DNA of 64,000 nt from Bdellovibrionia bacterium (GCA_030427965.1 JAUICD010000001.1:18625-82624), one strand, 5' to 3'; shown: positions 1 through 64,000, numbered from the stretch's first letter. The notes: generated by a model from the sequence alone, not told the origin. Numbers and translations are program-made.

Positions 1-1013
1 TACAAAGTATTTTAAAAAACACTCAAGTGAAATTTGTGTGTGCTTCAAACAAGCAAGTGGATCTTGTTTCAAAATTTTTAATTCGTCCTAAAACTCGAGT
101 TGAAAGATGTCATTTTCCCTCAGATGTTACAAAATTTCATTTCTCTCGTGATAAGAGAAATGAAACAAGAAGACAGCTTGGACTTCGTGATGACGAAATT
201 GCCATTATCTATTCTGGTCGGATTTCATTACAGAAAAATGTGGAAATGCTAATGCAATATGTTGTCAATTTGATGATGCGTTCTCCGTTTTCGATCCGTT
301 TTTTTGTTGCGGGTCCGTTTGATGACATTGGAGCCCCCTTTTTTGGTTTGCACTTTGAGAAAGGTTACGCTTATCAAAGATTTCAAAGTCGTTTAAAAAT
401 GGTGCCAGAAGAGTTTCAAAGTCGAATGAAATACCTTGGAAATCTCAATACAGAAGATCTTCACGGGCTTTATTGTGCGGGTGATGTATTTGCAAGTTTG
501 AGTTTGTACCATGATGAAGATTATGGCATGGCTCCAGCAGAAGCTTTGATGTGTGGACTTCCTGTTGTTCTTTCGGATTGGGGTGGATACGCGTCTTTTT
601 CTGGTGATGAGAGAGACTGTTTATTGGCACCTGTGGATATTACGGGATCAGGATTGGCTGTCTCAGGTGAAGAGTTTTTCAAACATCTTTTTGTTTACTC
701 GATGATAGATCACGACAACACTTCATTGAGGCTGGCGCGCTCAGAGCGCGCTGCTAAGCGGCTAAGCGTGGATGCAGCTTCAAACTTATTAAGAGATATG
801 TACAATAAACCTATTCCTAAATTTGATGGATTTAGCTGGAGATTAAAAAGATTTAGCGATGCCTTCAATAATGGAATGCCCTTTCCAGAAGGACCCAAAT
901 GGGGAACATTTTACGAGGAGATTTATGAGAGCTACACAAAAAAGACGAAAAACGCCGTCGAACAAAAAAAGAGTGAGCACTCAAAAAGGGGCTACGCCCA
1001 AATGGAGATATGA
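1..1013 (+). CDS. Glycosyltransferase family 4 (GT-B fold), 5'-partial at window edge
   Basis: The frame of ORF 27..1013 stays open back to base 3, so the gene probably starts upstream of the window. 'GRISLQKNVEMLM' and the E-x7-E region 'EDYGMAPAEALMCGLPVVLSDWGG' are typical of the GT4 C-terminal domain. Confidence 0.75.
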   Translation, partial: QSILKNTQVKFVCASNKQVDLVSKFLIRPKTRVERCHFPSDVTKFHFSRDKRNETRRQLGLRDDEIAIIYSGRISLQKNVEMLMQYVVNLMMRSPFSIRFFVAGPFDDIGAPFFGLHFEKGYAYQRFQSRLKMVPEEFQSRMKYLGNLNTEDLHGLYCAGDVFASLSLYHDEDYGMAPAEALMCGLPVVLSDWGGYASFSGDERDCLLAPVDITGSGLAVSGEEFFKHLFVYSMIDHDNTSLRLARSERAAKRLSVDAASNLLRDMYNKPIPKFDGFSWRLKRFSDAFNNGMPFPEGPKWGTFYEEIYESYTKKTKNAVEQKKSEHSKRGYAQMEI

Positions 1014-2034
1014 GCTAGTCGACTGGTTTTATGCTCATCAAGAAGCTGAGCAAAGTAAAATTACGCGTCAAGCACATCCCGATTCTCAGGGATTTATCAA
1101 TTTCTTGTGGCCTGCAAGCAATAAGTACTATTCCCCACTCAATCCAGTTTTTGTTTCAGAACTTTTTAGTCCTGAAATTTTGGAACGCCACCATGTATGG
1201 CAAATTCGAGATGGCTTGGTGCCTCTTATGTGGTTTTTTAAATCCACACCAGAACCTTATCTGACACGTCAGAAACTTCTGATTGATTCTAGTTTTTCTC
1301 CATTTGTGCCCACTCCATGGAGAAAGTTCTGTGGAACTTTTGAAGTGGAATCTGACAAAAGCATGTACAAAGGAAAGCCTGAACAACTGCTTTTTTTAGG
1401 TCTTCCTGCAGAAGCTTACTGTTCTTTGGAAAAAGTAGAAGAGTATCTTGAAAAGATAGTTGATATAGTAGGTGCGACTCGTATCAGATCGATGAAGAAA
1501 TTGGGATTTATGGTCGGAAAACACTTCGGATTTGGAGTGCAGGACAATCAATCCTATTACCCTGAGTTTATTACTCTTATGGGAGATTATTTAGGCACGA
1601 AAAATTTTGAGTTTTTAAATTGGAACACCTTTGAATCAACAGTGAGTTTTACAGGCTATGATGTTTTTGATTTTAATGAAAAACTACTTTCTGCAGATAG
1701 CTATTTGATGCACTTGGTTCTTCAAAAAGGTGCGCGTTTATTGGAGGGCTGGAGTCGGAAATCTAGATCAACAGGAGGAGAGCTTGTTCGACTCTCCCCA
1801 CATCACTTAATGAGAGTTAAGGAGACGTTGACTGGAAAATACGCATTGTCGAATCCGCGTTCGAGTTCTAAGGGAGCTGATCAGTATTTCAGTCATTTTG
1901 AGAGTGCGATGCGCTCTCAAGCCAACCTGGGAATGCCATGGCCAAACTGGGCGATGGAGTGGAGTAAAACAATTGCAATCGAAAATAAACCAGTTCAGCT
2001 GCGAACCAAACCGACATCACAAGAGTTCCATTAA
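859..2034 (+). CDS. Hypothetical protein (no recognisable motif), in glycosyltransferase cluster
   Basis: Long ORF of 391 aa with ordinary amino-acid composition. The start is uncertain: ATG 859/871/925 and GTG 973 all overlap the upstream GT4 gene by 41-155 nt. Confidence 0.5.
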   Translation: MPSIMECPFQKDPNGEHFTRRFMRATQKRRKTPSNKKRVSTQKGATPKWRYELVDWFYAHQEAEQSKITRQAHPDSQGFINFLWPASNKYYSPLNPVFVSELFSPEILERHHVWQIRDGLVPLMWFFKSTPEPYLTRQKLLIDSSFSPFVPTPWRKFCGTFEVESDKSMYKGKPEQLLFLGLPAEAYCSLEKVEEYLEKIVDIVGATRIRSMKKLGFMVGKHFGFGVQDNQSYYPEFITLMGDYLGTKNFEFLNWNTFESTVSFTGYDVFDFNEKLLSADSYLMHLVLQKGARLLEGWSRKSRSTGGELVRLSPHHLMRVKETLTGKYALSNPRSSSKGADQYFSHFESAMRSQANLGMPWPNWAMEWSKTIAIENKPVQLRTKPTSQEFH

Positions 2035-3022
2035 TTCAATTTCGCTCACGGCTCTTGTTATCACGTGTGAGCGAGTGGAACTTTTAAAGAAATGTCTCCA
2101 GAGCCTTTCTGGTTGGGCAACCAATGTTGTTGTGGGAATCAATGGGCAAGACAAAGAGAGTCTTTTGTTTTGTAAAAATCAAAACTATGACTTTGAGTCA
2201 TTCCATTTTGTTGAACTTGAGGCTTGTACTCCTGCAGCAGCAAGAAACTGTCTTCTTAAATACGCAAAAGATGATTGGGTTTACTTTATTGACGATGATG
2301 CTGAAGTCACGGATATGGCAAAGTCTGAATTGAAGAAGTTGATTAGGTCAAATTCACCTGCAGAAATTATTGGAGGACCCAATTTAACTCCAAATGCTTC
2401 AAACATGTTTCAACGCGCCAGTGGGGTGGCGCTGTCTTCTCGGTTTGGTTCATTTCTGTCAGCCGGGAGATATCGTGCCGATGGTGCGCCACGCTTAACA
2501 GATGATCGTGATATGATTCTTTGTAATATGGTTGTAAATCGGCATGCTATTTCCAACCATAGATTTAAAGAACACCTTGTTTGTAATGAAGAAAACTGGT
2601 TGCTTCAAGAGATGCAAGAGAATGGAAATAAAATTTACTATGACCCAAAATTTTTTGTATTTCATGAAAGACGTAAGAGTATTTTTAGTTTTTTTAAACA
2701 GGTATTGAAATACGGTATTGGCCGAGGGCAGAATACACGTGGGAGGCCTAAATCTATGCGTTGGCCACACTGCTTTCCAAGTCTTTGTCTAGTGTTGGGA
2801 TTTATTTCTATTTTTTCTGCAATTTCAAGTGGAAATATTTATTGGCTATTTCCATTTTTTTTATATATCCCTACTTCAGTATGTGCGGGATTATTTGCTT
2901 CTGGAAGAATGAAAGAGACGCTTTCAATTGGTGTTTTTTCTATGGTCATTTTTCCGGTAATACATATAGCATATGGCTTGGGATTTATAAGAGGGTTTTT
3001 AAAACGTGAAATCTCGATCTGA
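1898..3022 (+). CDS. Glycosyltransferase family 2 (GT-A) with C-terminal membrane domain
   Basis: 'SLTALVITCERVELLKKCLQSL' is a GT-A N-terminal strand, and there is a DxD motif 'FIDDDAE'. The C-terminus has several hydrophobic helices. ATG 1898 overlaps the upstream ORF by 137 nt, so the in-frame TTG at 1973 is a more likely start. Confidence 0.7.
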   Translation: MRVRCALKPTWECHGQTGRWSGVKQLQSKINQFSCEPNRHHKSSINSISLTALVITCERVELLKKCLQSLSGWATNVVVGINGQDKESLLFCKNQNYDFESFHFVELEACTPAAARNCLLKYAKDDWVYFIDDDAEVTDMAKSELKKLIRSNSPAEIIGGPNLTPNASNMFQRASGVALSSRFGSFLSAGRYRADGAPRLTDDRDMILCNMVVNRHAISNHRFKEHLVCNEENWLLQEMQENGNKIYYDPKFFVFHERRKSIFSFFKQVLKYGIGRGQNTRGRPKSMRWPHCFPSLCLVLGFISIFSAISSGNIYWLFPFFLYIPTSVCAGLFASGRMKETLSIGVFSMVIFPVIHIAYGLGFIRGFLKREISI

Positions 3023-4049
3023 TTTTTTATTTTATGGAATTGGTGTGCGAGTTTTTGCGCATGATTCAATATCTTCTATTGTTGAGCGTCGATTGACAAA
3101 AGATTTGAGCTATTTTCGAGTCAATGATGGACCATCAATTCATTCGAGAGTCCACCTACTTTCCACTCATATGACCCCACCTTTTGCACGAGGCTTTCAC
3201 CTGTTTACTGCTCGAAATTACAAAGTGTATGGATTTAATGCAAATCGCACAGTCGAGTATGATGATGGAACATGCGTCTATGCAGACCTTTCTAATGGGA
3301 TTCGAGAGTATTGGGTGTGCTCGCCTAAAAGTTTACTTTTGTATGAAGTTTCCTATCTTCTTTTTCAATCTTTGGTGGGTGAGGCATTAGATAAAAAGGG
3401 GTTGTACAGGGTTCATGCCTTAGGTTTACAGTATCATGATCAAACATCTCTTGTGATCTTGCCGTCGGGGTGTGGAAAATCAGCTCTTGCAAATCTCTTC
3501 TTAAAGGAAACAGATGCTAAGATCTTTTCAGATGAATCTCCTCTTGTGCGAAATAGGTATGTTTACCCTTACCCAGTTCGAATGGCTCTTGAGAAAGAAG
3601 TTGCAAATGCTCTAATGATTGATTTTGACCCATCTCGTATTTTTCGAAGAAACCAGTATAAAGAAAAAGTATTACTCGATATACCTGAAGACAGGGTGGC
3701 CTCACCTCAAAGAGTCACTCAACTGATTTATGGAAAACCAGGTCAAATTTCAGAAATAAGAAAAGGATTGTGGTACAAGTTGATGGTTGAAATGTTTAAA
3801 TCCATGGGTCTTGGGTTGGGCACAGCGCAGATGGCTGAATTTCGAATAAGAATCAACGACTCACTTCAGTTGAGTCGTATTTTAAAGCAAAGAACAAGTG
3901 CTTTGTTAGACTTAATTCAGGTAACTCCTAACTATGAATTTTCTTATACAAAAAATGCTCTTTCAAACTTTAAAGTGCTTAGAAAGTTTTTCCTATCACA
4001 AGAAACAAAAAAAGCTCCGTTTCCCAAATCTCAAGTTGAGTCAATTTGA
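3006..4049 (+). CDS. HprK-related (HPr kinase C-terminal-domain-like) P-loop protein, putative
   Basis: Walker-A-like 'LPSGCGKSALANLF' is preceded by 'YRVHALGL' and followed by 'FSDESPLV', the arrangement seen in HprK-like serine kinases. The GTG start overlaps the GT2 gene by 17 nt. Confidence 0.4.
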   Translation: MKSRSDFLFYGIGVRVFAHDSISSIVERRLTKDLSYFRVNDGPSIHSRVHLLSTHMTPPFARGFHLFTARNYKVYGFNANRTVEYDDGTCVYADLSNGIREYWVCSPKSLLLYEVSYLLFQSLVGEALDKKGLYRVHALGLQYHDQTSLVILPSGCGKSALANLFLKETDAKIFSDESPLVRNRYVYPYPVRMALEKEVANALMIDFDPSRIFRRNQYKEKVLLDIPEDRVASPQRVTQLIYGKPGQISEIRKGLWYKLMVEMFKSMGLGLGTAQMAEFRIRINDSLQLSRILKQRTSALLDLIQVTPNYEFSYTKNALSNFKVLRKFFLSQETKKAPFPKSQVESI

Positions 4050-4085
4050 TCTTGTTTGCCAGTAAGGTGGATGAATACATGTTCC

Positions 4086-4114
4086 AATGACTGTCGAAGT
4101 CTTCGACAATCATT
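4086..4114. promoter_or_regulatory. 29-bp near-perfect palindrome (13/14 paired positions) downstream of GT cluster
   Basis: AATGAcTGTCGAAG-t-CTTCGACAaTCATT, centred on 4100. No T-run follows it, so it could be an operator or an RNA hairpin. Confidence 0.4.
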
Positions 4115-4244
4115 AGAAAGATCAGATTGTTTCTCAAATGTTAGACTAGGTTTGCCGAACAGTTTGTACAATGGTCTAGGGTGTGTCCTCCTTTATCTAG
4201 GTAAGTAAATAAGGACGTACCTGAGTGTGTGGGGTAAAGGCTGA

Positions 4245-5162
4245 ATGTTTAAAAACTTTTTGATGTTTTTTATAGTGATATTTTCTCTTTCGGGTTGTGA
4301 AAATGGTTTTGAACCAGCCGAAGTGGCATCTGAAAATATTGCTGGGGATGATAGTTTAAATCCCACGACAACTACCACTGTTACAACCACCACTCAACCA
4401 GACTCATCAGGTATAGAACCTCCTCAGGGTGATCAATACACTCTTCAAGATATATATTTTAAAGTTACAAACCCTGGAGTGAACGACACATACCAGTGGT
4501 CGCACAGTTTGAGTGGTGAAACAGATCAATGTATTACACAAGATATGGGAGAGGTCTTTGAGGTTTTTTGTAGAAAAGCAGGGGTTTTAACCGTAAAGCT
4601 TACAATCAATGGATCTATAGAGTACAGCTCGGTACCAATACAGCTACAATCGAGTATCGAAAAAGGTGAAGTGGAGTTTGTTATCAAAGAAGGGACTTCA
4701 AATGGGCCTTGGAATAGTTTGGCTAAAATGATTACGATTCGAGTGGGAGATACGTTTGTAGTGACAAGCGAAGATTCCACCCGAGACAATCACTGCATGC
4801 ACACAAGTGGAAATGCACCCACAGAACATTGTCCAATAGGAGCTCCTCTTTCAAAAGGAGAGTCTCACTCTTTTGAAGTTCTCAACGAACATGACTCCTC
4901 GATGAACCCTGAGAAGGTATATGACCACTTTGTAGATTCCTCGGCAACATTCTTTGTGAAATCTGTCGCGTTAGATGGTGAGCAACTTTATGCCAATAAC
5001 TGCTCAAGTTGTCATGGAGCGCTCACTTCATCGGAGATGAAGAATAAGATGGCCTGGCAAATCCAGGATGCTATTTTTAGGAATAAGGGAAATATGAGAG
5101 ATTATATCGGTTTGACTGAAGAAGAGGTCGGAGCGATTGCCCGAGAGCTTCAAAGCAATTAG
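4245..5162 (+). CDS. Lipoprotein with poly-Thr linker and C-terminal c-type cytochrome domain
   Basis: Signal peptide with lipobox 'FSLSGC', then a 'TTTTTVTTTT' linker. Heme-binding motif 'CSSCHG' (CxxCH) lies near the C-terminus. The central 'ITIRVGDTFVVTSEDSTRDNHCMH' loosely resembles a cupredoxin strand pattern. Confidence 0.65.
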   Translation: MFKNFLMFFIVIFSLSGCENGFEPAEVASENIAGDDSLNPTTTTTVTTTTQPDSSGIEPPQGDQYTLQDIYFKVTNPGVNDTYQWSHSLSGETDQCITQDMGEVFEVFCRKAGVLTVKLTINGSIEYSSVPIQLQSSIEKGEVEFVIKEGTSNGPWNSLAKMITIRVGDTFVVTSEDSTRDNHCMHTSGNAPTEHCPIGAPLSKGESHSFEVLNEHDSSMNPEKVYDHFVDSSATFFVKSVALDGEQLYANNCSSCHGALTSSEMKNKMAWQIQDAIFRNKGNMRDYIGLTEEEVGAIARELQSN

Positions 5163-5191
5163 ACTCATCTTCTGTTTCTTGGAGGTGAGGC

Positions 5192-5890
5192 TTGTCCTAT
5201 AAAAATCAGTTAGTTGAAATTGGTTCATTGTCAGCACTTGTTACATCGGGTTCTGAGGATGCTAGAACCATTGTGCTTTTTCATGGTTATGGTGCTGATG
5301 CATCTGACTTGTATCCACTTCATCAGTATATCCAAGCTCCAAAGGACACCAGATGGGTTTTTCCTGAAGGTGTATTAGATATTGAAGTGACTCCTGGGTT
5401 TGGCGGAAGAGCGTGGTTCCCGATAGATATTGAGGCATTAGAGAGGGCTATGCAGTCTGGGACACATCGTGATTTGTCTACAATTCGCCCACCAGGACTG
5501 AATGAAGCAAAAGCCAAAGCTTTGAGTCTGTTATCAGAGCTTGAGAAAACGAGCAGTCAGATTGTTATTGGTGGGTTTAGCCAAGGGGCAATGCTTGCAA
5601 ATGATATTGTCTTTACAACAGATTTCAAGGTTTCAGGATTGATCACACTGTCGGGTACTTTACTAGATAGTAAATCTTGGGAAGAAGGGGCAAGAAAACG
5701 TAAAGGTCTCCGGTATTTTCAGAGCCACGGTCAAACAGATCCTTTGTTGTCGTTTTCAGCTGCTAAAAAATTGAATGAAATTTATGAGAGAGCGGAAATG
5801 CAGGGTGGGTTTATGCCTTTTATTGGTGGCCATGAAATACCTGAACATGTTTTGATGGAAGTCTCGAGCTTTGTTCGCCATATTGTCTAA
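5192..5890 (+). CDS. Phospholipase/carboxylesterase family alpha/beta hydrolase
   Basis: TTG start with GGAGG 7 nt upstream. 'VLFHGYGADASDL', nucleophile elbow 'GFSQGA', and 'HGQTDPLL' and 'GGHEI' complete a Ser-Asp-His triad. Confidence 0.75.
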   Translation: MSYKNQLVEIGSLSALVTSGSEDARTIVLFHGYGADASDLYPLHQYIQAPKDTRWVFPEGVLDIEVTPGFGGRAWFPIDIEALERAMQSGTHRDLSTIRPPGLNEAKAKALSLLSELEKTSSQIVIGGFSQGAMLANDIVFTTDFKVSGLITLSGTLLDSKSWEEGARKRKGLRYFQSHGQTDPLLSFSAAKKLNEIYERAEMQGGFMPFIGGHEIPEHVLMEVSSFVRHIV

Positions 5891-5951
5891 AAGCTTGGGC
5901 GGGGCTTCATGTCAACACTGTTGTAAGCCAGAGTTTCTATTAGATGTCGCC

Positions 5952-6638
5952 TTAAAGAGACCAATTGATTTCAATCAAATCTTTGGATTTTAGGTATTGG
6001 TTTGTTTTGGAAAAAGGTCGGCTTCCAAAAAAACCACGGTGTGCTGAAAGCGGAGAGGGGTGGGGTGATTTTATGACAAAGTGTTTTTTGGTATCAATCA
6101 CCTGTCCTTTTTTTTGAGCGTAAGATCCCCAGAGAATAAACACCAAATTTTCTTTTTCTGAATTGAGGGTTTGAATCACTTGATCTGTAAACTCCTCCCA
6201 TCCTTTCCTTTGGTGAGAACCTGCGGAGTTTTTACCAACTGTTAGTGTGGCATTGAGAAGTAGAACACCTTGTTTGGCCCATTTGGTTAAGTTTCCTGAT
6301 TTTGGTGGGTCGATGTCTAAATCTGACTTGAGTTCTTTGAAGATGTTCATCAATGATGGTGGGTGACGGACACCTTCGTTGACAGAAAAACAGAGACCAT
6401 GAGCCTGGCCTGGACCATGGTAAGGGTCTTGTCCAATGAGAACAACTTTGGTCTCTTCAAAGGGTGTTAAGTCCAATGCATTGAAAATTTCTTTTGGCCT
6501 AGGGTAAAAGACTCGGCCTGATTTGATTTCATTATCAAGAAATGACCTGAGATTGTTCATATAGTCTTTGGAGAACTCGTCCTTAAGTCGAGTTTTCCAG
6601 GATTCTTCCATCTGAATTTCTCTTTTTGTCGAAGTCAT
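5952..6638 (-). CDS. ung: Uracil-DNA glycosylase
   Basis: 'GQDPYHGPGQAHGLCFSV' and 'HPSPLSA' are family-1 UDG motifs. The ORF extends to 6824, but the conserved N-terminus begins at 'MEESWKTRL'. Start at ATG 6638, or 6611. Confidence 0.9.
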   Translation of the reverse strand: MTSTKREIQMEESWKTRLKDEFSKDYMNNLRSFLDNEIKSGRVFYPRPKEIFNALDLTPFEETKVVLIGQDPYHGPGQAHGLCFSVNEGVRHPPSLMNIFKELKSDLDIDPPKSGNLTKWAKQGVLLLNATLTVGKNSAGSHQRKGWEEFTDQVIQTLNSEKENLVFILWGSYAQKKGQVIDTKKHFVIKSPHPSPLSAHRGFFGSRPFSKTNQYLKSKDLIEINWSL

Positions 6639-6703
6639 AAACACTTTATCGCTAGCATGGACTTCACGTGATGTCGTGGTAAAATAGTGAGGTGGAGGTT
6701 CAT

Positions 6704-7435
6704 ATGGTACAGCGAATCGTCTTTGCGGCAGTTTTTTTCGGCGCGTTAGCAGCTTTTGCGCAAATGGAAGATATGGAGATTGAGGGTGAGCAGCAGCAAA
6801 TAAATGAGCTGGAGGCTGAGGCAAAAAGAGCTACTGAAGAGGCCAAAGAAGAAGAGGCTGCGGCAAAGAAGGCGGAAAAAGAACTAGCCAATATTAGAAG
6901 CAAAAGAAAGCGTGTCGAGAGGGAAACAAAATCAACAGTGGACCGCATGGAAAAACGTCACATCAAAGCTGATGAAAGAAAAACCAATGCCAACAATGAA
7001 ATCAAGAGGCTTGAAAAAATCATCGAAGGATTGAATCAAAAGGCCAAGGCGGCAACTCAGAAAGCAGAGGCTGCTGAAGAGGCACGAGATGAAGCCATAA
7101 AACGTCGAAACCAAGCTCGTGAAAAAAAGAAAGATGCAGAGGAACGCAAGCTTGATGCCGAAAAACATATGAGAAAAGCGGGCCAAGAAATGCGAGAGGC
7201 ACTAGCTGACGCTAAAAAAATGGAGAAACTGGCAGCTAGTGCTGTAAGAGAGGCCAAGAAAGCAGAGGCTCGGGCATTAAGAGAGCGTCAGAAAGCGGAT
7301 CGTGCGATTAAGAAGGCCAATGCTCGTGAGAAAAGAGCTAAGAAGAGACGGGGCAGTGCAAGAGATCGAATCGATGATGCCAAAGATAAATTTGAAAAGG
7401 CCAAGCGAGAAAGACTGCAGGCCCAGAAGAGGTAA
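6704..7435 (+). CDS. Secreted/anchored K-E-A-R-rich coiled-coil protein
   Basis: GGAGG lies 5 nt upstream of ATG 6704. The N-terminal hydrophobic segment is 'IVFAAVFFGALAAFAQ'. The remaining ~200 aa are almost only K/E/A/R, with no globular domain. Confidence 0.6.
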   Translation: MVQRIVFAAVFFGALAAFAQMEDMEIEGEQQQINELEAEAKRATEEAKEEEAAAKKAEKELANIRSKRKRVERETKSTVDRMEKRHIKADERKTNANNEIKRLEKIIEGLNQKAKAATQKAEAAEEARDEAIKRRNQAREKKKDAEERKLDAEKHMRKAGQEMREALADAKKMEKLAASAVREAKKAEARALRERQKADRAIKKANAREKRAKKRRGSARDRIDDAKDKFEKAKRERLQAQKR

Positions 7436-7592
7436 TTCTAACTCAAATAAAAATAACTCTTCTCATAAGAGGGAGGATTTGGCATATTTAATACATGATT
7501 TCTACTTGAGTTTATTTTGAATTCTTAGAGATCGTGAAACCCAAAGTGTTTCTTAGAGTCGGAAGATTCTTAAGAGATTGAAAGGAGAATAT

Positions 7593-9818
7593 ATGACACC
7601 AAAATCTGGTGAAAACCTGCGTGCGTCCGCAATAAAAGAAATCACAATGTCCCCCATTCGGAAGTTTGAGCCAAAGAAATCGGCTGATGGAAGACTTCTA
7701 AGCGTTTCCGAATATTTTGGCGAACTGACATTTGGGCTTGGGCATATGAGAGAGAAGCTCTCTAGAGAAATATACAATCAAATTCTCCAAACTCTAGAGA
7801 AGGGTTCTAAACTTTCAGATGAAGCATCTAATGCGATCGCACAAGTTGTGAAGGATTGGGCTGTGTCTCATGGTGCAACTCATTTTTGTCATTGGTTTCA
7901 ACCGATGACAGGGTTGACGGCAGAAAAACATGACTCGTTTGTTTCCATACATGATTCGAAATACTCTGAGATCAGCGTTATAGAGAAATTTTCTGGCGGT
8001 CAATTGATTCAAGGGGAGCCAGACGCATCAAGCTTTCCAAGTGGCGGGATGCGATCGACTTTTGAGGCAAGAGGGTATACGGCCTGGGATCCGGGGTCTC
8101 CACTTTTTATAATTGAAGGCACGGCTGGTAAGACACTTTGTATACCAAGTGTTTTCATGGGTTACCATGGTCAGGCGCTTGATTTAAAAACTCCACTTCT
8201 TCGCTCTCAAGAGGCTTTGTCTAAAAAAGCTGTTGAGTTTTTAAAACTTGTTGGTGATGTCGACGTAAAACGTGTTGTACCAACTCTTGGAGCTGAGCAA
8301 GAGTACTTTTTAATAGATAAGAGGCTTGCGTGTTTGCGTCCTGATATCATTATGTCAGGTCGAACTGTTGTTGGAGCTGGTCCTCCACGAGGCCAACAGC
8401 TTGAGGATCATTACTTTGGATCAATTCCAACGCGTGTGAAAGCTTTTATGAATGAAGCGGAACAAGATCTTTATCGACTTGGAGTGCCTGTAAAAACAAG
8501 ACACAATGAAGTGGCACCCAGCCAATTTGAATTGGCTCCAATTTTTGAAGATGCAAATATCTCAGCAGATCACAACTCTATGATTATGGAGTCTTTAAGA
8601 CGAGTGGCGAATCGCCATGGCTACACTTGTCTTCTTCATGAAAAACCATTTGCGGGTTTAAATGGCAGTGGAAAACATTGCAATTGGAGTATGAGAAATG
8701 ACAAGGGAGAGAATCTTTTAGAGCCGGGAAAAACTCCTCATCAAAATATTCGTTTTCTTGCAATTCTTTCGATTGTTCTAAAGGGTGTTTATAATCATGC
8801 GGCAACGTTAAGGGCGTCTATTGCATCTCCTGGAAATGACCACAGACTTGGAGCAAATGAAGCGCCTCCGGCGATAATTTCTGTTTTTCTTGGATCTCTC
8901 TTATCTGATATCTTAGAGAGCATTGAAAATGGAGTTGCCGCATCTGCAACAGAGGCCGAATTAATTGAATTGAATGTTGGATCTATTCCAAATGTTTCTA
9001 AAGACTACACGGACAGAAACCGCACAAGTCCATTTGCATTTACAGGAAATAAATTTGAATTTCGAGCTGTTGGATCAACGACAAATATTTCAGTGCCAGT
9101 TGCATTCCTTAACGCGGCTGTTACAGATGCGTTTGATGAAGGTATAGAGCGACTTACAGTTCTTTTGAGGGACAAATCCAATCGCGATGAAGCTATCATG
9201 GAAATGGTAAAAGAGTTTGTAATAGAGTCAAAAGCTGTTCGTTTTGAGGGAGATAATTACTCTGACCAGTGGAAGCAGGAAGCTGAGGCGCGTGGACTTC
9301 CAATTTTAGCTTCAACAGCTGAGGCATTAAAGGTGTACAAAGATAAAGATGCAATGTCTCACATGACGCGTTTGTCGATCTTATCACCAGATGAAATTGA
9401 AAGTCGTTACAATGTGGGTGTGGAAAGATATAACAAGTCGATACTAATTGAGATGCAGACGCTTCTTGAAATCACAAACACTCATGTTATGCCAGCAGTG
9501 GAGGCTCAGTTGGCACTTTGCCAAAGCACGCTTGATGAAGCATTAACGGATAACTATAAGAGTAAGCAAAAAGAAAGAGTTTCAGAAATGGAAACTGTAG
9601 CTGTGGGGATTATGGATGGTCTTTCGGACTTAACAGCTGCACTAGAGAAGTCTTATTCTCTTGAAAATGAAGAAGAACAAATGGCTTTTCTTAAAAATAC
9701 GGTACTTCCAGTGAGTGACTCTCTTCGTAGTTGTGTGGATCGAGCAGAAATTATTGTGGATGATTCACTTTGGGTTTTGCCAAAATACCGCGAAATGCTT
9801 TTCACCAACGACTTATAA
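7593..9818 (+). CDS. glnN: Glutamine synthetase type III
   Basis: About 740 aa. 'HNEVAPSQFELAP', 'NGSGKHCNWS' and the N-terminal 'SEYFGELTF' are characteristic of GS-III. AGGAG lies 6 nt upstream of ATG 7593; the ORF track starts at TTG 7578. Confidence 0.9.
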   Translation: MTPKSGENLRASAIKEITMSPIRKFEPKKSADGRLLSVSEYFGELTFGLGHMREKLSREIYNQILQTLEKGSKLSDEASNAIAQVVKDWAVSHGATHFCHWFQPMTGLTAEKHDSFVSIHDSKYSEISVIEKFSGGQLIQGEPDASSFPSGGMRSTFEARGYTAWDPGSPLFIIEGTAGKTLCIPSVFMGYHGQALDLKTPLLRSQEALSKKAVEFLKLVGDVDVKRVVPTLGAEQEYFLIDKRLACLRPDIIMSGRTVVGAGPPRGQQLEDHYFGSIPTRVKAFMNEAEQDLYRLGVPVKTRHNEVAPSQFELAPIFEDANISADHNSMIMESLRRVANRHGYTCLLHEKPFAGLNGSGKHCNWSMRNDKGENLLEPGKTPHQNIRFLAILSIVLKGVYNHAATLRASIASPGNDHRLGANEAPPAIISVFLGSLLSDILESIENGVAASATEAELIELNVGSIPNVSKDYTDRNRTSPFAFTGNKFEFRAVGSTTNISVPVAFLNAAVTDAFDEGIERLTVLLRDKSNRDEAIMEMVKEFVIESKAVRFEGDNYSDQWKQEAEARGLPILASTAEALKVYKDKDAMSHMTRLSILSPDEIESRYNVGVERYNKSILIEMQTLLEITNTHVMPAVEAQLALCQSTLDEALTDNYKSKQKERVSEMETVAVGIMDGLSDLTAALEKSYSLENEEEQMAFLKNTVLPVSDSLRSCVDRAEIIVDDSLWVLPKYREMLFTNDL

Positions 9819-9839
9819 CGGGGCGACAGCCACCCAAAT
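9817..9839 (+). repeat. Left REP-like unit (AACGGGGCGACAGCCACCCAAAT)
   Basis: It is the inverted match of 10528..10550. It contains an imperfect internal hairpin GGGCG-N5-CACCC. Its first 2 nt are the last 2 nt of the glnN TAA stop. Confidence 0.7.
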
Positions 9840-9881
9840 GAAAGCACTTGCGTCGGCACCCTTTCTGCATAGTGAAAGGCA

Positions 9882-10514
9882 ATGCCGCGCAAGCCATTGG
9901 AATACACTCATGAATATCCCTATCACATTGTTGCAAGATGCAACAATAGAGAGCAGTTTAAATTAGAGCTTAGTGAAGTTTGGGATATTTTTAAAACAGA
10001 ATTAACAGAGTTAAATCAAAGATATAACTTCCAAACCCATCACTTTGTTTTAATGTCGAATCATTATCACCTAATTGCCAGTACGGATAAGAAATACAAC
10101 TTAGGTTTCATTATGCGAATATTGCAATCTCGGACGAGTCGGACAATAAACTTAAAAACCGGAAGAATTAATCATGTTTACGGTAGAAGATATAGAGCTT
10201 CTTTGATTATAGATCCGTATTATTACGGGAATGCTTTAAAGTATCTTTATCGAAACCCTGTAACAGCAGGAATATGTGAATCCGTAGTAGATTGGAAATA
10301 TTCGACACTTAACAACCATCAAGGTTTCTCTATAGAGGGGTTTCCGTTGAGTTGTCACCTCTTGGAGAGAGGGGTTATGCTCTCTGGAATAAATTTTATA
10401 AAATGGTTAAATGAGGCCTATTCTCCAGAGGTATACGAGAAGATAAATCTTGGGTTAACTCGAGTGCAGTTTAAATTTACTCAAAGAAAGTCACCACTGA
10501 GGGAATATCTTTAA
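9882..10514 (+). CDS. REP-associated tyrosine transposase (RAYT) / IS200-like Y1 transposase family
   Basis: HUH motif 'VLMSNHYHLI' and catalytic Tyr region 'ALKYLYRNPVTAGI'. The size (210 aa) and N-terminal 'YPYHIVARCNNRE' fit RAYT-type proteins. Confidence 0.8.
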   Translation: MPRKPLEYTHEYPYHIVARCNNREQFKLELSEVWDIFKTELTELNQRYNFQTHHFVLMSNHYHLIASTDKKYNLGFIMRILQSRTSRTINLKTGRINHVYGRRYRASLIIDPYYYGNALKYLYRNPVTAGICESVVDWKYSTLNNHQGFSIEGFPLSCHLLERGVMLSGINFIKWLNEAYSPEVYEKINLGLTRVQFKFTQRKSPLREYL

Positions 10515-10527
10515 CGCAGTAACTTTG

Positions 10528-10550
10528 ATTTGGGTGGCAGTCACCCCGTT
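10528..10550 (-). repeat. Right REP-like unit (ATTTGGGTGGCAGTCACCCCGTT)
   Basis: It is the inverted copy of 9817..9839. It has a perfect internal hairpin GGGTG-gcagt-CACCC (10532..10546). Its last 2 nt belong to the stop codon of the SDR gene on the minus strand. Confidence 0.7.
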
Positions 10551-11325
10551 ACCGTTTTATAAATTGCTCCAGTGCGGCTGGGGCAAATTTATTTAAGTAG
10601 TATGCAAGCTTTCCGTCCAAAGAAGGAATGATCATAAACTTCTTCTTTGAAACCTGTTTTAATATTGAGTGAGCAACTTCCTCAGGTGTTAGAACTTTTG
10701 CTTTTTCTTCAATATCTAAAACCTCTTTAGGTTTAATTTTATTTTCTTCATCAAAACCAGGAGTTTTGGTTCCTGGGGGACAGGCCACAGAAACGGAAAT
10801 TCCCTTTGGTAGATATTCACGTTTCAGTGCTTCAGACAAACCAATAACGGCAAACTTTGATCCGCAATACCCCGAGTAACCAAAGAGTCCCAAAAATCCA
10901 CAGATAGAAGAGACATTGACAACATGACCACTTCCACGATTTGCCATTTTAGGTAAAAGAATCTTTAAAACATTCATTGTTCCAAAATAATTGAGGTCCA
11001 TCATTTTTCTTTCGTCCTCTATGGAGACCTCTTCAAAAAAACCTGGGTGAGAAAATCCAGCACAATTTACAACAATATCTGGAACAGACTTTTTCTCACA
11101 GAGAGCTGTGAGTTTTTCTTCAAGCACGTCATACTTTGTTATATCTGAAGATATTGTGTCTGTACTCTTGTCACCTATAGTTTGAATTGCATCATTCAGC
11201 TTTGATTGATTGCGCGACAAGAGTGTGAGATTTGCTCCATACTTTGAAAGTTCTTTTGAAAGAGCCAGTCCAATGCCCTCAGATCCACCAACGATTAAGA
11301 TGTGTTTGTCTTTGTAGTAATTCAT
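10549..11325 (-). CDS. Classical short-chain dehydrogenase/reductase, KDSR-like (3-ketodihydrosphingosine reductase-like)
   Basis: 'ILIVGGSEGIGLAL' (TGxxxGxG), 'NCAG', 'VSSICGFLGLFGYSGYCGSKFAVIGLSEAL' (YxxxK), and 'ACPPGTKTPGFDEEN'. From memory, the last segment and the C-terminal tail are collinear with animal KDSR. Confidence 0.85.
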   Translation of the reverse strand: MNYYKDKHILIVGGSEGIGLALSKELSKYGANLTLLSRNQSKLNDAIQTIGDKSTDTISSDITKYDVLEEKLTALCEKKSVPDIVVNCAGFSHPGFFEEVSIEDERKMMDLNYFGTMNVLKILLPKMANRGSGHVVNVSSICGFLGLFGYSGYCGSKFAVIGLSEALKREYLPKGISVSVACPPGTKTPGFDEENKIKPKEVLDIEEKAKVLTPEEVAHSILKQVSKKKFMIIPSLDGKLAYYLNKFAPAALEQFIKR

Positions 11326-12836
11326 TATTTCACCTTAAAATATTGCTTAACAAATTCGAGTGACCACTTCACTCCAAAGCCTGTTGTTTCTGTTGTGATT
11401 AATCCAAGACCACCTGAGTGGGTTTCAGCGCTCAAATCCATATGGACCCAATCAGAGTCATCGTGAATGAAATTGGAAAGAAATGTCGCGGCATGGATGT
11501 GATCTGGTCCTGATTTTGGACTGCACTGTAAGAGATCGGCGATTTCAGACTTCAATGCATTTGAATACTCTTCTCCATGAGGAAAAGACCAAACACGCTC
11601 ACCGGATTTGTCTGTAGCGGTACGAAACAGAGGTTCAATTTTCTGATGGCTTGCAAATACAGCGCTTCTCTCGGTTCCTACTGCAGCAATGGCAGACCCG
11701 GTGAGTGTTGCATAGTTTAAAACCAAATTTGGACTCTTCTGTGTTGCAATAGCAAGTGTATCAGCTAAAACCATGCGTCCTTCAGCATCGGTGTCCACAA
11801 TCTCAATGCTCAAGCCATTTGAAGCAATGACGACATCGTTGGGTTTGTATCCACTTTCTGAAATCATGTTTTCAGCAAGAGCAAGGTAGGCATGAACCTC
11901 AATCGGTAGATTTAAACTTACAAGAGTTTCAAAAAGAGCAAGCGCTAAGGCTGAGCCATACATATCCTTATGCATGTCCATCATGTATTTTCCACTTTTG
12001 ATATTGTACCCGCCCGTATCAAAGCATATTCCCTTTCCAACAATACAGAGTTTTCCTTTTGTTCGAGAAGGCTTTTTAGTTTGTGTGAGATGAAGGATTC
12101 CTCCCTCATTTTTTTTAAGAGCAGAAGTTACAGCTAAAAAGGCACCTGCTTTTTTCTTCTTGAGCTCACTGTCTCCTATGAAGTTTGTCTTGTATTTTTT
12201 TATACTACGCTTTTGAATTGTTTCTCGGTAGGATTTTGGTGTGAGTTGATTGCCTGGTAGCATGGAAAGCTCTCGTGCAAGATTGATGCTTCCTCCTAAA
12301 CTTTTTCCATATAGCAAAGTGTTTTTATTTTCCTTTGGAGTTAAGTGTGTATAAATATTTAATTCAAGATTTACAGGGGTTTTTGATGATTTCTTTTTGA
12401 AGGATTTGGGTTTCCAATTTGTCGTTTCAGCAAACGTGATAAGATCTTGGGCAAGAGTGAGTTGAAAAGATTTTTTAAGTTTTGAGAGATGTGCATACCA
12501 AATTGAGCTTTTGGAAAAGTCTTTCTTTAAGTTTTTTGAAAACAGTGATTGTAGTGTGTTGATTGAGTCTGAGTAATCAATTGCTATTACCCAAATAACA
12601 AGACCAGAAGAGAGGGAAATACAAAGCGCTTCTGAGCCAGAATTTTTTTTTGAGTTTGAGAGTTTTGAGCGAGCTTGGGATTCAAACTCCTCAAAGCTCT
12701 GAGGGTGCAATTGTTTCAATAATTTCAACGTGTTATCTCGGCTTGTGGCTTTTGGAACAATTACCACTCCATTGGAGTTGTCTTTGAAATTAGAGGGAGA
12801 GCTGTTAAATTTGATTGTCGTGTTAAAGTCAGTCAT
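11325..12836 (-). CDS. pepA: Leucyl aminopeptidase, peptidase family M17
   Basis: 'GKGICFDTGGYNIKSG', 'MHKDMYGSA' and 'DTDAEGRMVLAD' are M17 metal-site and catalytic motifs. Confidence 0.9.
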   Translation of the reverse strand: MTDFNTTIKFNSSPSNFKDNSNGVVIVPKATSRDNTLKLLKQLHPQSFEEFESQARSKLSNSKKNSGSEALCISLSSGLVIWVIAIDYSDSINTLQSLFSKNLKKDFSKSSIWYAHLSKLKKSFQLTLAQDLITFAETTNWKPKSFKKKSSKTPVNLELNIYTHLTPKENKNTLLYGKSLGGSINLARELSMLPGNQLTPKSYRETIQKRSIKKYKTNFIGDSELKKKKAGAFLAVTSALKKNEGGILHLTQTKKPSRTKGKLCIVGKGICFDTGGYNIKSGKYMMDMHKDMYGSALALALFETLVSLNLPIEVHAYLALAENMISESGYKPNDVVIASNGLSIEIVDTDAEGRMVLADTLAIATQKSPNLVLNYATLTGSAIAAVGTERSAVFASHQKIEPLFRTATDKSGERVWSFPHGEEYSNALKSEIADLLQCSPKSGPDHIHAATFLSNFIHDDSDWVHMDLSAETHSGGLGLITTETTGFGVKWSLEFVKQYFKVK

Positions 12837-12875
12837 GGTTGATATCTATATCAGCTCAATTCAAGTGTCGAGGTC

Positions 12876-13613
12876 TTGTGGCAAGTGATGGTAAAAATAT
12901 CTGTATCTGGTAATATTCCAAATGAAATAGATCAATTGAAGGGGTTCTTCAACATCGTTTCTCGTGAATCTGGTGATTTTCATGTACATTTTAGTGATGA
13001 AAATGACACTCTCACACGTCAGGACCGCGCCTCTATCTCACCAGGGTTTACGTCTCCAATATTTTTAAATCGCCTGAATTCTATGGGAAAGAAACAACCT
13101 TTGTTGAAGGCGATCGGGATTGAAAAACCGATTCAATCGGTACTAGATATTTCTATGGGTTGGGGAGTAGATGCGTTTACGATGGCCTACTTTGGGCTTC
13201 AGGTGACGGCAATTGAGCGAAACCCTCTTGTGTTTTTACTTGTTGAGAGAGCCCTTGCTCGACTGGAAGAATTTGAGAATCTAAGTGAAGCGGCAAAGCG
13301 TATGAATCTAGTATCTGGAGATTCGAGAGAGTTTTTAAAGAATTGCGGGAAAAAGCATGACGTTGTGTTCTATGATCCAATGTTTCCTAGTGAATTCAAA
13401 TCGGGTGTATCCAAAAAAGAGATGGCTTTCTTAGAAGAACTTGACTGTATAGGAGGTGGGGGTGAAGAAAAGATTATAAACTTTGCTTCTCAGAATGCCC
13501 AAAAACGGGTCGTTGTTAAAAGATCTAAACATGCACCTCAAATCCATCCAAATGTGAGTCATTCTATAGAGAGTAAGCTTCTAAGATATGATGTCTACTT
13601 GACCGTATCTTAA
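12876..13613 (+). CDS. rsmJ: 16S rRNA (guanine1516-N2)-methyltransferase RsmJ
   Basis: 'VLDISMGWGVDAF', 'IERNPLV', 'VVFYDPMFPSEFKSGVSKKEMAFL' and 'RVVVKRSKHAP' are collinear with E. coli RsmJ (YhiQ). Start at TTG 12876, or ATG 12888. Confidence 0.85.
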   Translation: MWQVMVKISVSGNIPNEIDQLKGFFNIVSRESGDFHVHFSDENDTLTRQDRASISPGFTSPIFLNRLNSMGKKQPLLKAIGIEKPIQSVLDISMGWGVDAFTMAYFGLQVTAIERNPLVFLLVERALARLEEFENLSEAAKRMNLVSGDSREFLKNCGKKHDVVFYDPMFPSEFKSGVSKKEMAFLEELDCIGGGGEEKIINFASQNAQKRVVVKRSKHAPQIHPNVSHSIESKLLRYDVYLTVS

Positions 13614-13647
13614 GGGCTGTTGATAATTCAGTGAAGAGGAGAGAAAC

Positions 13648-15276
13648 TTGGATTCATCGATCAATTTGATCATACTTCTTATTGGTGGCATTGGTCTTTT
13701 CTTCTTTGGTGTTCAACATATTTCGACAAGTCTGCCTATACTTGGAAGTGCATTTGTTAAGAGGTTGCTCTCATATATCGGAGTTGGTCAACTTTCGAGT
13801 GTTTTTTCGGGTCTCTTTATCTCACTTTTTGTTTTTTCGTCAACGACAACTTCCAACATGCTCTTAAGTTATATGCAATCGGGAATATTTAAGTTGAGGC
13901 AAGCGCTTCCAGCATTGTTTGGTGTACAGCTTGGGCGAGCTATTCTGACTTGGGTTCTTGTGCTTCAGGATCAAAGGTCGATGGCTTATTTTTTTATTGG
14001 TGCAGGTTTTTTTCTTTTTACACTTTTTCGGAATCAAAGATCATACCAATGGGCAAGATTGTTTTTTGGTATAGGTCTTATTTTTGGTGGCCTTCAACTT
14101 GTCCAAGAAACAATATTTCCAATACGTCTCTTTACTTTGCATTCGGATTTATTTAGTTACTGGTTAGATGGAAAAACCTTTGTAAGCCAAGGTCTTTTGT
14201 TGGGGTTTGGAGTTTTCTTTACTTTTATTTTTCGGTCGGGATTGATTTCAGCAGGATTGATCGGAGCGATTTCCACTTTGAATTCGTTTACTCTTGTGGG
14301 GACGTTGAGCTTTTTGATTGGCTCAACACTTGCTTCTCCGCTTCATGTTTTGTACTTAACTCGGTTTTCTCACCGAGAGGTGCGTCGCTCAACAGTTGCG
14401 GTTTTAGCAGTTTCACTTGCCGTTTGCCTTATGGGGTTTGTATTTGCTGGACCAATAATTGAATACATAAGTGAATACATGACACTTGATACAGGATTTA
14501 AATCTGTGGCTGTAATACAGACAGGAATTTCTCTTGTGATTGTGATGTTGGGGCTACTGTTCCTTGGGCCTGTTTCAAAGTTTTCCAAAAAACTCTTGCC
14601 AGATACAGAATCTAAGGAGGCTTATCATATGGAGGTGATTGGAGATCCTCTTACGCTTTCTCCAAGCTTAGCTCTTGAACAGGCAGATTATGAAGTGAAA
14701 AAACTTCTTGCTATGGTGCAAGCCACTTTTGATCAAACGGGCGAAGTTGTTTCGAGTCGTTCGTCTAAAGAAGCTGAAATGAAAGTTGAGAAATATGAAA
14801 GTATCACGGATTCAATCAACAAAGAAATGAAAGTCTATTTGAACCATGTGACGCAATTGCCATTGGGTTTAGAGGAGGCGCGTGGTTTACACCGCCATAT
14901 TCGAGTGACCTATGAGCTCGAATCTTTGGCAGATGGTTGCTACAAGATTGCAAAAATCCTAGCAAAATTGAACGAAAGTCAAATTGAGCTGGAGGCAGAT
15001 CTTTATCGAGAATATGAAGAGCAGTTTGAATCGGTGAAGGCTTATTTTGAATCGATTTTTTCAGCCATTGTCAGTGATCGGGGTGAGGCTTTGGAAAGGC
15101 TTGAGCCGCAACGACAAACGGTGCGTCAGAAATCAGATGAACTCTTGGGTGATCTTCTTGGCTATCTTTCCTCTCAGGGCACAGATAAACGACAGGCTGT
15201 ATTTTTGGATGAACTTCGCACAACAACAGATAAAATGGGAAGCCATGCTAAGAACATTTTGGATGCTTATATCTAG
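13648..15276 (+). CDS. Na+/phosphate cotransporter family protein with C-terminal PhoU-like domain
   Basis: The N-terminal ~320 aa is polytopic membrane. The C-terminal ~200 aa is soluble and helical with PhoU-like E/D-rich repeats. This architecture is typical of NptA/YjbB-type proteins, though the motifs are degenerate. Confidence 0.55.
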   Translation: MDSSINLIILLIGGIGLFFFGVQHISTSLPILGSAFVKRLLSYIGVGQLSSVFSGLFISLFVFSSTTTSNMLLSYMQSGIFKLRQALPALFGVQLGRAILTWVLVLQDQRSMAYFFIGAGFFLFTLFRNQRSYQWARLFFGIGLIFGGLQLVQETIFPIRLFTLHSDLFSYWLDGKTFVSQGLLLGFGVFFTFIFRSGLISAGLIGAISTLNSFTLVGTLSFLIGSTLASPLHVLYLTRFSHREVRRSTVAVLAVSLAVCLMGFVFAGPIIEYISEYMTLDTGFKSVAVIQTGISLVIVMLGLLFLGPVSKFSKKLLPDTESKEAYHMEVIGDPLTLSPSLALEQADYEVKKLLAMVQATFDQTGEVVSSRSSKEAEMKVEKYESITDSINKEMKVYLNHVTQLPLGLEEARGLHRHIRVTYELESLADGCYKIAKILAKLNESQIELEADLYREYEEQFESVKAYFESIFSAIVSDRGEALERLEPQRQTVRQKSDELLGDLLGYLSSQGTDKRQAVFLDELRTTTDKMGSHAKNILDAYI

Positions 15277-15479
15277 AGGCAGCCCCATCTGGGGTTTGAT
15301 GCAAAAAATTTCTAGAAAACACTTATGCATATTTGATGGATCTTTGATTACTTCTAAATGCGTAGAATATTTAGACAATGTTTAGTTTTAAGACACTCAA
15401 ATCTTATAGATTGCTGTAAATTAGGTCTATGAATTGCAGCTAAAAGCCTTAGGTGGCGCCAAGGGAAAAGGGGATTGGG

Positions 15480-16040
15480 GTGAGAGCAATACTATTATTG
15501 ATATCATTGGGCGCGTTTTTGCTCCTTACATTCCAAAACTGTAAGCAAATAAAAGACGTTTCAAACCCACCTAGTAATAAAAACGGTAAGTTAAAATCTG
15601 TTACGACTGAGCTTGGGGCTCTGGTAGGAGCTGGGTTTATACGTCTTGGGTCAGATTATTATTCTGGGGAAGGGTTTGGTTACTTTCAAGATGAGCTTGA
15701 AATTCAGTATGAAAATGGGCGTTATCGTCTTGTTGGCCCTCTATGTGGTGGTGAAAATAGCGCATTTGAACTTTCTGAAAGTTTAAGTGAAGAAATATTG
15801 GACTTTGTTTCTCAATCTCCCAATGTTTGTGAAACAAAGTACATTATTCCAGATGGAGTTGATGTGTGTTTGGCGCTTCCGACGCCAACGGCCTGGGTAG
15901 AGACGAATACGAATGAGTATCCTCTTCATGGTTCAGTTTGTTTAAGTACAAAAATACATTTCTGTGAAGAAAGTGATTCAGAGAGATACCAAAATATTTA
16001 TTTAGATATAAAATCAGAGTTAGAAGAGCACTGCTCTTAG
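15480..16040 (+). CDS. Secreted Cys-containing hypothetical protein
   Basis: GTG 15480 gives the signal peptide 'MRAILLLISLGAFLLLTFQNC' (non-canonical lipobox). The ORF track begins at GTG 15453. There are six further Cys residues. Confidence 0.5.
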   Translation: MRAILLLISLGAFLLLTFQNCKQIKDVSNPPSNKNGKLKSVTTELGALVGAGFIRLGSDYYSGEGFGYFQDELEIQYENGRYRLVGPLCGGENSAFELSESLSEEILDFVSQSPNVCETKYIIPDGVDVCLALPTPTAWVETNTNEYPLHGSVCLSTKIHFCEESDSERYQNIYLDIKSELEEHCS

Positions 16041-16206
16041 CAGAGAGTTGTCTACTTCTGGAATTCAGTGCAAAAACTGAAAATAAAAATGAACGGACGA
16101 TTGGTATTGGTTTTCTATGGGATGAAAAGAAATCGCTAGGTAAATAAGTAAATGTTCTATACACCAATCACACTACAGCAAGGTCAAGCCATTTCTACTA
16201 AACACA

Positions 16207-16587
16207 CTAGACGTTGATTTCTCCTGCTCGTTCAATATGGTTTGGTTTTTTGATTTGATTTTCAGGGCCAAGAAGCACAACTGTCGGTACGTGTCGGTTT
16301 AATTCCGTCTCATCTATATCAACATAGCTACAAATAATAACTTTGTTTCCAGGTGATACAAGACGGGCGGCTGCTCCATTTAGGCAAATTTCTCCTGGGC
16401 GGCCATCAATAATGTAAGTTGAAAATCGAGCACCATTGTCAACATTGTAAATATCAACTTTCTCATAAGTTCTTAAATTTGCAGCAGCCATAAGAGACTT
16501 ATCAATAGAGATCGAGCCTTCATAGTGGAGGTCTGCTTGTGTAACAGTTGCACGATGAAGTTTGGATTTTAGCATTGTTAATTTCAT
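16207..16587 (-). CDS. panD: Aspartate 1-decarboxylase
   Basis: 'MLKSKLHRATVTQADLHYEGSISID' includes the self-processing Gly-Ser site. Confidence 0.95.
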   Translation of the reverse strand: MKLTMLKSKLHRATVTQADLHYEGSISIDKSLMAAANLRTYEKVDIYNVDNGARFSTYIIDGRPGEICLNGAAARLVSPGNKVIICSYVDIDETELNRHVPTVVLLGPENQIKKPNHIERAGEINV

Positions 16588-16597
16588 AAAACTCTCC

Positions 16598-17368
16598 TTA
16601 AATATTCATCTTTAAACAGAGAAAAAGTCCTTTAAGAACTAAGTCGCCGTCAATTTCGTTAAAAACATTGGAGTCTTCAAAAAGCCTGGAAAACCCACCA
16701 GTGCCAATGACAAGCGGGGGGTCGTTGTCAAAAGACTCTTTGGATATTCCATTTACAATTTCTCCAATTAAACCAATAGATCCATAGTAAAGGCCTGATT
16801 GAATGCTCTCAACAGTTGAGCGTCCAATCACAGATTCTGGTTTTAGAATTTCAACAGTTGGGAGGCGCGCTGTTTGCTTTTCCAGGGCTTCCATAGAGAT
16901 ACGCAGTCCCGCAACTATTGCGCCACCAAGGTATTCGCGATCTTTTGTTATGGCACAAAACGTTGTTGCAGTTCCAAAGTCAACAACAACCAAATTTCGA
17001 TTGGGAAACTTGTGTACAGCAGCAATGGCATCTGCAATTCGATCAGCCCCAACTTCAACGGGATTGCGATATCCAATCTTCAATCCGCTTTTTACTCCGG
17101 GTTGTAAAATAAATGGAGTTTTGTTGAAATACTTCATGCAGCAGTTTCGAACAGAATGAAGTACATCAGGTACAACAGTACAGCAGGAGATGTTTTGAAT
17201 TCCTTCTGGATCTATGCCGTTCTCACGTAGTACGCCCTTTAAGAAAACTCCCATTTCATCAGATGATTTTGCATAATTGGAGTTTCGTCGAAATCGTAAT
17301 TTGATTTCATCCCCCTCAAAAACACCGCCATATATTTGAGTATTTCCGATATCAAGACAAAGTATCAT
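16598..17368 (-). CDS. coaX: Type III pantothenate kinase
   Basis: '[11 protein letters not shown]' and '[10 protein letters not shown]' are ASKHA phosphate motifs. 256 aa. Confidence 0.9.
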
Positions 17369-18030
17369 GTCATCTCTCCTAGTAACGTCCGCAAAGTTTG
17401 TGCGAGCTGTGTCTTTTTCTCAACCCTATTGGAAAAACCATTGTGATAAATGGTGGCTTTGTGAGTGTTGGTTTGGATGTCATTCATATCATTGTACACA
17501 AGAGCATCAATATTTGGATTGGCTGCAGCTTGTTCCGCAATTTCTTTTTGAATATTACGATCTTTTTCCAGAGATAGTTTGAAACCAACTACAAATATTT
17601 TCTTATTGATTGAAAATTCCTTGATAACATCAAGCAACTTTGGGTTTTTCTTGAAAGTGACATTGAGATCGTTTCCAGAAGAGAGCTTTCCGCGTTCTCC
17701 AGGGGTATGTTCAATTCCACCAGAAATGACTTTTTCAATAGAAAAATCGCTCACAGCCGCAGAGTGTATGGCGGCTGTAAAGTGAACTTGTGAAAGCACG
17801 GTGTGCATAGTGGATCTCAAATCTTGAAAAGATGAAAATGGAATTTTTTGTATGCTTGTACCATTGGGAAGAGCTGCGTTTTGGCCATGAAGGTAGATCA
17901 CTTCCCAGCCCGCACTGTTAAACTCATCAGCAATAGTGGCTCCAGTTTTTCCAGAGCTAAAATTTGTTAAATAACGTATTCCATCCACGGGTTCAATTGT
18001 TGCTCCGGAGGTAACAAGAAGTCGATTCAT
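17365..18030 (-). CDS. coaB: Phosphopantothenate--cysteine ligase (stand-alone CoaB)
   Basis: '[26 protein letters not shown]'. An ATGA overlap occurs at both its start (with coaC) and its end (with coaX). Confidence 0.85.
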
Positions 18031-18569
18031 CCCAAATTCTCCTTGATAATATTGAACATACTTTCAGATTCAATGAGTCTTCCCTCACCGTACTCGCCAC
18101 ATGCAAGGCTCCCGGTTTCACCAAGTGCAATTTTACATCCCCAAGTTTTGAGTGTTTCAATATTCTTTTGAGTGGCGGGGTGGAGAAGCATTTGAGTGTT
18201 CATTGCCGGGGCAACAATGACAGGCTTTTGAAAATTATTGGCTAAAAATAAACTTGAAACTAAGTTGTGTGAAAGCCCTACAGCAAACTCAGCAACAGTA
18301 TTTGCAGTAGCTGGGTATATGACTATTGCATCAGCCCATCTGGTGAGATGGATATGATCCATTTGCTGACCTTCTTGAAAAATATCGGAGTGAACGGAGT
18401 TTCCACTAAGACCCTCAAATGTTGATGAACCAATAAACCTCTTTGCTGACTCAGTCATTGCAACTTGTACTTTGTAAGAGTTTTTCACAAGCAAAGACGT
18501 CAGTTCACATGCTTTGTAAGCAGCAATAGAACCCGTGACCATTAATAATATATTCTTAGATACTGACAT
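18027..18569 (-). CDS. coaC: Phosphopantothenoylcysteine decarboxylase (stand-alone CoaC flavoprotein)
   Basis: 'ILLMVTGSIAAYKA' and 'VAPAMNTQM'. 180 aa, ending in what would be the linker of a fused Dfp. Confidence 0.85.
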   Translation of the reverse strand: MSVSKNILLMVTGSIAAYKACELTSLLVKNSYKVQVAMTESAKRFIGSSTFEGLSGNSVHSDIFQEGQQMDHIHLTRWADAIVIYPATANTVAEFAVGLSHNLVSSLFLANNFQKPVIVAPAMNTQMLLHPATQKNIETLKTWGCKIALGETGSLACGEYGEGRLIESESMFNIIKENLG

Positions 18570-19308
18570 TGTCGATCAACCGTATTCCTTCCAGTTCGAC
18601 AGCAGCAAGGCGTCTGCCATCCATTTCTTCAATGTACTCTACGTTGAAGCCGCTCTCTTTTAGTTTTTGATTTGCTTCAGCGCTGTTTTGAGCATTCTTA
18701 ATGACTTGATAGAGATGAGAGGCTTGTTTCTGACCTTTTTGAGAGAGTCTTTTGTTTCTTGAGCTCATTGCAAGCCCAGAGCTTTCTCTAACTATCGGAC
18801 AAGGTATGATTTCAATATCTAGGAAAAAAGCATCATTCATTTTTTGAATAAGTAACATCTGTTGATAATCTTTTTCTCCAAAGTAAGCTCGCTTTGGGCG
18901 AACGAGATTGAATAACTTCATGACAACGGTCAAAACACCATCAAAGTGCCCTGGACGATGTTCTCCACAGAGTTTGAGGCTGAGATCTTTTTCGGTAATG
19001 GAATATCTGTAATTGTCGGGATAGAGATCTTCAAACTTTGGTGCCCACACAGCCTCTATATCCACTGAGCGTAATTTTTCTAAGTCTTCCTCTAAGGATG
19101 CGGGATAGTTTTCTAGATCTGAAGTGTTGTCGAATTGAGTGGGGTTTAAAAAAATACTCACAACTGTTTTGTCATTGTTTTCTTTTGATTTACGAATGAG
19201 TGATAAATGTCCATCATGAAGTGCACCCATAGTTGGGACAAATCCAATGTTGTCGCTAACTGACAATCTCCATCTTTTTAAATCTTTAACAGATCTAAGG
19301 TGTTTCAC
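18556..19308 (-). CDS. panC: Pantoate--beta-alanine ligase
   Basis: 'GFVPTMGALHDGHLSL' (HIGH-like motif), 'FGEKDYQQ' and 'MSSRN'. GTG start in a GTGA overlap with panB. Confidence 0.95.
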   Translation of the reverse strand: MKHLRSVKDLKRWRLSVSDNIGFVPTMGALHDGHLSLIRKSKENNDKTVVSIFLNPTQFDNTSDLENYPASLEEDLEKLRSVDIEAVWAPKFEDLYPDNYRYSITEKDLSLKLCGEHRPGHFDGVLTVVMKLFNLVRPKRAYFGEKDYQQMLLIQKMNDAFFLDIEIIPCPIVRESSGLAMSSRNKRLSQKGQKQASHLYQVIKNAQNSAEANQKLKESGFNVEYIEEMDGRRLAAVELEGIRLIDNVSI

Positions 19309-20096
19309 CTGTAGGATTCCTTTTCTGTTGGAAAGTGTCTTTTTTTGACCTCAGAGTTATAGAGATTTATGGATTCAAGAAATGCTGTATGCCCATCCAA
19401 GTATGTTTTCAAAAAATGTGGTTTGAATTGTGAATTCATTCCGAGCAAATCTTGTAGCACTAAAACTTGTCCATCCGTATGGACTCCGGCTCCAATCCCA
19501 ATTGTTGGAATTTTTAGTTCTTTTGTAATAATAGTTCCAAGTTCTAGTGGAATGCACTCCAGCACCAGTGCAAAAGCTCCGAGTTCTTGAAGTTTCTTAG
19601 ACTTTCGAAAAATTTCTTTAGAAACCTGTTCGTCACGACCTTGTACTTTGTATCCTCCAAGCTGATGGACAGACTGTGGTGTAAGTCCAAGGTGTCCCAT
19701 AACTGGAACTCCAGATTCAATGATGTGCCGAATGATTTCTTCGTGACCATCGACTTCTTCAATTTTCACGCAATTGGCGCCAGCTTTCATAATCTGATCA
19801 ACAGAGGACATGGCTTTTTCAATACCGCATCTCACACTTAAGAAAGGCATGTCACCAATAATAAATTTATCTGGCGCTCCTTTTCTTACGGCACGCACAT
19901 GGGTAGCCATCATTTCTGAAGTGGCATTAATTGTGGAGTCTTCGCCGTGCACAACCATTGCGACACTGTCACCGACTAATATGCAGTCCACATCAGAGGT
20001 ATTCAGAATTTTTGCAGACCAAGCATCATAGCATGTGACCATTGAAATTGGCTGAGAAGCCTTTTTCATTTTTTGAAAATCAATGATGGAGTTCAC
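19305..20096 (-). CDS. panB: 3-methyl-2-oxobutanoate hydroxymethyltransferase
   Basis: 'MVTCYDAWSAK', 'LVGDSVAMVVHG' and 'GANCVKIE'. Confidence 0.95.
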   Translation of the reverse strand: MNSIIDFQKMKKASQPISMVTCYDAWSAKILNTSDVDCILVGDSVAMVVHGEDSTINATSEMMATHVRAVRKGAPDKFIIGDMPFLSVRCGIEKAMSSVDQIMKAGANCVKIEEVDGHEEIIRHIIESGVPVMGHLGLTPQSVHQLGGYKVQGRDEQVSKEIFRKSKKLQELGAFALVLECIPLELGTIITKELKIPTIGIGAGVHTDGQVLVLQDLLGMNSQFKPHFLKTYLDGHTAFLESINLYNSEVKKRHFPTEKESYR

Positions 20097-20814
20097 TTTG
20101 TTCCTCCTTCTTTAGAGAATAGTAGGCAGATACGAATGCTTTATAAACCTTTTGATAACTGTCTCCTTCGAGAGCTTTTAGGTTTTTATCAATAGTATCA
20201 AAATCTCTTCGAACAAGTGGCCCGGTTAAAGATTTGTGACCATGGCTTGAAATATTTTTAAATGTTTGTTCCAAAAATGGTTGGAGAATTTCACGTGGAA
20301 GTCCAAGTTCGGATTCAAACTTGCTCATAGAGTTGCTCCACAAAAGCGTTGTGAAGTTTCCAGCCATAACACAAAGAGCGTGGTATAGGGGTTTTTGTTC
20401 AGGTCGAATTTTAAACTCTGGGTTTTTAAGGTTTGGGAAAACTTCAGAAAAGGAAATTTTGCTGATCTCACTTATAATTGGAATAGATCTGTAGTATTCA
20501 ACGTCATAAAGAGATTCTCGTTGAAATGTAGAAAGTGGGTGAAAAGACTGTGCATTTGAAAGTGTTAGACTTCCAGAGAAATGAATCAATTGCTTTGCTT
20601 TTAACCAAGGGTAAGTTTCGATAAATTGACGAATGGAAGTGTCGGAAATAGCAAGTAAGTATGTTTTGGAGCTTTGGAACTTAGAAAGAGGGTCACCTGA
20701 TTTTCGATACCAGTGATCCAATGGAATTTTTTCTTGAGAAAAATAAAACTTAAAATGTTGAGCCAGACGTCCATTCCCAATCAGAACGACTTTGGCTTCT
20801 GGTACCTGTCGCAT
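20080..20814 (-). CDS. Rossmann-like + DUF2520 domain protein, PanG-type ketopantoate reductase candidate
   Basis: N-terminal 'VVLIGNGRLAQHF' is Rossmann-like. 'SFHPLSTF', 'LYHALCVMAGNFTTLL' and 'LTGPLVRRDFDTI' match the DUF2520 pattern. It is the first gene of the pan operon, overlapping panB by 17 nt. Confidence 0.6.
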   Translation of the reverse strand: MRQVPEAKVVLIGNGRLAQHFKFYFSQEKIPLDHWYRKSGDPLSKFQSSKTYLLAISDTSIRQFIETYPWLKAKQLIHFSGSLTLSNAQSFHPLSTFQRESLYDVEYYRSIPIISEISKISFSEVFPNLKNPEFKIRPEQKPLYHALCVMAGNFTTLLWSNSMSKFESELGLPREILQPFLEQTFKNISSHGHKSLTGPLVRRDFDTIDKNLKALEGDSYQKVYKAFVSAYYSLKKEEQSELHH

Positions 20815-20960
20815 CGATCAAGTCCTTTGCTTACCTAGTCTTTTCTTGTAGTCACCTTTCATACGAATAGGCGCTAACTTAGGTTTTAGAGCATGCTTGT
20901 CACTTAGGCAATTTGATTTTCTTCACTTGGTTAAAACCCTGCCTTCTGTTAGATAGGGCT

Positions 20961-21677
20961 ATGAAAAATCTCTACTGGTGGATTTTGGGAGCTGTATTTC
21001 TTGTGGTTTTAAGCCTTGCATTGGTTTTTGGCGTCCGTCCTAAGCCTCGTGGTGTCATAAAGCCTTCAAATTTTGAAACAGGTCATATTGTGGGCCAAAC
21101 AATCTATAAACAGCTCTATTTAAGGTTTGAACCGTTTCAAATTCTTTTATTTGGAGAAGGAGACAAGGTTTTTACCCAAGAAGTCCTTTTTGGGTTTTTG
21201 AGGGAGAGTCGGAAGTTTGGTCCTGGAGTAGATCGCATTATTGCAATTGAAGACCTTGAAGGGGTTGAAGAAGTAGAGGTGACTCGTATTTCTCGGACAT
21301 CTAGCGTTTTGGTGGAGGTTGTTCGTCAAGCCTTAGATGCTAATGAACGAGTTTTGATTTATGGTCTAGCAGGAGACACTCCTCACTTTCATCCAGATAA
21401 TCTTGTGAACTATTTAGAAAAAAAATTGAAAACAAAAGCTCTGTCGTTTTCGTTTACAAACTTCAATTATGTGTATGATGTAAATGGCATCAATGAGGTG
21501 GAGTGCAGGAGAAACTCAAAAGAGGGGAACCAATTCGGGCATTTGTCATGTCTTGCTGTTCGAAAATCTAAGTGGCTTAAACGAAATCGTAAAGTGGATA
21601 TCAATAAACCTGTTGTTACTATGGAGCGAGTTGGGGAGCTGGACTATGTTATCTACTCTAATAAAGATGGGCGTTAA
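20961..21677 (+). CDS. Membrane-anchored hypothetical protein
   Basis: ATG 20961 gives 'MKNLYWWILGAVFLVVLSLALVF', a single N-terminal TM segment. No recognised motif. Confidence 0.5.
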   Translation: MKNLYWWILGAVFLVVLSLALVFGVRPKPRGVIKPSNFETGHIVGQTIYKQLYLRFEPFQILLFGEGDKVFTQEVLFGFLRESRKFGPGVDRIIAIEDLEGVEEVEVTRISRTSSVLVEVVRQALDANERVLIYGLAGDTPHFHPDNLVNYLEKKLKTKALSFSFTNFNYVYDVNGINEVECRRNSKEGNQFGHLSCLAVRKSKWLKRNRKVDINKPVVTMERVGELDYVIYSNKDGR

Positions 21678-21696
21678 AATAGATGCCAGACACCTA

Positions 21697-23076
21697 TTAT
21701 TGAAAGATTTCATGTGGAAGAGTGTTGCGAGGCCCTCTCAAATAGCTTCGAGGGGATATCTTTAAAAAATCAGCGAGTGTGGGCATGTAGATACAGGCGT
21801 ATCTCAGAACCTGGCCAGCAAAGTAGCTTTCCTCATTTCCTATCCGCATTACTTCACCCCAGTGCGGATTGAACATAGACTGATGTTTGATAATGTTTTC
21901 ACTAATTTTTGAATCAACATCACTAATTTGACTTTGAAGTTCTTGAAATCTCTCGTCGTCAATTTCACCACCAGTTTCTTTTTGTTTGGTGATAATTTTT
22001 AAAACTTCTCTTTCAAGAGGTTCTTTTTCTTTCATGAGATTGGAAATTTCTTTGTCGATGGGTTGAGCTTTTTTAAGAGTTTCAATTTCTTGATCCAGCT
22101 CTTCAATGACAAGACCAGTTCTCCAGTTACAATCCTTTTTGAGCCTTACGACATCACCATATATGTGGTCTCCAATATAAAGTATGTCCTCACCACTGAG
22201 TCCCAATTGGCCAGTGAAGGTTTGCGCATTTCCACCTTGGAAGACCCCATGGGTGAGGTCTTTGGATTCATTTGTCATAAGTCCGGTTTTAGGGTCAATT
22301 CTTAAAAATGGAAGATCGTCTTGAAAAAATCTTGGCTTCTGTGAACCAGTAATGACTATTTCAAATAGATCCAGCCAGCTTTTGTGTTTGGTTAGAAATG
22401 GATTGATTGTATAGTCGAGCAGCAATTTGGTGTATGGAAAATAAGAATTGGTTAATACAAAGACCTTTTTTCCGTGTTTTTTAAGGCGTTCAATGCCAGC
22501 AGCGACTTCGGGTTCACGAATAATATAGTGATCTAAGTTGTTTTTGACTTCGTCTTTGAGCGTACCATCTGAGTGAGCCTCATCAATACAAGTGATGATG
22601 TCATTGTTCATTTCTTTAAACGAAGGAAGTGTATCTCGGCACTCGCCTTCTTTGAGATCTACAAGTTGTGCAAAGAGGTGAGCGGCGGCAACAGAAAAAG
22701 CTGTGTCAATAGCTGCATAGTCGGTGTCCGCAAGGTCAATGTAGGTACTTTTATAAAATCGTTTTTGCAAATTGTAGTCGATTTTCTTTTGGCCATGATA
22801 GCTTGTACGAATTCCTGCAAATTGATTGAGTTTCAGCAGATTCCCGTTTTTAAGATCTAACACAAGGCCACGAATAACTCTTTCGTAGTCGAATGGCAGA
22901 CTGTGGATTTGCTTTGGATATCCATAATTTGCTATCAATTTTTTTAAAGCCACTTGGTGCGTGAGTTTTTCAAAATTTACAGCTTTGTATCGAACCAACG
23001 TATGATCCATATCAAAACCAATATATTTGATTTTTCTTAAATTGAGTGTGCGATTTGCAAAAACTTTTTGTTCCAT
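21697..23076 (-). CDS. HAD-superfamily 5'-nucleotidase, cN-II (cytosolic purine 5'-nucleotidase) family
   Basis: 'IGFDMDHTLVRY' is HAD motif I (DxDxT). 'VFVLTNS' and 'ILYIGDHIYGDV' are motifs II to IV. The size and the C-terminal 'NEESYFAGQVLRYACIYM' are typical of the PF05761-type family. Confidence 0.8.
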   Translation of the reverse strand: MEQKVFANRTLNLRKIKYIGFDMDHTLVRYKAVNFEKLTHQVALKKLIANYGYPKQIHSLPFDYERVIRGLVLDLKNGNLLKLNQFAGIRTSYHGQKKIDYNLQKRFYKSTYIDLADTDYAAIDTAFSVAAAHLFAQLVDLKEGECRDTLPSFKEMNNDIITCIDEAHSDGTLKDEVKNNLDHYIIREPEVAAGIERLKKHGKKVFVLTNSYFPYTKLLLDYTINPFLTKHKSWLDLFEIVITGSQKPRFFQDDLPFLRIDPKTGLMTNESKDLTHGVFQGGNAQTFTGQLGLSGEDILYIGDHIYGDVVRLKKDCNWRTGLVIEELDQEIETLKKAQPIDKEISNLMKEKEPLEREVLKIITKQKETGGEIDDERFQELQSQISDVDSKISENIIKHQSMFNPHWGEVMRIGNEESYFAGQVLRYACIYMPTLADFLKISPRSYLRGPRNTLPHEIFQ

Positions 23077-23079
23077 AAC

Positions 23080-23433
23080 CTACTTTTCTGTTATCAGTTT
23101 CAATTCGTTCCAGTGAATCATGCCACCAGCCATATTGTAGGCTTCTTTGAAGTCATTTTGGTGGGCAAATTGAGAAGCCATTGCAGATCGGCGTCCACTT
23201 CGGCAAATAAAAATAATCGTCTTTTCTTTTGGTAGATTGGGCCATTTTTCTTCAAGTTCCCCAAGTGGTACTAGGGTCGCCCCAGGGATGTGCCCTAATT
23301 CTCCTGTAAATTCATCAGGTTCTCTGACATCAAGAACTGTAAGCTCTGCTTTGTTCTCCAAAACTTCTTGTGGTGCAATATCAAATACTCCAGGGAACTC
23401 TTCATTTTGAACTGCGGAATTGAACTGCATCAT
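23080..23433 (-). CDS. Rhodanese-like sulfurtransferase (single domain)
   Basis: Active-site loop 'CRSGRRS'. 117 aa. It lies 3 nt upstream of the cN-II gene. Confidence 0.85.
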   Translation of the reverse strand: MMQFNSAVQNEEFPGVFDIAPQEVLENKAELTVLDVREPDEFTGELGHIPGATLVPLGELEEKWPNLPKEKTIIFICRSGRRSAMASQFAHQNDFKEAYNMAGGMIHWNELKLITEK

Positions 23434-23509
23434 TTACCTCCAATTGATTTACACGAAACGAAATTCTCAATAGAGTGATTTTGACACTTTTTGAGAGGAA
23501 AGACCAGTA

Positions 23510-24760
23510 ATGCCCGAGATGAGCCCTAGCCAGTTTGACGCGCTTCAAGCAATTCAAAGCCATCAAAACATTTTTATCACAGGAGCTGCTGGGACGGGAA
23601 AGAGTTTTCTTATTCAGCAATATATTGCAAATCTTGATCGAAAAGTTTGGCCCGTACTTGCTAGCACAGGTGCTGCTGCAATTCGTATCAATGGACGAAC
23701 TTTTCATAGTTTTTTTGGACTTGGCATTATGGAAGGGGGCTATGAGGCCACTATAGAAAAGGCCCTCAAAGACAAACGTGTGGCCCGACGTTTAAAGAAA
23801 GCAAAAGGCATTGTGATTGATGAAATTTCGATGATTCCAGCTCCTGCTCTTCGTGCGGCTGAAGAGATTTCAAGATGGGCAAGAGATTCAGATTTGCCTT
23901 GGGGAGGGCTACAGGTTATTTCGGTGGGAGATTTTTTTCAACTCCCCCCAGTGACTCTTCATGGACAGCGTCGTGATTGGGCCTTTTTAGATCCTGTTTG
24001 GAGAAACAGTGAGTTTCGTCCTGTGGTTCTTAAGGAAATCATTCGCTCTAAGGATGATGAGTTCCTGGATGTACTAGGTGACATACGGTTGGGCGAGGTC
24101 ACTTCAAGAGTGAAGAGTTTTTTGGACTCAAAAATTATGGACCCTGATGATCAAGTTGTGGGTACAAGGCTCTTTGGCCGAAGAGTGCACACTGAGAAAT
24201 ACAACTTGTCTGAGTTATCAAAACTGATGGGTGAGGCCGTTGTTTATGAGACAGAGTATACAGGGCGAGATTATGGGGTTCGTTCACTTAAAAAACAGGC
24301 TCCTGTGCCAGAGAAACTCGTACTCAAGCGCGATGCATTTGTGATGATTCGTCAAAATGACCCTCAAGGTCGATGGGTCAATGGGACTCTGGGAAACGTG
24401 AGGGGATTAGAAAAAGACAAGATTCTGATCGAAACTCTTGCTGGCGCTGATATAGAGATTAAGAAATCGAGCTTTGACTTACTTGATGCAGATTCAAAGG
24501 TGATAGCGAGTTGTTCAAACTTTCCAGTCAACCTGGCCTATGCAACCACAATTCATAAAGCCCAGGGGGCAACGCTTGATGCTGCTGTTATAGACCTTGA
24601 GAATCTTTGGGAGCCAGGCCAAGCTTATGTTGCTCTGAGTCGACTTCGATCTGGAGAGGGACTCTATGTGACAGGATGGTCTGAGCTGTCCATTCATATT
24701 GATCCGCAAGTTAGAACGTTCTACGAGTCCTTGGAAAATCCCGAAACATTTGAGATATAA
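23510..24760 (+). CDS. Pif1/RecD-like SF1B DNA helicase (compact, 416 aa)
   Basis: Walker A 'GAAGTGKS', Walker B 'IVIDEISM', 'VGDFFQLPPV', and C-terminal 'ATTIHKAQGATLD' and 'YVALSR'. Confidence 0.8.
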   Translation: MPEMSPSQFDALQAIQSHQNIFITGAAGTGKSFLIQQYIANLDRKVWPVLASTGAAAIRINGRTFHSFFGLGIMEGGYEATIEKALKDKRVARRLKKAKGIVIDEISMIPAPALRAAEEISRWARDSDLPWGGLQVISVGDFFQLPPVTLHGQRRDWAFLDPVWRNSEFRPVVLKEIIRSKDDEFLDVLGDIRLGEVTSRVKSFLDSKIMDPDDQVVGTRLFGRRVHTEKYNLSELSKLMGEAVVYETEYTGRDYGVRSLKKQAPVPEKLVLKRDAFVMIRQNDPQGRWVNGTLGNVRGLEKDKILIETLAGADIEIKKSSFDLLDADSKVIASCSNFPVNLAYATTIHKAQGATLDAAVIDLENLWEPGQAYVALSRLRSGEGLYVTGWSELSIHIDPQVRTFYESLENPETFEI

Positions 24761-24785
24761 GGGCTTCACATAAAAGGAGATTGGT

Positions 24786-25811
24786 ATGGAAAATCCGATA
24801 GGTCTAAATGGTATTGAATTTGTGGAATATTCAAGCCCAGACTCCGAGCAATTGCCAAAGTTATTTAAGTCGTTTGCGTTTGAGGAACAGGGAAAACATC
24901 TGACAAAAGAGATTCGGCTTTTTCGTCAAGGAGATATCAATTTTCTATTGAATTTAGAGCCGGGAAGCTTTGCTAAGGAATTTAGTCAAAAACATGGGCC
25001 ATGTATTTCTGCGATGGGCTGGCGGGTGGCCGATGCGCAAAAGGCATTTGAAGCAAGTGTTGAAAGAGGGGCGCGTCCTGTTTGTGCGGATGCACTTAAA
25101 GACTACGATTTTCCTGCAATTTATGGGATCGGGGATTCCATAATTTATTTTGTTCAAAGTTATGAAGGAAATGAACCCTATAGAAGGGACTTTGAGATCA
25201 CTGAAGAAATTCCACCGCGTGGATTTGGTTTTACTAAAGTGGACCATCTCACAAACAACGTTCCGGTAGGAGATATGGAGAAGTGGAAGAAGTTCTATGA
25301 AACGGTTTTTAATTTTAGAGAAGTTCGATTTTTTGATATTCGTGGCTTGAAAACAGGTCTTGTTTCTAAAGTTATGAAATCTCCATGTGACAAAATTATT
25401 ATACCCATCAATGAACCCACTGAAAAAGCGAGTCAAATTCAGGAATATATTGATGAATACAAAGGCTCTGGTGTTCAGCACATTGCTCTGCTGACTTCTG
25501 ATATTGGAAAAAGTGTTGCACAATTAAGAGAAAATAAAGTGAATTTTCTTGAAGTGCCTGACACTTATTATGAAGCACTTGGAGAGCGAGTTCCCAATGT
25601 GACGGAACCAATTCCGCGACTTCGTGATTTAAAGATTTTAGTTGATGGAGATGACGACGGTTACTTACTTCAAATTTTTACTCAAAATCAAATTGGTCCA
25701 ATCTTTTTTGAAATCATCCAACGAAAAAACCATGATGGATTTGGTGAGGGAAACTTTCAAGCACTCTTTGATGCTATAGAACGAGATCAAGAGCGTCGCG
25801 GAGTTATTTAG
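24786..25811 (+). CDS. hppD: 4-hydroxyphenylpyruvate dioxygenase
   Basis: 'VDHLTNNV', 'GSGVQHIAL', and 'FFEIIQR...GFGEGNFQALFDAIERDQ' at the C-terminus. Confidence 0.9.
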   Translation: MENPIGLNGIEFVEYSSPDSEQLPKLFKSFAFEEQGKHLTKEIRLFRQGDINFLLNLEPGSFAKEFSQKHGPCISAMGWRVADAQKAFEASVERGARPVCADALKDYDFPAIYGIGDSIIYFVQSYEGNEPYRRDFEITEEIPPRGFGFTKVDHLTNNVPVGDMEKWKKFYETVFNFREVRFFDIRGLKTGLVSKVMKSPCDKIIIPINEPTEKASQIQEYIDEYKGSGVQHIALLTSDIGKSVAQLRENKVNFLEVPDTYYEALGERVPNVTEPIPRLRDLKILVDGDDDGYLLQIFTQNQIGPIFFEIIQRKNHDGFGEGNFQALFDAIERDQERRGVI

Positions 25812-25813
25812 TC

Positions 25814-26911
25814 ATGAATAAAATTGAGGCCATGAAGTTGGCCATTTCCGAAGCCCAAAAGGGTTTTGGAAAAGTGTCGCCCAACCCTCCTGTTGGGTGT
25901 GTTGTTTTGTCTCCTGATGGAGATCTTATTTCAAAGGGCTATCATCGCCATTTCGGTGGGAATCATGCAGAAATTGAAGCGTTGGAAAAGATCGAAGAAG
26001 AAACTTTGAAAGGTGCCCAGGTTTTTATATCTCTTGAGCCCTGCTCGTATGAAGGTAAAACCCCTTCCTGTGCCAAGAGGCTTGCCGCACTTCCGATTGC
26101 TGGTGTTTATTATGGGTCTTTGGATCCAAATCCAAGGGTTAACGGAGCAGGTATTGAGATATTAAAAAATGCTGGCAAAAGAGTGACTCATTTGAGTGAG
26201 TGTGAAGAGGATGCAAAAAGCCTTATTGAGGTTTTTTCTTGGAATGTGAGTCACAACTTGCCCTTTGTGGCAGGTAAAGTTGGAATCACTCTTGATGGAC
26301 ATTTGGCTCATTCTTCTGGGAAAAGTCAATGGATCACGGGTGAGGAATCTAGGAAAGATGTTCATCTTTTGCGGGCCCAGTATGATTCAGTCCTTATAGG
26401 TAAAGAAACTCTTTTGCTCGATGATCCAAGTTTGAATTCTAGGCTTTCTGAATATAGGGATCTTGAAAATTGGGTTATTGTTTTTGACCAGAAGGGGAGC
26501 CTTTTGGACCGAATTGATGAGTTCCAGATCTCAAAAGTGAGGGATAAATCTAAGATATTATTTGTTGTGGATGAGGAGTTAAAGCATAGTTCTTCGATAG
26601 CATTTGGGTGTCCTGTTGATAGCTCCGGATTTTTTGATATTCCAGAGCTTTTAAAACGAATCTATAAAAAGGGGATTTATTCAATACTAGTTGAAGGCGG
26701 TGCTCGAGCTCTCTCATCTTTTGTTGAGCAAAAATCTTTGCACCAAATCTATTGTTATATTGCTCCAATAATTCTTGGTGGAAAATCTGGTATCAACTGG
26801 ATGTCGGATGTTTTTCATACAGATCTTGGGTCAGCGATGTATCTAGAAAACGTACGGCACAAGTCTTTTGGAAATGATATTCGAATATCGGGCCGAACCA
26901 GATACAAATGA
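25814..26911 (+). CDS. ribD: Bifunctional riboflavin biosynthesis deaminase/reductase RibD
   Basis: 'NPPVGCVV', 'HAEIEAL' and 'LEPCSYEGKTPSC' form the CDA zinc site. The C-terminal reductase domain has 'VEGGARALSSF'. Confidence 0.9.
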   Translation: MNKIEAMKLAISEAQKGFGKVSPNPPVGCVVLSPDGDLISKGYHRHFGGNHAEIEALEKIEEETLKGAQVFISLEPCSYEGKTPSCAKRLAALPIAGVYYGSLDPNPRVNGAGIEILKNAGKRVTHLSECEEDAKSLIEVFSWNVSHNLPFVAGKVGITLDGHLAHSSGKSQWITGEESRKDVHLLRAQYDSVLIGKETLLLDDPSLNSRLSEYRDLENWVIVFDQKGSLLDRIDEFQISKVRDKSKILFVVDEELKHSSSIAFGCPVDSSGFFDIPELLKRIYKKGIYSILVEGGARALSSFVEQKSLHQIYCYIAPIILGGKSGINWMSDVFHTDLGSAMYLENVRHKSFGNDIRISGRTRYK

Positions 26912-26920
26912 GTTCAAGCT

Positions 26921-27634
26921 TTAATCCTCATGGTTGGTTTTTCGAATAGATTGATGAAGCGCAGCTTTTAAAAGTTCAACTTCTTTTGGAGATGGAACAC
27001 TTCTTTGGATCATTTTTGTTAACTTTGAGGCGGCATTTTTGTTTTTTGATAAATCATAGCCTGTGCTTTCTAACCAAGTTCGGAAAAGCTCTGTCGGAAA
27101 AATCTCTGTTGCAATGTCTTTTCTTGGGTATTCTTTGGGTTTTCCAAATTTTTCTTGAGCTATGTATAGAGTGAGCAAAACAGCTTGAGCGAGGTTGTAG
27201 GTTTCAAAGTCGCCATATGTAGGTAGATAAGCTGTGTAATTCATGTTCAAAAGTTCTTCACTTGTAAGGCCATGATCTTCTGGACCAAAAACCAAATAAA
27301 AAGGAGCATTGGGTCGCTCCAACTCAGATATTCGACTGGTCACTTCAGAAAATGAAAGTGTATCTCTAAACTGCCCGAGTCTTCTTGTGAGTCCAATGTA
27401 AATGCCGTTTTCTTCTTTCTCGCGAAGTTGATCAAGACTGTCATATTCCACTGCATTTTCGAGTGCGCCTTGCGACCCGGCGGCCCCTTGTCGGGCGCGC
27501 AAGTCGAGTTCACATTTTTTGTTGACCAAAAAAAGTTTGTCTCCTCCAAGGTTTCCCATTGCACGAGACGCAGCTCCAATATTTCGAGGGTATTTTGAAC
27601 CTATCAATATGATATTGAACTGCGAGGGTTTCAT
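26921..27634 (-). CDS. SpoU/TrmH-family tRNA 2'-O-methyltransferase, TrmJ-like
   Basis: 'IILIGSKYPRNIGAASRAMGNLG', 'LVFGPEDHGL' and 'NLAQAV' are SPOUT motifs. Confidence 0.75.
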   Translation of the reverse strand: MKPSQFNIILIGSKYPRNIGAASRAMGNLGGDKLFLVNKKCELDLRARQGAAGSQGALENAVEYDSLDQLREKEENGIYIGLTRRLGQFRDTLSFSEVTSRISELERPNAPFYLVFGPEDHGLTSEELLNMNYTAYLPTYGDFETYNLAQAVLLTLYIAQEKFGKPKEYPRKDIATEIFPTELFRTWLESTGYDLSKNKNAASKLTKMIQRSVPSPKEVELLKAALHQSIRKTNHED

Positions 27635-29361
27635 ACGTCTATGTGTGAGATTTTAAGACCATCTTGTATGGATTCACAATACAGAGGTGTTTTTTCAGAA
27701 ATCTGACTGAGATTTTGTTCAACTTTCTTTTGTAATTTCAAATCCAAACTATGTTTTTTCATAACTTCAAGTAACTCGAGTTGAAGAAGCCAATCGCTTG
27801 AATACTTTTTCTTAACCTCTTGAAGAATATCAATGAGATCATCTTCAGGATTGTCAAAGTCTTCAAAATTTTCGCGAATTAAGCGAACTTTGGCATAGAG
27901 GCTTTCGTGCTCATCAAATGTAGGTGAAAATATTTTTGGTGGAACGAGTTGACTAGAAAAATCTTCAATTTCTCCGTAAGAATTTCGATCCGCAGGCCCT
28001 CCAAAAACAGAAACAATATCTGAACCAACTGCCATGTCATATTCTCCCCAAGTGGGGTCAAAAAGAGTTTTTTGCTCATAGGTGACTTTACAGTTCGTAA
28101 ATGTGATCAACAGAGTTTTGTTGTTTGAAGTTAAAATAGTTTTGATAGTTCCTGATACCAAAACACCAGAGTCAAATTGCAGATCGATTTGCCTTTCTTC
28201 CTTGATTCCAAGAGAGATTAACTCTGCAGGGTTGAGTGTTGAAAGATCTTTGGATTTTACGGTCCCAACAGGTGCCCCAAAGCCCTCTGGATGTCGAGAT
28301 TTGTCGTGTCCTTCAAGTTGTGAGTTATCAAAAGAAAGTTGAGTTGGACCCGTCATTTGAATATAGGCGGGTTTTCCCTCTTTTTCTATAAAGTCACTTA
28401 GTACCCCACTCACTTGTAAGCCTGAGTTGTATTCAATGGTATTTACGGTTTTTGCTCTTCTAGCAACACTAAGGCCATAGATTCCTCCTCTTTTAAATGA
28501 CATTCTTTCAGACATTTCTTCAAGAACACGAGTGAGGTCTGAAAACTTCTCGACAACAAAAAGTTGTGGCTGAGGTTCAGTAATATCATATGAATAATCA
28601 ATACAATTGATGTCAAATGGGATTTTTTTTGTATTTTTTGTCAATGAACTTCGGCTTTCTTGAACAGATGAAAGGAGCCCGGCTCCATAGATTTGAGGTT
28701 TGTCGACTGTTCCAATCAATCCATATTCAGCAGTCCACCAGTTCATTCTAGCAAGTAATGCCGCTTCAGAGGGGTCTTTGGCATTTTTTGTTGCTTTTTC
28801 AAGTTGTTCTTCACATTCCTTTATCATTTCGGGAGTGGAATCAGGGTGTTCTTTTATGTCAGAGAGATCGCGTATGGCTTTATAAAGTTTGATGTCTTCT
28901 ATGTTTAAAATGGACTTACTGGCAAGGCTTGCATAGCTTTTGAGATAGGCTGAAAATTGAGGGTCAATAAGAATTGGTGCATGCCCAGCAGCTTCATGAA
29001 CAATATCTGGAGCAGGTGTGTAGCCGAGGTGTTCAAGAGTGCGCATGTCAGATGCGATGGGTAAGTAACCTAGAGATTGGAGTTCCATAAATGCAGCAGG
29101 TGGAATAAAACCACTAACAGGTATTGCTTGCCACCCGTATTTGTTTAATTTTTTACTCATTTCACTGATATGTGGAATCTTATCAGTCGTGATTCCAGTT
29201 TTCTCAAGTCCATCGATATAGCAGGGGTGAGCGTTTTGAGTTAGAAAGTGTTTCAACTGTCGCATGATAAAGCGCCAAACGGCTTGGTCGATTGCAGAGT
29301 AGCGGTCGTAGTTCTGATCAACAATGTATTTTTTTAAGTGCTGCGGTAGTTCTTTGCTCAT
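27631..29361 (-). CDS. Aromatic amino-acid hydroxylase (phenylalanine-4-hydroxylase-like) with ~250-aa C-terminal extension
   Basis: Iron ligands in 'PDIVHEAAGHAPIL' (H-x4-H) and 'WWTAEYGL' (Glu). ATG 29361 ('MSKELPQ') avoids overlap with hldD; the ORF track starts at 29472. Confidence 0.75.
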   Translation of the reverse strand: MSKELPQHLKKYIVDQNYDRYSAIDQAVWRFIMRQLKHFLTQNAHPCYIDGLEKTGITTDKIPHISEMSKKLNKYGWQAIPVSGFIPPAAFMELQSLGYLPIASDMRTLEHLGYTPAPDIVHEAAGHAPILIDPQFSAYLKSYASLASKSILNIEDIKLYKAIRDLSDIKEHPDSTPEMIKECEEQLEKATKNAKDPSEAALLARMNWWTAEYGLIGTVDKPQIYGAGLLSSVQESRSSLTKNTKKIPFDINCIDYSYDITEPQPQLFVVEKFSDLTRVLEEMSERMSFKRGGIYGLSVARRAKTVNTIEYNSGLQVSGVLSDFIEKEGKPAYIQMTGPTQLSFDNSQLEGHDKSRHPEGFGAPVGTVKSKDLSTLNPAELISLGIKEERQIDLQFDSGVLVSGTIKTILTSNNKTLLITFTNCKVTYEQKTLFDPTWGEYDMAVGSDIVSVFGGPADRNSYGEIEDFSSQLVPPKIFSPTFDEHESLYAKVRLIRENFEDFDNPEDDLIDILQEVKKKYSSDWLLQLELLEVMKKHSLDLKLQKKVEQNLSQISEKTPLYCESIQDGLKISHIDV

Positions 29362-29375
29362 CAAATTAGGCCTAC

Positions 29376-30341
29376 TTACAGGTATGGGTTTTGTTTGAGA
29401 AGTATTCTTATGTAGTCTTTCATTGCTTCTTCTAAATTCCATTTGGGCTCCGAAAGGTTTAAGGATTTCCAAGTCTTCATGTCAGCTTCAGTGAAATACT
29501 GATACTGTGAGCGGATATTTTCAGGAATATCTATCCATTCAATTTCAATGGGTTTATCAAGAGCTTCAAATGCAGCACCAACGAGGTCTTTCCATGTTCG
29601 AGCCTTCCCAAATCCCATATTAAAAATTCCACTTATCTCAGGTCGCTCTAAGAGTTCGGCCATCCATCTTGTGATGTCTTTTACGTATACGAAATCACGA
29701 AGCTGTTCACCGTCTTTGTAATCTGCATTGTGTGATTTAAAGAGTCGAACCTTTCCTTTTGCTTGAATTTGATGAAAGGCTTTGTATGCCATACTGGTCA
29801 TGTCTTCTTTGTGATATTCATTTGGGCCAAAAACGTTGAAAAACTTTAAACCGACACACTGAAGAGGGAGGTTTTTTTGATCTTTTACAAACCTATCAAA
29901 TAATACTTTTGAATAGCCATATGGGTTGAGTGGCATCAATTCAAAGGGGTCGGTTGTGTCACTAAAACCTTTTGATCCATCTCCATAAGTGGCGCCACTG
30001 CTTGCGTAAATAAAGCGAGCCTTATTTTGAGTCGCCCATTCAAATAGGGATTTGGAATACTGGTAATTGTTTTCAAGTAGGTAGTCGACGTTGGTTTCTG
30101 TTGTTGAGGAGCATGCTCCCATATGAAAGATAGTTGTGATATTACTAGACTGAGAGGTTTGGAGAAGGCCTAAAAAGTCATCCGGGTCGACGATGTTCTT
30201 GAAACGGCGATGGGCAATGTTTTTCCATTTGAGACCATTTTCTAACCAATCCACAAGGAGAAGGTCTGAATGTCCACGTTGATTGAGCTCCCAAGCCAAT
30301 GCACTTCCAATAAATCCAGCCGCGCCAGTGATTGCGATCAT
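29376..30341 (-). CDS. hldD: ADP-L-glycero-D-manno-heptose 6-epimerase
   Basis: 'MIAITGAAGFIGSALAWELNQRG', 'YGYSK', and overall collinearity with RfaD/HldD. Confidence 0.8.
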   Translation of the reverse strand: MIAITGAAGFIGSALAWELNQRGHSDLLLVDWLENGLKWKNIAHRRFKNIVDPDDFLGLLQTSQSSNITTIFHMGACSSTTETNVDYLLENNYQYSKSLFEWATQNKARFIYASSGATYGDGSKGFSDTTDPFELMPLNPYGYSKVLFDRFVKDQKNLPLQCVGLKFFNVFGPNEYHKEDMTSMAYKAFHQIQAKGKVRLFKSHNADYKDGEQLRDFVYVKDITRWMAELLERPEISGIFNMGFGKARTWKDLVGAAFEALDKPIEIEWIDIPENIRSQYQYFTEADMKTWKSLNLSEPKWNLEEAMKDYIRILLKQNPYL

Positions 30342-30415
30342 ATAGGTGGTTCCTCCAGGAGAAATCTATACCATATTTGAAATTTGAAGGAACTGCCGAC
30401 CTTTATGACGCCGCG

Positions 30416-32287
30416 CTAAATATCGTCAGCACACTCTTCTGCGACTTGGAACAGGTTTTTGAGCACCTTCCTCGTGCTGGAACGGTGGTTTTTTAGAACT
30501 TTCTCAGGTGAGGCGACACCCTCTTCGGGTACGAGAACTTGTGACTGAATCATAGACTCAATGACTTTTTGAAACTCGCTCACATTGAGTCGTCTTTTTT
30601 TGGCTTGAATAAGCATTTCTGCAATGACTGTAATGGCATTTCCTGTCAATCGGTCTCGACGATTGATAACGTTCGCGCGTGCAGCGATATCTCGAATCAT
30701 TCGAATAAAACCTCGCCTTCGTCTTGAAAGGTTCACAAGATCTAGGTAACTCGACTGTAAATCTATCAAGCGGTCGGCTTGTTGAGGACTCATTTTTTGA
30801 TCTCGTGGAGATGCTGTTGAGGCAAGCATGACTTCAAATAAAACTGCAGATGAAATTGCTGAGCTTTCTCCTTTATCTCTAAAATGGTTTGCCAAATACC
30901 TCAGAGTGTCTTTCATAGAGAAAATTGCAGGTCGATTGATACCATCTTCTATTTTCTTTGCTCCACCTTGAGTTTTGGTTCGTTCAAAATAGGAATAGTG
31001 TGAGTCAAACTCTAAAACAGCAGCTCGATGACTCTTGATCAATAGATCACGATCATTTTTACGAAAGCCAACTCGGTACAAGAGGTGTTCTAAACGATAG
31101 CTTTCAAAGAGTTCATTGAACCGATCTGTGATTGGGTGCTTGGCGTAATCATTGAGTGGGGGTTTTTCCTTTAACGTTAAGGTATCTGCGATTTGTTGAA
31201 AGACCTGAACGATAAGTCGTGCTTTTTGTTTCTGTTCATTTAAGTTTGTCGAATACCGATCTGTGTCTTCATATCTATACTGATCGTGGCGTGCTCCAAA
31301 TTGTCTGATGCTACCATAATCAATGATCCCAGCATTTGTGAGTATATTGTCACCATCCCAATCCATCCATGCAAAAATATAATCGACATCCAGTCGTGCG
31401 GCCATCTTGGCAAATGAATCACAAATGGCTTCAACCATATGTTGATACTTTTTAGGGGATCTAGAACTAAAGGACCATTCCTTGTTTTGAATTTGTCTCT
31501 CAATAAGGTAATCTGTTGCCACCTTTAGATTTTCAGTATCATTGAGTTTTAAGTATCGAAATATATGGGCTGGGCGAATGAGGTTTGGTGCGGCTCGGAC
31601 ACCAATGCCGAGACCCTTTCCAAGATCAATTATGGCAAGCATTCTTTCTGTTGCAATATTTTGTCGATGAAAGATTTCAGAAAAAATAGCTGTTGCGACA
31701 AGTTCGTCAAGTTCAGCCATACCACATCCATAGCCAAATTCCTCATCTCCGGACTTTAGTGGTTTTCCAGCTTCCACAGCACCTGGGGCAAGTTTTGTAA
31801 CTCCAGTGCCTCGGCTACTTACATCCCAAGTTGTTCCAGCATGGTGAATGGCTCCGTTCCAAATACTTCGACCATCTCCAGAGGTTTTTCCCTGTTTGTT
31901 TGAGTGTTGCAGTTGAAGGTATCTTGTTGCCATGTACTTGTTTTTCTTAATTGTCTCTTTGGGAAATTGTATTTTATTTGATTGATCGTATTCATTGATG
32001 ATTTGTAGACAGAATGTGGAAAGGATTTTGTTTTCAAGTTCTTTATTCAATGTGTGATTATGTCCTTTGGGAATAAGGCCCATTTCTTTTGCTAGCCAAA
32101 AATTGAAGTAGAGAACTTTTCCACCCTTAAGTTTACGTGCGGGATATAGGACAGCGCCATCTTTGACTTGCTCCGACCATGGGTGTGAACCATCAATTTT
32201 CTGAAACTTTGCGTAACGCCCTGATCCACTGGATTTGGTTTTGCTAAGGCGTGGTTTTTTATTGGTTTTGGGTGTTGTTTTCTTCAC
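30416..32287 (-). CDS. Divergent SelO/YdiU (UPF0061)-like protein-kinase-fold nucleotidyltransferase, extended
   Basis: 'VLYFNFWLAKEMGLIP', 'SGDGRSIWNG', 'WDVSSRGTGVT', 'AIFSEIFHRQNIATERMLAII', and 'DWDGDNILTNAGIIDYGSIRQFG' are collinear with E. coli YdiU blocks (GDGR, LKGAG, HGVMNTDNM, DYGPFGF). GTG start. It has a Lys-rich N-terminus and a ~200-aa C-terminal extension. Confidence 0.6.
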   Translation of the reverse strand: MKKTTPKTNKKPRLSKTKSSGSGRYAKFQKIDGSHPWSEQVKDGAVLYPARKLKGGKVLYFNFWLAKEMGLIPKGHNHTLNKELENKILSTFCLQIINEYDQSNKIQFPKETIKKNKYMATRYLQLQHSNKQGKTSGDGRSIWNGAIHHAGTTWDVSSRGTGVTKLAPGAVEAGKPLKSGDEEFGYGCGMAELDELVATAIFSEIFHRQNIATERMLAIIDLGKGLGIGVRAAPNLIRPAHIFRYLKLNDTENLKVATDYLIERQIQNKEWSFSSRSPKKYQHMVEAICDSFAKMAARLDVDYIFAWMDWDGDNILTNAGIIDYGSIRQFGARHDQYRYEDTDRYSTNLNEQKQKARLIVQVFQQIADTLTLKEKPPLNDYAKHPITDRFNELFESYRLEHLLYRVGFRKNDRDLLIKSHRAAVLEFDSHYSYFERTKTQGGAKKIEDGINRPAIFSMKDTLRYLANHFRDKGESSAISSAVLFEVMLASTASPRDQKMSPQQADRLIDLQSSYLDLVNLSRRRRGFIRMIRDIAARANVINRRDRLTGNAITVIAEMLIQAKKRRLNVSEFQKVIESMIQSQVLVPEEGVASPEKVLKNHRSSTRKVLKNLFQVAEECADDI

Positions 32288-32329
32288 ACCCCATTATCGG
32301 ATTGAGGTTGTCTTGGCTAAAGTGGAGTC

Positions 32330-33472
32330 TTATAAAATTGAGACAAAACCTAGTCCACCGTCGGGTGTTCGAAGGTTGGTAACCTGACCTTTGTAGAGCC
32401 TGGAAACTATAAAATAGGGATTGTTTCTATAAGTGTAGATACGGAGATCAAATTTAAATTCGTCGTGAATTCCGGGAGCGACAAACTCTTGTGCCAAAAA
32501 ATTTTGATCAATGAGTGAATTAAATTTTTTGTGACTTATAGATGAGCCCCTATAAACAGCTTTGCTTCCAAAAAGGTTTTTGGGTTTAAAAAAATATTGT
32601 TTTTTGCTATTCCAAATAACTTTGGAGTTGCTTTCATTGAGTTCGATTGTTTTTGGAATAACTTGATTGAAGCAATCAATAAACTTTGGTTCTAGTTTGA
32701 TAGATTCCAAAAAACCTGGAACTGTAATGTCAATAAGTCGTTGTTTGTTTGCAAGTAAATTGTATTCGTGTGGATTTGGGCTAAAGAGAGAAGCTTTTTT
32801 AAGATATGCTTCTTTTAAATGGCTGTTCTTTGGGTCTTCAAATAAAAAATCACAACATCGGTTGTAAACAAAATCGACAGGTTGTCCATCAAATGTGAGA
32901 GCTTTTCCATCAAATTGAAAATCTCTTGGATCGCCAATGAATGTTTCCCATCCTAGTTTTTGGAAAGCTTTTTTGAAAAAAAGAAAATCAAAGTATGCTG
33001 CTTGTTTTTTAGGTTCATCATCTAGAATACCAATATTTTGAATGGAGGGTTTGTTTCCAAAGAACTGAAGTTCTTGGAAAATGTCCTTTTTGAGCTGTTC
33101 CACAAAATTTTCTTTTTCATAAAGAGTTGGTATATTTTTAATTTGATACAGCCAATCTACAACATGGGAAAAAGCGGCATTTGTATTTATCTCAATGAGT
33201 TTCACTCCGTCTTTATTCACGTGAAAATCGTAACTCATCATAATGGCGTAGTTTTTGGGATCAAATTCAGAGATAGGGTGAGATTTTTCTACAAAGCTTA
33301 TATAAGTCTTATTTGCACGAAGCTTTTCAAACGCTTCAATGGTTCTAAGCATGATTTGATAATCGCTATTCTCAATTTGCACAACTTCATCTGAAATTAA
33401 GTTTTCTGGAATACGGACAGATTCACCTAAAGATTGTTGGGCGTGTTGCTCAAACTGTTGTTGTAGTTTCAT
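32330..33472 (-). CDS. ATP-grasp superfamily ligase, glutathionylspermidine-synthase / circularly-permuted ATP-grasp-like
   Basis: 'MSYDFHVNKDGVKLIEINTNAAFS' can be compared with GRFDxxxDGxxKLLExNaDTP. 'VDFVYNRCCDFLFEDP' can be compared with vDviYrRxxddflDP. The start overlaps the prx stop (ATGA). Confidence 0.5.
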   Translation of the reverse strand: MKLQQQFEQHAQQSLGESVRIPENLISDEVVQIENSDYQIMLRTIEAFEKLRANKTYISFVEKSHPISEFDPKNYAIMMSYDFHVNKDGVKLIEINTNAAFSHVVDWLYQIKNIPTLYEKENFVEQLKKDIFQELQFFGNKPSIQNIGILDDEPKKQAAYFDFLFFKKAFQKLGWETFIGDPRDFQFDGKALTFDGQPVDFVYNRCCDFLFEDPKNSHLKEAYLKKASLFSPNPHEYNLLANKQRLIDITVPGFLESIKLEPKFIDCFNQVIPKTIELNESNSKVIWNSKKQYFFKPKNLFGSKAVYRGSSISHKKFNSLIDQNFLAQEFVAPGIHDEFKFDLRIYTYRNNPYFIVSRLYKGQVTNLRTPDGGLGFVSIL

Positions 33473-33996
33473 ATACGAGGCTTTACGAAGTCATCTCCGG
33501 GTTTCCAGCCTGCAGAGCAGAGTTCACCACTTTGAAGGCCTGTTAAAACACGTAAAATTTCATTTACATCACGGCCAATATTTAAATTGTGAATACTTTC
33601 GTATTGAACTCGTCCTTCAGGATCAATGATGAATGTGCCTCGTGTGGCAATGCCTTCATTTTCAATGAGCACGTCATAATCTCTTGAAAGTTTTTTGGTT
33701 AAGTCGCCAATGAGAGGAAATTGAAGTTCACCAAGATCATCTTGTATCCACTTTCGATGAGAATGCACGGAGTCAACACTTACTCCTAAGACTTGTGCCC
33801 CCAGCTCTTCGAAAGAATTAAGTTTCTCATGAAACTGAAGAATTTCGGTTGGGCAAACAAAAGTAAAATCAAGTGGATAAAAAAACAAGACCACCCATTT
33901 TCCTTTAAAGCTGGAGAGGGAAATATCTTTGAATTCCCCACCCTCAACAACGGCTGGTGCTGTGAACTGAGGGGCTGGTAGGCCAATTTTAGACAT
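33469..33996 (-). CDS. Typical 2-Cys peroxiredoxin (AhpC/Tsa family)
   Basis: Peroxidatic Cys in 'FFYPLDFTFVCPTEI'. Resolving Cys in 'GELCSAGWKPGD'. Confidence 0.9.
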   Translation of the reverse strand: MSKIGLPAPQFTAPAVVEGGEFKDISLSSFKGKWVVLFFYPLDFTFVCPTEILQFHEKLNSFEELGAQVLGVSVDSVHSHRKWIQDDLGELQFPLIGDLTKKLSRDYDVLIENEGIATRGTFIIDPEGRVQYESIHNLNIGRDVNEILRVLTGLQSGELCSAGWKPGDDFVKPRI

Positions 33997-34103
33997 AGGT
34001 GACTCCTTACAAATTTATGAATATATGGTATGTGATCTTTTGTAGCAGAGTGATCAGTGCGAGGTAAGAATCACTCGTAAGTAAAAGTGAGTCAAGGAGA
34101 CCA

Positions 34104-34871
34104 ATGAAAATCATATCTTGGAATGTAAATGGAATACGTGCAGCTTATAAAAAGGGGTTGTTGGAATTTCTAGATAGAGAAAGCCCAGATATTTTTTGCG
34201 TGCAAGAAACTAAGGCACGCCCTGAGCAAGTTCCTCAAGATCTTCTCGAGCCAGATTCGATGTTCAGCTATTGGTCAAGTGCAGAGAAAAAAGGGTATTC
34301 TGGTACAGCAACATTTCTTATTCAAGACGCCATTGAAGTGGATCATGGGGTGGGAATTTCGGAGTTTGATAGTGAGGGGCGATTTGTTGTTACTCATCAT
34401 GAGGATTTTCATCTTTTTAATATTTACTTTCCAAATGGCGCTCGAAGCCAAGAACGTCATGATTATAAAATGAAATTTTTAAAAAAGATGAATCAAATTT
34501 TCAAAAGTTATATCGATAAGGGAGAAGAGGTTATCGTTCTTGGCGATTACAATGTCGCACACAATGAAATTGATGTTTATGACCCTGTTCGACATGCAGA
34601 CACCAGTGGTTTTCGTCCAGAGGAGCGAAAGTGGTTTCAAGATTTTTTGGATTTGGGATTTGTGGATACGTTTCGTCATTTTTTTCCAGATGAAACAGAG
34701 AGATACACTTGGTGGAATCAAAGAGAAAGGGCTCGCTTGGCAAATCGAGGATGGCGCATTGACATGATATCAATCACAGAAGGGTTGGTAGAGCGACTTA
34801 TGGGGGCGGAGATCATGGATCATGTTGAAGGTTCAGATCACTGTCCGATTGCTATTGAACTAGAGGACTGA
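34104..34871 (+). CDS. xth: Exodeoxyribonuclease III
   Basis: 'MKIISWNVNGIRA', 'FCVQETK' and 'GSDHCPI'. Confidence 0.9.
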   Translation: MKIISWNVNGIRAAYKKGLLEFLDRESPDIFCVQETKARPEQVPQDLLEPDSMFSYWSSAEKKGYSGTATFLIQDAIEVDHGVGISEFDSEGRFVVTHHEDFHLFNIYFPNGARSQERHDYKMKFLKKMNQIFKSYIDKGEEVIVLGDYNVAHNEIDVYDPVRHADTSGFRPEERKWFQDFLDLGFVDTFRHFFPDETERYTWWNQRERARLANRGWRIDMISITEGLVERLMGAEIMDHVEGSDHCPIAIELED

Positions 34872-34873
34872 AA

Positions 34874-35344
34874 TTGGGATTACTTTTTATTTTCATTATT
34901 GTGCCAGTCATTGAAATTTTCTTACTTATGAAAGTGGGTGGCTCTATTGGTATAATGAATACTATTGGGATCATTATTGGTACAGGAATTCTGGGTGCTA
35001 CTTTATCTCGACATCAAGGGCGTCAAGTGATTGGTGAGCTAACCCGCATGATTGGTGAGGGGCGTGAACCAACACAACTTTTGATTGAGGGGGTGTTGGT
35101 TTTTGTTGGTGGTGTTCTTCTTTTGACTCCGGGTTTTTTTACAGATGGAGTGGGGTTTTTGATGATTTTGCCCGGAACTCGTAGGCTTTTTGTAAGTACT
35201 GCAAAAAGTTACTTTGCTAGTGGGGTGCGTTCAGGTCGCTTCAAGGTGTATACGCAAACGACCCAATCTAGAAACAATCGTGATTATGAAGCCGAAAATA
35301 AGAATCCAGGGGTTATTGATGTGGATGGAGAGCGATTAGAATAG
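34874..35344 (+). CDS. fxsA: FxsA family membrane protein
   Basis: 'LLLTPGFFTDGVGFLMILPGTRR' is the FxsA signature. TTG start. Confidence 0.8.
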   Translation: MGLLFIFIIVPVIEIFLLMKVGGSIGIMNTIGIIIGTGILGATLSRHQGRQVIGELTRMIGEGREPTQLLIEGVLVFVGGVLLLTPGFFTDGVGFLMILPGTRRLFVSTAKSYFASGVRSGRFKVYTQTTQSRNNRDYEAENKNPGVIDVDGERLE

Positions 35345-36295
35345 CATCCCTATGTAAGTTGCATAGGCCACAATCAGTAGAAAGCCAAACATTCGACTTA
35401 CCCAACCTTTTGTAAGAAAGAGAACTCCCCAAAAAAGAAAAGTGGCAAGTAAGAGCCAAATCGTATCAAAGCTCATAACATTATTTGATATGGCAATGGG
35501 CGTGATGGCAGCTGCAGACCCCATGACAGCAAGCGTGTTCATAATATTGGAGCCAATGACGTTACCGATTGAAATGTCATCTCTTCCTTTGTAGGCAGCA
35601 AGTGCAGATGTGGCAAGTTCTGGAAGACCTGTTCCAATAGAGACTATAGTCAATCCTATGATTCTTTCGCTCATTCCCATGAGACGTCCAAAATCAATGG
35701 CCCCTATTAGAGCAAGGTGTGCGCCCCCAGCAAGGGCTATGATCCCTCCAATGATGTAAATAACTTCAAGAGAAAGAGAGGCAAGTGGTGCAAATTCCTC
35801 AGGCTCTTCACTGCCCTTGTGGATCTTAACAATAAGAACAATGAACAAAATAAATAGAGCAATTAAACCAATGCCTTCCATTTGATCAAAAAGAAGATCT
35901 TTTCCTAAAAAATAAAAGACTCCACTTGATAGAATTAAAAATGGCCATTCAAAGCGCATTGTTTCTCGACTTGCTCGAGTTGGCATCAAAAGACAGGAGG
36001 CTCCAATGACTGCAAGAAGATTAAATAAGTTAGACCCCACAACATTTCCAGCTGAGACGTCAGGAGCTCCTTGAAGGGCTGCGAGTATGCTCGTAACAAG
36101 TTCAGGTGCAGACGTGCCGAATGCCACAATTGTGACAGCCACAAGAGCTGCGGGAATATTCAGTCGTCCTGCTAGGCTTACGGATCCTCTGAGAAGAACC
36201 TCGGCTGCCAAAATCAGAATTCCAAATCCCGCGAGAATGTAAAAAACAGGAAATACCAAATGCATTTCCTCAAGATAGGGGATGTTGGCGTGCAA
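35336..36295 (-). CDS. Ca2+/Na+ antiporter (CaCA family, YrbG-like)
   Basis: Two alpha-repeats, 'GTSAPELVTS' and 'GTGLPELATS', and about 10 TM segments. Confidence 0.85.
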   Translation of the reverse strand: MHANIPYLEEMHLVFPVFYILAGFGILILAAEVLLRGSVSLAGRLNIPAALVAVTIVAFGTSAPELVTSILAALQGAPDVSAGNVVGSNLFNLLAVIGASCLLMPTRASRETMRFEWPFLILSSGVFYFLGKDLLFDQMEGIGLIALFILFIVLIVKIHKGSEEPEEFAPLASLSLEVIYIIGGIIALAGGAHLALIGAIDFGRLMGMSERIIGLTIVSIGTGLPELATSALAAYKGRDDISIGNVIGSNIMNTLAVMGSAAAITPIAISNNVMSFDTIWLLLATFLFWGVLFLTKGWVSRMFGFLLIVAYATYIGMLF

Positions 36296-36648
36296 GATTA
36301 TCTATGTTTCACAGCGTTAACATGCGACGCACATCACATCTTGAGATTTCAAAGTTCAAAAAAACCATGCTGAACGAGGTGTGTTGAAATTTGATCGATT
36401 TGTTTTAATTTTAATGTGTAAAATCAACATGTTTTGAGTAGTTCGGTGTTTTGAAGATTAAGTTTCTAAGGCTTTCTTGTGGTAGCTGACATAAGCTCAG
36501 CTTATTTGTCTAAAAATAGATAATTATTACTGATTTTAAGTATTTATGGGACTTGGAAACATTGAAGGTTTTTGGTTGCCATTTCATTTTCAAGCGTGTG
36601 TAAATATTTCAAACCTCGATGGGGCTCGAGGGATTTGTGGAGGGGAAA

Positions 36649-37020
36649 ATGCAGATACCTGAAAGTTTAATACAAGAATGTAGATCGAAACTTTTGACCC
36701 AGAAAGTCGACATCCTTAATAGAGTTCAAGATTCACGAAAGAATTTTGTTTCCTCTGAAGAAAAAAGAGGTGGAGACGAGGCCGACCAAACAATGGCTAT
36801 TCTTCAAGAGAAGGAAGCGTTGACGCTTCATGAGCGATTGCGCAGCCAATTGGTTGAAATTGAAAGCGCTTTAGCAAGAATTGAAAGCGGCACTTATGGT
36901 ACTTGTGAAGAAACAGAGGAAACAATTGAATCTGAAAGACTTCGCGCGATCCCTTGGACAAGATTGAGTATTGAGGGTGCAGAAATTCGTGAAGCAATGA
37001 GCAAGCGTTACGCCAGATAA
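36649..37020 (+). CDS. DksA/TraR-family protein with degenerate (Cys-depleted) zinc finger
   Basis: GGAGG lies 5 nt upstream of ATG 36649. The coiled-coil tip 'GDEADQT' has the DxxDxx pattern. In the C-terminal 'GTYGTCEETEETIESERLRAIPWTRLSIEG', only 1 of the 4 canonical Cys residues remains. Confidence 0.6.
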   Translation: MQIPESLIQECRSKLLTQKVDILNRVQDSRKNFVSSEEKRGGDEADQTMAILQEKEALTLHERLRSQLVEIESALARIESGTYGTCEETEETIESERLRAIPWTRLSIEGAEIREAMSKRYAR

Positions 37021-37026
37021 ATATCT

Positions 37027-37464
37027 TTAGAGCCCAAGTTCTTTATCACAGAGAGCTTGGGTAGTGAGATCCATCTCAATCTTGTGGGCTGGTACATGTG
37101 GGCCTCTTCCAACGCCGGGGCAAAAGGTTTTAACGTCTTTTTTCCATGACTTGGCGTTCATGTTCTCAGGCCAAAAGGGCCAAGTGCGACATTGTGTTGG
37201 GCGTGCAGAATATACCGAACATTTATTTTCTTTTAAAAACATGCATTCATCTTGTTCGGCTCTTTCCTTTAAATGGTGGATACCGTCGGATTGGTCACAG
37301 TACTTTTTTAGGAAATCGATTTCATCCATATCCAAGTGCTTGGCCAAGGCTTTCTTGTCACCTTTAGACAAATAGACAAACCCATATTCACCGCGACTTA
37401 AGCAACAGTTTCCAGATCCTTGACACTGAAAACGAAGTCCCTTTTGCCACCACTTTTGGCTCAT
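37027..37464 (-). CDS. YkgJ-family (UPF0153) cysteine-cluster protein
   Basis: 'FQCQGSGNCC' N-terminal Cys cluster plus 'CMFL..NKCSVY..RPTQCRTWPFWP'. The start ATG at 37464 overlaps the upstream stop (ATGA). Confidence 0.6.
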   Translation of the reverse strand: MSQKWWQKGLRFQCQGSGNCCLSRGEYGFVYLSKGDKKALAKHLDMDEIDFLKKYCDQSDGIHHLKERAEQDECMFLKENKCSVYSARPTQCRTWPFWPENMNAKSWKKDVKTFCPGVGRGPHVPAHKIEMDLTTQALCDKELGL

Positions 37465-38429
37465 TTGTGGTCTCCTTCTTTTATTGAAAGCCACCCCTTT
37501 GATACGGAAGACCACCCACAGAGCTTGTACAACACTCTCATGCCCACATTTCCATTCCATTCACGGTCATTCTCTGCTGGGGAAACTTCTACCAAATCAA
37601 ATCCCATAATTTCTCGTCCACTTTTCACAGTCTCTTTGATTAAAGTGTTCATTTGATCAAAGCTCAGTCCACCGGGAACTGGAGTTCCCGTTCCTGGGCA
37701 GAGTGCGGGGTCTAGTCCATCAATGTCAAAACTGATATAGATTTTTTGAGGAAGAGTTTTGATGATCTTTTGGCAGATAGTTTTCCAATTTTGTCCAGAG
37801 TGCTCTAAGTCTTTCAACTTTGAATTTGTAAAATAAAAAATCCGCGAATCTTCGTTTGCTAAATTCATCTCTTCTTCGCAAAAATCTCGAACTGCCACGG
37901 AAGTAATAGATTTGGGAGGTGTTTTGAGTTGAAGGGTATTGTACATGATTGATGCGTGGGAGTGTGTGTGCCCTAGGTAAGCTTTGCGAAGATCAAAGTG
38001 AGCATCGATATGAAGTATACCAAGCTCTCCGCCTGTGTTTTCTGAAAGATGTTGAATTAATGAAAAGGGAACAGAGTGGTCTCCGCCAATCACTCCGAGT
38101 ATGCGCGTACCATTGTCGAGAGAGCGAATGAGTTTAAGAGAGAGTTGATTGATTTTTTCGCTAAAGGAATTGATTTCTGACTTTGAGAGTCGTGCTTCGG
38201 TATTAAATATTTCAAACTCTGGATCAATGGGGGCAAGGTGTATCCCTAGAGACGTGGCATCGCCAAACTCTCCATCAAAAACGTCGATTTGTTCACTTGC
38301 TCGTTGAATCGCAATTGGACCTTTGTTTGTGCCTGAGTGATAGGACGTTGTCGCGTCCCATGGAATTGGAAGTAGTGCAATTTGAGCTTCACTTAAAGGG
38401 GTGGACTTTCCAAATATCTCAAGAGCCAT
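37461..38429 (-). CDS. Ureohydrolase (arginase/agmatinase/formiminoglutamase family), paralog 1
   Basis: Mn ligand motifs 'GGDHSV', 'HIDAHFDLR' and 'SFDIDGLDPALCPGTGTPVPGG'. Confidence 0.8.
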   Translation of the reverse strand: MALEIFGKSTPLSEAQIALLPIPWDATTSYHSGTNKGPIAIQRASEQIDVFDGEFGDATSLGIHLAPIDPEFEIFNTEARLSKSEINSFSEKINQLSLKLIRSLDNGTRILGVIGGDHSVPFSLIQHLSENTGGELGILHIDAHFDLRKAYLGHTHSHASIMYNTLQLKTPPKSITSVAVRDFCEEEMNLANEDSRIFYFTNSKLKDLEHSGQNWKTICQKIIKTLPQKIYISFDIDGLDPALCPGTGTPVPGGLSFDQMNTLIKETVKSGREIMGFDLVEVSPAENDREWNGNVGMRVLYKLCGWSSVSKGWLSIKEGDHK

Positions 38430-39042
38430 GTTTTATGTACCAATATACTAAAATAAGTAGTCCAAAAAGGAGAGTGATGCGAATGGTGACTTTTTCAAAG
38501 TGTTTGTCTACATAGTCTTTAATTTTTTCACCAAAAACAAAGAACAATCCAGCAAGAAGAAAGTAACGGATGCTACGCCCTGCAATCGAGCCTAAAACAA
38601 AAGGTAAAATGGGTGCCCCTAAAGTTCCGGCAAAAACAGTGAATGCTTTAAACGGAATTGGTGTGAGAGCTGCAGAAAACATGACAAAAAAAGTGGCATC
38701 ATCAAATTTGAGTTTAACCAGATCAAATTGTGCTTGGGTAAAGAGGTATTCAAAAAAATACTCTTTTACGGAATCCCAGAAAACCATTCCAATATAGTAT
38801 CCAAATAGAGCGCCCAATACGGAAAAAAACATCGTCCAAAATGCATACAAAAAAGCTCGTTTGGGGCGACTTGTCCCCATTGCAATGAGTAGAACATCAG
38901 GGGGAACTAAGAAAAAGCTCGATTCTGTAAATGAAACCACGCAAAGTGCAGGGACGGCCCATTTGTGTTCAGCCCACCCCAATACCCAATCATACAACTT
39001 TCGAATTGAATCCATGATTCTTTTGTACATCATGCTCTCCAA
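38419..39042 (-). CDS. YqaA/DedA-family membrane protein
   Basis: 'ESSFFLVPPDVLLI' and multiple TM segments. It overlaps the downstream ureohydrolase by 11 nt. Confidence 0.65.
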   Translation of the reverse strand: MESMMYKRIMDSIRKLYDWVLGWAEHKWAVPALCVVSFTESSFFLVPPDVLLIAMGTSRPKRAFLYAFWTMFFSVLGALFGYYIGMVFWDSVKEYFFEYLFTQAQFDLVKLKFDDATFFVMFSAALTPIPFKAFTVFAGTLGAPILPFVLGSIAGRSIRYFLLAGLFFVFGEKIKDYVDKHFEKVTIRITLLFGLLILVYWYIKHGS

Positions 39043-39172
39043 GATATGGGGCTGCTGGAACCCTTTGGTTTGAAAGTGGTGTCACCCGTCCCAAGTGTTT
39101 CAAAAAATTTTATTTATGGTACCAGCAATATTTCTCATGTGTTATTCCTTTGCATGAAATCTCGGATATTTA

Positions 39173-40522
39173 ATGAAAAAACTAATTAAAGAAATAGGTT
39201 CTGACGCTTCTAAGGCTTTTGGAGGATGGACAGACAAAGATTTGATGAGGGCTCGGCTTGTTTTATGGTCGGGTGCTATTATTATTGGTCTTGTCTCGGC
39301 TGGATTTGCTGTAGCTTGCCACTGGGCATCGACTGTCAACTCTGGCCTTTTTCAAAAACACCCCCTTCTTCCATTTTTGATTTTACCATTGGGACTTGTT
39401 GCACTGAGGATTGTAACAAAAGTGATCTCTCCTGCAGCTCCTGGTAGCGGAATTCCTCAAGCCATGGCGGCTGCAAGGTTGACATCTTCAGAGGCAAAAA
39501 CGAAGTTGCTTTCATTGAAAATTGCAATTTCAAAATTTGTCCTTACGTTTTTAGGACACCTTATGGGTGCGTCTATTGGCCGCGAGGGGCCAACAGTACA
39601 GATTGGATCTTCGATTCTTTTTCATATGGGAAAATATGCAAAATTTGAAAAAGCAGATATTGAAAGAGGATTGATTGTGGCGGGTGGTGCGGCTGGTATT
39701 TCAGCAGCTTTTAATACTCCACTTGCAGGGATTGTCTTTGCAATCGAAGAACTGAGTCGAAAGTTTGAAGAAAGAATGAGTCACTTGACGTTGATTACTG
39801 TCGTTATTGCGGCTCTCGTATCAATGGCGATTGTAGGAAATAACTTCTACTTTGGTTCTGCAGGGATTACAGTTCCATGGGATGTGGCGACTCGCGCTGG
39901 AGTTATAATTGGAATTGTATGTGGTATTTCAGGAGGCTTGTTCAGCCGTATTCTGATTGCAATAAGAAGTGTGATGGCTCAATACAACTATATGAATACA
40001 ATTTGGGTGACTCTTCTTTGTGGATTTGTGATTGCAAGTTTGGGATACATGTCTGAAGGCTTTGTATACGGAACGGGTTATACTCAGACTTTTGGGATGT
40101 TGGCTGGAGAAACTGCCAATGTTCCATTTTACTTTCCAATTTATAAAATTATCGCAACAATGGCTTCATATTTAAGTGGAATACCTGGAGGAATTTTTGC
40201 TCCATCCCTGTCTGCTGGTGGAAGTATAGGTCTTGTGCTAGCAGATTTCACAAATATTATTGGTCCAGCTGCAGTGACGCTCGGAATGGCGGCTTACCTA
40301 AGCGGTATAGTTCAGTCCCCCATAACGTCTTTTGTAATTGTAGCGGAAATGGTGGATGACCAAAGCATGATCGTTCCACTTATGGTAGCTTCACTTGTTG
40401 CGATGTTGGCATCCAAAGTTGTGTGCCCACAGCCTCTCTATAGAACTCTCTCCCTCATTTACGTGAATCGTTATGAGGAAGAGGAGAAGAGTAGAGAGTC
40501 TACTTCTTTAAAACAAACTTAA
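39173..40522 (+). CDS. Voltage-gated chloride channel (ClC) family protein
   Basis: 'GSGIPQ', 'GREGPTVQIG' and 'GIFAPSL' are selectivity-filter motifs. Confidence 0.9.
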   Translation: MKKLIKEIGSDASKAFGGWTDKDLMRARLVLWSGAIIIGLVSAGFAVACHWASTVNSGLFQKHPLLPFLILPLGLVALRIVTKVISPAAPGSGIPQAMAAARLTSSEAKTKLLSLKIAISKFVLTFLGHLMGASIGREGPTVQIGSSILFHMGKYAKFEKADIERGLIVAGGAAGISAAFNTPLAGIVFAIEELSRKFEERMSHLTLITVVIAALVSMAIVGNNFYFGSAGITVPWDVATRAGVIIGIVCGISGGLFSRILIAIRSVMAQYNYMNTIWVTLLCGFVIASLGYMSEGFVYGTGYTQTFGMLAGETANVPFYFPIYKIIATMASYLSGIPGGIFAPSLSAGGSIGLVLADFTNIIGPAAVTLGMAAYLSGIVQSPITSFVIVAEMVDDQSMIVPLMVASLVAMLASKVVCPQPLYRTLSLIYVNRYEEEEKSRESTSLKQT

Positions 40523-43340
40523 CTTCTTCTGTTTCAGTGTCTCTTTCGCTTTCTGCACCTTCTACCCAAAATTGAATGGTATAGTCTTTCTTTTGATGAA
40601 ACTTATTAAGTAAATCCTCAGGGAGTCGAATTCCGTATTTAAATTTAGTAATTCCATCTCGCCCCTTTATTATCAAGGCTGTCAATTGATTGGCTAAAGT
40701 AAATGCGACAGCTTTGTCGGCAAAAATTCGCTTGAAGCGATAAAATATTCCTTTAACAAGTGCTGTTGTTGGTAGAGCACTGTGTGTATCAAAAAGAAGA
40801 TAAGTGGACCCATCGTGCTTATACACTGTCGAATTTCGAATTCGTCTTTCTGTATTATTATAAAAAGCAACATCAAAATCATCTTCAGAGCGTGGATCAA
40901 GGTCAATCAAACTTCCGTTGGTCACTTGTGTAAATCCAACCATGTCTTCGCCTTCAAGCTCCAGATTGTATCGAACCCATTCTTCTTTGAGAGCCCTTTG
41001 CAGATTGTTGTCATCAATGCCGAGTTTGATCATGGTGTAAAGAATTGGAGCTGTACGATATTTGTTGAATTTTACAAATCGATTGAATTCGATAGATCTT
41101 TTTCTAGCGTCCATTGGCTTGATTCGATTGAAAAACTGCAAGTACTCGATGGCCTCATCAGCTATTTTTGAACAGAAAAATGTTCGAGTGGGTTCTTTTA
41201 TGGTGCCTCTGTTGTCAAAGAGCCCATCTCCGTCAAAAATGACAGAGTCAACAGAGCATTTTTTGCGTTTCATTTTCTTTTTCCAAGCTTCAACTTTTGA
41301 AAGAGATGTCCATCCACTTCCTTGTTGACCAAACAGCTTTTCAAGAACTTGAGCTAAGTCTTTTTGGTTTTTTTGAAATATTCTAGTTGTGATCTCTTCA
41401 TTCAATTGAATGTTTAAGTGAAGGTACTGCCATGATCTTCCGTCGGGAAGCTTTCTCCCCAGTTTTTCAAGTATTTCACGCCGAATGTCATTTGGAAGAA
41501 GTTGTCCTCGTCCAAGTGCGAGATTGAGATAGGAGCCATAGTAAGCATACTCATTGGAGCGAGAAACATCATCTGAAAAAGTTGAACGAAATTGCAACAC
41601 AACGCTTTCTACTTTTTCACTTTTATCTGTTTTAATAGTGCTTCGAAAGCTATTAGAAGAAACCTCTTTGTCCCTATAAAACAAACGACTTTGAAAGCGT
41701 CGGTTTCTTTCCGCTAGTCCGACAACAGATTCTCCAATGGGCTTGAGTGAACCATCAATATCAGTGATGAACTTTACGTTTTGAGGATCATACTCGAGTC
41801 GAAGTTCCTGTTGATTATTAGATTTGATATCCCAACTATAGGCGCCAACATCTAAATCAAATCGATAGCGCGTGTTATTTTTTGGTCCACCAATTGGGGT
41901 TCTTTGTCTTGGAGAAAGGGTAACAATTTTTCCACTGTTCCAGGCTTTTGTGAAGTTGCTTTCAATTTCATTTCCCTCCTCATCAAAAGCTCTCCAATTT
42001 GGAAGGACACCTTTGAAAACATCATCAAATGCACGTCGAGCCGTCATATCTGTGAGATCAAATTCGTATGTGGATTCACGTGTGATTTTTTTTCCATTTT
42101 CTCCAAAGCGTTGAACTTCAATCCAAAGTGGACGGAAACCAACTGAAAATGGGCCAATTCCAATGCTTAAATCTACACCCCCACCGTAAATACTTCCGAT
42201 TGTTACAACCTCTTGGTATTTAACAAGAACTTTTCCATTTTCTTTCTTTTGGACAGATTTGTGGACAACAGTTCTCATGTTTTTGATAGCGGCTTTGATT
42301 TTTAAACTATGAGCTCCAGCTGTGACGTTTGGTCCAAATGTGCGGTAGTAAATAACACTGAGTATATCACCGGGGGCCATGACTGAATCATCGGCGATAT
42401 TGTCTGTTTGGATTGCCATTTTGGCTGCTTCACCATCATTTGAAATTCTTGGATTGTAGATTTTGTCGGAATTGGTATTGATAAAATTGGTTGTTTGACT
42501 GAACGCTGACATTGAATCTTCAGAGAATGTCTTACTTGTGTCACCATCCATAAAGTGTTTGAGCACATATTTGTTTAGTGCGTTTGAAAACCCTTTTGCT
42601 GCGACTGCTGTTTTTTCACCAATCCAATCTAGCATTCTTTGCCATCGACCTGATTTGGACTTCATTTCTTTTTGGTCACTTATAGTAAAGAAAGGAGCAA
42701 TTTCGGATGAGGGATCTGGACTATTTGTTTTTAACCTGATTTGCGAAGGGAATGCCTGCTGCTTCACAAGTTTAAGTGCGATTCCACCTTCGCCTCCTGA
42801 CACACGAAATGAGACATCTCCTGTATCGACATAGGCTTCGGGTTTGAGTTTTAAGTTTAATCCACTGATGACTGTAAATTGAGATGAGAAGTTTTCACTT
42901 TGATTTCCATCCTCATCAACTGTTCCTATGTTATTGAGAAGGACCTGTCTTGTGGGGTTGAATTCAATTGGTGCTTTGACCTGCAAGCCATCATCGCGTC
43001 CGTCAAATCCAAACTCTTTATTGAGGATTTCAATATCCACTGTCCAGTCGCCAATAGCATCAAATATGGCATCGGCAACTTCATCTTGTTCTCGGAATAT
43101 AATGTCGTTTATAAAAGTGCCGAGTTGACTAAAGCGTCCGTGTGAGGATTTGGTATCACCGAGTTTTTGACCCTCCTCCCGAATTTTTTTGATCTCATCT
43201 GGTGAAATCGCACTGGATGTTCCACATGGCATATCATCTATTATTGAATTGAAAACTTCATAGTTTTCACAAGGATCATTTGCAAATGTACTGATTGAAA
43301 GAAAGAACAACCCCGCCATTATCCATGCGAACCGCGCCAT
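40500..43340 (-). CDS. Large secreted hypothetical protein (946 aa), no recognised domain
   Basis: Signal peptide 'MARFAWIMAGLFFLSISTFA/ND'. The ORF is uninterrupted with normal composition. No catalytic motif (HExxH, GDSGG, GxSxG) was spotted. Confidence 0.6.
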   Translation of the reverse strand: MARFAWIMAGLFFLSISTFANDPCENYEVFNSIIDDMPCGTSSAISPDEIKKIREEGQKLGDTKSSHGRFSQLGTFINDIIFREQDEVADAIFDAIGDWTVDIEILNKEFGFDGRDDGLQVKAPIEFNPTRQVLLNNIGTVDEDGNQSENFSSQFTVISGLNLKLKPEAYVDTGDVSFRVSGGEGGIALKLVKQQAFPSQIRLKTNSPDPSSEIAPFFTISDQKEMKSKSGRWQRMLDWIGEKTAVAAKGFSNALNKYVLKHFMDGDTSKTFSEDSMSAFSQTTNFINTNSDKIYNPRISNDGEAAKMAIQTDNIADDSVMAPGDILSVIYYRTFGPNVTAGAHSLKIKAAIKNMRTVVHKSVQKKENGKVLVKYQEVVTIGSIYGGGVDLSIGIGPFSVGFRPLWIEVQRFGENGKKITRESTYEFDLTDMTARRAFDDVFKGVLPNWRAFDEEGNEIESNFTKAWNSGKIVTLSPRQRTPIGGPKNNTRYRFDLDVGAYSWDIKSNNQQELRLEYDPQNVKFITDIDGSLKPIGESVVGLAERNRRFQSRLFYRDKEVSSNSFRSTIKTDKSEKVESVVLQFRSTFSDDVSRSNEYAYYGSYLNLALGRGQLLPNDIRREILEKLGRKLPDGRSWQYLHLNIQLNEEITTRIFQKNQKDLAQVLEKLFGQQGSGWTSLSKVEAWKKKMKRKKCSVDSVIFDGDGLFDNRGTIKEPTRTFFCSKIADEAIEYLQFFNRIKPMDARKRSIEFNRFVKFNKYRTAPILYTMIKLGIDDNNLQRALKEEWVRYNLELEGEDMVGFTQVTNGSLIDLDPRSEDDFDVAFYNNTERRIRNSTVYKHDGSTYLLFDTHSALPTTALVKGIFYRFKRIFADKAVAFTLANQLTALIIKGRDGITKFKYGIRLPEDLLNKFHQKKDYTIQFWVEGAESERDTETEEVKFVLKK

Positions 43341-43528
43341 TTAGCCTCCTTAAATTAAACCCCTGGGTGGCATAAATGCAATTAGCAGACCACGTAAATT
43401 CAACTATTTACACCTCATAAGGTATGTAGTTTCTTTCACCGTATGTATTTTCTATCACGATGCTATTTAGGGAACTTAGGTGTGTAGGAGAATTTCATCT
43501 GGTTTGGATCTTCTATCCTGACGAGTTT

Positions 43529-43537
43529 GGGGGGGGG
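43529..43537. repeat. Homopolymeric G9 tract in divergent promoter region
   Basis: Nine consecutive G residues, read directly. It is the longest G/C run I saw in the window. It lies 90 nt upstream of the 43627 start and 189 nt upstream of the 43340 start. Confidence 0.9.
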
Positions 43538-43626
43538 CAATTTTGATGATCTAGAGGTGTGAGTCTTATTGACTAAGGTGGATATTATAACTCTAATTTG
43601 TTTTTGAAACAATTGTCGGGGGTTTT

Positions 43627-44082
43627 ATGAGAGCAGTGTTGGTCTTGGGGGTTTTGTTGTTTGGGAGCTTAGCTTTGGCAAGTGATTGTTACAAGCTAGA
43701 AGGTGTGTATAAAAATCATGAATCGGGAATGATGATTCGAATAAAAAATCGTCCTAACAATTCCATAGAAATTATACGTGGAAAAAATTTAAAAACAGGT
43801 TCAAAGACAATTGTCTTTGTGGATGGTGTGATGCGTGAAGCAACTTTTGATCACAACCACCATCTGGATGCTTCAATTGGTTCTTGTGGAAATCTTAAAA
43901 TTTATGAAAGTAAAGTTGAAATTTCGTATTCCGTAGAAAATGACAAAGTTTCGTTTGGTACATGGAACAATACGTATCGTTTGCTTGGAGGAAACAACCT
44001 ACATTTGAGTGAGAATTACGGCAATCAACAGGGAGAGGGGCCAACGTATCGTGAAACCTACTTTAAGCGGATCCATCAGTAG
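43627..44082 (+). CDS. Small secreted hypothetical protein
   Basis: Signal peptide 'MRAVLVLGVLLFGSLALA/SD'. 151 aa. Confidence 0.5.
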   Translation: MRAVLVLGVLLFGSLALASDCYKLEGVYKNHESGMMIRIKNRPNNSIEIIRGKNLKTGSKTIVFVDGVMREATFDHNHHLDASIGSCGNLKIYESKVEISYSVENDKVSFGTWNNTYRLLGGNNLHLSENYGNQQGEGPTYRETYFKRIHQ

Positions 44083-44132
44083 TAGAATTGGAAAATTCTT
44101 GGGATAGAGTTTGATAACTTAATGTATGGGCT

Positions 44133-45278
44133 TTAAAGTCTTGCTTTCCAGAAGTGGAGAACTTGAGGAGGGAGAAGATGCTCAAGCTCTGCAAGTCTTA
44201 AAGCCAATGGGAAGCTGGGTTGGCTGATGAGAGCTTGCTGACGTCTTCGGCCTTTTCGAATAAATGTTTCCATGTCCAAAAGTTTTGGAGCCATTTCCCA
44301 TGCTCCACAGATTTCGTTCATTTCGGCAGCAAAAACCCCAACTTCGTCTTTTAAGAACAGCTTGATCTCTTCATTGTTGGAATAATGCCCGGTAGGAACA
44401 TTTTTTGTTGGGTCCAAATGCCCTTTTGCAATAGCAAAAGCAGTTGCAAGGATAGCAAAAAGTTCAATCGGAGATTGTCGATCTACGACAAAGTCGTGAA
44501 TTCTTCCTAAATAGAGTAGAAAGAGATCTCGTTTTTCTTGATCCCCAAGTACATCGTTTAATGAATTCCAAGTCGAATTCAAAACTCGAATATCATGAGC
44601 TTCGACAAGAACGCGTCCTGGATCGGGTAGTCTTAAAATTTTGAGCATCTCTTCGCGCTTTCTCGGTAAAACAGATCTTGGTAATTCATCCGCGCATGAG
44701 ATCAAAGCTTTTCTGAGTTTGGGTTCGATAGTGAAATTCAGTTTATTTGAAAGTCTAAGAGCACGTAAAATTCGAATCGGATCTTCTTTTAGTCGAGTTT
44801 CTGGATCTCCAATCATTCTTAGTGTGCGTCCCTCAATATCTGACATGCCATTTACGTAGTCGAGAATTTCGTCTTTGATTGGGTCGTAAAAAATTCCGTT
44901 GATTGTGAAATCACGTCGTCTTGCATCTTCTTCTGGTGTTCCAAAAATATTGTCAGCACTTGGCATAGACTCATCTTCGATTTCTTCGGGGCTTGCATCT
45001 CTGCGGAAGGTTGCAACTTCAAATTGCTCAAGGCCACGTTTGACCAGCACTAGGCGAAATCTTCTTCCTATAACATAAGCACGCGATATTAGTGACTTGA
45101 CCTTGTTGGGCTGCGCGGCTGTTGCAATGTCATAGTCTTTGGGGTGAAAACCAGCCAAGAGATCTCGTACACAACCGCCAACAAGATAGGACTCAAATCC
45201 AGCTTCTTGAAGCCTGCGAACAATATCAACGGCTCGGTTGTCTAACCATTGTTTATCTAAGATAGGTTTAGTAGACAT
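44133..45278 (-). CDS. pcnB: Poly(A) polymerase I (tRNA nucleotidyltransferase superfamily)
   Basis: 'YLVGGCVRDLLAG..PKDYDIAT', 'VIGRRFRLVLV', 'FEVATFRRD' and 'RRDFTINGIFYD'. ATG 45278 avoids a divergent overlap with the 45319 gene; the ORF track starts at 45341. Confidence 0.8.
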   Translation of the reverse strand: MSTKPILDKQWLDNRAVDIVRRLQEAGFESYLVGGCVRDLLAGFHPKDYDIATAAQPNKVKSLISRAYVIGRRFRLVLVKRGLEQFEVATFRRDASPEEIEDESMPSADNIFGTPEEDARRRDFTINGIFYDPIKDEILDYVNGMSDIEGRTLRMIGDPETRLKEDPIRILRALRLSNKLNFTIEPKLRKALISCADELPRSVLPRKREEMLKILRLPDPGRVLVEAHDIRVLNSTWNSLNDVLGDQEKRDLFLLYLGRIHDFVVDRQSPIELFAILATAFAIAKGHLDPTKNVPTGHYSNNEEIKLFLKDEVGVFAAEMNEICGAWEMAPKLLDMETFIRKGRRRQQALISQPSFPLALRLAELEHLLPPQVLHFWKARL

Positions 45279-45318
45279 TTGGGTGGGATAATCGCGCGCT
45301 AGAGTAGAGAGGTCAACA

Positions 45319-46104
45319 GTGGCGTTACTTGAAAAGCTCAATCATCAGTTATTGGGAATAAAGGGTGGAAGAAAGCTTGTGTTTCTGCATGGGCTTCTGG
45401 GCTCTGCGGCCAATTGGCGTAGAATTACTCCTAGTTTTGAAAAGGATTTTGAAATCTTGGTTTTTGATCAAAGAGGCCATGGCCGATCGTTTCAACCAGA
45501 ATCAGGTTATGCGCCTGAGGATTATGCGGGAGACCTTTTCCAGGTTTTAGAGGAATTGGGCTGGGAAAAGATTTCACTGGTGGGGCACTCCATGGGCGGT
45601 CGAAATGCTTTACACTTTGCGTATCAATATCCAGATCGGATTGAGAAACTTGTTATTGAAGATATAGGGCCTGATGGAAATCGGGGCTCTTCTTTAAAAA
45701 TTGAAAAAATGTTGAAGAGCGTGCCTGTGCCATTTTCAAAAAAATCCGACGCAAGGGATTACTTCAATAACTCTTTTGAAGACATTTCTTTGGGACAGTA
45801 TCTCTATTCCAATATTGTGCAAAAAAGTGAAGATGAGTATTCATGGAGGTTTTCTTTAAATGGGGTTCTTGAGAGTTTAGAGAAGGGACGAGCTCGGGAA
45901 AGGTGGGAAGAGTTGCGAGCTCTTAAAATGGAGACTCTTGTGGTGAGAGGAGAGAACTCCCAAGATCTTTCTCGAGAAACATTTGAGGAAATGCTTCGGT
46001 CCAATACAAATATTCAAGGTGAAACAATTGTTGGCGCTGGGCATTGGGTTCACTTTGATAAACCTGATGAGTTTATAGATTTACTCACCAAATTTTTAAT
46101 ATGA
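45319..46104 (+). CDS. Alpha/beta-fold hydrolase
   Basis: 'LVFLHGLLGS', nucleophile elbow 'VGHSMGG', and C-terminal 'GAGHWVHFD'. Confidence 0.8.
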   Translation: MALLEKLNHQLLGIKGGRKLVFLHGLLGSAANWRRITPSFEKDFEILVFDQRGHGRSFQPESGYAPEDYAGDLFQVLEELGWEKISLVGHSMGGRNALHFAYQYPDRIEKLVIEDIGPDGNRGSSLKIEKMLKSVPVPFSKKSDARDYFNNSFEDISLGQYLYSNIVQKSEDEYSWRFSLNGVLESLEKGRARERWEELRALKMETLVVRGENSQDLSRETFEEMLRSNTNIQGETIVGAGHWVHFDKPDEFIDLLTKFLI

Positions 46105-46833
46105 CTCTTTGATAACGTTGTCGCAGTTACCACAACTTTTTGTAAGTGAGATTTCGACATTCTCAATAAACTTACTCTGTCCACAGAGATACACACAATC
46201 GGTGGGTTTAAGGCCCAACTTTAAGATGTGATCTGAAACATACCCGGTTTTTCCACTCCAGTTTTTTTGAGGTGCACTGAGCACAATCTCGTAATTAAAG
46301 CTTGGGTTTTTTTCTTTTAGTTGATTGAGTTCATCCACTAGAAAAATTTCGTCTTGATTCCTAAGTCCCCAAAGTAGAAATGGAGAATTCATTTCTAAAA
46401 TATTGGAACTCAAAATAGAATAGTGCTGCGAGATGGCACTACCTGTACACAGAAAAACAGATCGCCCACTACAATTGGTATTGTAGTGAACTTTTCCACC
46501 GGGGCCTTCAAAATGAATTTCCTCACCTGTCTTTAGCGACTCGAAGTACCGTGTTGTCGGGCTATCAGAAAAGAGTCGAATAAAGAAATCTAAAGAATCC
46601 GTATTCTTATCGCTTGAAGCAATGGAGTAATACTTTTTCTTTGTTTCTTCACCCTCGAGTGTTTGAATTGCGGCATATTGCCCTGCTTTGAAAGGGAATA
46701 AATTTTTAGGCCTCACATTTACATGAAGCATTGTGGGGGTGAGCTTTTTTATCAATTCAACAGTGCCTTTTTCCATCCTTGCAATATAGGCCTTTCCTCT
46801 AACAGGTTGTAAAGGATCTGAGACAAATAACAC
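46096..46833 (-). CDS. Ferredoxin-NADP reductase-like FAD/NAD(P)-binding oxidoreductase
   Basis: 'FKAGQYAAI', 'KKYYSIAS' (RxYS-like FAD motif) and 'VFLCTGSAISQ' (NAD(P) motif). An alternative start is 'MEKGTVEL' at 46776. Confidence 0.6.
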   Translation of the reverse strand: MLFVSDPLQPVRGKAYIARMEKGTVELIKKLTPTMLHVNVRPKNLFPFKAGQYAAIQTLEGEETKKKYYSIASSDKNTDSLDFFIRLFSDSPTTRYFESLKTGEEIHFEGPGGKVHYNTNCSGRSVFLCTGSAISQHYSILSSNILEMNSPFLLWGLRNQDEIFLVDELNQLKEKNPSFNYEIVLSAPQKNWSGKTGYVSDHILKLGLKPTDCVYLCGQSKFIENVEISLTKSCGNCDNVIKESY

Positions 46834-46920
46834 AAAGCATTAAGGGCCTGCAGTCCTCTCCTGCCTTTGACTTAAACTCGCGTTAAAAGTACATACGCTG
46901 TAGAAAAGAAGGCCAAAAAG

Positions 46921-48639
46921 TTGAAGTTTGAAGATCTGAATCTATCACCTGAGTTATTGAGCGGCATTAAATCGGCGAAGTTCGAAAAGTGCACCCCTGT
47001 TCAAGAGACTGTTATTACTCCGGCACTGGAGGGAAAGGACATCTCGGGCCTTGCGCAAACAGGGACTGGCAAGACCGCCGCTTTCCTTGTCCCAATGATG
47101 GAGCGAATTTGGAGCTCCAAAGTTCAAAACAAAACAGAAGACAACAAAAAGCGTGAATTCAAAGATTGGAAGAAGGGTGACTTTGTTCTTATTCTCGTTC
47201 CAACCAGAGAGCTTGCAGAACAGGTTTTTAGCGATGTCTATAAACTCCGAGGAGATACAGGAATTGAGGCTGTTGCTATTTACGGTGGAGCTTCTTATGA
47301 GGGGCAGAAAGAAAAGATCAACGCTGGGGTTGAAATTATAATTGGAACACCGGGAAGACTGATTGATCTCTATAAATCTCACTCTTTGGATCTTAAAAAA
47401 GTGCGTGGAATGGTTTTTGATGAAGCCGATCGCATGTTTGATATGGGGTTTAAAGATGACATGCAGTACGTTCTTTATAGAGCCCCAAAAGATCGTCAGA
47501 TTCTTTTGTTTAGTGCAACTCTCAACTTTGATGTTGTAACAACGGCTTACAAATTTGGTGCAGATCCAATTGAATTCAATTTAAGTAAAGATGAGGTAAA
47601 AGCTGAAAATGTGGAGGATGAAATTTTTCACATCGGTACGGCAGAGAAACCAAAGTACCTACTTTCAATACTTAAAAAACTTGATCCGAAACAAGTGATT
47701 ATTTTTAGCAATTTTAAATCCAATGTTTCTCTGATTGCACACTTTCTCAATAAAAATGGATATCATGCGGTTGGGATTTCGAGTCTTTTGACTCAAGGGC
47801 AGCGCAACCGAGTGATGGAGCAGTTCAAGGGAGACTCCAAACACAATGTGATGGTTGCAACAGATTTAGCCGCTCGTGGTTTGGACGTAAAGGGCGTGGA
47901 TCTTGTTGTGAACTACGAGCTTCCAGATGATCCAGAGAACTATATCCACAGGATTGGTCGAACGGGCCGTGCTGGTAAGAAGGGGCGGGCCAATAGTTTT
48001 GTTGGAGATCGTGACGTTGAAGCTCTTATGAGGATTGAAGAGTATTTGAAAATGAAACTTCCCGTTGGATGGATGGAAGACACCGAGTTATTAGAAGAGT
48101 TTGTTCAATTTCCGCGTGAATCGGACACTCGCCCAAGAAGATCGAATTCAAATTCAGGACAATCTGGTGGTCGTTCCCCACGTGGGCGAAAGAGTAGATC
48201 TCAGGGTGGAGGGAGAAGCCAGCAGAGAAATTCTCGTACTCGAAATGAGGATGATCGAAAGCGCAGTTCAAGTGCCCAAAACCGAAGTGACCGTTCAAGT
48301 CGCGGAAGTGAAAAATCTGAAAGTCGTTCAACATCAGAAAGAAACCACTCAGATAGAAGTAAAAGACGTGACGGGCGTACAAGCAATGAAAGCAGTAACC
48401 GTCAATCAGGTGAAACAGTTCATCGTGATAGAAAGACAGGGCGTCATGGAAATCGTGCAAATGCGAATAACAGCAATAATAAATCTCATAACTCTCAAAC
48501 AAAATCCGCACGGCCGCAGAAACCAAAACGTAAGAACACTCGTAGAAGATCATCCAATCGTCGTTCAAGACAGGTGACTCAGCAGCCAAAGTCAATGGGT
48601 CAAAAAATCAAAGGCTTCTTTAAAAAGATTTTTGAATAG
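46921..48639 (+). CDS. DEAD-box ATP-dependent RNA helicase with ~170-aa R/S/N-rich C-terminal tail
   Basis: Q motif 'FEKCTPVQ', 'AQTGTGKTAAF', 'PTRELA', 'DEAD', 'SAT' and 'HRIGRTGRAG'. TTG start. Confidence 0.9.
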   Translation: MKFEDLNLSPELLSGIKSAKFEKCTPVQETVITPALEGKDISGLAQTGTGKTAAFLVPMMERIWSSKVQNKTEDNKKREFKDWKKGDFVLILVPTRELAEQVFSDVYKLRGDTGIEAVAIYGGASYEGQKEKINAGVEIIIGTPGRLIDLYKSHSLDLKKVRGMVFDEADRMFDMGFKDDMQYVLYRAPKDRQILLFSATLNFDVVTTAYKFGADPIEFNLSKDEVKAENVEDEIFHIGTAEKPKYLLSILKKLDPKQVIIFSNFKSNVSLIAHFLNKNGYHAVGISSLLTQGQRNRVMEQFKGDSKHNVMVATDLAARGLDVKGVDLVVNYELPDDPENYIHRIGRTGRAGKKGRANSFVGDRDVEALMRIEEYLKMKLPVGWMEDTELLEEFVQFPRESDTRPRRSNSNSGQSGGRSPRGRKSRSQGGGRSQQRNSRTRNEDDRKRSSSAQNRSDRSSRGSEKSESRSTSERNHSDRSKRRDGRTSNESSNRQSGETVHRDRKTGRHGNRANANNSNNKSHNSQTKSARPQKPKRKNTRRRSSNRRSRQVTQQPKSMGQKIKGFFKKIFE

Positions 48640-48647
48640 ATAAAATA

Positions 48648-50603
48648 TCAGTAGTTCTGTCTACTGCTTGCGACTGGTTTGAGTGGGAATTGACCCGGAA
48701 CAGTCACGGTAGTTCCGTTATTTGTCTTCACTTGAGTTTCCCAACGAACGTTTATTTTTTCAAGTTTTCCATCGTCTGAGAAGTTCCAGTTTGCCTCAGT
48801 TAAAACCACATCAGTTGCCTTGATTACTGGATTGGTAGCTGTTGCGGTTTCGACGATTTCAGAAAATCGACTGAAAACAATTTCTTCAGCAGCAATTCTT
48901 CTTACAACGTCTCTATTTAGCTTTAAACTTCTGGGATAGTAATCGCGATCATCTATTTCCCCATTTTGAAGTTGTCTTTGTAGGTGTTCGTATTCTTGTC
49001 GTTCACTTTCTAGAAGAGAGCTCAGTGGTACCTCACTCAAGTGCGTTGCAAAAATACGGGAAATGAGTTTTGTAATATCTTTGGATATCCCGTAGTTGAG
49101 GTCTTGGGCCAGGGATTCAATGCCCTCTTTGGAGTTTCTGGCTTCTTCTAGTATCTTCATTTGTAAGTTTCGCATCTGTTCAGGGCTCATTGCTCCATAA
49201 GCGGAGTGGTGATTGTGAGCGCAATTTTCATGACTGTGATTGTATAAGGCTTCGTAAAGACCAATGTTTTCTTGTAACCATGTTTTTCCACTGATAAAGC
49301 CAAGACACGTGTTTGCGCCATACATCAATGAGCTTACATCTCGTAGACCGATAGTTGCTAAGCCTCCCCCCATTTTAATGAGGGATTCTGAAAGAAGTGC
49401 GAGTTCGTTGACAGCTTCACGTTGCTTCTCTTCACGTTCTTGAAATTTTTCATTCAGCAGATTTTCGTTAAAAAAATTTTCAAGTGAGATTGAGTAATTG
49501 TTTGCTTCCTCGCAGTATTGACCAAAGAGAATTGTGGCCCGTTGCAATTTATCAGAAGTATCAATTTTTTTCTTTAGAGATTGAAAACCTAGGTGACAAT
49601 TGCTTTTTGATATTTTCAAGTAAGAGTCTGGTAAAACTCCGTTTGGGTTAATGGATTCATCCATCATCAGCTCAGCTAAAATATCTACCCGTTCATGTAC
49701 CAAACATGAACCTGCAGAGTTTAGTTCGTAGTCGGAAAGGAGTTTTCCTGATTGAGATTTGGGTGCTACTTGACAAACAAAAACTCTAAGGTTTGTACCC
49801 GCTTGCAGTTCACTGAGTTTACATATGTCATCCCAAGTTTCATCAACAAGGCCAATCAAATCACATTGCTCTGTTTCAAGATCTGGCATGAAATCATTAT
49901 TTGGATTTAATTTTTTCATGCAATCGATGTATTTTTTTACTTTAGGCAAAAGTTGAGCCAGTGTACTTTCTATGGGTTTTATAAGATCTTCTTCATATGA
50001 TGAAAAATTGGGTTCGCGTATATACCCTCTGGGTAACTCAGGAAGCTTGGGAAGCTGAGTACTTTTATCATTTGGCTCTCCTGACGTCAGGAGATCATAG
50101 TGGTCTTTCATTTCTTGACTGTAACGGGCAAGTTTTTGGGGATCTCTTTGTAGGAGCAGTGATTGTGCCTGAGATTTGGTTTGCTCGCGTGAGCTTTGGT
50201 AAATGTCATACAATAGTTTTTGCATGCGTGGGGAGTCTCTATAAAGGTAAACCATATCTTCGAGTTCTTCAAGTTCCTCTGGTGTTGGAGCGTCGGCCGT
50301 TCTTATAAATTGCACAAGTTCAGTTGATTTTGGGTGATATGGAATATGAACTTGAGTCCCGGCATCAATTCGGTTTTTCATTGCCACACGTATGATGCCA
50401 GATGGGGAGGGGGGATAGTATTCTGTACTTGTTTGTAATCCTCCTGAGTATCCAAATCCTCCACCGACTCCTTCCCCATAGCCGTACATTTCTGATTGGA
50501 GTTTATGGATATCTTGCTGGATAGCTCCCAATTCTTGTTGATTCTGAGCGAGGCTTAGATAGGAAAAAGTCAAAAGAGTTATATTCTTAAGAATAGAAAC
50601 CAT
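48648..50603 (-). CDS. Secreted hypothetical protein (651 aa) with His/Cys cluster
   Basis: Signal peptide 'LLTFSYLSLA/QN', a Gly/Tyr-rich stretch 'YGYGEGVGGGFGYSGG', and the cluster 'HSHENCAHNHH'. Confidence 0.55.
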   Translation of the reverse strand: MVSILKNITLLTFSYLSLAQNQQELGAIQQDIHKLQSEMYGYGEGVGGGFGYSGGLQTSTEYYPPSPSGIIRVAMKNRIDAGTQVHIPYHPKSTELVQFIRTADAPTPEELEELEDMVYLYRDSPRMQKLLYDIYQSSREQTKSQAQSLLLQRDPQKLARYSQEMKDHYDLLTSGEPNDKSTQLPKLPELPRGYIREPNFSSYEEDLIKPIESTLAQLLPKVKKYIDCMKKLNPNNDFMPDLETEQCDLIGLVDETWDDICKLSELQAGTNLRVFVCQVAPKSQSGKLLSDYELNSAGSCLVHERVDILAELMMDESINPNGVLPDSYLKISKSNCHLGFQSLKKKIDTSDKLQRATILFGQYCEEANNYSISLENFFNENLLNEKFQEREEKQREAVNELALLSESLIKMGGGLATIGLRDVSSLMYGANTCLGFISGKTWLQENIGLYEALYNHSHENCAHNHHSAYGAMSPEQMRNLQMKILEEARNSKEGIESLAQDLNYGISKDITKLISRIFATHLSEVPLSSLLESERQEYEHLQRQLQNGEIDDRDYYPRSLKLNRDVVRRIAAEEIVFSRFSEIVETATATNPVIKATDVVLTEANWNFSDDGKLEKINVRWETQVKTNNGTTVTVPGQFPLKPVASSRQNY

Positions 50604-50716
50604 AGTGGTATTTTATCGGTACTATGGTTTGAAGATTTGAGGGTACAGCTTTGAAATTGAGAGTGCGCCTCGACAATTGTCTAGGTAGATGAGTGTATAC
50701 TCTTAAGTGAACCAAT

Positions 50717-51229
50717 CTATTTTTTCTTCACCTGAAACTCAACAATCCCGTAGTGAGCCTCATTGTTGATTGAACCAAAATAATAACAGTAGAGAAGTAC
50801 ATTTTTCTGTTTTTTTGTTTCAGAAATTAAGGAACTGACAATTTGATTTTGAATGGGGATCCAAATCAACTTTTCACCAAATTGAAACTGACATTCTTTT
50901 GTATAGAGTTCCATGAATGCGTTGATCTTTTCGGGCATTTTGGTCTTTGCATAGAGTTTAATGAAACCATGGCTTTTCTTTGAGATATTTCGGCACATAC
51001 CACTAAACTCGCCTTCAAATTTGATTTTTTGAGTGCTTGAAATACTGGCAGTGTGTTCTGCATCAGATTTTTTAGGTAATGATTTTGAAACACTTTCTAT
51101 CATCTTCTGAGAAAATTTATGAAAATCAACGAGTTTGAAATCATTTGGGTTGAAAGCCAATGCCTTTTGAAAAAAGAAAAGCAAAAGAAAGAAACCTATA
51201 GAAGTAGATGATACGGTTTGAAACTTCAT
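50717..51229 (-). CDS. Small secreted hypothetical protein
   Basis: Signal peptide 'IGFFLLLFFFQKALA/FN'. 170 aa. Confidence 0.5.
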   Translation of the reverse strand: MKFQTVSSTSIGFFLLLFFFQKALAFNPNDFKLVDFHKFSQKMIESVSKSLPKKSDAEHTASISSTQKIKFEGEFSGMCRNISKKSHGFIKLYAKTKMPEKINAFMELYTKECQFQFGEKLIWIPIQNQIVSSLISETKKQKNVLLYCYYFGSINNEAHYGIVEFQVKKK

Positions 51230-51296
51230 TTTTAAACTCCAAAAGCTTATCTATTAAAGGCGCTAGATGAGAGTGCGAGCGCGCTTTAAGAGTCAG

Positions 51297-51830
51297 TTAT
51301 TTATTCCAAGCAAATGATTTGGTGACTCGGTTGCACTCTGGCAGTGACTTGGTAAAGCTCTTCTCGTTGTCAATACAAGTGATCACAACAGCTTTTTCAG
51401 GTTTGAAAAATACAACCTGTCGGACCTGTTTCTTGGTCTTTTTGTTTTGGACATCAATGACATAGGCGGGGTTTCCATCCTGCTTAAATGCCTTAGAGCC
51501 TAAGACTTTGTAGCCAAGTTTTTTATAGTCACCCATCCACTGGCGTACATATTGTTTGATGGATTTGGCTTTTTCCACATCCTTATCAACCCGAATTGTC
51601 AGTAAAGCTTGAAAACCGTCGACCGCCTTTGGTGCTCGAAAGAGCATATGTATCCCTTTTTTCGACGGAGGAGGCGGTGATTGAAACCAAGCCGTATTGA
51701 GATCCTTTAAAAGAAAACCCTCAGGGCTTTCAATGGAAATCCCTTTCGGTTTAACAGGAGAGGTTGTTTCCAAAGCTCCGTGTGTTGTCGAAAGGCCAAG
51801 CAAAACTATAAGAAATATTAATGTTTTCAT
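51297..51830 (-). CDS. Small secreted hypothetical protein
   Basis: Signal peptide 'MKTLIFLIVLLGLSTTHG/AL'. 177 aa. Confidence 0.5.
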   Translation of the reverse strand: MKTLIFLIVLLGLSTTHGALETTSPVKPKGISIESPEGFLLKDLNTAWFQSPPPPSKKGIHMLFRAPKAVDGFQALLTIRVDKDVEKAKSIKQYVRQWMGDYKKLGYKVLGSKAFKQDGNPAYVIDVQNKKTKKQVRQVVFFKPEKAVVITCIDNEKSFTKSLPECNRVTKSFAWNK

Positions 51831-51869
51831 AGTCGTAGTCTAAGCGGAATCTGCTCTGAGGGCAAAGCC

Positions 51870-52997
51870 CTACTTGCTCTTTGGGTCCTGATTTGAGGCG
51901 TCATCACCACAGGCTACAAATTGAGGCAGTTTGAGAGTAAAAATTTGGCTACCCTCGTTTCTATCACTTGCAAAGATCACAAATTTTTCATCCGGGGAAA
52001 CCTTGGGTTGTTGATCATTGGCGTTTGAATAGGTGATGCGATTTACACATCCCTTAAAGTCGGTGACATACAGGTCTTTGTTATTTTCTTTGATTCCAGA
52101 AAATATGATACGTGAACTTTTGGGAAAGAGGTTTAGAGTTGTTGGGTTTATATCCTCAGGGATAGGGATGGTTCGTGTTTTTCTTCGTTCTTGGACTTTT
52201 ATTTGGGTGGTTTTGCTCTCTAGCTTTTCAAGCCAAACGAGTATTTGTCCATTACGAGAGGCTGAAAATGATAGAATATCATTTTTAGTAGCAACCCGTG
52301 TTCGAGGTCGACGCCCATTGAGTTGAACGGACAAGATGCGAGATCTTTTCTCTTGGCGTCTTAAGAATAGAATTCGAATTTTTCGTTTGAATTCTTGAAA
52401 GTGGGGGTATCCATCAAACCCCTTGTTTCGTGTAATTCGAGTGATGATATTTCCGTCCTTTCGACTCATATAGATCTCAAAAGGGAGTTCATTGCTTTTA
52501 TTTGTTAAACTTTCAGGTAAGAACTCGGGACCAATTTTTTGATTTGTCGCAAGGCGAGCAAAATCTGGATATTCTTTGATTTCATCTGTTGTGGATGTGT
52601 ATATGAGTGTGTGAGCTGCGGCTTTTGGAAACCGATTTACTCCGTCGTTGTGTGTGATTTGTTTTTCAGATTTTGTGATAAGGTCCAGTTCATAGATTTG
52701 TGCATTTTTATGGAGTGGACGACTTTCACTTGAAAAATAAACTTTGGTGCCATCCATCGAATATTCGGGGTCAAAGTTTCTTCCAAATGAAGTTAACATT
52801 TGGGCTCCAGATTCATAATCAGGAATAGCTGCTTGAGGGAGGTCTGGCCTCTTTTGAGGCTGCTCTTCAAACTTTTTTGAAACACAGCTTGTTATTAAAA
52901 TAAAACCTATAAATGCATTAAAGATTTTTGAATAAGAGATGTAGGACTTTTTTTCTTCAATTCTTCTGCTGAAATCCAAAGAAGACTCTCCTGACAA
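51870..52997 (-). CDS. TolB-like (PD40/WD40-like beta-propeller repeat) lipoprotein
   Basis: Lipobox 'LITSC'. PD40-like repeats 'DPEYSMDGTKVYFSS' and 'SPDEKFVIFASDRNEGSQIF'. TTG start. It overlaps the mutY 3' end by 73-91 nt. Confidence 0.6.
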   Translation of the reverse strand: MSGESSLDFSRRIEEKKSYISYSKIFNAFIGFILITSCVSKKFEEQPQKRPDLPQAAIPDYESGAQMLTSFGRNFDPEYSMDGTKVYFSSESRPLHKNAQIYELDLITKSEKQITHNDGVNRFPKAAAHTLIYTSTTDEIKEYPDFARLATNQKIGPEFLPESLTNKSNELPFEIYMSRKDGNIITRITRNKGFDGYPHFQEFKRKIRILFLRRQEKRSRILSVQLNGRRPRTRVATKNDILSFSASRNGQILVWLEKLESKTTQIKVQERRKTRTIPIPEDINPTTLNLFPKSSRIIFSGIKENNKDLYVTDFKGCVNRITYSNANDQQPKVSPDEKFVIFASDRNEGSQIFTLKLPQFVACGDDASNQDPKSK

Positions 52998-53863
52998 TCA
53001 GATTTGGAACCATTTATTTTTACAAATATATCATGATGAGTGATGGAATGTCTAAAGTCGAAATTCTTTGGTGCTCTTCCTAGTTTTTGAACTTGACCCG
53101 GCCAAATCAAATGCCCGGCTAGAAATGGTGCGTATTCATTTAAAACGAGTCCAAACTTCTTTCCTTTTTTGGGTATTCTGGGTGACCAAAGCCAAATTTC
53201 TCGAGCGCGGCGAGGTTTGGGGCGTGGGCGCAATTCGATAGTCGAGTTTTTATGGGAGAGGCACTCACTTCTAACGGGACACAGCGTACAGTGGGGCTGT
53301 CCCGGTGTACACAGAGTTGCTCCAATTTCAATGAGCGCTTGATTTGTCACTGAACTGTCGGTTCCAGAGACCCAGCCATCAGCGAAGGCTTGCAGTTTCT
53401 CGCGCTCTTTTGGCTTCCACCACTCAAGATCCAAATCATGAAATCGGCTTAAAAAACGAATGACATTTCCATCAAGAACTCCAACGGGTTCGGCAAATGA
53501 AAGACTGGAGATCGCCCGAGCCGTATAGGGGCCAAGTCCTGGGAGTTTGATAAGTTCTTCCCATGTTTTAGGGAAGCCATTTTTTGAAAAAAACTTAGCA
53601 GCTTTGTGTAGATTTCTTGCCCGTGAGTAATAGCCAAGCCCTGCCCAGTTTTGAATAACAGATTCCTCTTTGGCCCTTGCAAGCTTGTGAACATCGGGAA
53701 AGCGTTTCATAAATCTTTCAAAATAAGGTGTTACAGCCTTTACAGTGGTTTGTTGAAGCATGATTTCAGAAACCCAAATACGATACGGGTCTTTGGATTT
53801 TCTCCAAGGAAGAGGACGAGAGTTTTTGAGATACCATGTAAGCAAGGCCTTTGATTGCTTCAA
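52907..53863 (-). CDS. mutY: A/G-specific adenine DNA glycosylase
   Basis: 'PWRK..DPYRIWVSEIMLQQT', the HhH region, and the 4Fe-4S cluster 'CTPGQPHCTLCPVRSEC' (C-x6-C-x2-C-x5-C). TTG start. Confidence 0.9.
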   Translation of the reverse strand: MKQSKALLTWYLKNSRPLPWRKSKDPYRIWVSEIMLQQTTVKAVTPYFERFMKRFPDVHKLARAKEESVIQNWAGLGYYSRARNLHKAAKFFSKNGFPKTWEELIKLPGLGPYTARAISSLSFAEPVGVLDGNVIRFLSRFHDLDLEWWKPKEREKLQAFADGWVSGTDSSVTNQALIEIGATLCTPGQPHCTLCPVRSECLSHKNSTIELRPRPKPRRAREIWLWSPRIPKKGKKFGLVLNEYAPFLAGHLIWPGQVQKLGRAPKNFDFRHSITHHDIFVKINGSKSDCQESLLWISAEELKKKSPTSLIQKSLMHL

Positions 53864-54435
53864 GACTCAGTCCATTTGGCATCAACGTATATTTGGGTTT
53901 TTTTGTTTTTATATTCCATTTGAACTCTGGGGTTTTCGTATAAAGAAACTTCTAAATTGCACTCAATGCACACTTGATTGGATTTAAATGAAACGGCAAT
54001 TTCCAAATCTGTATTTGATTCAGAGACAATGTGATTCAGAAGGTTTATCCAGAAGGTCTTGTTGTCTCGTATTGTTTTTGATTCAGAGACAGTCATAGAA
54101 ATGCTTTGCTGAGAATTTTCAAAAATATCTCGAGTGACTTTAAACCACTTTCTTACAAATACATCGAACTCGAATTCCAATTCTTTGTTTTGATCTGATT
54201 TTCTTAATTCGACAATTCCTTTTGAGAGTAAAGTGAGTTTTTCAATATTGCTGTCAATTTTTGGAAGTGCTTTTTGGAAAAAAGCCTCTTTGAATTCTGT
54301 TTTTCCCTCCGCCATTTTGCTGAGCTCTTTACTGTATCCTTGAAGGATGGCGAGGCGATTGTTGATATCGTGAGCGATCTCAGCAAGATCTACTCCAAAA
54401 AGGGCTTGAAGGTGAGCAAGTTTATTTGTGTCCAT
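53860..54435 (-). CDS. Histidine-kinase-like protein: H-box (HisKA-type) domain without recognisable ATP-lid motifs
   Basis: 'LAEIAHDINNRLAILQGYSKEL' is a phospho-acceptor H-box. A weak N-box-like 'WINLLNHIVSES' follows. No DxGxG or GxGxG motif was seen. 191 aa. Its stop overlaps the mutY start (TTGA). Confidence 0.5.
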   Translation of the reverse strand: MDTNKLAHLQALFGVDLAEIAHDINNRLAILQGYSKELSKMAEGKTEFKEAFFQKALPKIDSNIEKLTLLSKGIVELRKSDQNKELEFEFDVFVRKWFKVTRDIFENSQQSISMTVSESKTIRDNKTFWINLLNHIVSESNTDLEIAVSFKSNQVCIECNLEVSLYENPRVQMEYKNKKTQIYVDAKWTES

Positions 54436-54534
54436 AGAACCTTATTGCGGTATTTGGGCTATGACCCAATCCTTTATTTCTTGCGTCAAAAAGAAGAAAA
54501 TGAAATTTCCATAAATTGCTGATAGAAAATAGGT

Positions 54535-55473
54535 ATGGATTACAAGCAATTGAGTGGGCGAGAGTTCCCTAGATTTTCTGCGATTAAGACCTTTTTTCGA
54601 TTACCACATGTGGATGTAGATGCTGACTATGAAGTGGGGATTTTTGGAATTCCATACGATGGGGCTGTTTCCTATAGACCTGGGGCGCGATTTGCGCCGT
54701 CTGCCATTCGTGAAGCTTCTTCACTGGGGAGAGGGTTTCATTGGGAAAGAGGACTCAGCTTTCTTGATAAACTCAAAGTTGCCGATATTGGTGATTCTCC
54801 GACAGTACCAATTGACCAAGCCCAAACTTACGAGCGAGTCGAGAAGTTTGTTGGTCATTTGCTTGGAAATGATAAACGCTTTATTGCCGTTGGCGGGGAT
54901 CACTCTTTGACGCTTCCAATTTTACGAGCGGCAAACAAGAAATATGGAAAATTGAGACTTATCCATTTTGACGCCCACTTAGATACATATCCAGCAGCTT
55001 GGGGATGTGAATTTCATCATGGAGCATTTGTCAGGCATGCTGTAAGTGAAAACTTGATCGACCCAAAAGCCAGTTTGCAAATTGGAATTCGTGGCCCACT
55101 AGCTGGTGGTGAAGATTTGGACTTTGTAAAAGATCACGGCATTCAAGTGACCACAGTGGATGATTTGAGGATAGGTGGACTTGAAGCGTTTGTTAAGAGT
55201 CTTCCAAACTTTGAAGGTGATACCCCAACTTATTTGAGTTTTGATATTGATTGCTTAGACCCAAGTTGTGCTCCAGGTACGGGTACGCCAGTTGTTGGTG
55301 GGCTTACGACCTATGAAACTCAAAGAATTTTAAGGTCTTTTAATATAGGAAACCTTGTTGGTGCTGATGTTGTTGAAGTTTCTCCGCCCTTTGATAGTTC
55401 AGATATCACCTCACTTGCTGCGATGGATACGATGTTTGAGCTTCTTTGCCTTATGGCAAGTGGCTCTGATTGA
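54535..55473 (+). CDS. speB: Agmatinase
   Basis: 'VGGDHSLTLPILRA', 'IHFDAHLDTY', 'SFDIDCLDPSCAPGTGTPVVGG' and 'GADVVEVSP'. Confidence 0.85.
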   Translation: MDYKQLSGREFPRFSAIKTFFRLPHVDVDADYEVGIFGIPYDGAVSYRPGARFAPSAIREASSLGRGFHWERGLSFLDKLKVADIGDSPTVPIDQAQTYERVEKFVGHLLGNDKRFIAVGGDHSLTLPILRAANKKYGKLRLIHFDAHLDTYPAAWGCEFHHGAFVRHAVSENLIDPKASLQIGIRGPLAGGEDLDFVKDHGIQVTTVDDLRIGGLEAFVKSLPNFEGDTPTYLSFDIDCLDPSCAPGTGTPVVGGLTTYETQRILRSFNIGNLVGADVVEVSPPFDSSDITSLAAMDTMFELLCLMASGSD

Positions 55474-55573
55474 CAGTGGATCTATATTTTTTTCACTTAG
55501 AACAGGTGAAATGGAGAAGTTTGGCTAAATCAGTTAAACTTCTTTTTCTAAATTAGAGTTCTTTGGAGTAAAT

Positions 55574-56506
55574 ATGGCGCGAAGTTTGTTTGTGTTTCTT
55601 TTTGTTTTTTCAACCTTTTCAACAGCTTATTCTGATGGGTATTACGGTCGATTTTGGCGCGGTGAAGAGAAGAAAGCATATCCTGAGCTTCGTGAGCATT
55701 GCGATGATAGAACCACAGACTGCTTTGTTGAATTGATCAATCGGTGGTTGATCCCTGCCACTCCAAGCTATGCAGCCAAAGAGGCTCTTGTGGCCTATGC
55801 CCCGGTTCTTCTCCCAAGACAATTGAAAGAGAAATATCAAGATGAAGTGGCTTTGATTCTTTATGACTCTAAAGAGAGTTACCATCGACTCCGAAGTGAC
55901 AGCGAAAATATAGAAGGTTCTACGTATGGTCCAATCCACGGAGATATATTTGAGTCGGGTGAAGAGTGCTCTATGGCATCTAGTCGAAGCCTTGTTCCAA
56001 GAGAGTTTGATGATGAATTGAATTTAGGAATTGGGGGCAAAAAATGCATGAACCTTCAAGAGGTGAGTTATGACTTACTAGGTGAGAGAAATGATCTTAT
56101 CAGAAGCTATGGGACTTTTATCTTAATTGAAAGAACAACTGAAAGTGTCGAGGTTTTTCAAGAACGTGTATTGGGTGTTTTAAATGACGTTCATAGTTTG
56201 AAAAACTCAAGAGCAAGAGAGCGAGGCTATAGAACTCGATATTTAACAGGGGCCTATGTTCTTGTGACTGAGGACTATATGATGGCGTATATGTTTTCTG
56301 ATACCACTCTTGGTCAGGCGTGGGTCCGAAATCGAATAAAAGAACAAAATTTAACTGTTTCTTGGCAGGTGTTATTGAAGGAAATTGAAGCAACCAGGAC
56401 GAATCCGCTTCTATATGAGAGAATTGAAACTGGAGAAGGTGCAAATCTTCAGTTTGAACCCGGTGTAAAACCAGGGACAGTGGATCACTACCGTCTACAT
56501 CAATAG
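55574..56506 (+). CDS. Secreted hypothetical protein
   Basis: Signal peptide 'MARSLFVFLFVFSTFSTAYS/DG'. 310 aa, no recognised motif. Confidence 0.5.
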   Translation: MARSLFVFLFVFSTFSTAYSDGYYGRFWRGEEKKAYPELREHCDDRTTDCFVELINRWLIPATPSYAAKEALVAYAPVLLPRQLKEKYQDEVALILYDSKESYHRLRSDSENIEGSTYGPIHGDIFESGEECSMASSRSLVPREFDDELNLGIGGKKCMNLQEVSYDLLGERNDLIRSYGTFILIERTTESVEVFQERVLGVLNDVHSLKNSRARERGYRTRYLTGAYVLVTEDYMMAYMFSDTTLGQAWVRNRIKEQNLTVSWQVLLKEIEATRTNPLLYERIETGEGANLQFEPGVKPGTVDHYRLHQ

Positions 56507-56529
56507 GTGGCTAAGAAGAGGCTCATACA

Positions 56530-56586
56530 AATAGTGTTGATGCGAAGCTTATGATTCATGATCAACACTATTGTGGGTCGTTTTTT
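56530..56586 (+). terminator. Stem-loop (12-bp perfect stem) followed by T-run
   Basis: AATAGTGTTGAT (56530-56541) pairs with ATCAACACTATT (56561-56572) across a 19-nt loop. TTTTTT follows at 56581-56586. It sits between convergent genes. Confidence 0.5.
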
Positions 56587-56597
56587 ATTTGGAGGGA

Positions 56598-57242
56598 TTA
56601 GAAAGAAAGTCCAACCAAAAGTTTTCCATAGAGGCCGCTTAAATCAATTTCTTTAAACGCATCATCGTTTGTTAAGTGAGAGTCTCCGTCTTTCAGTCCT
56701 TCAAATGACCAATGCATGTATCCCACCTCGGCTCCAACTAAAAATAACCCTAAGCTGACTCCACCTTCAATGCCCAAAGAGTAACTGGTAGCTCTGTAGC
56801 TATCCACTTCGAGGTCAAAGTCAATGCCGCCGGATTCGCCGTCCACCTTGAATTCCAATGAGTGATAAAGACCAAGTGTTGCAATTGGGCCCAAAAAGAA
56901 AAACATATCTAGTATGCGGTAGTTCACAAGAAGTGAAAGTCTTGAGGTCGAGAAGCTAAACTCAATGTCTTCAGATTCTTGATCTGGAATTCCGATCCAC
57001 TCGTATCTTGCGCCAACACCAATTGGAACAAAGGGTAAAGTGAAAATTCCATCTCCACCAATCGTGTACATGGAATTGATTTCTTCAAAGTCGGCTTCGT
57101 CACCGAGATCGCCGCCAGCTAAGTAATCATTGAGGCTTCCGGGGTTGATAGAGTGATATGTCACGTTGGCGCGAAGTTCAAATATAGCATTTGCTGGTTC
57201 AGCGAACGCAAAGAGTGCTAGTAAACTGAATATGGCTTTCAT
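56598..57242 (-). CDS. Outer-membrane beta-barrel protein (small, OmpA-N/OmpW-like class)
   Basis: Signal peptide 'LLALFAFAEPANA/IF'. It has an alternating hydrophobic pattern, Gly/Tyr-rich strands, and the C-terminal 'LLVGLSF' ending in Phe. Confidence 0.65.
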   Translation of the reverse strand: MKAIFSLLALFAFAEPANAIFELRANVTYHSINPGSLNDYLAGGDLGDEADFEEINSMYTIGGDGIFTLPFVPIGVGARYEWIGIPDQESEDIEFSFSTSRLSLLVNYRILDMFFFLGPIATLGLYHSLEFKVDGESGGIDFDLEVDSYRATSYSLGIEGGVSLGLFLVGAEVGYMHWSFEGLKDGDSHLTNDDAFKEIDLSGLYGKLLVGLSF

Positions 57243-57271
57243 GGTATTCTCCTCTTTAAATCTAAAATTTG

Positions 57272-59917
57272 TTAAACCCCTAAAAGGGATTCGATTTTTT
57301 CAACTGCAGTTTTGAGATTATTTAAACTTGGAGCAGCCCCTTGGGCAAAATCTGGTCGCCCCCCACCTTTTCCACCCAGCTCACTAGCAAAATTCTTTAG
57401 AATTTGTCCGGCTTTAAATTTGGCAGTGAGATCTTTTGTAACTGAAACTAAAATCGGATGTGATTTCTCACCACGTCCAACTACGACAATCACTCCGCTT
57501 TGGACTTTGTCTCTCAATTTGTCAGTGGATTCACTTAAAATATTTCTATCATCCGCATCCAGTTGGGCGAGTACAAACCTTCCGCCTTCAAATGATTTGG
57601 CATTTTCAATAAAAGAACTCAGATCTAGATTTTGAGATTTCATTTTTTGAATTTCTTTCTGAAGTTCTCGGACTTCCGATTTTTGATTTTCAATCCACTG
57701 AGGCAAGATATTTTTTGATTCAAAAACCTGTGTCCAGTTTTCCTGAATTCCTGCAGCCTGTTTGGCTGAGATGTCTTCTCGTGTGGATTTTAGTAGATAC
57801 TCTACAGCACGTTCACCAGTGAGCGCCTCGATACGTCTCACGCCAGCACTTACACTTCCTTCGGCAACAATTTTTAATACTCGGATTTGACTCGTATTCT
57901 GAACATGGGTTCCACCACAAAGTTCGGTTGAAAATTCCCCCATTTGAATCACCCGAACTTTATCGCCGTACTTTTCTCCAAAGAGTGCCATTGCCCCATT
58001 TTTGATGGCATCGTCATAGCTCATGGTATCTGAGTTGACAGGAGTGGATTTTGAAATCTCCTGATTGACGATGTCCTCAATTGTTTCAATGTCCTTGGGG
58101 GATAGAGACCCTGTGTGTGTAAAATCAAATCGAAGCCTATCTGATTCAACAAGTGAACCTGCTTGGGTCACGTGATCGCCGAGGTACTTTCTTAAAGCGG
58201 CGTGAAGTAAATGTGTGGCGGAGTGATTGTTTGCTGTTTCACGGCGTGAGGATTCATTGACTGAAAGTGAGAGTGTCTCTCCAATCTTAATTTGGCCAGC
58301 TTCAATTAAAAGAGTGTGAACATGAACATCGCCAACTTTTGTGCAGTTCACCACTTTTCCAGAAGCTGTTTCAGATTTAAATTCACCGATGTCACCAGCT
58401 TGCCCACCGCTTTCGGCGTAGAATGGAGTTTCTGGAGAGACCATAAAAATGGTTTGCCCTTGTCTTGCAGAATCTATTGCTGCTTTACCATCACTGAGAA
58501 GTTGAATTTCAGATTCACCAATAAGTGAATTATAGCCCACAAATTTGGTTGCAGAAATGGTCTTGGTCCATTCGAGCATGTGAGACTCATCATGTGTGAG
58601 ATGTGCTCCTTTCCAAGAGGCCTGTGAGCGCTTCTTTGCTTTTGCCATCTCTTTTTCGAATTCTTTGATATCAACTTTGATGTTCTGCTCATTTGCCATA
58701 AGCTCTGTGAGATCAATTGGAAACCCAAATGTATCATAGAGTTTAAATGCGACATTTCCTGGTAAGGTGCGTTCTTTTCCGACTTTTTTAAGTTCTGTGT
58801 TTAGAATCTCAGTTCCCTGATCCAGTGTTTGCACAAAGCGCTCTTCTTCACTTTTTGCAGTTTTTAAAATGAGACTCTTTTGTTGATTGAGTTCATCGAA
58901 AGTTCCACCCATGTTGTGGATTACAGCTTCAACCAGTTTTGGAAAAATGGAGTGATTGGTAGAGATTTTTCTTCCGTAACGAATCGCGCGTCGGATAATT
59001 CGTCTTAAAACATATCCGCGCCCGTCATTTGCGGGGAGAACTCCGTCTCCAATAAGAAATGCTGTGGATCTGGCATGATCGCTCAGCACTCTCATAGCTG
59101 AAAGTATCTCAGGGCTTTTCTTAGGAGAGACTCCTGTAATTTTGGCAGTTTCCTCAATGAGGTATGTGAAAAGGTCAGTTTCGTAGTTGTTTTCCGTTTC
59201 TTGCATCACAGCCGTGAGGCGTTCAAGACCTGCGCCAGTATCAATGCTTGGTTTTGGAAGTGGTGTTTGTTTTCCGTTTTCATCCTCATAAAATTGCATG
59301 AAAACGAGGTTCCAGATTTCAATAAAGCGATCGCCCTCTCCACCCATAACGTTTTTACCAGTGGCAGGTCCGACTTTTTCACCGTGGTCATAAAAAATTT
59401 CACTACAAGGTCCACAAGGTCCAGTTTCGCCCATTCGCCAAAAGTTGTCTTTTTCTCCAAAGCGAAAGATTTTTTCTTTCGGGATACCTTCTTGCTTTTC
59501 CCAAATTTCAGCAGCCTCATCGTCATTTTCAAATACTGTCACATAGAGTTTTTCTTCTGGAAGACCGAGGGTTTTTGTCAAAAACTCCCAAGCAAAGTGA
59601 ATGGCATCTTTTTTAAAGTAATCCCCAAATGAAAAGTTACCAAGCATTTCAAAAAAGGTATGGTGACGAGCTGTGAAGCCAACATTGTCGAGATCATTGT
59701 GCTTTCCACCAGCTCGAACACACTTTTGTGAAGAGACAGCACGATTGTAATCTCGTTCTTCAAGACCAAGAAAGGTATTCTTAAACTGATTCATCCCTGC
59801 ATTTGTAAAAAGAAGCGTGTCATCTCCAATTGGAACAAGAGATGAGCTTTTGACAGAAGTGTGCCCTTTGTCTTTGAAGTACTCGATAAAAGCGCGTCGA
59901 ATTTCATAACTCTTCAT
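57272..59917 (-). CDS. alaS: Alanine--tRNA ligase
   Basis: 881 aa. 'FTNAGMNQFK', 'RHHTFFEMLGNFSFGDYFK', editing-domain 'HSATHLLHAALR', and C-terminal 'GGKGGGRPDFAQG'. Confidence 0.97.
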   Translation of the reverse strand: MKSYEIRRAFIEYFKDKGHTSVKSSSLVPIGDDTLLFTNAGMNQFKNTFLGLEERDYNRAVSSQKCVRAGGKHNDLDNVGFTARHHTFFEMLGNFSFGDYFKKDAIHFAWEFLTKTLGLPEEKLYVTVFENDDEAAEIWEKQEGIPKEKIFRFGEKDNFWRMGETGPCGPCSEIFYDHGEKVGPATGKNVMGGEGDRFIEIWNLVFMQFYEDENGKQTPLPKPSIDTGAGLERLTAVMQETENNYETDLFTYLIEETAKITGVSPKKSPEILSAMRVLSDHARSTAFLIGDGVLPANDGRGYVLRRIIRRAIRYGRKISTNHSIFPKLVEAVIHNMGGTFDELNQQKSLILKTAKSEEERFVQTLDQGTEILNTELKKVGKERTLPGNVAFKLYDTFGFPIDLTELMANEQNIKVDIKEFEKEMAKAKKRSQASWKGAHLTHDESHMLEWTKTISATKFVGYNSLIGESEIQLLSDGKAAIDSARQGQTIFMVSPETPFYAESGGQAGDIGEFKSETASGKVVNCTKVGDVHVHTLLIEAGQIKIGETLSLSVNESSRRETANNHSATHLLHAALRKYLGDHVTQAGSLVESDRLRFDFTHTGSLSPKDIETIEDIVNQEISKSTPVNSDTMSYDDAIKNGAMALFGEKYGDKVRVIQMGEFSTELCGGTHVQNTSQIRVLKIVAEGSVSAGVRRIEALTGERAVEYLLKSTREDISAKQAAGIQENWTQVFESKNILPQWIENQKSEVRELQKEIQKMKSQNLDLSSFIENAKSFEGGRFVLAQLDADDRNILSESTDKLRDKVQSGVIVVVGRGEKSHPILVSVTKDLTAKFKAGQILKNFASELGGKGGGRPDFAQGAAPSLNNLKTAVEKIESLLGV

Positions 59918-60338
59918 GGCTCACCTTTCGAGCAATATTCTTCTCATAGCCTCGGTTGACAAGGTATCGAAAAATTTTCTTCTTTTGATCAAAGTCAAAC
60001 GGAGGTTTGAGCCCGAGTTTGTTCTCAACAATATCTTTGCCCTTTTCAAGTTCACGTGATTCCTCTATTCCAACTCCGGGGAGCCCCTTGAGGGAGAGGT
60101 ACCGCCGAATGTAGTTTTTCCCTTTTCCCTTGGCGTGAAGTTGCTCGGCTACCTTTTCAGCAAGCTCTTCAGGGGGGAGGAGCCATCTGTTTTCATGGGC
60201 GGCTTCTATGGCACGATCCACTTCTTGGGCGTTGTACTTACGGCGAAGCTTCTCCCTCAGTTCTTTGACCGAGTGATCTCGCTGCGCCAAGTACCGCATG
60301 AGGGAATTGAGAGCTGAAAAGTAGTTTTCCTCTGACAT
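59904..60338 (-). CDS. recX: RecA regulator RecX
   Basis: 'ALNSLMRYLAQRDHSVKELREKLRRK' and a three-repeat helical pattern. 144 aa. It overlaps the alaS start by 14 nt. Confidence 0.75.
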   Translation of the reverse strand: MSEENYFSALNSLMRYLAQRDHSVKELREKLRRKYNAQEVDRAIEAAHENRWLLPPEELAEKVAEQLHAKGKGKNYIRRYLSLKGLPGVGIEESRELEKGKDIVENKLGLKPPFDFDQKKKIFRYLVNRGYEKNIARKVSHEEL

Positions 60339-60369
60339 CTCTTTGAATCTAACAAATCTGATTCATGTT

Positions 60370-60388
60370 GCACAGCAAAGTGCTGTGC
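60370..60388. promoter_or_regulatory. Perfect 8-bp GC-rich palindrome/hairpin GCACAGCA-aag-TGCTGTGC
   Basis: Read directly. It lies 32 nt upstream of the recX start codon and ~105 nt upstream of pgpA, in the divergent intergenic region. Confidence 0.4.
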
Positions 60389-60492
60389 TCGGTGTGACGC
60401 GCGGGATTAGTGCTATCTATTGAGTCGAGCTTCGTCAAAAACAATGAGATGAATTGTCAACGAGACCCTAAATCAAGAAGTAGGCAGGTAGA

Positions 60493-60954
60493 GTGAAAAG
60501 AGTCATCGAAGTTATTGCAACAGGATTTTATTTTGGGCGCGCGCCAGTGGCGCCAGGTACGTTTGGAACTTTAGTGGGAATTCCTCTAGTTTACCTATTT
60601 CTATTTTTGGGGCCTATGGGGTATTTGATTGCGTCAGTTTTATTTGTCATATTCTCCATCGTAATTGCAGAGCTTCACGAGAGAAAATTAGGACATCATG
60701 ATGCCAAAGAGATTGTGATTGATGAAGTGGCGGGATTTGTCGTTGCGATGGCTTGGATTCCCTTTGAGTGGTCATGGGTGATTTTGGCATTTTTGTTGTT
60801 TCGATTTTTTGATGCAATAAAACCCTTTCCGATTTCAGTTCTAGATAAAAAAGTGGGAGGTGGCTTTGGTGTTGTTGTAGACGACATTGCGGCTGGGATA
60901 ATTGTAAATTTGATTCTTCAAGTGGTTTATCAAAAAGGTCTCCTTCCAATATGA
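60493..60954 (+). CDS. pgpA: Phosphatidylglycerophosphatase A
   Basis: 'APGTFGTLVGIP', 'VIDEVAG' and 'FRFFDAIKPFP'. GTG start. Confidence 0.85.
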   Translation: MKRVIEVIATGFYFGRAPVAPGTFGTLVGIPLVYLFLFLGPMGYLIASVLFVIFSIVIAELHERKLGHHDAKEIVIDEVAGFVVAMAWIPFEWSWVILAFLLFRFFDAIKPFPISVLDKKVGGGFGVVVDDIAAGIIVNLILQVVYQKGLLPI

Positions 60955-61427
60955 GAGTTATATCCGAAGATTTACTTTCTGAACTGAAAAAGAGAGGGCA
61001 AACCATCGGTTTTGCTGAGAGTTGTACAGGTGGAAAAATTTCGGGGGAGTTTGTAAATATCCCTGGTGTTTCTGAAGTCTACAAAGGCTCAGTTGTCAGT
61101 TATGCTGATGAAGTGAAGGCACAGCTCTTGGGAGTTCAACCTCAAACGCTTAAAGCCTTTGGTGCTGTGAGTGAAGAGGTGGCTCGTGAAATGGCCCAAG
61201 GTGCTCGTGTTGCGCTCAATGTGGATTGGGGTATTTCGGTTACCGGAATTGCAGGTCCGTCAGGGGGGACAGAGGAAAAGCCAGTTGGCACTGTCTGGTT
61301 TGGTGTCATTGGCCCGGGATTTGAAAAGGTAGAGGCTTGCAAGTTTGACGGAGACCGTGATGAAATTCGAAAGCAGAGTGTCGAGAAAGCGCTTCAACTG
61401 GCGTTAAACGCTGCCAGAGAGTTTTAA
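60951..61427 (+). CDS. CinA C-terminal domain protein / nicotinamide-nucleotide amidohydrolase PncC-like
   Basis: 'FAESCTGG', 'VVSYADEVK', 'SVTGIAGPSGG' and 'GTVWFG'. Confidence 0.85.
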   Translation: MRVISEDLLSELKKRGQTIGFAESCTGGKISGEFVNIPGVSEVYKGSVVSYADEVKAQLLGVQPQTLKAFGAVSEEVAREMAQGARVALNVDWGISVTGIAGPSGGTEEKPVGTVWFGVIGPGFEKVEACKFDGDRDEIRKQSVEKALQLALNAAREF

Positions 61428-61569
61428 AAAATAACACGTCGAAACATGTGTCAAATTTAGTCTGGGGCTGCGCGAATAAAGTTGCGCTTTTCCGCTCCCC
61501 TGGTAGCTTTTACCGTGGTGAGTGACAGGTCTGTTACGAACCAACATCAGCCAATCAAAAGGAGTAAGA

Positions 61570-62676
61570 ATGCAAACATCGCAAGCGGGCAACGAAAAGA
61601 AGAAGGCATTGGATTTGGCCATTGCTAATATTGAAAAACAGTTTGGAAAAGGCTCAATTATGAAGCTTGGAGGCGATCAAAGCCTTTATGATAATATCCC
61701 AGTGATCTCGACAGGCTCTTTGGCTTTGGATATTGGTTTGGGAATTGGGGGAGTTCCAAGGGGTCGTATTGTTGAAATTTACGGTCCAGAAAGTTCGGGT
61801 AAAACAACTCTTGCTCTTTCAACAGTGGCTCAATGCCAAAAAGCTGGTGGAGTGGCAGCCTTTGTAGATGCTGAGCATGCTCTTGATGTGACTTACGCAA
61901 GAAAACTGGGAGTCAATACAGAGGATCTTTTGATCTCTCAGCCAGATACGGGTGAACAGGCTTTAGAAATCACAGAAACTTTGGTGCGTTCGGGAGCTGT
62001 AGATATTTTGGTTGTAGATTCGGTTGCGGCTCTTACCCCAAGAGCTGAGATTGAAGGTGATATGGGCGATAGCCACATGGGTCTTCAGGCGCGTTTGATG
62101 TCTCAGGCTTTAAGAAAATTAACGGCTGCTATTAACAGAAGTCATACAACTGTAATTTTCATCAACCAGATCCGAATGAAAATTGGTGTAATGTTTGGTA
62201 ACCCCGAGACAACAACTGGTGGAAATGCATTGAAGTTCTACTCTTCTGTTCGTTTGGATGTTCGCCGAATTGGTGCGATCAAGAATGGTGATGAAATCAC
62301 AGGTAATCGAACGGCTGTAAAAGTTGTGAAGAACAAAATGGCACCTCCATTTGCAAAGATTGAATTTGACCTGATGTACGGAGAGGGTATCTCTCAGGAA
62401 GCAGACATTTTAGATTTAGCTGTTTCTAAAGACATCGTGGATAAAGCAGGAGCTTGGTACAGTTACAACGGTGAAAGAGTGGGACAGGGTCGTGAGGCTG
62501 CAAAAGCATATCTCAAAGAAAACCCAGATCTTAAAACCGAATTGCGTGAGAAGCTTTTGGATATTTATGGAGTCATAAAGAAAAAGGCAGACGCTGTGGC
62601 ACCAAAAGCATCTGAGGCAAGTTCAGAAAAAGTGGCTTTAGAAAAAGAGGTCAAAAAGACACGCAAGAAACACTAA
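61570..62676 (+). CDS. recA: Recombinase RecA (with Lys-rich C-terminal tail)
   Basis: AAGGAG lies 6 nt upstream of ATG 61570. '[20 protein letters not shown]', Walker A 'GPESSGKTT', and 'VVDSVAAL'. The ORF track start at 61522 is an upstream extension. Confidence 0.97.
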
Positions 62677-62734
62677 AAGGAGCCGTGTTATTTTTTGTCT
62701 TACATAGTGTTAAATGTGAGTTAAAATTAAGATT

Positions 62735-62765
62735 AAAAAAAGCGGACTTCAGGTCCGCTTTTTTG
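62735..62765 (+). terminator. Rho-independent (bidirectional-type) terminator after recA
   Basis: A-run, then the stem GCGGAC-ttcag-GTCCGC, then a T-run. The A and T runs can extend the stem. Confidence 0.8.
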
Positions 62766-63018
62766 TATATGAAGCTTCATCCAGTTGCCCCTAGATTTGC
62801 TATTAGAAACCTGAATCCACAAAATCATAGTTAATCACTTTGATTTTTTAACCCATCCACTTCAAACAGTATGTTCGGATACGCTTCGTTAAACCTTAAG
62901 AAGGTGATTCCTCTATTAGAGTTGGAGGTATTGTTGTAAGGATGAGCGATGATTCTTTCGTATCCGACATGAAGTTGCTTCTTGTCGCCAAGAACGGTTT
63001 GTTTAGAACGAATTACGC

Positions 63019-63672
63019 TTAGGGAGTCAATTGGGTGTCAAAAAGACAGGATGTGCTGTCTTTGATGGCCCCGTCACTTTCGTATAGATCATCCTTGATG
63101 AAACCAAGAGTGATGTGAGGGAAAAAATGATCGGGATCAAAAGCGTCTGGGTTTCCGCCTCGCCTACGAAAAACCTGATGAATCCTTCTTCTTATTTGAA
63201 GTAGGTCTTCTGAGTGAACAACCAAGTAGTATGTCTGTTCCTCATTTGAAATTCCAAAGTTTCCAAGGCATATCACTTCAAATTGGGAAGATTGTATTCT
63301 GAAGTTTTTTGCTAGGACGTTGATCTCTCCAATCGACACAAACTCTTTGAGCACGTCAAAATATTCAAGTGGCGTAATCACTGTAATATGTGCTTCGCCT
63401 CGATTTTTTAGAGGGCTAGGAACTTGGGATTCCAGCTGCTCAAAAATTCCTTTTGTAATGGAGTAATTGATGGTCATAGCGAGGTAAGAACCAAATCTAC
63501 CCGGTTCAGTATGGGCAATGAACTGTTCATTTTTGGCATCTAGAAGAGTAATTGGAATTTTAATTGCCGGGATTAAACTTAAGGGAGTGGCTAGAGAGAC
63601 AATAGATACAAAAAGAAGTATTGCGCTAACTATAAGTAAAGATTTGGGTCTAGGTGACATCATCAAATGCAC
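63019..63672 (-). CDS. 2H-phosphoesterase-superfamily-like protein with N-terminal signal/anchor
   Basis: There are two H-x-T-x motifs, 'EAHITVIT' and 'FPHITLGF', separated by ~100 aa. The N-terminal hydrophobic segment is 'LLIVSAILLFVSIVSLA'. Confidence 0.5.
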   Translation of the reverse strand: MHLMMSPRPKSLLIVSAILLFVSIVSLATPLSLIPAIKIPITLLDAKNEQFIAHTEPGRFGSYLAMTINYSITKGIFEQLESQVPSPLKNRGEAHITVITPLEYFDVLKEFVSIGEINVLAKNFRIQSSQFEVICLGNFGISNEEQTYYLVVHSEDLLQIRRRIHQVFRRRGGNPDAFDPDHFFPHITLGFIKDDLYESDGAIKDSTSCLFDTQLTP

Positions 63673-63829
63673 CGTGCTATGTTTTCATAGGGATGTCGAA
63701 AAGAAATCATTATAAATGAAATGTTTTTAGGGTTGGACTGTTATTTAAATTGCACTTAACTGAGAATGAGTGTGCTTTATATTCAATGTAATGAATTTGA
63801 GGAAACTCTAGAGTCTTAGGGGTAAGAAA

Positions 63830-64000
63830 ATGCATATGACTTATGATGTGATGGAGAGCAAGAGGGTTTTAAGGCTTTCCATTCTTTCTCTTTTTATTAG
63901 TTTTGCTCTAATGGCGATCAAGTTTATTGCATTTGAGAGAACAAACTCTGAAGCCATTTTGTCAGATGCATTAGAAAGCATAGTCAATGTGGTAGCTGCC
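63830..64000 (+). CDS. Cation diffusion facilitator (CDF) transporter, 3'-partial at window edge
   Basis: ATG 63830 is preceded by 'GGGGTAAGAAA'. TM1 has 'SEAILSDALESIVNVVAA', which can be compared with the CDF SxALxADAxHxxxD region. The frame is open to the last base, so it is absent from the supplied ORF track. Confidence 0.6.
   Translation, partial: MHMTYDVMESKRVLRLSILSLFISFALMAIKFIAFERTNSEAILSDALESIVNVVAA

What the first reader, a model, noticed from the sequence alone, without database searches (positions are those of the whole stretch)
30416..33996. Peroxiredoxin / GspS-like ATP-grasp / divergent SelO-like operon: candidate undescribed thiol-redox protein-modification module
Seen in sequence:
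- Three co-directional genes.
- A typical 2-Cys peroxiredoxin comes first.
- Its stop overlaps (ATGA) the start of a 380-aa protein. That protein carries the pre-ATP-grasp/ATP-grasp signature of glutathionylspermidine-synthase-like and circularly permuted ATP-grasp ligases ('SYDFHVNKDGVKLIEINTNAAFS', 'VDFVYNRCCDFLFEDP').
- 42 nt further on lies a 623-aa protein collinear with SelO/YdiU. It retains the Asp/Asn catalytic pair and the DYG (DFG-equivalent) in 'DWDGDNILTNAGIIDYGS'.
- This protein also has an atypical Lys-rich N-terminus and a ~200-aa C-terminal extension.

Established knowledge:
- SelO-family pseudokinases transfer AMP (or UMP) to proteins and have been tied to oxidative-stress tolerance and S-glutathionylation.
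- GspS-type ATP-grasp enzymes ligate thiol peptides to amines.
- 2-Cys Prx consumes thiol reducing power.

Inference: the three act together. One possibility is synthesis of a thiol conjugate that feeds Prx. Another is ATP-grasp and nucleotidyl modification of Prx or its reductant. I know of no described system with this gene triad.
Basis: partly seen in the sequence, partly recalled or inferred. Interest (0 to 1): 0.7.

Follow-up and report, generated by a model that had tools for sequence, protein, structure and literature searches.

The report
Peroxiredoxin, ATP-grasp ligase, SelO-like neighbours

Summary
On the minus strand lie a 175-aa typical 2-Cys peroxiredoxin (33996..33469), a 380-aa protein starting 4 nt before its stop (33472..32330), and, 42 nt on, a 623-aa protein (32287..30416).

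The 380-aa protein matches no curated HMM. Its AlphaFold model (pLDDT 94.6) has the circularly permuted ATP-grasp fold of eukaryotic glutathione synthetase, GspS, YjfC and YgiC, and the catalytic motifs are invariant.

The 623-aa protein is a very divergent SelO/YdiU (13-16% identity). It keeps the catalytic D-N...D triad and the Arg pair. The beta3 Lys is an invariant Arg.

The "module" inference is not borne out. The genes sit in a long syntenic backbone of Bdellovibrionota: FxsA-ExoIII | [Prx][ATP-grasp][SelO-like] heptose epimerase, aromatic amino acid hydroxylase, RNA methylase.
- Prx is present in 33 of 66 ATP-grasp loci.
- SelO-like is present in 38 of 52, usually with unrelated or opposite-strand genes between.
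- All three occur within 8 kb in 22 of 47.
- Prx+SelO-like without the ATP-grasp, Prx+ATP-grasp without SelO-like, and each ligase or SelO-like alone all occur.
- The one apparent Prx-ATP-grasp fusion is a TGA-as-Trp gene-calling artefact.

Only the tight Prx to ATP-grasp junction is consistently kept. Substrates remain unknown.

The parts
33469..33996 (-). Typical 2-Cys peroxiredoxin (175 aa). The peroxidatic Cys lies in PLDFTFVCPTE and the resolving Cys in GELCSAGW. The C-terminal tail is short and variable.
   Evidence: Pfam AhpC-TSA 5.4e-42. It scores below the AhpC equivalog cut-off (161 vs 272 bits). Both Cys are invariant in 44 orthologues, and the C-terminus is not conserved.
32330..33472 (-). 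Uncharacterised circularly permuted ATP-grasp amide ligase (380 aa). Its start overlaps the Prx stop by 4 nt.
   Evidence: No Pfam, NCBIfam or PDB sequence hit. AF2 model pLDDT 94.6. Foldseek top hits are eukaryotic-type glutathione synthetases, YjfC/YgiC, GspS, trypanothione synthetase and the E-64 ligase Cp1B, at E 1e-15 to 1e-10. Invariant D82, E94-x-N96, K296, Q328, K340-x-D342-x-R344 align to TTL/GspS motifs in permuted order.
30416..32287 (-). Divergent SelO/YdiU-family protein (623 aa), predicted nucleotide-monophosphate transferase.
   Evidence: Pfam SelO 26.1 bits (cut-off 22.8) and NCBIfam YdiU 4e-11. AF2 pLDDT 86.2. Foldseek finds only YdiU/SelO structures as significant, E 5e-10 to 1e-8. 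hhalign to E. coli SelO gives 94.7% probability: D313/N314/D323 = D246/N247/D256, R231/R238 = R170/R177, and invariant R159 replaces K107.
33997..34103 (.). 107-nt divergent intergenic region between the exonuclease III gene and Prx. It is the likely promoter region, and an AAGGAG ribosome-binding site precedes Prx.
   Evidence: Sequence read. No consensus sigma-70 match in the scan. Equivalent regions in other loci are 58-245 nt long.
34104..34871 (+). Exonuclease III-like gene. It is the divergent backbone neighbour, present next to the slot in 59/66 loci.
   Evidence: Pfam Exo_endo_phos 6.3e-21; synteny.
29376..30341 (-). ADP-glyceromanno-heptose 6-epimerase, 74 nt downstream of SelO-like on the same strand. 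It is a backbone gene unrelated to redox.
   Evidence: TIGR02197 3e-121, above its cut-off. It is directly adjacent to SelO-like in 15/43 loci.
26921..29472 (-). Long-form aromatic amino acid hydroxylase (27631..29472) and an RNA methyltransferase-like gene (26921..27634), continuing the same co-directional run.
   Evidence: NF010657 1.4e-216. The 237-aa product was not itself scanned against any HMM library; it is identified only by position, the orthologous slot holding PF00588 SpoU_methylase in L167-L169 and PF04452 Methyltrans_RNA in L164. The same gene order is seen in L008, L018, L037, L040, L164 and L167-L169.

Best explanation
The three genes are separately functioning enzymes. They share a variable slot in a long, conserved Bdellovibrionota chromosomal backbone: Arginase, CxxCxxCC, DksA-like, Na/Ca exchanger, FxsA, ExoIII | [Prx][ATP-grasp][SelO-like] heptose epimerase, aromatic amino acid hydroxylase, RNA methylase. 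In this genome the slot is in its compact state, so they are probably co-transcribed with the downstream housekeeping genes.

Mechanisms, each inferred from family membership:
- Prx reduces peroxides through its FVCPTE peroxidatic Cys, and the CSAGW resolving Cys resolves the sulfenate.
- The ATP-grasp protein binds Mg-ATP through E94/N96/K296. It would activate a carboxylate as an acyl-phosphate and ligate it to an amine, most likely a small peptide or metabolite, as in glutathione synthetase, GspS and YjfC.
- The SelO-like protein binds a nucleotide in the flipped SelO orientation (R231/R238, with R159 replacing the beta3 Lys). It would transfer AMP or UMP to protein side chains using D313/N314/D323.

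They are not an obligate three-part module. At most, Prx and the ATP-grasp ligase are co-expressed partners.
For: Family and fold assignments.

The synteny extends far beyond the triad and includes unrelated genes. The window's own ORFs at 34874-38429 were not scanned against any HMM library; they are equated with the Pfam-annotated genes of L164, L167 and L171 by order, strand and size only, and the rest of the backbone is seen.

Presence is variable: Prx 33/66, SelO-like 38/52, triad 22/47, tight triad in 5 loci.

All partial combinations occur in the same slot:
- ATP-grasp + SelO-like without Prx: many loci.
- Prx + ATP-grasp without SelO-like: L014, L025, L032, L057, L165, L166, L171.
- Prx + SelO-like without ATP-grasp: L164, L167-L169.

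Intervening genes include a histidine kinase, a response regulator, a solute-binding protein, a hydrolase and a recurrent opposite-strand 210-aa ORF.

Control: SelO-like to heptose epimerase adjacency (15/43) is at least as frequent as ATP-grasp to SelO-like adjacency (20/74).

The ATP-grasp occurs alone next to FliL/sigma factor, ferredoxin-reductase-like, M23 peptidase or RadC genes. SelO-like relatives at 41-46% identity lack all block genes in 19/20 loci. The catalytic residues of the ATP-grasp are invariant whether or not Prx is adjacent.
Against: Where Prx is present, its stop lies 0-10 nt from, or overlaps, the ATP-grasp start in nearly all of 47 loci. This argues for selected co-expression of that pair.

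The compact Prx-ATPgrasp-SelO-like order is kept in a deep-branching lineage (the window and its 66%-identical relative L172) as well as in Bdellovibrio, at only 40-50% protein identity.

All three can plausibly be tied to oxidative stress. SelO neighbourhoods are known to be enriched in peroxidases and other redox genes (PMC3281104), and YdiU UMPylates SodA (PMC13355359).

Independent loss does not exclude a facultative interaction.
Confidence: 0.55

Rival explanations
1. Prx and the ATP-grasp ligase form a two-gene functional pair. The ligase would make a low-molecular-weight thiol or thiol-amine conjugate (glutathione-, Gsp- or trypanothione-like) that supplies reducing equivalents to the Prx, or protects it by S-thiolation. 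SelO-like would be unrelated.
For: The stop/start junction of 0-10 nt or an overlap is kept in nearly all 47 loci that have both genes. The fold is closest to glutathione synthetase, GspS and trypanothione synthetase. One Prx-ATP-grasp genome carries a PF08886 glutamate-cysteine ligase 3.3 kb away. The trypanothione synthetase / tryparedoxin peroxidase system is a precedent (established knowledge).
Against: Half of the ATP-grasp loci lack Prx within 8 kb, yet they keep all catalytic residues. Prx occurs without the ligase in L164 and L167-L169. The pair is never seen outside this one syntenic slot. No GshA lies in the window or in the other loci. The E-x-N-T-N-A-A motif lacks the two Ser that bind gamma-Glu-Cys in human GS (from memory, not tested here). 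Sequence motifs in the C-terminal half resemble TTL/YheCD, not GS.
Confidence: 0.22
2. This is the full three-part module proposed by the first reader. ATP-grasp ligation and SelO-type nucleotidylation would both act on the Prx or its reductant as one regulated thiol-redox system.
For: Co-directional compact arrangement in the window and in L172, L017, L018, L029, L034 and L036. All three are catalytically intact. SelO enzymes are linked to redox control (PMC3281104, PMC13355359).
Against: The triad is present in only 22/47 loci with both flanks available. Each member is dispensable in the same slot. Unrelated and opposite-strand genes commonly separate ATP-grasp and SelO-like. Adjacency to the LPS heptose epimerase is equally conserved. 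The apparent fusion is an artefact.
Confidence: 0.08
3. SelO-like and Prx are the real pair. The SelO-like enzyme would AMPylate or UMPylate the Prx (or its reductant) to tune peroxide defence, and the ATP-grasp would be a passenger.
For: In marine lineages Prx is followed directly (about 120 nt) by the SelO-like gene with no ATP-grasp (L167-L169; L164). There are precedents: YdiU UMPylates SodA (PMC13355359), and E. coli selO lies near btuE.
Against: Most SelO-like genes have no Prx nearby. Prx was found in only 9/35 SelO-like-anchored loci, and in 1/20 in the distant band. Many Bdellovibrio loci have SelO-like but no Prx. That adjacency is most simply explained by deletion of the ATP-grasp from the ancestral order.
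Confidence: 0.12
4. The ATP-grasp is a protein-tail ligase (RimK/TTL-like) that adds amino acids to the C-terminus of the Prx.
For: 33/50 family members give weak Pfam TTL hits and 20/50 give YheC/D hits. Translational coupling with Prx.
Against: The Prx C-terminus is not conserved and is not acidic; it ends in K, L, G, I, V or N. The overall topology is that of small-molecule ligases (GS/GspS/Cp1B). The ligase persists without Prx.
Confidence: 0.03

Closest known systems
Eukaryotic-type glutathione synthetase (human 2HGS/8FBZ, soybean hGS 3KAL, yeast 1M0W)
   Same: Same circularly permuted ATP-grasp topology over the whole length (TMq up to 0.72, Foldseek E 1e-15). The N-terminal E-x-N Mg-binding strand precedes the K-P/Gly-rich loop.
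   Different: Only 12-14% identity and about 90 residues shorter. No sequence-level match to GS models. The substrate-binding residues could not be verified. The C-terminal-half motifs look like TTL/YheCD.
GspS family: E. coli Gss synthetase domain, YjfC/YgiC peptide-spermidine ligases, trypanothione synthetase, Mfla_0391 (3N6X)
   Same: Same fold and size as YjfC/YgiC (TM about 0.6). The D-F...K-L-(I/L)-E-x-N motif aligns. UniRef labels one homologue 'GspS pre-ATP-grasp'.
   Different: hhalign probability to YjfC is only 1% outside that motif. Pfam GSP_synth is hit weakly by 2/50 members. There is no CHAP amidase domain.
SelO/YdiU protein adenylyl/uridylyl-transferases (E. coli YdiU 6K20/6LNA, P. 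syringae SelO 6EAC)
   Same: Same pseudokinase fold (TMt 0.63-0.69). The GDGR motif, the Arg pair, the catalytic D-N and the DYG are conserved.
   Different: 13-16% identity. The family profile finds no SelO chain in the PDB by sequence. Only 9/49 members reach Pfam SelO at E<=0.01. The beta3 Lys is an invariant Arg. There is an invariant Cys188 in a GYGCG loop insertion. The protein is about 145 residues longer.
AhpC/Prx1-type typical 2-Cys peroxiredoxins
   Same: AhpC-TSA domain, the PxxxTxxC peroxidatic motif and a resolving Cys.
   Different: Scores below the AhpC and PrxU equivalog cut-offs. The tail is short and lacks a YF motif. No AhpF was found nearby.
Trypanothione synthetase / tryparedoxin / tryparedoxin-peroxidase system of kinetoplastids (system-level analogue)
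   Same: A GspS-fold ligase together with a 2-Cys Prx.
   Different: No evidence here for a thiol product, a tryparedoxin or a dedicated reductase. The pairing is facultative.

Membership tests
Typical 2-Cys peroxiredoxin (AhpC/Prx1) | AhpC-TSA thioredoxin-fold domain | tested here: met
   Pfam PF00578 5.4e-42, 143 bits vs cut-off 26.
Typical 2-Cys peroxiredoxin (AhpC/Prx1) | Peroxidatic Cys in PxxxTxxC and a resolving Cys near the C-terminus | tested here: met
   PLDFTFVCPTE and GELCSAGW; both Cys are invariant in 44 orthologues.
Typical 2-Cys peroxiredoxin (AhpC/Prx1) | AhpC equivalog score (AhpF-dependent AhpC proper) | tested here: not met
   TIGR03137 161 bits vs cut-off 272. No AhpF-like gene in the flanks examined.
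Circularly permuted ATP-grasp ligases (eukaryotic GS / GspS type) | ATP-grasp fold with GS/GspS topology | tested here: met
   AF2 pLDDT 94.6. The top 50 Foldseek hits are all GS, GspS, YjfC/YgiC, TryS, 3N6X or Cp1B, probability 1.00.
Circularly permuted ATP-grasp ligases (eukaryotic GS / GspS type) | Mg/ATP-binding motifs (D...E-x-N; K-P + Gly loop; Q-E-Y; K-x-D-L-R) in permuted order | tested here: met
   These residues are invariant in 50 sequences. They align to the C-terminal TTL motif at the query N-terminus and to TTLL7 residues 113-177 at the query C-terminus. The GspS motif aligns to YjfC.
Circularly permuted ATP-grasp ligases (eukaryotic GS / GspS type) | Match to a curated family HMM (GSP_synth, CP_ATPgrasp_1/2, GSH_synth_ATP) | tested here: not met
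   No hit for the window protein at E<=0.1. Among 50 homologues, GSP_synth is hit by 2 and CP_ATPgrasp_2 by 1, both weakly.
Circularly permuted ATP-grasp ligases (eukaryotic GS / GspS type) | Glutathione/gamma-Glu-Cys and glycine or polyamine as substrates | not testable with these tools
   Needs enzymology or a liganded structure.
SelO/YdiU | Match to family HMM | tested here: inconclusive
   Pfam SelO 26.1 bits vs cut-off 22.8 (met marginally). NCBIfam YdiU 42.7 bits vs cut-off 431 (not met). Only 9/49 family members hit SelO at E<=0.01.
SelO/YdiU | SelO pseudokinase fold | tested here: met
   Only YdiU/SelO chains are significant, E 5e-10 to 1e-8, TMt 0.63-0.69.
SelO/YdiU | Catalytic Asp-Asn, metal-binding DFG-like Asp, and the Arg pair that holds the flipped nucleotide's gamma-phosphate | tested here: met
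   D313/N314/D323 and R231/R238 are invariant and align to E. coli D246/N247/D256 and R170/R177. The residue roles are from memory of the SelO literature.
SelO/YdiU | Beta3 (VAIK-equivalent) Lys | tested here: not met
   It aligns to R159, which is Arg in 49/49 sequences.
SelO/YdiU | AMP/UMP transfer to protein | not testable with these tools
   Needs an in vitro assay.
   Triad in 22/47 loci. All partial combinations occur. Unrelated genes intervene. Control adjacency to the heptose epimerase is equally frequent.
   The only fusion, P0029, reads a TGA stop as Trp on a 2x-coverage contig.

The most novel reading that the evidence does not exclude
Bdellovibrionota carry an undescribed Prx-coupled small-molecule ligase. 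On this reading, the permuted ATP-grasp makes a lineage-specific thiol, peptide or amine conjugate that recycles or protects the 2-Cys Prx, and the neighbouring Arg-for-Lys SelO-like enzyme nucleotidylates one of these components under oxidative stress. The system would be optional, and lineages would trim it differently.
Probability: 0.1. Interest if true: 0.7.

Novelty: new variant of a known kind. Interest (0 to 1): 0.3.

Why it matters
As a system, it matters little. The evidence favours neighbours in a conserved backbone over a new redox module.

The parts are worth recording.
- The ATP-grasp family is sizeable: 807 clusters at 50% identity with E<=1e-30. It is invisible to Pfam and NCBIfam, has the glutathione-synthetase/GspS topology and no known substrate, and is translationally coupled to a peroxiredoxin in about half of its genomes.
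- The SelO-like family has thousands of members, and most are annotated 'hypothetical'. It replaces the canonical ATP-binding Lys with Arg and carries an invariant Cys-containing loop.

Both are cheap targets for enzymology, in a group of predatory bacteria whose oxidative-stress biology is poorly known.

Tried and rejected
- **Sequence searches against solved structures.** The ATP-grasp and SelO-like proteins, alone and as profiles, gave nothing significant. Only fold comparison resolved them.
- **Prx-ATP-grasp fusion P0029 as Rosetta-stone evidence.** Rejected. The contig has an in-frame TGA translated as Trp, and coverage is 2x.
- **A conserved partner of the ATP-grasp in non-block contexts** (L001-L004, L006, L041, L075). 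The neighbours are FliL, a sigma factor, an FAD/NAD reductase, an M23 peptidase and RadC. No pattern emerged.
- **The ATP-grasp as the missing glutathione synthetase.** A PF08886 GshA lies 3.3 kb from the pair in one locus only (L171). None is in the window or in any other locus, and GshA is unrelated to the ATP-grasp by hhalign. Left open, not supported.
- **C-terminal tailing of Prx.** Rejected, because the tail is not conserved.
- **A PerR/OxyR-type operator in the ExoIII-Prx intergenic region.** No conserved palindrome was found. A TGGCAACA word recurs in several loci and was not pursued.
- **Literature.** No paper links SelO with an ATP-grasp or describes these Bdellovibrio families.

Full report
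**1. Observation**

The ORF scan shows three co-directional genes on the minus strand:
- a 175-aa ORF at 33996..33469;
- a 380-aa ORF at 33472..32330, whose ATG overlaps the preceding stop by 4 nt;
- a 623-aa ORF at 32287..30416 with a GTG start, 42 nt after the previous stop (sequence read).

The run does not stop there. It continues 74 nt later with an ADP-glyceromanno-heptose 6-epimerase (TIGR02197, 3e-121). A long-form aromatic amino acid hydroxylase follows (NF010657, 1e-216), then an RNA methyltransferase-like gene that I identified only by its position in the conserved gene order, not by an HMM scan. No terminator-like site falls between the three genes or in the gap after the SelO-like gene; the only minus-strand match lies just inside the epimerase ORF. 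Upstream and divergent is an exonuclease III gene.

**2. What each gene is**

*Prx.* It matches Pfam AhpC-TSA at 5e-42. The PLDFTFVCPTE peroxidatic motif and the GELCSAGW resolving Cys are invariant in 44 orthologues. It scores below the AhpC equivalog cut-off. It is therefore a typical 2-Cys Prx, but not AhpC proper.

*The 380-aa protein.* No Pfam, NCBIfam or PDB sequence hit was found.
- An alignment of 50 homologues (A1) gave an AlphaFold model with pLDDT 94.6.
- The Foldseek matches are, without exception, eukaryotic-type glutathione synthetases, E. coli YjfC/YgiC, GspS, trypanothione synthetase, Mfla_0391 and the E-64 ligase Cp1B. E-values run from 1e-15 to 1e-10, TMq reaches 0.72, and identity is 11-15% (Cp1B identified in PMC12568646).
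- A profile search of PDB sequences gave only weak hits to TTL-family chains, and in permuted order. The query's N-terminal DFHV..LKLIEINTNA aligns to the C-terminal Mg-binding strand of TTL-like proteins. The query's C-terminal KPK..GSK / QEY / KxDLRxY aligns to TTLL7 residues 113-177.
- The same N-terminal motif aligns to the GspS motif of YjfC.
- Scanned one by one, 33/50 members weakly hit Pfam TTL, 20/50 hit YheC/D, and 2/50 hit GSP_synth.

It is therefore a circularly permuted ATP-grasp amide ligase from a family that no curated model captures. The family is sizeable, with 807 representative clusters at E<=1e-30.

*The 623-aa protein.*
- Pfam SelO is passed marginally (26.1 vs 22.8 bits). 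NCBIfam YdiU gives 4e-11 but lies far below its cut-off.
- The family profile finds no SelO chain by sequence.
- The model (pLDDT 86.2) matches only YdiU/SelO structures significantly, at E 5e-10 to 1e-8 and TMt 0.63-0.69. Ordinary kinases follow at E>0.02.
- hhalign against E. coli SelO (taken from NC_000913) gives 94.7% probability over 317 columns. GDGR is conserved. R231/R238 align with R170/R177, and D313-N314...D323 align with D246-N247...D256.
- All of these residues are invariant in 49 sequences. The beta3 Lys (K107) aligns with R159, which is Arg in 49/49. Cys188, in an inserted GYGCG loop, is also invariant.

I read this as an active but atypical SelO-family nucleotide-monophosphate transferase. 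The '200-aa C-terminal extension' is overstated. E. coli SelO has about 137 residues beyond the aligned core, against about 209 here.

**3. Are the three co-conserved?**

*ATP-grasp-anchored loci.* From one genome per species I obtained 80 loci; 449 stretches matched in all, nearly all labelled Bdellovibrionota. I located homologues of the window's proteins in them by tblastn.
- ExoIII lies divergently upstream in 59/66 loci.
- Prx is present in 33/66.
- SelO-like lies within 8 kb downstream in 38/52.
- All three are present in 22/47 loci with both flanks available.
- The tight arrangement of the window is seen in only 5 loci.
- Between ATP-grasp and SelO-like, 13 of 52 loci have no ORF. About 25 have a ~210-aa ORF with no Pfam match on the opposite strand. 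The rest have histidine kinase/response regulator, solute-binding, hydrolase or other genes.
- In nine loci, including the four closest relatives of the window's ligase (L001-L004), none of the block genes is nearby, and the neighbours show no pattern.

*SelO-like-anchored loci.* I took 80 from metagenomes. Relatives above about 46.5% identity sit in the block: 14/15 have the ATP-grasp. Those at 41-46% identity do not: 1/20. Many of the latter are instead followed by a ~220-aa S51-peptidase-like gene.

*Prx-anchored look-ups.* These completed the picture.
- L164 and L167-L169 have ExoIII | Prx, then SelO-like, heptose epimerase and hydroxylase, with no ATP-grasp.
- L165, L166 and L171 have ExoIII | Prx-ATP-grasp with no SelO-like.

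*Backbone and control.* The backbone extends more than 10 kb on both sides. It reads Arginase, CxxCxxCC, DksA-like, Na/Ca exchanger, FxsA, ExoIII ... epimerase, hydroxylase, methylase in the Pfam-annotated loci. The window's upstream ORFs follow the same order, strand and sizes, but I did not scan them against an HMM library. As a control, direct adjacency of SelO-like to the unrelated heptose epimerase (15/43) is at least as frequent as ATP-grasp to SelO-like (20/74).

*The fusion.* The single 526-aa 'Prx-ATP-grasp fusion' (P0029) is an artefact. The 2x-coverage contig has a TGA after ...HLKPK that the gene caller read as Trp.

**4. What survives**

Where Prx is present, its stop is 0-10 nt from, or overlaps, the ligase start in nearly all of 47 loci. 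The compact order is also kept in the window's closest relative (66% SelO-like identity), which has the same 42-nt spacer. This supports co-expression of Prx and the ligase, and it is the only linkage I consider plausible. Against an obligate partnership:
- The ligase keeps every catalytic residue in genomes that lack the adjacent Prx.
- Prx persists without the ligase.
- The Prx C-terminus is not conserved, which argues against tail ligation.

**5. Mechanism and comparison**

Best-supported reading (confidence 0.55): three independently acting enzymes in a variable slot of a conserved backbone, co-transcribed here because the slot is compact. The mechanisms are inferred from family membership.
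- The Prx carries out the thiol peroxidase cycle.
- The ligase forms an acyl-phosphate and then an amide bond on a small carboxylate/amine pair, as in GS, GspS, YjfC and Cp1B.
- The SelO-like enzyme transfers AMP or UMP from a flipped nucleotide.

Rival readings:
- A Prx/ligase thiol-supply pair, analogous to trypanothione synthetase with tryparedoxin peroxidase (0.22).
- A Prx/SelO-like regulatory pair (0.12). Precedents are SodA UMPylation by YdiU (PMC13355359) and the enrichment of SelO neighbourhoods in peroxidases (PMC3281104; E. coli selO lies near btuE).
- The full triad (0.08).
- Prx tail ligation (0.03).

**6. Novelty and verdict**

The functional triad is not supported by co-conservation. 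The parts are divergent, uncharacterised variants of known enzyme kinds, so I rate the finding a new variant of a known kind, with modest interest (0.3). A facultative Prx-centred system cannot be excluded; I give it about 0.1.

Noticed in passing
L163:108-1688 (protein P0029): A database protein that looks like a Prx-ATP-grasp fusion results from translating an in-frame TGA as Trp on a 1.7-kb, 2x-coverage contig. In table 11 the two genes are separate, with one stop codon between them. In several other loci the ligase ORF also opens in the same frame immediately after the Prx stop.
   Followed up: yes
L110:6303-6965 and 16 other loci among L113-L158: SelO-like relatives at 41-46% identity, outside the Bdellovibrio-type block, are directly followed on the same strand by a ~220-aa gene. 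By eye (MKLVLYSGGD...GLSAGA) it resembles S51 peptidase E/cyanophycinase. The pair recurs in loci whose other flanks differ. No homologue is in the window.
   Followed up: partly
L070:1239-2957 (minus strand): Bdellovibrio sp. HCB288 encodes a second, 572-aa SelO-like paralogue about 6 kb upstream of the block. It has a hydrophobic, signal-peptide-like N-terminus, and Gly-Asn where the catalytic Asp-Asn should be.
   Followed up: no
e.g. L009:8959-9591, L005:9213-9848 (minus strand): A recurrent ~210-aa ORF with no Pfam match lies on the opposite strand between the ATP-grasp and SelO-like genes in about 25 Bdellovibrio-type loci. It is absent from the window.
   Followed up: partly
L171:11044-12264: A PF08886 (GshA, rare-type glutamate-cysteine ligase) gene lies 3.3 kb downstream of a Prx-ATP-grasp pair in one metagenomic contig. 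It was not found in the window or in any other fetched locus.
   Followed up: yes
window 30416-32287, residues R159 and C188: Across 49 family members the SelO beta3 Lys position is always Arg. A Cys in an inserted, low-confidence loop (GYGCG, residues 185-189) is invariant; it sits where canonical SelO has its second GDGR motif.
   Followed up: partly
ExoIII-Prx / ExoIII-ATP-grasp intergenic regions, e.g. L014, L025, L032, L073: The word TGGCAACA (often as TATGGCAACAA) recurs in the divergent intergenic region of several loci, with or without Prx. It is not seen in the window's 107-nt region.
   Followed up: no
window 29376-29472: The listed TTG start of the aromatic amino acid hydroxylase ORF overlaps the end of the heptose epimerase gene by 97 nt. 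The NCBIfam match starts at residue 39, so the true start is probably downstream.
   Followed up: no
L046, L075, L077, L041, L052, L035: A few ATP-grasp loci come from MAGs labelled Lysobacteraceae, Arenimonas, Desulfuromonadales, Streptomyces or Bacillota. L052 and L035 carry the full Bdellovibrio-type block, so they are probably mis-binned contigs. The Lysobacteraceae/Arenimonas loci lack every block gene; I did not compute their base composition, and they could be real transfers.
   Followed up: no
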